A DNA stretch of 30,170 nt from the NCBI GenBank assembly GCA_009923965.1, contig RFSL01000001.1:1-30170 (forward strand). The letters run 5' to 3'. The notes beneath the pieces are model-generated. The model searched no databases. It was not told where the DNA came from and saw nothing but the letters and a program-made list of their open reading frames with translations. The position numbers and the translations under genes were made by a program. The stretch comes from Flavobacteriia bacterium. Its GTDB lineage: Bacteria > Bacteroidota > Bacteroidia > Flavobacteriales_D > Crocinitomicaceae. Shown here one piece after another: positions 1 through 30,170 of the stretch (its first letter is position 1; the number at the start of each line of letters is the position of its first letter).

Positions 1-1232
1 ACGAGCTTATTTTGAATAAAATCTCGTACTTCCTTTTGCTCTACTTTATCCACAACCTCAGTGATAAAGGCTTGAGTAATGAGTGAACGTGCTGATTTTT
101 CTGAAAGACCGCGCGCGCGCAAGTAAAATACAGCATCTTCATCTAATTGCCCAGTTGTTGAACCATGCGAACACTTTACATCATTTGCATAAATTTCTAA
201 TTCAGGTTTTGAATTAACGCTTGCATCATCACTTAAAAGCACATTGGCATTCGATTGAAAAGCTGAAATTTTTTGTGCATTGGGTCGAACGAAAACCTTT
301 CCATTAAAAACGCCTGTTGCTTTTCCGCTTAGAATACCTTTGTATAATTCATTTGAATTGCAATGGGGTGCAATGTGATCTACGATAGTATGATTGTCGA
401 GGTGCTGTAAATCTTTTAACAAGTATGCGCCATTCAAGTTTGTTTCACAGTTTTCCCCTTCAATAAGAAAAGAACTATTGTTGCGAACCCAAGCTCCTGA
501 AATACTAAAAGTATTAAGCAGAACAGTAGAATTTCGCTTTTGAATACTATAATCTTCACACAGTAAAAATGAACTAGCATTTTCCATTTGTAATTTATCA
601 CAGGAAATACGCGCATTTTCCTCAACCAGATATTCTACAATCGGCAGGGAAAATAAGTGTTCTCCACTTGTTGTAAATTGCTGAATGAGCTTAAAAGAAG
701 AGCCTTTTTTAACATGAATAAAAACACGAAAAGGCGCGAAACAATTTTCTCCATGTGTATGAAATAAAAGTTGAAATACTCCTTCTATTTGAGCATTTTC
801 TTCCACTTCAATGAAAAGTCCTTCTTGCGAATAAAGTGTATTTAGTGCTAAAAAAATATTTTGCGTCAGATCTGCTTTTTTCCCAATTAAACTTAATTGT
901 TGCTCGCTGCACTTTGAAAATGGCGTAATTGTTAAACCAGCGATTTCCTTTGAAAAAGAAGTGATATAGCCATTGGTTATGCGCACAATACCATTGTCTG
1001 TTAAGGGTGCGACAACTTGCTCATTCTCCCTTATTTTTTCTTGATGTAAGCGCAGTTGAGCCAATTTCGCTAGCCGTGTATATTTCCAAAATTCAGTTTT
1101 TGTCGTTGGAAAATCTAAGTGCAACAAGGTATTTTTTGCATCCGCTATGCTTGTCGGCGAGAAGGCCAGATTTGTTTCATTAAATTTTGATGCAAAGGCC
1201 TGTATCTTGGATATATTTTCCATTATTTCCAT
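1..1232 (-). CDS. sufD: Fe-S cluster assembly protein SufD (3' end truncated by the window edge)
   Basis: Not in the ORF track. I translated it by hand: ATG at 1232 directly after the sufC stop, in a frame that continues off the left edge. Motifs DFPTTKTEFWKYT, QHLDNHTIVDHIAPHCNSNELYKG and KPELEIYANDVKCSHGSTTGQLDEDAVFYLRARG. Alternative start at 1223. Confidence 0.95.
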   Translation of the reverse strand, partial: MEIMENISKIQAFASKFNETNLAFSPTSIADAKNTLLHLDFPTTKTEFWKYTRLAKLAQLRLHQEKIRENEQVVAPLTDNGIVRITNGYITSFSKEIAGLTITPFSKCSEQQLSLIGKKADLTQNIFLALNTLYSQEGLFIEVEENAQIEGVFQLLFHTHGENCFAPFRVFIHVKKGSSFKLIQQFTTSGEHLFSLPIVEYLVEENARISCDKLQMENASSFLLCEDYSIQKRNSTVLLNTFSISGAWVRNNSSFLIEGENCETNLNGAYLLKDLQHLDNHTIVDHIAPHCNSNELYKGILSGKATGVFNGKVFVRPNAQKISAFQSNANVLLSDDASVNSKPELEIYANDVKCSHGSTTGQLDEDAVFYLRARGLSEKSARSLITQAFITEVVDKVEQKEVRDFIQNKL

Positions 1233-1994
1233 TTAGTCGGCGTTACTTGCTAGTTCCTCCTTAATCCAATCGTAACCTTTTTCTTCCAATTCTAAAGCCA
1301 ATTCTTTTCCGCCAGACTTTACGATTTTTCCATCGTATAAAACATGAACAAAGTCAGGAATAATATAATCTAAGAGACGTTGGTAGTGAGTTATGATAAT
1401 TGCAGCATTTTTTGGCGAGCGCAATTTGTTAACTCCGTTTGCCACAATTCTTAAAGCATCGATGTCTAAACCAGAATCTGTTTCGTCTAAAATCGCCAAT
1501 TTTGGATTGAGCATCGCCATCTGAAAAATCTCATTTCTTTTTTTCTCGCCTCCAGAAAATCCTTCATTCACAGAACGACTTGCTAATTTACTATCCAATT
1601 CTACTAATGCCGATTTTTCTTTTACTAGCGCCAAAAAATCTTTTGCTGAAATTGGCTGTTCTCCTCTATATTCTCTGATTTCATTTAGAGCGCTTTTCAA
1701 GAAATTTACATTCGACACACCAGGAATTTCAATAGGATATTGAAAAGCTAAAAATAATCCCTGTCTAGCTCTATCTTCAGTAGAAAGTTCTAATAAATCT
1801 TTTCCATCGAACTCTACATTTCCTTCAGTAACTGTATAATCCTCTTTTCCAGCAAGGATGCTCGCCAAGGTGCTTTTTCCAGAGCCGTTCGGGCCCATTA
1901 TAGCATGAATTTCTCCAGCTTTAACATTTAAGTTAAGACCTTTGAGGATTTTTTTCTCCTCAACTTCTGCATGTAAATTAACGATGTTTATCAT
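1233..1994 (-). CDS. sufC: Fe-S cluster assembly ATPase SufC
   Basis: Walker A GPNGSGKS, signature NEGFSGGEKKRNEI, LDETDSGLDIDAL and ITHYQRLL; lies between sufB and sufD. Confidence 0.98.
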   Translation of the reverse strand: MINIVNLHAEVEEKKILKGLNLNVKAGEIHAIMGPNGSGKSTLASILAGKEDYTVTEGNVEFDGKDLLELSTEDRARQGLFLAFQYPIEIPGVSNVNFLKSALNEIREYRGEQPISAKDFLALVKEKSALVELDSKLASRSVNEGFSGGEKKRNEIFQMAMLNPKLAILDETDSGLDIDALRIVANGVNKLRSPKNAAIIITHYQRLLDYIIPDFVHVLYDGKIVKSGGKELALELEEKGYDWIKEELASNAD

Positions 1995-2011
1995 CTACTT
2001 TTTATATTAAA

Positions 2012-3460
2012 TTATCCGACACTTCCTTCTAAGCTAATCGCTAAAAGTTTCTGCGCCTCAACAGCAAATTCCATAGGAAGTTGGTTCAATACTTCTTTGC
2101 AATAGCCGTTTACAATTAAACTAATTGCTTTTTCTTCACTAAGTCCTCGCTGCTTGCAATAGAACAATTGATCTTCACCAATCTTTGAAGTTGTTGCTTC
2201 ATGTTCAATTTTTGCTGAGGGATTTTTACATTCAATGTATGGAAAAGTATGCGCACCGCAGGTATCACCCATTAATAAAGAATCACATTGAGAAAAATTG
2301 CGTGCGTTTTTGGCATTTTTATGAATTTGTACTAATCCTCTGTATGAATTTTGAGATTTTCCAGCAGAAATCCCTTTTGAAATAATTGTGCTTTTTGTAT
2401 TTTTTCCTAGGTGAATCATTTTTGTGCCTGTGTCAGCTTGCTGATAATTGTTTGTAACAGCCACTGAATAAAATTCCCCAATAGAATAATCTCCTTTGAG
2501 GATGCAAGAAGGATATTTCCATGTAACTGCAGAACCTGTTTCAACTTGCGTCCAAGAAATTTTAGATTTCCGTTCACAAATTCCTCTTTTCGTCACGAAA
2601 TTATAAATCCCCCCCAATCCATTTTTATCTCCAGGATACCAATTTTGAACGGTAGAATATTTTATTTCTGCATTCTCAAGTGCAATAAGTTCCACAACTG
2701 CAGCATGCAATTGATTTTCATCACGCTGAGGTGCAGTGCAACCTTCCAAATAGGAAACATAGGCTCCTTCATCTGCAATTACTAAAGTTCTTTCAAATTG
2801 CCCCGTTCCTCCTTCATTTATTCTGAAATAAGTTGAAAGTTCCATAGGACAGCGAACACCTTTTGGGATATAGCAAAAAGAACCGTCTGTAAATACCGCG
2901 GAATTTAAGGCAGCATAAAAATTATCTGAAGTTGGAATAACAGTTCCCATGTATTTTTGAACCAATTCAGGGTGCTCTTTAACCGCTTCCGAAAAAGAAC
3001 AAAAGATAATTCCAAGCTCACTTAATTTTGATTTGAAAGATGTAGCAACTGAAACAGAATCCATAACAAAATCTACGGCAACTCCTGTGAGTCGCATTTG
3101 CTCTTCCATAGAAATCCCCAATTTTTTCATTGTTGCTTTCATTTCTGGATCGACATCCTCCCAAGATTCATATTTCTTACTCTGTTTCGGAGCTGAGTAA
3201 TATGCTATTTCATCAAATTTTGGCTTCTCGTAATGCACATGACCCCATTCTGGCTCAGTCATTGTCTGCCAAACAGCAAATGCTTTTAAGCGGTAGTCCA
3301 GCATCCAATTTGGCTCTTCTTTTTTTGATGAAATTAAGCGAATAATATCTTCATTTAAGCCAACAGAAATTTTATCGGATTCGATATTTGTGACAAATCC
3401 GTATTTATATTCTTGATTTTGTAAATCTTTTTCTAAATCGTTTTCTGTATAGTTGCTCAT
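2012..3460 (-). CDS. sufB: Fe-S cluster assembly protein SufB
   Basis: [45 protein letters not shown] and EHEATTSKI motifs; 482 aa. Confidence 0.98.
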
Positions 3461-3478
3461 TATTTGCTTTTCTCTACT

Positions 3479-3802
3479 TTAAACTGAAAATGATTCTCCA
3501 CAACCACAAGTCCTATCTGCATTTGGATTTTTAAAAATAAATCCTTTACCATTTAAACCACCTGAAAAATCAAGGATTGTTCCAATTAAATACAAAAAAC
3601 TTTTTTTGTCAACTACCACTCGAATTCCGTTGTCTTCAAAGGATTTATCTTCTTCTTTTTCTTCATTGTCGAAGGTCAATTGATACATTAAACCTGAACA
3701 ACCGCCACCTTCAACACCAACACGAATAAATAATCCATCTTTTCCTTCATCATCCATTAGACGAAGTGCTTGTTTTTTTGCAGCATCTGTTACAGTAATC
3801 AT
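3479..3802 (-). CDS. iscA: HesB/IscA/SufA-family A-type Fe-S carrier
   Basis: GGGCSGLMY and C-terminal NPNADRTCGCGESFSV; first gene of the suf operon. Confidence 0.95.
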   Translation of the reverse strand: MITVTDAAKKQALRLMDDEGKDGLFIRVGVEGGGCSGLMYQLTFDNEEKEEDKSFEDNGIRVVVDKKSFLYLIGTILDFSGGLNGKGFIFKNPNADRTCGCGESFSV

Positions 3803-3811
3803 GTGCCTTGT

Positions 3812-3834
3812 TTATTTAGATTTATTATAAATAA
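3812..3834. promoter_or_regulatory. Putative Fur box (Flavobacteriia type) upstream of the suf operon
   Basis: Imperfect palindrome ttATTTAGATTTATTATAAATaa. The core 3814-3832 matches 17/19 to the Riemerella anatipestifer Fur box as I recall it (ATTTAGAATTATTCTAAAT). Confidence 0.65.
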
Positions 3835-3849
3835 CAATGAATTGCATTG

Positions 3850-3857
3850 CAAAAATA
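3850..3857 (-). promoter_or_regulatory. Bacteroidota primary-sigma -7 element for the suf operon
   Basis: Minus strand TATTTTTG matches TAnnTTTG, about 48 nt upstream of the iscA ATG. Confidence 0.55.
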
Positions 3858-4029
3858 CCGCTTTTATGGTATTCTCACAAATAAATCTCATACTTGTCTA
3901 ACAAATAAATGAAAATTTGGTTTTAATTTTATTTGTTTGTCCTATTTCTATAAAAAGTAAATCCAAGGAAATAGAATATGTTAGATAGAAAAAAATAAAA
4001 CAAATTAAATTTTTATCTGTTAAAAGAGT

Positions 4030-4620
4030 ATGAAACAGAGACTTTTATTTTTTTTAATACTGCTTTCTTCAATACTTCATTGCCAAACAAAGCAAGATAA
4101 ATTTGCAGTTGCTTATTTTGGAAGCGGTTGTTTTTGGTGTGTTGAAGCAATCTTTGAAAGTGTTAAAGGAATCGAATATGCTGAGTCGGGGTATTCAGGC
4201 GGTAAAGTTAAAAATCCTAGTTATAATCAAATTTGTACTGGAACTACTGGTCATGCCGAGACAGTAAAAGTAGTGTATGATCCCAAACTGATTTCCTATG
4301 ATGATTTATTAAGAGTATTCTTCAATTCTCACGATCCAACAACTTTAAATCAGCAAGGACCAGATAAAGGAACACAGTATCGCTCGGTTATTTTTTATAC
4401 TTCAAATGAAGAAAAAGAGAAGGCAAAAGGGTATATTCAAAAATTGTTGACAGCTAAAAAATTTAAGTCCATCACAACAGAATGTGTTGCCTTGGAAAAA
4501 TTTTATAAGGCAGAGGACTACCATCAAAACTTTGAAAGAGACAACCCCGATAATCCATATGTTATTTCTGTGAGTAAACCCAGACTCAACGCTTTTAAAA
4601 AGAAACACCTAAAAAAATAA
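4030..4620 (+). CDS. msrA: Peptide methionine sulfoxide reductase A with N-terminal export signal
   Basis: GSGCFWC active site, GYSGG, GHAETV, QGPDKGTQYRS and AEDYHQN; hydrophobic N-terminus MKQRLLFFLILLSSILHC. Confidence 0.96.
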   Translation: MKQRLLFFLILLSSILHCQTKQDKFAVAYFGSGCFWCVEAIFESVKGIEYAESGYSGGKVKNPSYNQICTGTTGHAETVKVVYDPKLISYDDLLRVFFNSHDPTTLNQQGPDKGTQYRSVIFYTSNEEKEKAKGYIQKLLTAKKFKSITTECVALEKFYKAEDYHQNFERDNPDNPYVISVSKPRLNAFKKKHLKK

Positions 4621-4622
4621 AA

Positions 4623-5207
4623 ATGAATAAAATTTTTCTAATTCTTGCAGTAATAATTGGTATTTTCTTTCTTTCACAATTAATTATGGCTTTTCAATCC
4701 GATAAAATCGAAACACCAAAATATACCGTTTTAAAAAAATACGATGAATTTGAAACTCGGCAATATGATACGATGATTATTGCCCAAACAATTCTTCCTT
4801 CTTCATCTTATGATGCTTCTTCAAGCATGGGATTTCGTCGTGTGGCATCTTATATTTTTGGTGGAAACGATAAAAATGAATCTATTTCAATGACTGCTCC
4901 AGTCTTTATGGAAATGGGAGACAATACAAAAATGGCATTTGTAATGCCAAAGAACTACAAATTAGAGGCGCTCCCAAAACCTAATTCAGGGGATGTGCAA
5001 TTAATTGTAATTGAGCCAAAAAAATATGCAGTGATAAAATTTTCTGGTTATGCTTCTGACGAAAAAATTAAAGAGAAAAGTCAAGAACTTCAAAATTTAA
5101 TTTCTCGTGAAAAATTAACTAAGGTTGGTACATTTCAGTATCTTGGGTACAATCCTCCATGGAAAGTTATTGGAAGAAAAAACGAGATTGCAGTGGAGAT
5201 AAATTAA
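4623..5207 (+). CDS. SOUL heme-binding family protein
   Basis: ETPKYTV, GFRRVASYIFGGN, ISMTAPV, MAFVMP and YNPPW...RKNEI motifs; N-terminal hydrophobic anchor or signal. Confidence 0.88.
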   Translation: MNKIFLILAVIIGIFFLSQLIMAFQSDKIETPKYTVLKKYDEFETRQYDTMIIAQTILPSSSYDASSSMGFRRVASYIFGGNDKNESISMTAPVFMEMGDNTKMAFVMPKNYKLEALPKPNSGDVQLIVIEPKKYAVIKFSGYASDEKIKEKSQELQNLISREKLTKVGTFQYLGYNPPWKVIGRKNEIAVEIN

Positions 5208-5210
5208 TGT

Positions 5211-6065
5211 TTAAAGTCTTCTGTACCATTGACATATTGGTGTTGGGATTTGTCTAAATACTCCTCCAGTCTGAACAAAAGCAAAACCAAATTGAAAAGC
5301 ATTCGTTTCAGTAAAATGATACCTCAAATTTGGTGTAAAAAACCCGAATTCCTTTGTAATAAATGAGTCAAAAATAAAACTTAATTTATTGCTTAATTTA
5401 ATCATCCCAGCAATTGAATAAAGAGCTGTACCTTGACTTTCGAGGCCTTTCCATGAAGCTCCGTATCCATAACTAAAATTTATGTTATTTCTACCATTGC
5501 CGAATGTTAACGCCGCAAAAGGAAGCGCTAAACCTGATCGTAAATCATCCATAAAACTCCATGTAGTTGTTCCTAAAAGTCCGCCAATAGCATAATGAAC
5601 ATTTTTGCTAATTTTATTAGAATACTTAAACGACCCAACAACAGGGGTGGCAAACCAAGAAGTCATTATCCCAACTCCAAAGTGGTCACTAACACTAAAT
5701 TGGATGTCAGGCCCAAATAAATTCCATTGAATATAGTTTTTCCCTTTTTCAATTGGCAAACCATTTGTTGTTAAAAAATATCGAGTACAATAATTATCCT
5801 TTCCAATATATTTTCCGTTTATGCTCATATCAGATTCATTAATATCACTGATAGTTTTAACAAAAAATTGCGGAATAATTTGTCGACGGCCATCTAAAGA
5901 AGATACTGTAAGTTCTCTTTCATTATTTTGGGTAACTTTTCCAATTATTTTTGTCCCATCATTTAAAGTGACACAAACCAACTTGGTAGAATCAGTAGGA
6001 TATGTTTGAGAAAAACCAAAATTAAAAGAAAAAATAAATGAGCAGATTATAATTAATTGTTTCAT
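5211..6065 (-). CDS. Hypothetical exported protein, probably an outer-membrane beta-barrel
   Basis: Signal peptide ending FGFS-Q, a small LNDGTKIIGKV beta-domain, then alternating aromatic/Gly amphipathic strands. Confidence 0.6.
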   Translation of the reverse strand: MKQLIIICSFIFSFNFGFSQTYPTDSTKLVCVTLNDGTKIIGKVTQNNERELTVSSLDGRRQIIPQFFVKTISDINESDMSINGKYIGKDNYCTRYFLTTNGLPIEKGKNYIQWNLFGPDIQFSVSDHFGVGIMTSWFATPVVGSFKYSNKISKNVHYAIGGLLGTTTWSFMDDLRSGLALPFAALTFGNGRNNINFSYGYGASWKGLESQGTALYSIAGMIKLSNKLSFIFDSFITKEFGFFTPNLRYHFTETNAFQFGFAFVQTGGVFRQIPTPICQWYRRL

Positions 6066-6096
6066 ATTGAATAATTAATGTTAGTATTCGTAAATT

Positions 6097-6104
6097 CAAA
6101 GTTA
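6097..6104 (-). promoter_or_regulatory. -7 promoter element for the 5211..6065 gene
   Basis: Minus strand TAACTTTG, about 31 nt upstream of the ATG. Confidence 0.55.
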
Positions 6105-6170
6105 GTTATAGGTTACCAATTAAAATAAATTGATTTCACAAATCACTGCATCTTAGTTGCGAAAATCGCA

Positions 6171-6199
6171 AAATAAAAACCTAAGAAAAGCTTTTTAGG
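6171..6199 (-). terminator. Possible intrinsic terminator after the S41 peptidase operon
   Basis: Imperfect hairpin CCTAAAAAGCTTTTCTTAGG followed by TTTTTATTT on the minus strand, just after the stop; the stem is weak. Confidence 0.35.
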
Positions 6200-6201
6200 G
6201 C

Positions 6202-7782
6202 TTATTTAAGTACTTTTAACGCAGTCGTTAATTCAATATCAAGGGGATTTATAGTCCTGTAAAAACCTTCTTCAGTCCAAATTTGGCGCGCAATTTCAGC
6301 TTTTAATAGTTTGGCAATATTTTTTTTGCTGTGTTGGTATTCTTTAGCATTAAATACAACTTTAAATTGCTTTACGGCAAAGTCTGTGAATTCTTTAGAT
6401 AGTTTTTCATCAACAATAAATTGCTCATTAAAACTTTTTGCATCTTTCCATGAGTTTCTCTTAGCGCTTACATAATCAAATGAAAAAGCAGTAAATGCTC
6501 CACTGAACTGAAGAGAGGTTAAATAAAAGCTGGTTCCAGAAGAATCAAAAGGCACAAAAACATCTGGTTGAATTCCACCTCCTCCATAAACAAAACGACC
6601 TTTTAGTGTTTTAAATTTCAATGAATCTGCAAGCAAACGTTTATCTTGAACATACAGCTCATTATTAGTAAAGCGCTCTTCATCAGCCATGTAATCCTCG
6701 TATTTACCATTATAAGGCCTTTGAATACAACGTCCAGAAGGAGTATAATAACGTGCAATAGTTATGCGCAAGTTACTCCCATCTCGCAATAAACGATCTT
6801 CCTGTACCAATCCTTTTCCAAAAGATCTTCTCCCAACAATAATAGCTCGGTCGTTATCTTGTAAGGCACCAGCTAATATTTCACTTGCAGAAGCGGAATA
6901 TGCGTTAATTAGCACAACTGTTTTTGTGTTTTCTAATAAACCCCCTGAATTCGATTTATATATTTGCTCTCCGCTTTTTCTACCTTTTGTTTTCAGCATA
7001 ATAAGTCCCCCCTTTAAAAATTCATCGGCAATATCTGTAGCTGCTGTTAAAACTCCACCACCATTATTTCTTAAGTCAAGCACTAATTTTGTCATTCCCA
7101 TTTCTTTCAATCGAGAAGCAGCAATATTAAAGTCTCGAGCGGTAGGAACAGAAAATTGATCAATTAAAATATAACCTGTCGTTGCGTTGAGCATGTAAGC
7201 ACAAGTAATGGTTTCCAATGGAATTGCTCCCCTTTGAAGTGAAAAAAATTTATACTTTTTCCCTCTGAGGACTTTAAATTTAACCTTTGTTCCCGCGAGC
7301 CCTTTTAGTTTTTGCATTACTTTTTCATTGGTTATTTTTTTGCCAACAACAGATTTACCCTCAATTTCAATGATTTTATCCCCGGCTTTTACGCCTGCCA
7401 TTTCTGAGGGTGATCTGCCAATAATATTTGTAATACAAATTGTATCTCGCAATAAGAGAAAACGCACTCCAATGCCTCCAAATTCCCCCTCAATGGATTC
7501 ATTAACTGCTGCCATATCTTTTGACGCAATGTAGTTGCTATGTGGATCAAGTTTATGGAGCATTTCAGAAATTGTCTCTTCAAAAACCCTGTCTTTATCG
7601 ACTTTATCAACGTAACGATTTTCGAGTAAATCCAAAATATCTTCTAGCTTTTGGACATCGGCAGCCTTCTCTGTATTATTTGAAAAACCATTGCTAAGTA
7701 GACCCCCAAAATAAAGACCAAGGGCTAAAAAAAGTGATAAAAGAAGGGGTAAGGTATAATTTGATTTTGGGGCTTCAGACAT
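6202..7782 (-). CDS. ctpA: S41 family C-terminal processing peptidase (CtpA/Prc-like)
   Basis: N-terminal TM, LDPHSNY, PDZ (FGGIGVRF), DLRNNGGG, SASASEILAG and RSFGKGLVQ. Confidence 0.93.
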   Translation of the reverse strand: MSEAPKSNYTLPLLLSLFLALGLYFGGLLSNGFSNNTEKAADVQKLEDILDLLENRYVDKVDKDRVFEETISEMLHKLDPHSNYIASKDMAAVNESIEGEFGGIGVRFLLLRDTICITNIIGRSPSEMAGVKAGDKIIEIEGKSVVGKKITNEKVMQKLKGLAGTKVKFKVLRGKKYKFFSLQRGAIPLETITCAYMLNATTGYILIDQFSVPTARDFNIAASRLKEMGMTKLVLDLRNNGGGVLTAATDIADEFLKGGLIMLKTKGRKSGEQIYKSNSGGLLENTKTVVLINAYSASASEILAGALQDNDRAIIVGRRSFGKGLVQEDRLLRDGSNLRITIARYYTPSGRCIQRPYNGKYEDYMADEERFTNNELYVQDKRLLADSLKFKTLKGRFVYGGGGIQPDVFVPFDSSGTSFYLTSLQFSGAFTAFSFDYVSAKRNSWKDAKSFNEQFIVDEKLSKEFTDFAVKQFKVVFNAKEYQHSKKNIAKLLKAEIARQIWTEEGFYRTINPLDIELTTALKVLK

Positions 7783-8212
7783 TGGATATATTTTCTATAT
7801 GATCTATTTTAATTCCGGCATCCGTTAAAAAATCTATGCCAGAAATATCTTTGTATTTTTCCTTAAACACGACTCTTGTAATTCCAGATTGTAGAATTAA
7901 TTTACTGCATTCCTTGCAGGGAGAGTGTGTTAAATAGAGCGTCGCATCTTTGCAATTATTTGTCGACTTCGCTACTTTTAAAATTGCATTTGCTTCAGCA
8001 TGTAAAACATACCAATGTGTTTCGCCGGATTCATTTTCGCAGGTATTATCAAAGCCAGCTGGAGTGCCGTTGTATCCGTCAGAAATAATAATTGCATCTT
8101 TTACAATAATTGCCCCTACTTTTTTTCGTACACATTGGGATAATTCCGCCCAACTTTCAGCTAATCTCAAATAGGCGCGATCGTATCTTGCTTGCTTACT
8201 TTGTTCTTTCAT
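7775..8212 (-). CDS. dCMP deaminase family protein
   Basis: HAEANA and SPCKEC zinc motifs, GYNGTPAG; overlaps the S41 peptidase start by 8 bp. Confidence 0.93.
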   Translation of the reverse strand: MKEQSKQARYDRAYLRLAESWAELSQCVRKKVGAIIVKDAIIISDGYNGTPAGFDNTCENESGETHWYVLHAEANAILKVAKSTNNCKDATLYLTHSPCKECSKLILQSGITRVVFKEKYKDISGIDFLTDAGIKIDHIENISNV

Positions 8213-8215
8213 AAG

Positions 8216-9361
8216 TTACAAAAGTAAAGATTTGCTTTCATTCAAACGAAAAAGATTTTCAGCAATCGCATCTGCAAAAAGCAAGCCTTTTTTAGTTAAC
8301 AAAAAAACAGTTGATGTCTCCAAAATCTCCCCTCCCAAAATATAATTATTAATGCATTTTTCCTCTTCTTCAGAAAAACCACCAAGCAAACTTATTTTTT
8401 CTTTAGAAACGCCCCATTTTGTTCTTAATCCTATTAAAAAAAGTTCGTTCCATTGGTCTTCTTTGCTAAGTATTTCCTCTTCGTACCACGAATCATTTAA
8501 ACTAACATTTTTATAATATTTTGTATTATTAGAAATATTCCATCTTCGGTGTGTTCCGTCAAATGAATGAGCGGATGGACCAATGCCAAGAAAAGGAACT
8601 CCTTTCCAATAATTTGAATTGTGGTTTGAATACTGTTCATCTCTTGCGAAATTTGAAATTTCATATTGCTCATATCCATTTATCGCTAAGAATTCGATCA
8701 TCTCCTCAAATTGTGTACTTTGAACTTCATCATTTGCAGGAAGTATTTTTTTCTTTTTTACCTCTTGAAACAAGGCTGTTTTTGGTTCAATGGTAAGGCA
8801 GTAGGCAGAAATATGCGTAACATTTAGCGCAAGAACTGATTGTAAATGCTCCTTCCATTCCTTCGAACTTAAATTTGGAAGTCCATACATTATATCAACA
8901 CTAATATTCTTAAATCCATATGATTGCGCAAGTTTAACAGACTTTATCCCCTCGTCTACATTGTGAGAACGATTCATCCAAGTCAAATCACTTTCTTTAA
9001 ACGATTGTAATCCAATTGATAAACGATTTATTCCTTGTTCTTTCCAAAGAATTAAATTCTCTACTGAAATATCTTCAGGATTTGCCTCTAGCGTTATTTC
9101 GATACTCTGCCCAAGAATAAAGTTGTCTTTGACTGTGTTAATAATAAGCTCTATCTCAGATTTTAAAAGCAGACTTGGAGTTCCGCCGCCAAAATAAATT
9201 GTTTTAATCTTTTCAGAAATTTCATTCTTCCTAAGAATTAGTTCTTGAGATATGGCTTTTATTACCGCTTCTCTATAAACCTCAAAAGAGGTGGAAAAAT
9301 GAAAATCGCAATAAGAACAGCGCTGTTTACAAAAAGGAATGTGTATGTATATTCCAGCCAT
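8216..9361 (-). CDS. hemW: Radical SAM heme chaperone HemW (HemN-like)
   Basis: IYIHIPFCKQRCSYCDF, YFGGGTPS, YEISNFAR and HNSNYW. Confidence 0.92.
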   Translation of the reverse strand: MAGIYIHIPFCKQRCSYCDFHFSTSFEVYREAVIKAISQELILRKNEISEKIKTIYFGGGTPSLLLKSEIELIINTVKDNFILGQSIEITLEANPEDISVENLILWKEQGINRLSIGLQSFKESDLTWMNRSHNVDEGIKSVKLAQSYGFKNISVDIMYGLPNLSSKEWKEHLQSVLALNVTHISAYCLTIEPKTALFQEVKKKKILPANDEVQSTQFEEMIEFLAINGYEQYEISNFARDEQYSNHNSNYWKGVPFLGIGPSAHSFDGTHRRWNISNNTKYYKNVSLNDSWYEEEILSKEDQWNELFLIGLRTKWGVSKEKISLLGGFSEEEEKCINNYILGGEILETSTVFLLTKKGLLFADAIAENLFRLNESKSLLL

Positions 9362-9375
9362 TCCCTACTTGAAAA

Positions 9376-11697
9376 TTATTGTTTAATAAAGCGCTTCAAA
9401 GCAGTTCTTCCGTTTGTTAAATCGACTTTTAACCAATAGGTGCCAATCGCTAGAGAAGAAATTTCTAATTCATGGGACTCAAATAATGCAGGTTCGCTGT
9501 AAATTAATTTTCCATAAATATCAACAATGCTAATTTGGTTTGCAGAAGAAGGTAAATTAATAAACAGCAAATCATTTGCTGGATTTGGAAAAACATTCAA
9601 CTCTTGATTTTCACTTTCTACTATTCCTATAGTGCTATCATTTTTAACAATTATTCCAAGTTCTGATCCAAATGCAGGGGCAGTAAGCGTATAAAAAATT
9701 GTATTATTGTGATTTGCCAAAGACAAGCTTCCATTTGCTTGGAAACCAGTTAAGCCATCTCCATAATAATCATAGATTTTAAAAGTATAGCAGTCTGAAA
9801 CAGAAATAGGAACATCCCAATTGTAAGTTGTATTATCTAAAAGAGGACTTGTAGGATCAGTTGGCCCAGGAGTAATACCTGTACCATAAGTCCCTGCAAA
9901 ACTTTCATTTCCTTGAAACCAAACTACCGTGCCATTGCTTGAAATTAACTCCATGTATGTTTCTGAAGAATAATTATCCGTTAGCAGTGTAACTTTGAGC
10001 AAATTTGAAGTTTGATTTTCAGTTGAAACAACAAATTGTAAGCTAGTCGAATTATTTGCTGCTAATTCATCAATTCCATTGTTTACCTGAGAAACACTAG
10101 CTGAAAAAGTATGATTTCCCGGCAATAATTGTACAGAAGGCAGGTTTATTACTTGTGTTTGAAATTGAGCTAAACTTCCATTCCAATTATAACTTTGCGC
10201 TGCCCCACCATCAATTGAATAGCTTACAATAGCTGAAATTAATGTTTGACTGCCACCATTAGAAATAGTGACATTTGGAATATAATTAGAACCACAAAGA
10301 GAAGTTTGTATGAAAGTAGAATTACTTAATCCAGCATCAAGCGTTATTGTTGGGGCATTTGATGGGTCATAGCCATCTATGAAACTTGCATTAGTGTTAT
10401 TTGGGTCTAACCAATATTTTAATTGTCCACTAGTAGTGCTTCCGGCAGGATTCCAAGAGACACTTACTTTCCCGTATTCATCTGATAACACTGATGCGCC
10501 ACATGCTGAAGCACCTCCATGTAATTGGCCAATTATTCTATGATTTCCATTATATAAAGGAGACCCTGAAGACCCGGGCTCAGTTACGCCAAGATCCCAA
10601 GTCTGAATTCCCCAATGACTATTTGCAGGATTTCCGCCAAAAGTTGTAGAAATTAAGGGATCGTTTTCTACAGCAATTTTTTTAATATCCCCTGAAGGAT
10701 GATGAATACAAACTGCTGATGGAGAAATTGTTTCAGTATTATCCCAACCAGAAAAGTAAGGAGTGTAAGCTGCTGGAACAGTACCATTTACTAAGCCTCC
10801 TGTGATTTCTACCAAACAAAAATCGGATGGTGTTCCTTGTGCTCTTAAAACAGCGCCAGATAATGATTGAAATGTGGGAGAAGTTGACGGATTTAAACAA
10901 GAAGTAGATTCCCATTGAAATCGAAAAATCCAAGTGGCAGGATTACTATAGCAATGATTAGCCGTTAAAACATAAGGTTTCCCGTCGTTTAAAGTATTAT
11001 TTATTAAGGCCCCAGTACAAAAACCGTTACTCCCTGAAACAAGCATAACAACGCTATTTCGTTGTTGTGTCCAAGCAGCTCCTTCGGGGCAATTAACATT
11101 AACATTACAGGCTCCAGAGCCACCAAAAGCTCTAAGTAAAAATTCATTTGGTGTTCGATAGCCATGCGTAACCGTACAAATATTTACATTTCCAATAGAA
11201 GACTCTTTAGGCACAAAATATTCAACAATTGTCATTTCTCCGGGCACTAATTCTGTTCCCAGTTCACCATTATATAGATGAGATGCTGTAAATTTTCCAA
11301 GAATAAAATCTTTGCTTGGATTATAGACATACAATTCATTTCCTGTAGGAATAGTAGTTTGAGAAAAAGTTAAATTAACCGTTAATGCATTTTTACAAAC
11401 AACAACAAGTTGCCAAATTCTATCTCCATTTGGTAAATTAATCCAAGTTCCAGAATTTGAGATGTTGATATTCGTATTATTATTAAATCCAAAGCGCCAA
11501 GGAGCGGTTCCCGAATTGTCAGTTAGGGAATCTTCAATCTTTAAGGCAGCTATATTCGGTTCATCAAAAACACGCTTATCGATTTTATTATAATCTAGCA
11601 CTTGTTTGTAGGTTTTAGGGATTCCTCCATCGCCTTGCTGAGAAAAGATCACTAAGCTTAAAAGTAAAAAAAACGATAGTAAAAAAGACTTTGTCAT
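9376..11697 (-). CDS. T9SS-secreted lysyl-endopeptidase-like serine protease (S1 clan PA) with CARDB/Ig-like domains and type A CTD
   Basis: Signal peptide (VIFS-Q); triad TANHC / SDFCLVEI / VTEPGSSGSP; C-terminal VFPNPAND...IVDIYGK...GTYWLKV...KRFIKQ. Confidence 0.88.
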   Translation of the reverse strand: MTKSFLLSFFLLLSLVIFSQQGDGGIPKTYKQVLDYNKIDKRVFDEPNIAALKIEDSLTDNSGTAPWRFGFNNNTNINISNSGTWINLPNGDRIWQLVVVCKNALTVNLTFSQTTIPTGNELYVYNPSKDFILGKFTASHLYNGELGTELVPGEMTIVEYFVPKESSIGNVNICTVTHGYRTPNEFLLRAFGGSGACNVNVNCPEGAAWTQQRNSVVMLVSGSNGFCTGALINNTLNDGKPYVLTANHCYSNPATWIFRFQWESTSCLNPSTSPTFQSLSGAVLRAQGTPSDFCLVEITGGLVNGTVPAAYTPYFSGWDNTETISPSAVCIHHPSGDIKKIAVENDPLISTTFGGNPANSHWGIQTWDLGVTEPGSSGSPLYNGNHRIIGQLHGGASACGASVLSDEYGKVSVSWNPAGSTTSGQLKYWLDPNNTNASFIDGYDPSNAPTITLDAGLSNSTFIQTSLCGSNYIPNVTISNGGSQTLISAIVSYSIDGGAAQSYNWNGSLAQFQTQVINLPSVQLLPGNHTFSASVSQVNNGIDELAANNSTSLQFVVSTENQTSNLLKVTLLTDNYSSETYMELISSNGTVVWFQGNESFAGTYGTGITPGPTDPTSPLLDNTTYNWDVPISVSDCYTFKIYDYYGDGLTGFQANGSLSLANHNNTIFYTLTAPAFGSELGIIVKNDSTIGIVESENQELNVFPNPANDLLFINLPSSANQISIVDIYGKLIYSEPALFESHELEISSLAIGTYWLKVDLTNGRTALKRFIKQ

Positions 11698-11713
11698 TGT
11701 ATTACTTTAATTT

Positions 11714-12325
11714 TTATTTTGAGACTCTTTTAATACTACAACCCTTTGCTGCTGTAAAATTTGGTTTAACCTTTTTTCCATTTAATACTGATTGAATGGC
11801 CATGCTTAAATACTGCTCATCTTTCTTACGTTTATTGTCCCAGATATTATCAATAGATCCAGCATAAATCAACTTATTATTTTTATCAAAGAAAAAAACA
11901 TGCGGAGTTGTCTTTGCCTCCATTGCATTTGCCAATTCTGAATTCTCATCCATTAAATAAGGCATTTGATAAGACATCTTTTTTGCATGGGATTTCATTT
12001 CCTCAAAAGAATCTACTCCGGCTCTTTTTCCCTCGTTAGAATTTACTAAAACGAAACCAATATTTGCTTTTAAGGCCATATTATATAATGGATTATATTG
12101 ATTTTCCCAACCTGGAAAATCTTCTGTTCCTACAACAAATGGACAAGTGTTACAACTAAAGATAACTATCAATCCATTTTCTTTTTTAATGTCAGTTAAG
12201 GACATTGAGGATTCCTGCGTACAAGGAAAGACTTTATCCATTAAGGGGGCTGATGATTTTAATTTAATTTGTGAACTAGCAAACTGAGCGAGTAATATTA
12301 AGATTGAAAGAAGAAATGATTTCAT
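11714..12325 (-). CDS. Exported thioredoxin/peroxiredoxin-like redoxin (AhpC/TSA fold)
   Basis: Signal peptide (FASS-Q), FSCNTCPFV, YLMDENSELA, TTPHVFFFD and C-terminal GCSIK. Confidence 0.85.
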   Translation of the reverse strand: MKSFLLSILILLAQFASSQIKLKSSAPLMDKVFPCTQESSMSLTDIKKENGLIVIFSCNTCPFVVGTEDFPGWENQYNPLYNMALKANIGFVLVNSNEGKRAGVDSFEEMKSHAKKMSYQMPYLMDENSELANAMEAKTTPHVFFFDKNNKLIYAGSIDNIWDNKRKKDEQYLSMAIQSVLNGKKVKPNFTAAKGCSIKRVSK

Positions 12326-12348
12326 TGTTAGAAAATTTAGTTGTAAGT

Positions 12349-12356
12349 CAAAATTA
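12349..12356 (-). promoter_or_regulatory. -7 promoter element for the redoxin-protease-hemW operon
   Basis: Minus strand TAATTTTG, about 23 nt upstream of the redoxin ATG. Confidence 0.5.
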
Positions 12357-12456
12357 GTTGTTTTTATTGAAAATTTCTAGTATTTTTTGATTTATTGAGA
12401 ACTTTTTTACCAACTAAATAAAGCAATTGAATCAGATTAATGTTCTGCGAATTTGA

Positions 12457-12464
12457 TATATTTG
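12457..12464 (+). promoter_or_regulatory. Primary-sigma -7 element upstream of the ECF sigma gene
   Basis: TATATTTG matches TAnnTTTG; no clear -33 element. Confidence 0.45.
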
Positions 12465-12530
12465 CTTTTAAAAATCAATTTTTTAACGGTTTTGAGCACT
12501 AGCTGAGTTTTATTATTAATTAAACTGTAT

Positions 12531-12558
12531 GCAACTTCCTTTCCATTTAATTAGTCTA
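12531..12558 (+). promoter_or_regulatory. Putative ECF-type autoregulatory promoter
   Basis: GCAACTT-N16-GTCTA ending 12 nt before the sigma ATG; resembles the RpoE/AlgU-type GAACTT-N16/17-TCT architecture. Confidence 0.55.
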
Positions 12559-12570
12559 TAATTACGAGTC

Positions 12571-13095
12571 ATGGATGATACTTCATTGGTAACCGAATGT
12601 TTGAAAGGAAATTCCAGAGCTCAAAAAGCGTTGTTTGACAAATTTGCTCCTAAGATGCTCTCAGTTTGTTTGAGGTACATGAAAAATATCGAAAAAGCAG
12701 AAGATGCTCTTCAAGACGGATTTATTAAGGTTTTTGTTAATCTTTTAAATTATAACAATAGTGGAGTTTTAGAGGGATGGATTAGAAGAATAATAGTAAA
12801 TACCTGCTTAGATGAATTAAAAAAAAATAAAAAACTACTTCTAAATGTTAGCGTTGAGGAAGTAGAATATAAATTAGAAAGCAATGATTTTGTTCAAGAA
12901 CAAATGATGGCAGATGATTTAATGAAGTTAATACAAGATATGCCCGCAGGATATAGAGTTATTTTTAACATGTTTGCGATTGAAGGATATGCGCACCAAG
13001 AGATTGCTACTCAGCTGGGAATTTCAGAAAGCACATCAAAATCACAATATTTGAGAGCTAGAGCATATTTAAAAAACAGAATAGATAAAAGATAA
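12571..13095 (+). CDS. ECF (sigma-24 type) RNA polymerase sigma factor
   Basis: AEDALQDGFIKVF, LEGWIRRIIVNTCLDE (region 2) and FNMFAIEGYAHQEIATQLGISESTSKSQYLRAR (region 4); 174 aa. Confidence 0.96.
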   Translation: MDDTSLVTECLKGNSRAQKALFDKFAPKMLSVCLRYMKNIEKAEDALQDGFIKVFVNLLNYNNSGVLEGWIRRIIVNTCLDELKKNKKLLLNVSVEEVEYKLESNDFVQEQMMADDLMKLIQDMPAGYRVIFNMFAIEGYAHQEIATQLGISESTSKSQYLRARAYLKNRIDKR

Positions 13096-13910
13096 TGATA
13101 GAAAAAGATTACATAAAAGAGTTATTTCAGGATAAACTTACTTCTCACGAAGTTCCTGTTCGAGCTGATCTATGGACTTCTGTTTCATCTTCTATTGGAG
13201 GAAGTTCAGTAGCAGCTTCATCTATGTCTATTGCAACAAAAATAATTATTGCGGCAAGTGTTTCTGCAGTCGCACTTGTTACTTTTTATTTAGTAAACGA
13301 TAAAAATCCGGACCCAAAACCTATTAAAAAAGAGAACCCGCAAGAGCAAAGAATTAGTACTGTTGATTCGCTTAAAATAGAAAAAGAAGAAGAAAAACTC
13401 CTTCCAGAACAACTAGAGCAGCGTGTTGACTGCGCGTATGATTTTTCAACACCTGAAAATGAGTCTGATTTAAATTCGGAATTTCAACAAAGCAACAAAA
13501 TTGATATAAATAAAGAAATTGTTACAGAGAAAGGTCCACAAAAAATAGAGCAACAAGACCCTATTATTCGAAATAACACCACTTCAACAAGCGAAATAGT
13601 AGCTAAACCCGAGATCAAAACAAAAGAGCTAGAATCAACTGTTCTTTTACCAAATATTTTCACGCCAAATGGCGATGGTAAAAATGATTTCTTAAGCATC
13701 AAAATTGGTGAAGTGACAGAATTCTCTGTTGTAATTTTAAATCAAGCAAATAAAGTAATCTTCACCTCCAATGATCCAAATTTTTCATGGGATGGACTCG
13801 CAACAAATGGTGAGCTTTCTCCAGCAGGGACTTATGTTTATTATATCAGTGCTAAAGATTTAAATGGCAAACTGCTAACAAAATATAGCAGCTTAACTAT
13901 AAGTTATTAA
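13095..13910 (+). CDS. Putative anti-sigma-like membrane protein with C-terminal gliding-motility/T9SS type B domain (CHU_C)
   Basis: TAATG overlap with the sigma gene; polar N-terminus; hydrophobic helix at about aa 50-67; charged linker; from aa 185 LPNIFTPNGDGKND...FSWDG...GTYVYYI. The anti-sigma role is inferred. Confidence 0.75.
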   Translation: MIEKDYIKELFQDKLTSHEVPVRADLWTSVSSSIGGSSVAASSMSIATKIIIAASVSAVALVTFYLVNDKNPDPKPIKKENPQEQRISTVDSLKIEKEEEKLLPEQLEQRVDCAYDFSTPENESDLNSEFQQSNKIDINKEIVTEKGPQKIEQQDPIIRNNTTSTSEIVAKPEIKTKELESTVLLPNIFTPNGDGKNDFLSIKIGEVTEFSVVILNQANKVIFTSNDPNFSWDGLATNGELSPAGTYVYYISAKDLNGKLLTKYSSLTISY

Positions 13911-14008
13911 ACTAACTTATTCTTTTCCCATATTTGTATTTAAGAAAGGCATCAGGGTTACTTACTTTAGACTTTATTATTTTATCTTTCAAAAATAGTT
14001 TTTCAAGA

Positions 14009-14908
14009 ATGATTTCGTCTCCAAACACCATCTTATTTTTAGTAAATCCTTTTGCTGGAAAAGGTAAAGCTATGTTAATAGCAAAAAAAACTATTGACAT
14101 AATACGGCAAAACGGCTATGAAACCGAATTGTTTGAAGGAAAAAATAAAGAGGATTTTTTAAATTTCACGACTATTTATGAAATAAATAAAATTCAGAAA
14201 ATTGCCGTTTTTGGAGGCGATGGTACAATGCACGATATAGTTAATGCGCTTATGCTAAAGTCAGAATGGCTTTCTAAACCACTTATGCTTTTCCCTTGTG
14301 GTACTGGTAACGCATTTTGTCACGATCTCGATTGTTTAAGTGTTGAAAAAGCGACACAACGCTTACTAAATGGGAAAGAAATGCTGGTTGATTTAGCTGA
14401 AATTAAAATGAGGGAAAATAGCATGTGGGCTTTTAACATTGTTGGTTGTGGACTTGTATCTCACATTAATACTTTAGCTGAAAAAATGCGTTATTTTGGG
14501 CCTGCAAGGTATAATATTGCAACGATTATGAAAATAATTTCACCCCCAGTATTAAAAGCTAAAATTTCTTTCAATGGAGAAATTTTTGCTAAAGATTATT
14601 GTTTTCTTTTAGCTTGTAACACCAGATTTACAGGAAAAGGAATGAAGATGGCACCTTTAGCAAAATTAAATGATGGACTAATTGATTTTTTAATTGTAGA
14701 AAAGACAACTCGATTGAAGCTATTAATGCTTTTCCCTAAAATATTTAGTGGAAAACATTTAAATAGTCCTTATTTGAGATATGTTCAAACAAATCACATA
14801 AAAATCGAAACTCAATATCCCGAAATAGTTAATATAGATGGCGAAATAAAGGGAAATACCTCTCTTGAAATAATAGTACACAAACAAAAACTAAAAGTAA
14901 TTTGCTAG
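14009..14908 (+). CDS. Diacylglycerol/lipid kinase family protein (YegS/DgkB-like)
   Basis: LVNPFAGKG, FGGDGTMHD, PCGTGN, NTRFTGKGMKMAP and VNIDGE. I prefer ATG 14009 to the track start at 13934. Confidence 0.9.
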   Translation: MISSPNTILFLVNPFAGKGKAMLIAKKTIDIIRQNGYETELFEGKNKEDFLNFTTIYEINKIQKIAVFGGDGTMHDIVNALMLKSEWLSKPLMLFPCGTGNAFCHDLDCLSVEKATQRLLNGKEMLVDLAEIKMRENSMWAFNIVGCGLVSHINTLAEKMRYFGPARYNIATIMKIISPPVLKAKISFNGEIFAKDYCFLLACNTRFTGKGMKMAPLAKLNDGLIDFLIVEKTTRLKLLMLFPKIFSGKHLNSPYLRYVQTNHIKIETQYPEIVNIDGEIKGNTSLEIIVHKQKLKVIC

Positions 14909-14916
14909 TTCAAAGC
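14853..14916 (+). repeat. 64-bp direct repeat, copy 1 (last 17 sense codons, stop and flank of the DAGK gene)
   Basis: gaaatacctctcttgaaataatagtacacaaacaaaaactaaaagtaatttgctagttcaaagc; base-by-base identical to 15919-15982. Confidence 0.97.
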
Positions 14917-15229
14917 ACTTGAAAAATCTATTAATACCGACGATGACACATAATGTCATATTAAAATCAAAAGAATATCATGTCGTCATAATACCAATAA
15001 GAATTTTGTATGCGATATATTGTATGGTAATTGGTACAACAAACTAATGGAAGAATCATCAAATTGGTAAAAACAGACGATGCTGGGCCTACTTTTCAAG
15101 GGAAGAAATTGAAAAACTAGAAAGTAAATGTTCATTACGATTACAAAATAGCGATGTCAGACAAATACGGAAAACCGAAAGTAAGAGGGTTTAAGAGTGC
15201 CGTTTATATTGAAAATTTGACTAACTATT

Positions 15230-15574
15230 TTACTCTTCGATTAATTGCTTTATTCTTAGTTTATTTTCAGGCAAATAATTAAGCGCAATATCCCAAATAA
15301 TATCATAATCAACGCCGAAATATTCATGTGAAACTTTATTTCTCAATAAATACATTTCGCTCCAAGGCAAATCCGAATGAATAGTTTTAAAGTCTTCCGG
15401 TAAATTTTTAGCTGCTTCTCCAATGATTTCAAAATTTCGAATAACAGCATCAACTGTTTTGTAATCTTGTTTGAACTTAATAAAAGTGTACCCTTCAATA
15501 TATTCAGCAATACGATCCATTACAAGATGTATATCTTCTAAATACATTTTGAATGAACGATTTTCTTTTTTCAT
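15230..15574 (-). CDS. hepT: HepT-like HEPN RNase toxin (DUF86)
   Basis: DAVIRNFEIIGEAAKNL and the RX4HXY motif LRNKVSHEYFGVD; TAATG-coupled to the upstream MNT gene. Confidence 0.92.
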   Translation of the reverse strand: MKKENRSFKMYLEDIHLVMDRIAEYIEGYTFIKFKQDYKTVDAVIRNFEIIGEAAKNLPEDFKTIHSDLPWSEMYLLRNKVSHEYFGVDYDIIWDIALNYLPENKLRIKQLIEE

Positions 15575-15864
15575 TAAACAAAACTAACCTGTTTTAAAAT
15601 CTGACTTTTAAGTTGTTCTTTTAGTGCGTTTTGTGTCACTAAATCTATTTTCTTTTTAAAAACAGATTCAAGAAAAAATTCAAGTGAAAAAAATTTCCAA
15701 CCAATAGGGTGATCCAAAACAACTAAAATATCAATATCACTTTCTTCCGTATTTGAAGAATCAGCATACGAACCAAATAAACCTATTTCTAAAACAGCAT
15801 ACTCTTCTCTAAGCATAGGTTTTAGCTCAATTAATTTTGCTAATATGTCAGCTTTTGAAATCAT
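15574..15864 (-). CDS. mntA: MntA-like minimal nucleotidyltransferase antitoxin
   Basis: GLFGSY...ESDIDILV (GSX10DXD) and KKIDLVT. I prefer ATG 15864 (MISKADIL) to the track start at 15912. Confidence 0.92.
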   Translation of the reverse strand: MISKADILAKLIELKPMLREEYAVLEIGLFGSYADSSNTEESDIDILVVLDHPIGWKFFSLEFFLESVFKKKIDLVTQNALKEQLKSQILKQVSFV

Positions 15865-15868
15865 TCTA

Positions 15869-15876
15869 CAAATATA
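15869..15876 (-). promoter_or_regulatory. -7 promoter element of the mntA-hepT operon, probably leaderless
   Basis: Minus strand TATATTTG-TAGA-ATG. Confidence 0.6.
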
Positions 15877-15918
15877 GTGATTCTTCAAGAAAAAATTCTT
15901 CCTAATCAGCATCGGATA

Positions 15919-15982
15919 GAAATACCTCTCTTGAAATAATAGTACACAAACAAAAACTAAAAGTAATTTGCTAGTTCAAAGC
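15919..15982 (+). repeat. 64-bp direct repeat, copy 2
   Basis: Identical to 14853-14916; flanks diverge on both sides (g vs a before; actt vs tttc after). Confidence 0.97.
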
Positions 15983-16009
15983 TTTCAATTGAATTAATTG
16001 ATTTTTTTA

Positions 16010-16017
16010 TATCTTTG
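16010..16017 (+). promoter_or_regulatory. -7 promoter element for tlpA-DUF6029-omp28
   Basis: TATCTTTG with a TTG at 15989-15991 (18-nt spacer). Confidence 0.6.
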
Positions 16018-16062
16018 AGCACGGCAGGGTTTTTGATTTTACTTTTCCTAAAATTTCCTAAA

Positions 16063-16581
16063 ATGAAAATATATCTTTCTTTTCTAATCATTTTTCTTTC
16101 TTTTTCTAATTATTTTGCGCAAAATGAGATAGAAAACAATGAGGCGATTACTAAAAAACTTCCGAGCGTAAAATTAAAAGATTACAAAGGGAAAGTTGTC
16201 AATACAGCTGAATTAGGGCTTAAAGGGCCTATTGTTTTTAGTTTTTGGGCGACTTGGTGCGCTCCTTGCAAAAAAGAATTAAATGCGATTAATGATCTTT
16301 ACAGTGATTGGCAAGCAGAAACTGGCGTTACATTAGTGGCGGTATCAATTGATGATGAAAAAACCAAAAGTCAAGTGGCTATTTATGTAGACGGAAAAGC
16401 ATGGGAGTACATTGTTTTACTTGATCCAAATGGAGATTTTAAAAGAGCAATGGGCGTTAACAATGTCCCTCATACCTTTTTAGTTGATACAGATGGAACA
16501 ATTGTTTATTCACACAACAATTATGCTCCTGGAGATGAAGAAAAATTATATGAAGAAATAAAGAAACTTAGCTTGAAATAA
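16063..16581 (+). CDS. TlpA-family periplasmic disulfide reductase
   Basis: Signal peptide (YFA-Q), FWATWCAPCKKEL, VAVSIDD and NVPHTFLVD. I prefer ATG 16063 to the TTG at 16015. Confidence 0.92.
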   Translation: MKIYLSFLIIFLSFSNYFAQNEIENNEAITKKLPSVKLKDYKGKVVNTAELGLKGPIVFSFWATWCAPCKKELNAINDLYSDWQAETGVTLVAVSIDDEKTKSQVAIYVDGKAWEYIVLLDPNGDFKRAMGVNNVPHTFLVDTDGTIVYSHNNYAPGDEEKLYEEIKKLSLK

Positions 16582-16590
16582 AGTTTAACA

Positions 16591-18249
16591 ATGAAATATT
16601 TTTTCTTCACCATATTCTTTTCCCCGGTTATTTTATTTAGTCAAGCAAATATCACCGGAAATATAGAAAGCACCTTTCAATTTCTAAATAATGATAGCAT
16701 AATTGGAGCAACACAGCCTGACCAAAAAGGACTTATTAATTCATACATGAATGTTTTTTACACGCAGGGAAAGTTTAAAGCAGGTCTGCGTGTTGAATCT
16801 TACTTACCTCGAATTCAAGGATATCCAAATCGTTTTGATGGGACAGGCATTGGCATGCGTTATGTTGGATATGCAAATGATTTAGTGGATGTAACCCTTG
16901 GAACTTTTTACGAGCAATTTGGAAGCGGATTGGCGTTAAGAGCTTATGAAGATCGCGCTTTGGGGTATGATAATTTATTAGATGGAATGAGGCTTATTGT
17001 ACGACCAAAAAGAGGAGTTGTTTTGAAAGGAGTATATGGTTACCAACGCTTATCTTTTCAGCAAGGCAAATTAATTTATGGAGAAGGAATTGTGCGTGGT
17101 GTTGATGGAGAAATTAACTTAAACGAAGCTGTAAAAAAATTAGAGGATTTTCCTTTGACAATGGTTTTTGGAACTTCTTTCGTTAGTAAATATCAAGTAG
17201 ATAATGACCCTGATCTCATTCTACCAAAAAATGTAGGTGCATATGGAGCTCGTGCTAAATTTCGGTATAAAAACGTAACCTTAGACGGGGAATATATCAT
17301 CAAGGAACAAGACCCTTCGAATGATAATTCTAAAATTTACAATTACGGTCATGCCTCTGTGATTAATTTAAGTTATACAAAAAAAGGACTTGGAATATTG
17401 TTGTCTGGTAAATCCGTTGATAATATGAGTTATCGGTCAGACCGATCCAAAGATTTACAAGATGTTCTGATTAATTATTTACCATCCTTAAATAAAACCC
17501 ATACGTATAATCTTGTTTCAACTTTATATCCTTATGCCACTCAGCTCTTAGGCGAAGTAGCTTTTCAAGGAGACATCCTTTATACATTTAAAAAAGGGAC
17601 GAAAATTGGCGGAAAATATGGCACATCTATCAATTTTAATGTTTCTACGACATATCAACCTATAAAACACACCTCAGGAATTAATCCATTGGATTCTTCA
17701 GGAGTTACCTATACCTCAAGACCATTTGACAAAAGCGACAGCTTATATTGGAGAGATATAAATGTAAACGTGACAAAAAAAATCAATAAAAATCTGAGTT
17801 TCATTTTTTCATACTTTAACATTACAATCAATAATGATGTTGCCAAGATATCAAATGATTCAAAAGGAATTATTTCATCTCATGTTGGCGTCATCGAGAC
17901 AGCATATAGAATCAATAAAACAAATTCTATTCGAACTGAGCTTCAAGGAATGTTTGTCGAAAAAGAAAATGGTCTTATTAAAGACAAGGGGAATTGGGCT
18001 ACAATATTGGTCGAATACAGTATTTCGCCGAGTTATTTTTTCAGTTTTATGGATCAATACAATTATGGAAATCCCCTTGAATCAAAACGCACTCATTATC
18101 CAATAATAACTTGCGGATATATTAAAGATGCAACACGATTTACAGTTTCTTATGGCCGGCAAAGGGCAGGTTTATTTTGTGTTGGTGGAGTCTGCCGATT
18201 TGTTCCCGCTAATAATGGCTTAACCTTTAGTTTCACTCAAAGTTTTTAA
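16591..18249 (+). CDS. DUF6029-like outer-membrane beta-barrel protein
   Basis: Signal peptide (ILFS-Q), GTFYEQFGSGLALRAYEDRALG, C-terminal GRQRAGLFCVGGVCRFVP...SFTQSF ending in Phe. Family name recalled, not searched. Confidence 0.72.
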   Translation: MKYFFFTIFFSPVILFSQANITGNIESTFQFLNNDSIIGATQPDQKGLINSYMNVFYTQGKFKAGLRVESYLPRIQGYPNRFDGTGIGMRYVGYANDLVDVTLGTFYEQFGSGLALRAYEDRALGYDNLLDGMRLIVRPKRGVVLKGVYGYQRLSFQQGKLIYGEGIVRGVDGEINLNEAVKKLEDFPLTMVFGTSFVSKYQVDNDPDLILPKNVGAYGARAKFRYKNVTLDGEYIIKEQDPSNDNSKIYNYGHASVINLSYTKKGLGILLSGKSVDNMSYRSDRSKDLQDVLINYLPSLNKTHTYNLVSTLYPYATQLLGEVAFQGDILYTFKKGTKIGGKYGTSINFNVSTTYQPIKHTSGINPLDSSGVTYTSRPFDKSDSLYWRDINVNVTKKINKNLSFIFSYFNITINNDVAKISNDSKGIISSHVGVIETAYRINKTNSIRTELQGMFVEKENGLIKDKGNWATILVEYSISPSYFFSFMDQYNYGNPLESKRTHYPIITCGYIKDATRFTVSYGRQRAGLFCVGGVCRFVPANNGLTFSFTQSF

Positions 18250-18251
18250 CT

Positions 18252-19187
18252 ATGAAAAGTTTGTTTTTTAGTTGTTTAATTCTTTATACACTTATTTTTT
18301 GTGGTTGTGACAGAGTTTCAAATCCGTATCCTGAAGTTGAAGTTTTAGATATAGATACGACACTTTATCCTGGAAACTGGAGTTACTATCTTACAAATGA
18401 ATGGCCACAATTTACACCAAATACTAATATAAATAGATCAGTTCTCATAGAAGATTATACAGGTCATAAATGCATCTATTGCCCAGCAGCAGCAGATCTT
18501 GCTCATTCTTTACATTTAGCAAATCCTACCCGTGTTTTTACAACTTCGATTCATGCAGGACCCACAGGCCTTGGCGATTTTCAGCAAATAGATCCACCAA
18601 ATTACCCATTAGATTTCACAAATCCTGAAGGCTTGGAGATTGGCACTTATTTCGGTTCGAATGATGGTGGATTTCCAGGAAATCCAAGAGGCACAATAAA
18701 TCGCGTTAATACTGGCACAATTTTTCAAAGCCCAAATTCGTGGACCAGCATACTAAATACAATGCTAAGCGAAAATAACTTACGCATTAATATGCAGTCT
18801 CACTTAAATTATTACGCTGAGACAAAAGGTGCTTTCTTGCATGTTGAGGTTGAAAAATTAGATCCATCCTTGACAAATGAATTAGGAATCGTTGCACACA
18901 TAATTGAAGATTCATTGGTGGGAGATCAAAAAATGAGTGATAATTCACACAACGAGAATTATATCCATAGAGATATTCATAGGGGAAATCTTAATAATCA
19001 AGCGTTTGGAAGAATTCTTAAAAATACCGATTTAATAGATGGTAAATACTATGTGAATTATAGTTTTGTTGTTCCAAATCAATTAGATGGAAATTATAAT
19101 GCTTCAAATATGCATATTTTAATCTATGTCTACGATCGCTCAACTTGGGAAATATATCAGGTAATCAAGCAAAAGATTGTAAATTAA
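18252..19187 (+). CDS. Omp28-related lipoprotein with thioredoxin-like CxxC
   Basis: Lipobox FCG-C, VLIEDYTGHKCIYCP, SIHAG, IIEDSLVGDQ and YIHRDIHR. Confidence 0.8.
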   Translation: MKSLFFSCLILYTLIFCGCDRVSNPYPEVEVLDIDTTLYPGNWSYYLTNEWPQFTPNTNINRSVLIEDYTGHKCIYCPAAADLAHSLHLANPTRVFTTSIHAGPTGLGDFQQIDPPNYPLDFTNPEGLEIGTYFGSNDGGFPGNPRGTINRVNTGTIFQSPNSWTSILNTMLSENNLRINMQSHLNYYAETKGAFLHVEVEKLDPSLTNELGIVAHIIEDSLVGDQKMSDNSHNENYIHRDIHRGNLNNQAFGRILKNTDLIDGKYYVNYSFVVPNQLDGNYNASNMHILIYVYDRSTWEIYQVIKQKIVN

Positions 19188-19222
19188 TCCTAAAGTTCAA
19201 GGGAAAAATATACAAAATACCT

Positions 19223-19230
19223 TATCTTTG
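19223..19230 (+). promoter_or_regulatory. -7 promoter element for the rpoN operon
   Basis: TATCTTTG 19 nt upstream of the rpoN ATG. Confidence 0.6.
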
Positions 19231-19249
19231 AGTGTATTGAGCAAACAAG

Positions 19250-20692
19250 ATGGCATTAAAACAATTTCTCACACAAAAACTCGAACAGCGCCTATCGCCA
19301 CAGCAAATTCAGTTAATGAAATTGTTGCAAGTTCCAACAATGGAATTAGACCAGCGAATTAAACAAGAGATTGAGGAAAATCCAGCATTAGAGGAGGGAT
19401 CAGATGAACTTGAAGATGAGTTTGACAATCAAGATGATACAGAAGAAAATGATACAGACGATGAATTCGATCTTTCGGACTACATAGACGATGATATTGC
19501 TGACTATAAAACATATGCAAATAATCAATCTAAGGATGATGAAGAACGAGTTATACCTCTTTCTGGGGAACAAAGTTTTCAAGAAAAACTAAGCGAACAA
19601 TTACATTTATTAGATTTAAACGAAACTGAATTTATAATTGCAGATATTTTAATCGGTAATTTGGACGAATCTGGCTATTTAAATCGTGACTTAGAAGCAC
19701 TTGTTGATGACCTCGCATTTTCCATGAATGTAATTACCTCAGAACAAGAAGTAAAAAGTATTTTAGTGCTAATTCAAACTTTTGATCCGGCAGGAGTTGG
19801 CGCCCGAAGTTTACAAGAGTGCTTATTATTACAAATAAATCGTAAGCAAGACGGGGACATTTCACGTTTTACAGCAAAAAAAATACTAGAAGATTTCTTC
19901 GAAGAATTCACAAAAAAACATTACGATAAAATAGCACTTAAACTTGAAATTGAAGACAAGGATTTAAAAGATGCTATTGATGAAATTTTAAGATTAAATC
20001 CCAAGCCAGGAGGTTCTTTACGTGAATCCGCAAAAAATCAATTGCAAATAACACCCGATTTTGTAATTAACGAAACTGAAGGCAGGCTAGAATTATCATT
20101 GAATAGTCGAAATGCACCATCCTTGAAAGTTAGTCGTGAATATGAATCCATGCTCCGTTCTTATTCTGAGGGAGCGAAGACTACAAAATCTGACAAAGAA
20201 GCTGTTTCTTTTGTCCGTCAAAAATTAGATGGTGCAAAATGGTTCATTGATGCAATTAAACAAAGACAGCAAACGTTATTGTTAACAATGAATGCAATTA
20301 TGCACTACCAATTTGCTTATTTTTTGTCTGGAGACGAAGCCAAACTGCGACCAATGATTTTAAAGGACATTGCAGATATTGTAAACTTAGATATTTCGAC
20401 CATTTCACGCGTATCAAATAGCAAGTACGTGCAAACAAATTTTGGCATTTATCCTTTAAAATATTTTTTCTCAGAATCGCTCTCTACCGATAGCGGGGAA
20501 GAAGTATCTACAAGAGAAGTTAAAAAGATTTTATCAGAAGCAATTAATTCTGAAAGTAAAAAAATACCATTGACAGATGAAAAATTAATGGACTTATTAA
20601 ATGAAAAAGGCTACAATATTGCTCGGCGAACAGTTGCAAAATACCGAGAGCAATTAAATTTCCCCGTTGCACGCATGCGAAAAGAATTGTAA
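19250..20692 (+). CDS. rpoN: RNA polymerase sigma-54 factor
   Basis: LSPQQIQLMKLLQ activator-interaction region, DISTISRV HTH and RpoN box ARRTVAKYRE. Confidence 0.97.
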   Translation: MALKQFLTQKLEQRLSPQQIQLMKLLQVPTMELDQRIKQEIEENPALEEGSDELEDEFDNQDDTEENDTDDEFDLSDYIDDDIADYKTYANNQSKDDEERVIPLSGEQSFQEKLSEQLHLLDLNETEFIIADILIGNLDESGYLNRDLEALVDDLAFSMNVITSEQEVKSILVLIQTFDPAGVGARSLQECLLLQINRKQDGDISRFTAKKILEDFFEEFTKKHYDKIALKLEIEDKDLKDAIDEILRLNPKPGGSLRESAKNQLQITPDFVINETEGRLELSLNSRNAPSLKVSREYESMLRSYSEGAKTTKSDKEAVSFVRQKLDGAKWFIDAIKQRQQTLLLTMNAIMHYQFAYFLSGDEAKLRPMILKDIADIVNLDISTISRVSNSKYVQTNFGIYPLKYFFSESLSTDSGEEVSTREVKKILSEAINSESKKIPLTDEKLMDLLNEKGYNIARRTVAKYREQLNFPVARMRKEL

Positions 20693-21345
20693 TGAAAAGT
20701 AAACTAGCACATATTTTCTCTTGGCTTTTTTTGCCATTGCTAATGCCTTTTTATGGCTTATATCTTACCCTATATATTCCCAGTAAAGGAGTATCACTTT
20801 CTAGCCTAAACATGTATCAACTACCCGAAGAGCTTAAAGGTCAATTATTAACCATCTTTTTCCTTTTTAGCGCACTTGCCCCAGGAATATCATTCTATCT
20901 GTTACACAAAAGAAAAATAATATCAACAATAGACATTGAAGATTCAAAAGAGCGAAATTTTCCTTTATTAATTATGTTTGCTTATTGCATGGTGCTTTTC
21001 AGCTTGTTTATTTTTAAGGCGCCAAATAATATTCTTCCAAAATACTTCTATTCCCTTCCTTTATCGGGAGCAATTGTAACTGTAGTATTTATGCTAATTA
21101 ATCGCTGGATAAAAATATCATTGCATGCAGGCGGAGCAGGGATTCTAGTTGGTTACCTTTCTATTTTTATGTTTGAAACAATAGGGTTTCCTATTTTCTT
21201 TTTCATAATTGCTATAATTGCATCTGGCCTTACCCTTTCAGCACGTCTTTTTCTTCAAAGACATACACCACTTGAAGTTTATAGTGGCTGGTCGCTTGCT
21301 TTAATTATTACCTTTATTTGTTGCTCAAGTTACCCGATTATTTAA
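20692..21345 (+). CDS. Integral membrane protein, PAP2-like C-terminus
   Basis: About 6 hydrophobic helices, KISLHAGG and RHTPLEVYSG; TAATG overlap with rpoN. Confidence 0.6.
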   Translation: MKSKLAHIFSWLFLPLLMPFYGLYLTLYIPSKGVSLSSLNMYQLPEELKGQLLTIFFLFSALAPGISFYLLHKRKIISTIDIEDSKERNFPLLIMFAYCMVLFSLFIFKAPNNILPKYFYSLPLSGAIVTVVFMLINRWIKISLHAGGAGILVGYLSIFMFETIGFPIFFFIIAIIASGLTLSARLFLQRHTPLEVYSGWSLALIITFICCSSYPII

Positions 21346-21363
21346 CCCTATAATTATTATACT

Positions 21364-21918
21364 ATGCGTTTCTTTTTCATACTATTCATAATAAGTTTTT
21401 TTTGGTCTTGCTCAGACATTGAAAAAGATAGGCAGGTAAAAAAAATTATTGAATTAACTAGTTCAGTTACCAAATTAAAAAAAGAATTAATTAAAAATAA
21501 AATTAGTAATATCTCCGATAAAAAGATTGCAATTTATACTGTAATAAAAAGAATAAAATCATATTATTTCATAGACACAATAGATATTCAATTTGCAAAA
21601 AAAATGGATGCATATAAACAAATACGAAATTCTTTGAAGTATTTAGGCGGAGATTATGAAAAAATAAGAACATCCTTAGAGGAAGAAAAAATGTGTTTGT
21701 CGAGACTTAAATCCGATGTTGTAAATGGCTTTGGACAGCGCGAAAAGTATTTTGATAACATACGCTTTGAGAAAAATAAGATTCAGCAAATTAAAAGTTT
21801 ACTAAATGAGTACAATACTAGTAAGGCAAAATTTACATCAGCCTTTGACAGTTTACATCCTGCACTGAATGACTATTCAATTCGTTTAGAAGAAAAATTT
21901 AAAGAGAAATACCAATGA
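21364..21918 (+). CDS. Hypothetical helical/coiled-coil lipoprotein
   Basis: Lipoprotein-like signal (FFWS-C-SD); Lys/Glu-rich heptad-like sequence. Confidence 0.55.
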   Translation: MRFFFILFIISFFWSCSDIEKDRQVKKIIELTSSVTKLKKELIKNKISNISDKKIAIYTVIKRIKSYYFIDTIDIQFAKKMDAYKQIRNSLKYLGGDYEKIRTSLEEEKMCLSRLKSDVVNGFGQREKYFDNIRFEKNKIQQIKSLLNEYNTSKAKFTSAFDSLHPALNDYSIRLEEKFKEKYQ

Positions 21919-23744
21919 AAAACCTAATAATTTTCACTTTCTTGTTTCGTTTTTTCTTGTGCGCAGCTCAATCAGAAACAGATATTCAGTTGGCGCAGCA
22001 CTATTTTACATCTGGCGAATTTGATAAAGCAACTTCATACTATGAAAAACTATATACTTCTCAAAGCACAAAAGTTTATTTTACAAGGTACTTGGAATGT
22101 TTGATGCAAATCAAAGATTATAAAACCGCTGAAAAGACCATAAAAAAGCACATTTCTCAGAATAAGAATGACAAGGAAATTCAAGTGATTTTAGGTCAAT
22201 TCTATGAAGACATTGATGAGCCACAGAAATCAATAAAAGTATATGAAGACCTGCTTTCATCTTTTTCAAATGATCCTGGAGAAATAATTAATTTATATCA
22301 GTTATTTATAGGAAAAGGGAAATTTGACATAGCAAAAAAAGTATTGGATAAAGGAAAAAAAATTGCATCGTATTATCCCTTCAATTTTCAATATGCAGAT
22401 TTATATTCTCTTACTGGCAACAATCGTTTAATGCTTGAGGAATATATTGATTATTTGCTGATACAACCAACGATGGCTGAAACTATTCAAAATGCAATTT
22501 CTTCTCGAGTTGATTTAAGTCAAAGTGACGGAAAAGATTATCTGATTTTAAAAGAAATTTTACTTCAAAAAATACAAGTGGATAACTCAAATTTTATTTA
22601 TGCTGAAATGCTAATTTGGCTCTTCGTTCAAAATAAAAACTTCTCTGCAGCATTTACTCAAGTTGTTGCTTTAGACAAAAGAATTCAAGGCGATGGTTTA
22701 AGGGTTTTGGATTTAGGTACTATTTGTTTGGAAAATAAATCCTACGCCATAGCAAGAAATTGTTTTAATTATGTTATTGCACTAGGTATTGATAATCAAT
22801 ATTATATTGAGAGTCAAAAGCTTTTACTCAATTCAAGATTTATAGAACTAACAACAAATCGAGCATATAATCAAAGTGAAATTGACGCAACTTTAGCAGA
22901 TTATAATGTTGCGTTAACACGTTTAGGAAAAACAAAATTTACAATTGGTATTTTAAATGAACAAGCACATATTTTAGCATTTTATGCAGATCGAGCCTCA
23001 GAGGCAATAATAATTTTGCAAGATGCTATCTTAATTCAAAGTTTGACAGATATACAAAGAGCACAATTGAAAATGCAATTAGCAGATATTGAAGTTTTGA
23101 AAGGAGATATTTGGGAGGCCTCACTTTTGTATATGCAAATTGATAAGGATTTCAAGTTTGAAGCTATTGGAGATGAAGCAAAGTATAAAAATGCCCGAAT
23201 TTTTTACTTTGATGGTGAATTTGATTTCGCTCAGAGTCAATTAAATATTTTGAAAGAATCAACCTCTAAAATTATTGCAAATGATGCCATGCACTTATCA
23301 GTTTCAATTACAGAAAATTTCGGGTTAGATAGTAATTATACAGCGATGTCTTGGTTCTCTTCAGCAGAATTGCTTATTGAACAACACAAATATTTGGAGG
23401 CGTACACACTTTTTGACAGTATTCAGTATAATTTTCCTTTTCATGCATTGGCAGATGACATTCTTTTTAGAAAAGCAAAAGCTATGGAAATGCAAGGAAA
23501 GTGGCCTGAATCTTGCTTGCTTTATGAAGATATTCTTAAATTCCACCCTAAAGATATTTTTGCTGATGACGCCCTTTTTAGATTAGGTGATATCTACGAG
23601 CAAATTCTTTTAGATAAAGATAAAGCATTAGAGTACTATAAAAAATTAGCCATTGATTATAAAGGGAGCTTCTACGGTGCGGAATCCATAAAGCGAATTA
23701 GAATCTTACGTGGCGATAAAAATGTAGAAGAAGATATCTACTAA
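21915..23744 (+). CDS. Exported tetratricopeptide-repeat protein
   Basis: Signal peptide (CAA-Q); repeated TPR-like helices such as LAQHYFTSGEFDKATSYYEKL and ALFRLGDIYEQ...ALEYYKKL. Confidence 0.85.
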   Translation: MKNLIIFTFLFRFFLCAAQSETDIQLAQHYFTSGEFDKATSYYEKLYTSQSTKVYFTRYLECLMQIKDYKTAEKTIKKHISQNKNDKEIQVILGQFYEDIDEPQKSIKVYEDLLSSFSNDPGEIINLYQLFIGKGKFDIAKKVLDKGKKIASYYPFNFQYADLYSLTGNNRLMLEEYIDYLLIQPTMAETIQNAISSRVDLSQSDGKDYLILKEILLQKIQVDNSNFIYAEMLIWLFVQNKNFSAAFTQVVALDKRIQGDGLRVLDLGTICLENKSYAIARNCFNYVIALGIDNQYYIESQKLLLNSRFIELTTNRAYNQSEIDATLADYNVALTRLGKTKFTIGILNEQAHILAFYADRASEAIIILQDAILIQSLTDIQRAQLKMQLADIEVLKGDIWEASLLYMQIDKDFKFEAIGDEAKYKNARIFYFDGEFDFAQSQLNILKESTSKIIANDAMHLSVSITENFGLDSNYTAMSWFSSAELLIEQHKYLEAYTLFDSIQYNFPFHALADDILFRKAKAMEMQGKWPESCLLYEDILKFHPKDIFADDALFRLGDIYEQILLDKDKALEYYKKLAIDYKGSFYGAESIKRIRILRGDKNVEEDIY

Positions 23745-24931
23745 GGCATTTCTCTTGTAAATGCAGGAATTCCTGTTACTTCCATTCCTGTTATTAGTAA
23801 GTGTATATCGTGTGTTCCTTCATATGTTACTACCGACTCTAAATTTGCCATGTGACGCATCATTGAATATTCGCTAGTAATTCCCATTCCGCCATGTATT
23901 TGGCGCGCTTCACGCGCAATATTTAAAGCGATTTCAACATTATTTCTTTTAGCCATTGAAATTTGAGCAGTTGTTGCTTTTCCTTCATTACGCAATTGTC
24001 CCAAACGCAGCGTTAAAAGTTGTGCTTTTGTGATTTCTGTAATCATTTCCGCTAATTTTTTTTGAATTAACTGAAAAGCGCCTATTGGAACATTGAATTG
24101 TGTCCTTTCTTTAGAATAGCGCAAAGCTTGATCATAACAATCCATAGCAGCTCCTAGCGCACCCCAAGCAATTCCAAATCTGGCAGAATCTAAACAACTT
24201 AATGGAGCTCCTAAGCCAGATCTTCCAGGTAGTATATTTGATTTTGGTACTTTTACATTATCAAAAATTAATTCCCCAGTAGAGGAAGCCCTTAAAGATA
24301 ATTTTCCATGCATTTCAGGTGTTGAAAAACCTTCCATACCTCGTTCAACAATTAAGCCATAAATTCTTCCTGTTTCATCTTTTGCCCAAACAACAGCGAT
24401 GTCTGCAAATGGCGCATTGGAAATCCACATTTTAGCCCCATTTAAAATTACATGATCTCCCGCATCTTTAAAATTACTAATCATTCCCCCCGGATTAGAG
24501 CCAAAATCTGGTTCTGTAAGACCAAAACAACCCATCATCTCTCCGCTTGCTAACTTTCTTAAATATTTTTGTTTTTGTTCTTCCGAACCATATTTCCAGA
24601 TAGGATACATTACTAAAGAAGATTGAACAGAAGCAGTTGAACGTAAGCCAGAATCACATCTCTCTAATTCTTGCATTATTAAGCCATAGGAAATCTGATC
24701 TAATCCAGGCCCTCCATATTCTTCAGGGATATAGGGACCAAAAGCTCCGATTTCTCCAAGACCTTTTAATAAATGCATTGGAAAAGTTGCTTTTTCATAG
24801 TGCTCATCAATGATTGGAGAAACTTCTTTCTTTACCCATGCTCTCGCAGCATCTCTCACTAGTTTATGTTCATCGGATAATAAATCGTCCATGGCATAAT
24901 GGTCAGGATGGTTAAAAAGGTCTGTTTTCAT
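23741..24931 (-). CDS. Acyl-CoA dehydrogenase, glutaryl-CoA dehydrogenase-like
   Basis: CFGLTEPDFGS, LNGAKMWISN, RASSTGEL, RTQFNVPI, ARQIHGGMGI and TYEGTHDIH; stop overlaps the TPR gene stop. Confidence 0.92.
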   Translation of the reverse strand: MKTDLFNHPDHYAMDDLLSDEHKLVRDAARAWVKKEVSPIIDEHYEKATFPMHLLKGLGEIGAFGPYIPEEYGGPGLDQISYGLIMQELERCDSGLRSTASVQSSLVMYPIWKYGSEEQKQKYLRKLASGEMMGCFGLTEPDFGSNPGGMISNFKDAGDHVILNGAKMWISNAPFADIAVVWAKDETGRIYGLIVERGMEGFSTPEMHGKLSLRASSTGELIFDNVKVPKSNILPGRSGLGAPLSCLDSARFGIAWGALGAAMDCYDQALRYSKERTQFNVPIGAFQLIQKKLAEMITEITKAQLLTLRLGQLRNEGKATTAQISMAKRNNVEIALNIAREARQIHGGMGITSEYSMMRHMANLESVVTYEGTHDIHLLITGMEVTGIPAFTREMP

Positions 24932-24967
24932 ATTAAATTTTATTTCTTAGTAATGATATTTATGCTA

Positions 24968-24975
24968 CAAAAGTA
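24968..24975 (-). promoter_or_regulatory. -7 promoter element for the acyl-CoA dehydrogenase
   Basis: Minus strand TACTTTTG, about 36 nt upstream of the ATG. Confidence 0.55.
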
Positions 24976-24987
24976 AGTATTTCTTAA

Positions 24988-25021
24988 TTTGGCTGTAGCA
25001 TTCATATTCTATTTAATTTTG
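24988..25021 (+). promoter_or_regulatory. -33/-7 promoter for DUF4271-hemD
   Basis: TTTG (24988-24991), 22-nt spacer, TAATTTTG (25014-25021); ATG only 6 nt later. Confidence 0.55.
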
Positions 25022-25027
25022 TAGTCT

Positions 25028-25711
25028 ATGAGATTAACAACAATTATTCTAGAAGTTAGTTTACAAATAACTGAAAGAGGCACCCAATCTATTAAAATAG
25101 TACTAGGTCTATTACTCTTCTGTGTTTCAATAATTGCACTAAGTAAATTTAATAATTCTGATTTATTTAGAAATGTAACAAAAAGTTTCTTTCGGTTTAA
25201 ATTGCTTGAGAATAATTTTAATGATGAAACTCGAATCAGTTTATGGACTTCTATGCTCCTCAACCTCAATTTTATTATTTCCCTTACGATTTGTTTTTTT
25301 TTAGCGTGTACAAATTTTGTTTTTGGCAATGGAGCATTGTTTTATGCATTGGGGTTAAGCGCTTATTTCATAGGGGTTCAACAGATAAGTTTTCGCTTGG
25401 CAACTTATTTAAGCGGGGATAATATAATTTCAGAGGCAATTGCAAATCTTACGAAACAAATTTGGCATATGCTTGGGCTTCTGTTCTTAATTATTTCTTT
25501 GATTTGGGCTTTAAATCAGCAATTATCAGCAAATTTTATGCTACTTTATTTCTTTATCCTTTTCATCATTATAGTTTTTCGATATGTGAAAGGCATTTTC
25601 CTTTGTTATAAACTTGGAATAAAATGGTATTATTTAATTTTGTACCTTTGCACTTTAGAAATAATGCCTACTTTTTTGCTTTACTATTTTATCATAAAGG
25701 AATTGGCTTAG
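25028..25711 (+). CDS. DUF4271-like multi-pass membrane protein
   Basis: About 6 TM segments, C-terminal YLILYLCTLEIMP, and position upstream of the hemD-like gene as recalled for Bacteroidota. Confidence 0.75.
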   Translation: MRLTTIILEVSLQITERGTQSIKIVLGLLLFCVSIIALSKFNNSDLFRNVTKSFFRFKLLENNFNDETRISLWTSMLLNLNFIISLTICFFLACTNFVFGNGALFYALGLSAYFIGVQQISFRLATYLSGDNIISEAIANLTKQIWHMLGLLFLIISLIWALNQQLSANFMLLYFFILFIIIVFRYVKGIFLCYKLGIKWYYLILYLCTLEIMPTFLLYYFIIKELA

Positions 25712-25754
25712 TTATAAAAATTAGATGCTTAAATAACTTTAATTAGCGTTTACT

Positions 25755-26504
25755 TTGGCAATAAAAACAATATTGGTTTCTCAACCAAAACCTGAAGGAG
25801 AAAAGTCTCCATATTTTGATTTAGCTACTAAGTATAAATTAAAAATAGACTTCCGACCTTTTATCAAGGTTGAGGGTGTTGATGTAAAAGATTTTAGATC
25901 TCAACGAATAAATCTACCTGAGCAAACAGCTATAATTTTTACATCAAAAGTAGCCGTTGATCACTTTTTTCGTATATCCCGAGAGACTCGTTTTGATGTC
26001 CCTGATTCAATGAAATATTTTTGTATTTCTGAAGCTGTTGCTTTGTACCTGCAAAAATATGTAAGTTACCGCAAACGAAAAATATTTTTTGCTAGGCAGA
26101 CAATTTTAGAGCTGTCTGAACTTATGAAAAAACATAAAACAGAAAAATACTTACTTCCTTGTACTGATATTTTACGCGATAATATTCCAGTGACTTTAGA
26201 AGAACAAGGGATTTCCTTTAGCAAAGTAATTCTCTACCGAACTGTAGCTTCTGATCTTTCTGATCTTGAGGATGTATACTATGATATTTTGGTGTTCTTT
26301 AGCCCGGGAGGAATTAAGTCTTTGTTTAAGAATTTCCCTGACTTTAAGCAAAACAATACTGCTATTGCTGCATTTGGTCCAACTACTGCCAGCGCAGTTA
26401 TAAAACACGATTTACGATTAGATGTGCATGCACCACATCCCAAAGCTCCGTCTATGGTTGCAGCTTTGGAATTATTCATTAAAGAGCAGTTAAAGAAGAA
26501 ATAA
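25755..26504 (+). CDS. hemD: Uroporphyrinogen-III synthase (HemD) family protein
   Basis: TTG start; ILVSQPKPE, DFRPFIKVEG, IIFTSKVAVDHFF, YRTVASDL, FFSPGGI and AAFGPTT. Confidence 0.8.
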   Translation: MAIKTILVSQPKPEGEKSPYFDLATKYKLKIDFRPFIKVEGVDVKDFRSQRINLPEQTAIIFTSKVAVDHFFRISRETRFDVPDSMKYFCISEAVALYLQKYVSYRKRKIFFARQTILELSELMKKHKTEKYLLPCTDILRDNIPVTLEEQGISFSKVILYRTVASDLSDLEDVYYDILVFFSPGGIKSLFKNFPDFKQNNTAIAAFGPTTASAVIKHDLRLDVHAPHPKAPSMVAALELFIKEQLKKK

Positions 26505-26520
26505 ATCTCTTTTTAGAGAT
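26505..26520. terminator. Small hairpin between convergent hemD and nrdA
   Basis: ATCTCT-TTTT-AGAGAT; 6-bp stem only, weak. Confidence 0.3.
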
Positions 26521-26529
26521 AAGCTTGTC

Positions 26530-28890
26530 TTATCCAGAACACATTTCACAATTTTCAGGGTCGTCTAGGGAACAAGCAATTGCCGCTTGTTGATCTTCTG
26601 TATCTAAAACTGCTGGTTCAGCAGCGATAGTTTTCTCTACTGTAAATTTAATAGCATCTGTTGCAGCTTTCGTTCTAAGATAATACATGCCTGTTTTTAA
26701 GCCTTTTTCCCAGCCGTAAAAATGCATTGATGTTAATTTCCCAAAATTGGCATTTTCCATGAAAATATTTAAGGATTGACTTTGGCAAATATATGCTCCT
26801 CTATCAGCAGATTGTTCTATAATGGCTTTTTGAGAAATTTCCCAGGCAGTTTTATAAAGGGCTTTTAGATTTTGTGGAACTTCTTTTATATTTTGAACCG
26901 ATCCATTTGCGGTCATAATCTTCTGACGCATATCTTTATTCCATAAACCAGCTTTTACAAGGTCCTTTAATAAGTGTTTGTTTACAATAATAAATTCACC
27001 TGATAATACGCGGCGTGTGTAAATATTTGAAGTATAAGGCTCAAAACACTCATTATTTCCTAAAATTTGAGCTGTAGATGCTGTTGGCATCGGTGCAAGT
27101 AGAAGTGAATTACGAACACCATATTTCTGAACTTCTTCTTTTAATAAGCTCCATTCCCAACGATTGGAAGGAGTTACGCCCCACATATCTGGTTGAAAGA
27201 TACCTTTTGAAACTGGCGATCCTTCGTATGTTGAGTAGGGGCCAAGCTCCTTTGAAAGATCTTTAGAAGCTGTCATGGATGCATAATAGATTGTTTCAAA
27301 TATTTCTTTATTTAATTTTTTGGCATCATCAGATTCAAATGGGAAACCCATTAAAATATAGGTGTCGGCTAACCCTTGAACGCCTAATCCAATTGGTCGA
27401 TGGCGTAAATTTGAATTTTTAGCCGCTTCAACAGGATAGAAATTTTCATCAATGATTTTGTTTAGATTCAAAGTCGCCTGGTAGGTTACCTCGAATAATT
27501 TATCATGATCAAAGGTTTTCTCTTCCGTAACATACTTAGGAAGCGCCAAGGATGCTAAATTACAAACCGCGATTTCGTCTGGAGCAGTATATTCAATAAT
27601 TTCAGTACATAAATTTGAGGATTTGATTGTCCCTAAATTTTGCTGATTTGATTTTGAATTTGCAGCATCTTTGTAGAGCATATAAGGTGTTCCAGTCTCG
27701 ATTTGAGACTCTAAAATTTTAAACCATAAGTCTTGTGCTTTGATAGTTTTTCTTCCTTTTCCTTCTTGCTCGTATTTTGTATATAAAGCAACGAATTCTG
27801 CACTGTGAACATCAGAAAGTCCAGGGCATTCATGCGGACACATCAAGGTCCATTCACCATTTTCTTTTACGCGCTGCATAAATAAGTCTGGAATCCAAAG
27901 AGCAAAAAATAAGTCACGAGCTCGTTGTTCTTCTTTTCCATGATTTTTCTTCAGGTCTAAGAAATCAAATACATCTGCGTGCCATGGCTCAATATACATT
28001 GCAAAGGAACCTTTTCTTTTCCCACCACCTTGATCAACGTAGCGCGCTGTATCATTAAAAACGCGAAGCATTGGAACTATTCCATTTGACGTACCATTTG
28101 TGCCTTTAATATAAGAACCTGTTGCGCGTATATTGTGAATTGAAAGTCCTATTCCTCCTGCTGATTGTGATATTTGAGCGCAAGCTTTAAGCGTTTCGTA
28201 TATACCTTCAATACTATCTTCTTTCATCGTTAGAAGAAAACAAGATGACATTTGAGGTTTGGGAGTTCCTGAATTAAACAAGGTAGGCGTGGCGTGTGTG
28301 AACCAGCCTTCAGACATCAAGTGATACGTTTTTATGGCACTTTCAACATCACTCTTATGAATTCCCAGCGCAACGCGCATCAACATTTGTTGTGGTCGCT
28401 CAGCAATTTTGCCGTTTAATTTCATTAAATAAGAACGCGTTAAAGTTTTAAATCCAAAATAATCATATCTAAAATCTCTATCGTAAATTATACTTGAATC
28501 CAGTGTTTCTTTGTGCTCTTGGATTATATTAAAAACATCATCAGCTAGCAAAGAAGCTTTTTGGTTTGTCTTCGGGTCAATATAATAATACAAATCGCTC
28601 ATTACTTCTGAAAAAGTCTTTTTTGTTTCTTTGTGAAGATTTGAAACGGCAATTCGGGATGCCAATAAAGCGTAATCTGGATGATCTATTGTTTTTGCAG
28701 CGGCAACTTCTGCTGCTAAATTATCTAAGTCGCTAGTAGATACGCCATCGTATATCCCTTCAATGACTTTCATTGCAACAGATTCAGGTGAGACAAGCGG
28801 ATCTAATCCGTAACACATTTTTATAATCCTAGCAGTAATTTTATCAAACTTTACTGCTTCTTTTTTCTCATCTCTCTTTACTACGTACAT
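26530..28890 (-). CDS. nrdA: Class Ia ribonucleoside-diphosphate reductase alpha subunit with ATP cone
   Basis: N-terminal ATP cone, ATPTLFN, QMSSCFL, SNLCTEI (thiyl Cys), [16 protein letters not shown] and C-terminal CEMCSG. Confidence 0.98.
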
Positions 28891-28912
28891 ATTCTATTTT
28901 TTTAATTCTAAC

Positions 28913-29890
28913 TTAAAATTCTTCCTCGGTAGAGAATTCCAGATTGCCTTTTCCTGCTAATACACCGGCTTTCTGATATTCCCCAACTCTTTTTTCGAAA
29001 AAATTACTTTTTCCCTGCAACGAAATCATTTCCATAAAATCAAATGGATTTGTAGCATTGTATTCTTTTTCATTACCTAGTTCTGTTAGCAAGCGATCTG
29101 CGACAAACTCTATGTATTGAGTCATTAAGTCGCTATTCATACCAATTAATTTTACAGGAATTGCATCTGTAACAAATTCCTTTTCAATTGTCACAGCATC
29201 CATAATTATTTCTCTAACCTGCTGTTTTGACAACTTATTCACAAGGTGTTTTGTATACAAAAGACAAGCGAAATCACAATGTAACCCTTCATCTCTTGAA
29301 ATTAATTCATTTGAAAAAGAAAGTCCAGGCATTAATCCCCGCTTTTTAAGCCAAAAAATCGAGCAAAAAGAACCTGAAAAGAAAATACCTTCAACAGCAG
29401 CGAATGCAACCAGTCTTTCCGCGTAAGAGCCTTTATCAATCCAACGCAAAGCCCAATCGGCTTTTTTCTTGACGCAATCCATTGTATCAATCGCATTGAA
29501 AAGGTGTTTTTTCTCCGCGGTATCTTTGATATAGGTATCTATCAAAAGTGAGTAGGTTTCAGAATGAATATTTTCAATGGTAATTTGAAAACCATAGAAA
29601 AATTTAGCTTCCGTATACTGTACTTCTGATAAAAAATGCTCGGCTAAATTTTCATTTACAATACCATCAGATGCTGCAAAGAAAGCTAAAACATGTTTAA
29701 CAAAATGCCGTTCATCATTTGTGAGTTTGTTCTCCCAATCTGTTATATCTGCACCAAGATCTATTTCTTCTGCAGTCCAAAAGCTGGCTTCTGCTTTCTT
29801 ATAAAAACTCCAAATATCATCGTGCTGGATTGGAAATAATACAAAGCGACTGTTATTGGACTCTAAAATTGGTTCGTGTTTTGAAGACAT
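28913..29890 (-). CDS. nrdB: Class Ia ribonucleotide reductase beta subunit
   Basis: [47 protein letters not shown] and [11 protein letters not shown]. Confidence 0.98.
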
Positions 29891-30118
29891 TATTTTGTTT
29901 TATTTTGTTTTATAAAAATGATAAAAATATCAAAATCAGATTCCTGATTTAAGATTTTAACACCCCAGCACTTGTTTTTGTTTCCTCTTTTTTTGGCTGT
30001 AGAATGAAATTTTTAAGGATTTCACTTAAGTAACAAGAAGCATACAAATTTTGTTAAAAATATTGGTCAAAAAAATTAAAGAAATTAACAAATTTTTAAT
30101 GTTTTCAACACTTATTCT

Positions 30119-30170
30119 TTACATCCTACCTCTACCAATATCTTCAGCGATTATTAACACCTCGAAGAAA
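30119..30170 (-). CDS. Possible 3' end of an upstream gene running off the right edge (unidentified)
   Basis: Open frame ...FFEVLIIAEDIGRGRM* with TAA at 30121-30119; only 16 codons visible. Confidence 0.35.
   Translation of the reverse strand, partial: FFEVLIIAEDIGRGRM

Follow-up and report, generated by a model that had tools for sequence, protein, structure and literature searches.

Insertion with long target duplication was reportedly described for restriction-modification systems by Nobusato et al., in Gene in 2000. In Escherichia coli, the target gene of e14 and phage 21 is icd, for which both bring a replacement 3′ end. Toxin-antitoxin (TA) cassettes are said, following Szekeres et al. 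in 2007, to stabilize integron arrays and other repeat-rich regions. Long target duplications are recognized by a duplication of more than 30 bp and an insert of less than 20 kb that lacks mobile-element genes, with an empty site known from a relative; the repeats span a stop codon, as they often do around restriction-modification systems, leaving the neighbors intact (PMC2853133). A 2013 review credits this insertion mode to restriction-modification systems only (PMC3874152). Another kind of island without integrase is the CIME (cis-mobilizable element), and tandem accretion of CIMEs has been described for the ICESt1 family at the fda 3′ end of Streptococcus thermophilus (Pavlovic et al. 2004, reviewed in PMC5704250).

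We analyzed a window (the whole stretch of DNA under study) of 30,170 nucleotides from contig RFSL01000001.1 of a freshwater Crocinitomicaceae metagenome-assembled genome (MAG; 1.37 Mb in 330 contigs). The evidence supports the presence of a foreign HepT/MntA cassette of about 1 kb, without integrase, behind a lipid kinase gene. Its best fit is an insertion with long target duplication, as described for restriction-modification systems (Furuta 2010). Compared with that description, the islet agrees in its repeat, its size, the lack of mobility genes, the low copy number of the repeat, and the empty site, and departs from it in the cargo, which is HepT/MntA and not a restriction-modification system. 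Judged from sequence, what appears to be new here is TA cargo in an insertion mode known only for restriction-modification systems.

A HepT/MntA islet behind a lipid kinase gene

The target gene (14009 to 14908, plus strand) encodes a lipid kinase of the DAGK_cat/YegS_C type (Pfam PF00781, E = 1.8e-20; PF19279, E = 2.7e-27). Its likely start is the methionine at 14009, the longest open reading frame beginning at 13934. Downstream lies an undisturbed tlpA-like thiol-disulfide oxidoreductase gene (16063 to 16581, plus strand; PF00578 and PF08534). Between the two, positions 14853 to 14916 and 15919 to 15982 form direct repeats on the plus strand, identical at 64 of 64 positions and 1,066 bp apart from start to start, which enclose 1,002 bp with both TA genes intact. 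Each repeat holds the final 53 sense bases of the kinase gene, its TAG stop codon (14906 to 14908 in the left copy), and 8 flanking bases. The left copy is the functional 3′ end of the gene, while the right one is displaced and noncoding and is followed by the native tlpA upstream region. A search of all 330 contigs, as the preliminary description had proposed, found the 64-mer in these two copies only. That description had also held that identical repeats, made of the 3′ end, stop, and flank of the kinase gene, surround an integrase-less HepT/MntA islet and leave both neighbors undisrupted, and in all this it was right.

The toxin gene hepT (15230 to 15574, minus strand; PF01934, E = 2.1e-24) encodes a HEPN RNase with an intact RX4HXY motif (RNKVSHEY); Met10, at 15547, is an alternative start. 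The antitoxin gene mntA (15574 to 15864, minus strand; PF01909, E = 1.1e-14) encodes a nucleotidyltransferase whose motif, GS-YADSSNTEES-DID, fits the GSX10DXD signature of minimal nucleotidyltransferases. Its reading frame is open to 15912, with 15864 as the likely start, and a homolog in a related genome (G008) begins at the equivalent methionine. mntA lies upstream of hepT on the same strand, and its stop overlaps the hepT start at base 15574. The pair shares its domains, catalytic motifs, and antitoxin-first two-gene operon with the type VII TA system HepT/MntA (HEPN/MNT) (PMC11586414), and no difference from that system was seen at the level of sequence. A motif resembling the Bacteroidetes-type −7 box, TAnnTTTG (15869 to 15876, minus strand), was read from the sequence 4 nt upstream of the mntA start and may be its promoter. 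A scan for sigma-70 promoters and terminators returned sites no more numerous than in shuffled sequences.

Other kinds of small mobile DNA were considered. A transposon or MITE was rejected, since a repeat search of the islet found no terminal inverted repeats and a 64-bp duplication far exceeds those made by transposons. An integron gene cassette was rejected too: there is no attC-like structure, no integrase nearby, and no Rfam match (scan of 14700 to 16100, E up to 1). TA cassettes of integron arrays resemble the islet in being addiction modules within repeat-bounded arrays, which they plausibly protect from deletion, but here attC sites and an integron integrase are missing and the separators are copies of a host gene 3′ end. 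With a stack of Xer/dif-type cassettes in mind, the 64-mer was read by eye, and no palindromic dif-like site was seen.

Independent assemblies and metagenomes

The MAG is fragmented, and in its source run the 64-mer forms a separate unitig at 12.6× against about 9× for the flanks, with no clean doubling. These points could suit an assembly artefact, arising from a join that is collapsed or chimeric, or from a free 1,066-bp circle threaded wrongly into the chromosome, a caveat raised in the preliminary description. Independent assemblies refute this reading and leave it practically no probability. One of them, G017, has the same structure at 98% identity over 2.6 kb, and its two repeat copies differ at 3 positions, so that each is phased by its flank. 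G095 carries the structure as well, its diverged copies each phasing to their flank, and so do two JGI contigs, L078 and L084, the latter with both copies at the same 1,066-bp spacing.

Lake metagenomes also hold the 1.06-kb interior: Logan unitigs of four runs, each from a different study, match it at about 99% identity or more. The depth of the islet relative to its flanks was about 1.0 in two runs (X1 and X8), 0.7 in X2, and 0.45 in X12, as analyzed on Logan contigs at k = 31, where the 64-bp repeat is neither bridged nor phased. No circle and no empty-site or recombinant junction was seen in them. In X8 and X12 the summed depth rises over the kinase 3′ end; it includes other organisms and is not a copy number, and it may come from multicopy arrays. 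Two joints listed in the run contigs were discarded as not credible, their sides being 21 and 23 letters long.

The integration had been thought recent. This is not demonstrable, since three species-level genomes share the islet, its divergence tracks that of the flanks, and the hepT ortholog of G017 has a nonsense codon at codon 53.

Empty sites and stacked modules in relatives

The kinase gene was found in only 8 of 164 genomes of the genus; it was absent from 16 more distant ones in which it was sought beside tlpA. The site is clean in four of the eight (G020, G005, G156, and G133), and there, as in a 438-kb metagenome contig (L081), kinase and tlpA are contiguous with a single copy of the repeat. 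Removing one unit from the islet thus gives the natural junction, as had been predicted. The other four sites are filled by a single module or by several, and behind every module stands a separate copy of the kinase 3′ end whose length is fixed per module at 64, about 130, about 215, or about 320 bp. M1, the present islet, is always followed by the 64-bp copy. M3, a different HepT/MntA pair with a toxin only 33% identical, precedes a copy of 128 to 134 bp, and M2, with HTH, lipoprotein, and M43 protease genes, one of 209 to 217 or 314 to 329 bp. The modules occur in the orders kinase-M1-tlpA, kinase-M1-M2, M2-M1-tlpA, M2-M3-tlpA, and kinase-M3-tlpA, and M1-M2 and M2-M1, opposite orders, are found in near-identical backgrounds. 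All copies have their last 64 bp in common; they reach 64 to 329 bp to the left and either 8 or 41 bp past the stop codon to the right. The sequence that adjoins them is unrelated gene debris. The native flank meets M2 and M3 within a MITE end at TTGATTTT, and M3 ends on the right in the dead 5′ portion of a gene for a surface protein. In G095, a 518-bp repeat made of the kinase 3′ end and the A region is present in copies 4 kb apart. Since the site is either empty or stacked with cassettes in relatives, it is a real recombination hotspot, of a kind that is known but little studied.

Such stacks are what a decayed site-specific element might leave behind. The original element, an ICE, IME, or prophage that encoded a tyrosine integrase, would have entered the kinase 3′ end and supplied a new one from its attP; internal deletions would then have spared only the addiction module, and other elements would have accreted at the surviving att sites, giving a CIME whose excision needs an integrase in trans. 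The repeats do duplicate the gene 3′ end and resemble attL and attR at both islet ends, tandem accretion at one site is a hallmark of CIME/IME tandems (PMC5704250), and the G095 array holds KilA-N and tail-fiber-like (Peptidase_S74) genes of likely mobile-element origin. Like the islet, CIMEs are integrase-less islands bounded by gene 3′-end repeats and stacked at one site, but their att cores are short and constant, and they descend from known ICEs and are substrates of the ICE integrases. For the present modules, neither a cognate integrase nor a parent element was found. None of the modules or arrays contains a recombinase gene, and the islet has no mobile-element open reading frame. Larger integrase-bearing elements, which the preliminary description had suggested seeking at the locus, were absent from the kinase site in the 8 genomes, in 10 metagenome contigs, and in IMG/VR, where a 35-mer of the kinase gene had no match. 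Moreover, the duplicated length is module-specific, between 64 and 329 bp, at the inner junctions random gene fragments meet at microhomologies in place of conserved attP arms, and the pattern recurs at five or more target genes with no integrase nearby, in genomes with only three or four tyrosine recombinases. We therefore consider a decayed element rather unlikely. A site-specific recombinase may instead act in trans, e.g., a conserved Xer-like enzyme; the tyrosine recombinases of G095 and G017 are only three conserved Xer-like proteins and one other, none of them on the array contigs.

The idea of integration into an att site thus holds in part. Empty sites and repeated use mean that the site behaves like one, but no element with an integrase lies there, and a fixed attP is disfavored both by a duplicated length specific to each module and by inner junctions where random pieces of other genes meet at microhomologies.

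The same architecture at other genes

Local duplications with TA-type cassettes occur at the 3′ ends of at least five other genes in the genus, one of them in the present genome. They include 70 nt of a 3-hydroxyacyl-CoA dehydrogenase gene (G008:C35), 80 nt of a gene for a 99-aa HTH protein (G008:C29), 101 nt of aspS (G103), and about 108 nt of a 2-oxoacid dehydrogenase E1 gene with a DUF4160/DUF2442 pair (present genome, C65/C20). For the islet on C65, G017 is only 78% identical, too diverged to serve as an empty-site reference for donor and recipient alleles. In the older cases both copies are in frame, with different C termini and each with its own stop codon, as if two diverged lineages had each contributed an orthologous 3′ end. 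Counts of the differences between old duplicates by codon position gave numbers too small to weigh, and only the conserved amino acid core is suggestive. The dehydrogenase, HTH, and aspS cases resemble e14 and phage 21 in having a second, diverged in-frame 3′ end and a pseudo-3′ end at the far junction, although those elements, unlike the present cassettes, are large, encode an integrase, and use an attachment site that is fixed. Among 30 HepT loci, 8 have such direct repeats on both sides, against 0 of 27 equal-size control loci, a contrast that is overstated because relatives are not independent (3 of the 8 are the same insertion). All four HepT/MntA cases are convergent with the host gene.

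The islet is a mosaic

The islet had been described as shrunk to its addiction module, which is not so: besides the intact HepT/MntA pair it includes a dispersed repeat and nonfunctional pieces of two genes. The first part is a copy of A110, a dispersed repeat of about 110 bp with two conserved inverted-repeat stems (14932 to 15040, plus strand), single-copy here and multicopy in larger genomes of the genus. Its predicted fold has 19 pairs with almost no covariation and thus gives no evidence for A110 as an RNA. Next comes a pseudogene fragment, about 45 codons from the very end of a DEAD-box RNA helicase gene (15048 to 15200, plus strand), which has an internal stop and converges on hepT. Along 114 nt it is 74% identical to the G015 helicase gene at its 3′ end, with translations that align, and it has one match per genome across the genus. 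The last part is a 39-bp internal fragment (15880 to 15918, plus strand) of a gene for a secreted protein with a T9SS C-terminal sorting domain, 91 to 92% identical to genes carrying PF18962 in G008:C29 and G095:C27. In metagenome run X2, contigs of the intact T9SS gene extend past the fragment on both sides. Since the interior has no further copies in this genome, the gene fragments did not originate as copies from it.

The homology to the T9SS gene continues 8 bp into the right repeat copy, making GAAAT(A/T)CC a microhomology at this junction; the first junction (AAAGCACT beside A110) has no clear one. Homology to the G008 cassette stops at 15884, and cassettes that are 82% identical are homologous in their open reading frames only.

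Such junctions would fit a tandem duplication in situ, without transfer of a circle. Unequal or microhomology-mediated recombination would have duplicated a segment from the kinase 3′ end to a downstream gene in a cassette-bearing genome, and deletions and double-crossover exchange with cassette-free relatives would then have given the present structure. The 518-bp repeat of G095 agrees with this, and the duplication is formally the reciprocal product of circle formation. Nevertheless, more steps are needed, and duplication alone explains neither the opposite orders of M1 and M2 in near-identical backgrounds nor copies that resemble orthologous 3′ ends of diverged lineages; we regard it as unlikely.

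The recurrence of the pattern at many gene 3′ ends raises the possibility of a dedicated insertion mechanism, in which gene 3′ ends or terminators are broken with a wide stagger and repair turns the breaks into target-site duplications of 50 to 300 bp, with addiction cassettes as preferred passengers. The preference could then point to mechanism rather than selection. The common convergent orientation of the HepT/MntA cases and the small structured dispersed repeats (A110 and the MITE end) exactly at left junctions are in line with this, and restriction-modification insertions are likewise without a settled mechanism. Yet the cassettes have no conserved ends, as the limits of homology between the 82%-identical ones illustrate, the duplication length is fixed per module while differing between modules at one site, and the older copies differ in C-terminal codons and stops as orthologs do, unlike a fresh duplication. 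A dedicated mechanism is therefore improbable.

A putative route of insertion

The reading that we prefer, to which we give about an even chance, is that the islet is a nonautonomous insertion-duplication module, an addictive pair with junk DNA acquired elsewhere that was inserted behind the kinase gene with a 64-bp target duplication. A segment of a related donor would have run from 64 bp before the kinase stop via the cassette into a neighboring T9SS-protein gene. Its ends could have been joined into a circle by illegitimate recombination at the 8-bp microhomology or, equivalently, have formed a tandem duplication. The circle would then enter an empty site by one crossover in the kinase homology, in Campbell fashion and probably with the RecA of the host, so that one copy completes the kinase gene and the displaced one precedes the intact tlpA promoter region. 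Copies of the kinase 3′ end would act as portable homology: recombination between any two could add, lose, or reshuffle modules, which would produce the arrays of the related genomes. Recombination of the two perfect copies in the present genome would release a 1,066-bp circle and restore the empty site. Loss of the islet would also remove MntA and free the HepT RNase, which may be why such cassettes persist where ordinary repeat-flanked inserts are deleted.

The restriction-modification insertions share with the islet an addictive gene pair, the lack of a mobility gene, and long repeats of variable length (>30 bp to hundreds), unique in the genome and single at the empty site of a relative. 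They differ from it in that their cargo cuts DNA, whereas the islet carries a type VII TA pair with an RNase toxin, to which the double-strand-break explanation proposed for restriction-modification systems cannot apply. The present site also differs in stacking modules, each with its own duplication length, and in junctions that preserve fragments of other genes. DNA cleavage is beyond an RNase toxin, and what the two kinds of insertion share is therefore more likely to be addiction, which would protect repeat-flanked inserts from deletion.

Implications for Crocinitomicaceae

How chromosomal TA pairs move without a mobility gene is an old and loosely answered question, and this locus makes one route testable. 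It offers a natural series of empty sites, a single cassette, differently ordered stacks, a decayed toxin, and fossil fragments of past neighbors. We tentatively propose, as a possibility that is more doubtful than the origin of the islet itself, that small addiction cassettes form a class of recombinase-free mobile DNA in Crocinitomicaceae and perhaps more widely, using host 3′ ends as portable homology, entering by single crossover, building arrays, and persisting by postsegregational killing. If true, this would generalize Kobayashi's “long target duplication” life cycle from restriction-modification to toxin-antitoxin systems, and the common denominator would be addiction rather than DNA cleavage. 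The locus shows abundant, streamlined lake bacteria building small hotspots of flexible genome at protein-coding genes without integrases.

Structure of the islet

The perfect repeats reported in the preliminary description around the HepT/MntA islet were confirmed, since the 64 bp at 14853-14916 recur unchanged and in direct orientation at 15919-15982, with a spacing of 1066 bp. A genome-wide search with the 64-mer found two copies in total in the window's own genome (a 1.37-Mb MAG of 330 contigs, 72% complete), so the sequence is not a dispersed repeat. Each copy matches the end of a DAGK_cat/YegS_C lipid-kinase gene (14009-14908): its 53 final sense bases, its TAG stop, and 8 bases of flank. 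This gene is clade-restricted and adjoins tlpA in that clade only, so the target, too, was acquired fairly recently. Between the copies, hepT (PF01934; motif RNKVSHEY) and mntA (PF01909; motif GS-X10-DID) are intact and lie on the minus strand; a tlpA-like gene starts at 16063, downstream of the islet.

The islet is a mosaic of pieces, none of which has a second copy in the window's own genome. From the left copy, these are a repeat of ~110 bp (A110), a helicase fragment, hepT, mntA, and a T9SS-gene piece. A110 lies directly past the left copy (14932-15040) and is single-copy in this genome, with several copies, up to 5, in larger genomes of the genus; it lies mostly just past gene stops, at times as tandem pairs, and further copies are at L073 3033-3149, L074 2798-3072, and L075 2498-2772. 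It has two strongly conserved inverted-repeat stems and ATACC motifs, shows no covariation, has no match in Rfam, and may be a REP- or MITE-like element. The helicase fragment is a dead DEAD-box 3' end (last ~45 codons, with an internal stop), convergent to hepT. The last piece, upstream of mntA, is 39 bp from the interior of a T9SS-sorting-domain protein gene and shares 91-92% identity with genes of the related genomes G008 and G095; in the lake-metagenome run X2, contigs with the intact gene part from the islet on either side of exactly this stretch. The homology extends 8 bp inside the right copy, which places the right junction at the microhomology GAAAT(A/T)CC. Elsewhere in this genome, contig C298 (2283-2575) carries a tandem array of ~114-bp units containing tRNA-like T-arm/acceptor sequence (TTCGAACCCGC...).

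Occurrence and age of the insertion

The assembly artefact considered in the preliminary description is ruled out by independent occurrences of the structure. G017, a separate species-level MAG, matches at 98% over the full 2.6 kb, and its two kinase-3' copies differ from each other at 3 positions, which ties each copy to its own flank. The islet is also present in G095, where 6 bp are deleted from the right copy; the JGI contig L084 carries both copies, again spaced by 1066 bp, and the islet is present in L078. The 1.06-kb interior was found at ≥ ~99% identity in Logan unitigs of 4 lake metagenomes from 4 studies, with interior-to-flank depth ratios of ~1.0, 1.0, 0.7, and 0.45. The locus also occurs, at 97-98% identity to the Crocinitomicaceae MAGs, in public MAG records titled "Chitinophaga pinensis" (L116, L121, and L123), whose taxonomy is probably mislabelled.

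Islet divergence among the window's genome, G017, and G095 parallels that of the flanks. In G017, the orthologue (L004, G017:C85) of the window hepT (15230-15574) has a nonsense change, GAA to TAA, at codon 53, and ATA replaces its first ATG, while mntA is intact; the toxin is decayed and an orphan antitoxin is left. The parallel divergence and the nonsense codon indicate that the insertion is older than these lineages, so the recent integration proposed earlier was not borne out. The perfect identity of the window copies may reflect chance or gene conversion.

Empty sites and module arrays at kinase-tlpA

The kinase gene was found in only 8 of the 164 genomes of the genus. Comparison of the kinase-tlpA locus revealed empty sites, where the kinase precedes tlpA with a single repeat copy, in four of these (G020, G005, G156, and G133) and in a 438-kb metagenome contig; the remaining four are filled. 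The site is a hotspot for arrays: in G095, G050, and ten metagenome contigs, the interval is filled by modules, each followed by a kinase-3' copy of characteristic length. This copy measures 64 bp after M1 (the window islet), 128-134 bp after M3 (a different HepT/MntA pair, toxin 33% identical), 209-217 bp after M2 (an HTH protein, two lipoproteins, and an M43 protease), and 314-329 bp after M2 with an extra 104-aa gene. The orders observed were kinase-M1-tlpA, kinase-M1-M2, M2-M1-tlpA (right part 100% identical to the window), M2-M3-tlpA, and kinase-M3-tlpA; simple deletion from one array cannot yield both M1/M2 orders.

G095 has 4 kinase-3' copies across two contigs. Its large array (L071 6132-11154 plus L076 138-4028) encodes an XRE-type HTH protein, an M43 protease with a T9SS tail, two KilA-N proteins, a collagen/Peptidase_S74 tail-fibre-like protein, and a T9SS-tail protein. 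In G095, L082, and G008 alike, the same 99-aa HTH gene sits beside the second HepT/MntA pair, so the three genes may form one unit.

Junctions and recombinases

Left junctions fall at two points, 8 bp and 41 bp past the stop, the latter within a MITE end at the microhomology TTGATTTT; M3 closes on the right with a dead piece from the 5' part of a large surface-protein gene. These junctions look like illegitimate joints rather than conserved attP arms. No module contains an integrase, transposase, or resolvase ORF. The tyrosine recombinases of G095 (99% complete) and G017, three conserved Xer-like and one other, are all on other contigs, and a kinase 35-mer had no match in IMG/VR.

A MITE-like element measures ~390-430 bp, with terminal inverted repeats GAGTGTTCGC...GCGAACACTC (window genome C289 ~4640-5070, minus strand; L024 ~4300-4690; L023 ~2780-3140), and has an internally deleted form of ~140 bp (L076 4054-4195). 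Copies lie at several contig ends of the window's MAG; in G008, one copy splits a hepT/mntA pair, and a second cuts a hepT short.

Duplicated gene ends elsewhere in the genus

Duplication of 3' ends around cassettes is general in the genus. In G008, the true 3' end of a 3-hydroxyacyl-CoA dehydrogenase gene and its 70-nt duplicate (84% identical) enclose an 82%-identical HepT/MntA pair, and the M3 pair is enclosed likewise by the 3' end of a 99-aa HTH gene and a duplicate of 80 nt. In G103, a DUF433 gene comes after aspS, then a 101-nt duplicate of the end of aspS, and last a HepT/MntA pair that is 72% identical. In the window's own genome, a DUF4160/DUF2442 pair, absent from G017, is flanked by the end of a 2-oxoacid dehydrogenase E1 gene and a duplicate of this 3' end (~108 nt, 93-94% identical); this second islet spans contig C65 1-2473 (L089) and the start of C20, the repeat breaking the assembly between them. 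Such repeats surround 8 of 30 HepT loci versus 0 of 27 control loci; 3 of the 8 are the same insertion, and the relatives are not independent of one another. In older cases, the C-termini encoded by the two copies differ and stay in frame, and each copy has its own stop codon, as expected of orthologous 3' ends from two diverged lineages.

Probable insertion with long target duplication

Our conclusion for the locus is insertion with long target duplication. The first reading is partly supported: its integrase-less islet and kinase-3' duplication stand; its recent date does not. Most economically, a donor segment would run from inside the kinase 3' end, across the cassette, and into a neighbouring gene; its ends would close at microhomology, giving a circle or, as the reciprocal product, a tandem duplication, and a single crossover in the kinase homology would bring it into an empty site. 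This route would account for the complete host gene, the displaced truncated copy with its left edge at unrelated gene debris, the module-specific duplication lengths, and the untouched neighbours. The kinase-3' copies would afterwards act as portable homology by which modules are added, lost, and reordered. Recombination between the two window copies would release the 1066-bp circle predicted in the preliminary description, whose loss would remove MntA and free HepT, which could explain why most repeat-flanked inserts that survive carry addiction genes. We infer the circle, a dependence on RecA, and stabilisation by addiction.

The arrays also resemble CIMEs and tandem accretion at gene 3' ends, which need a cognate integrase and a parent element (PMC5704250). 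They differ in that neither was found here. A recombinase acting in trans at the site is a less likely alternative. Insertion with long target duplication is known for restriction-modification systems, in which the repeats often extend over a stop site and the cargo was proposed to cause the insertion by breaking DNA (PMC2853133); a 2013 review attributed this mode to such systems only (PMC3874152). Unlike those insertions, the window cargo is an RNase toxin-antitoxin pair, and modules at the kinase-tlpA site stack. The locus is a variation on a known insertion mode.
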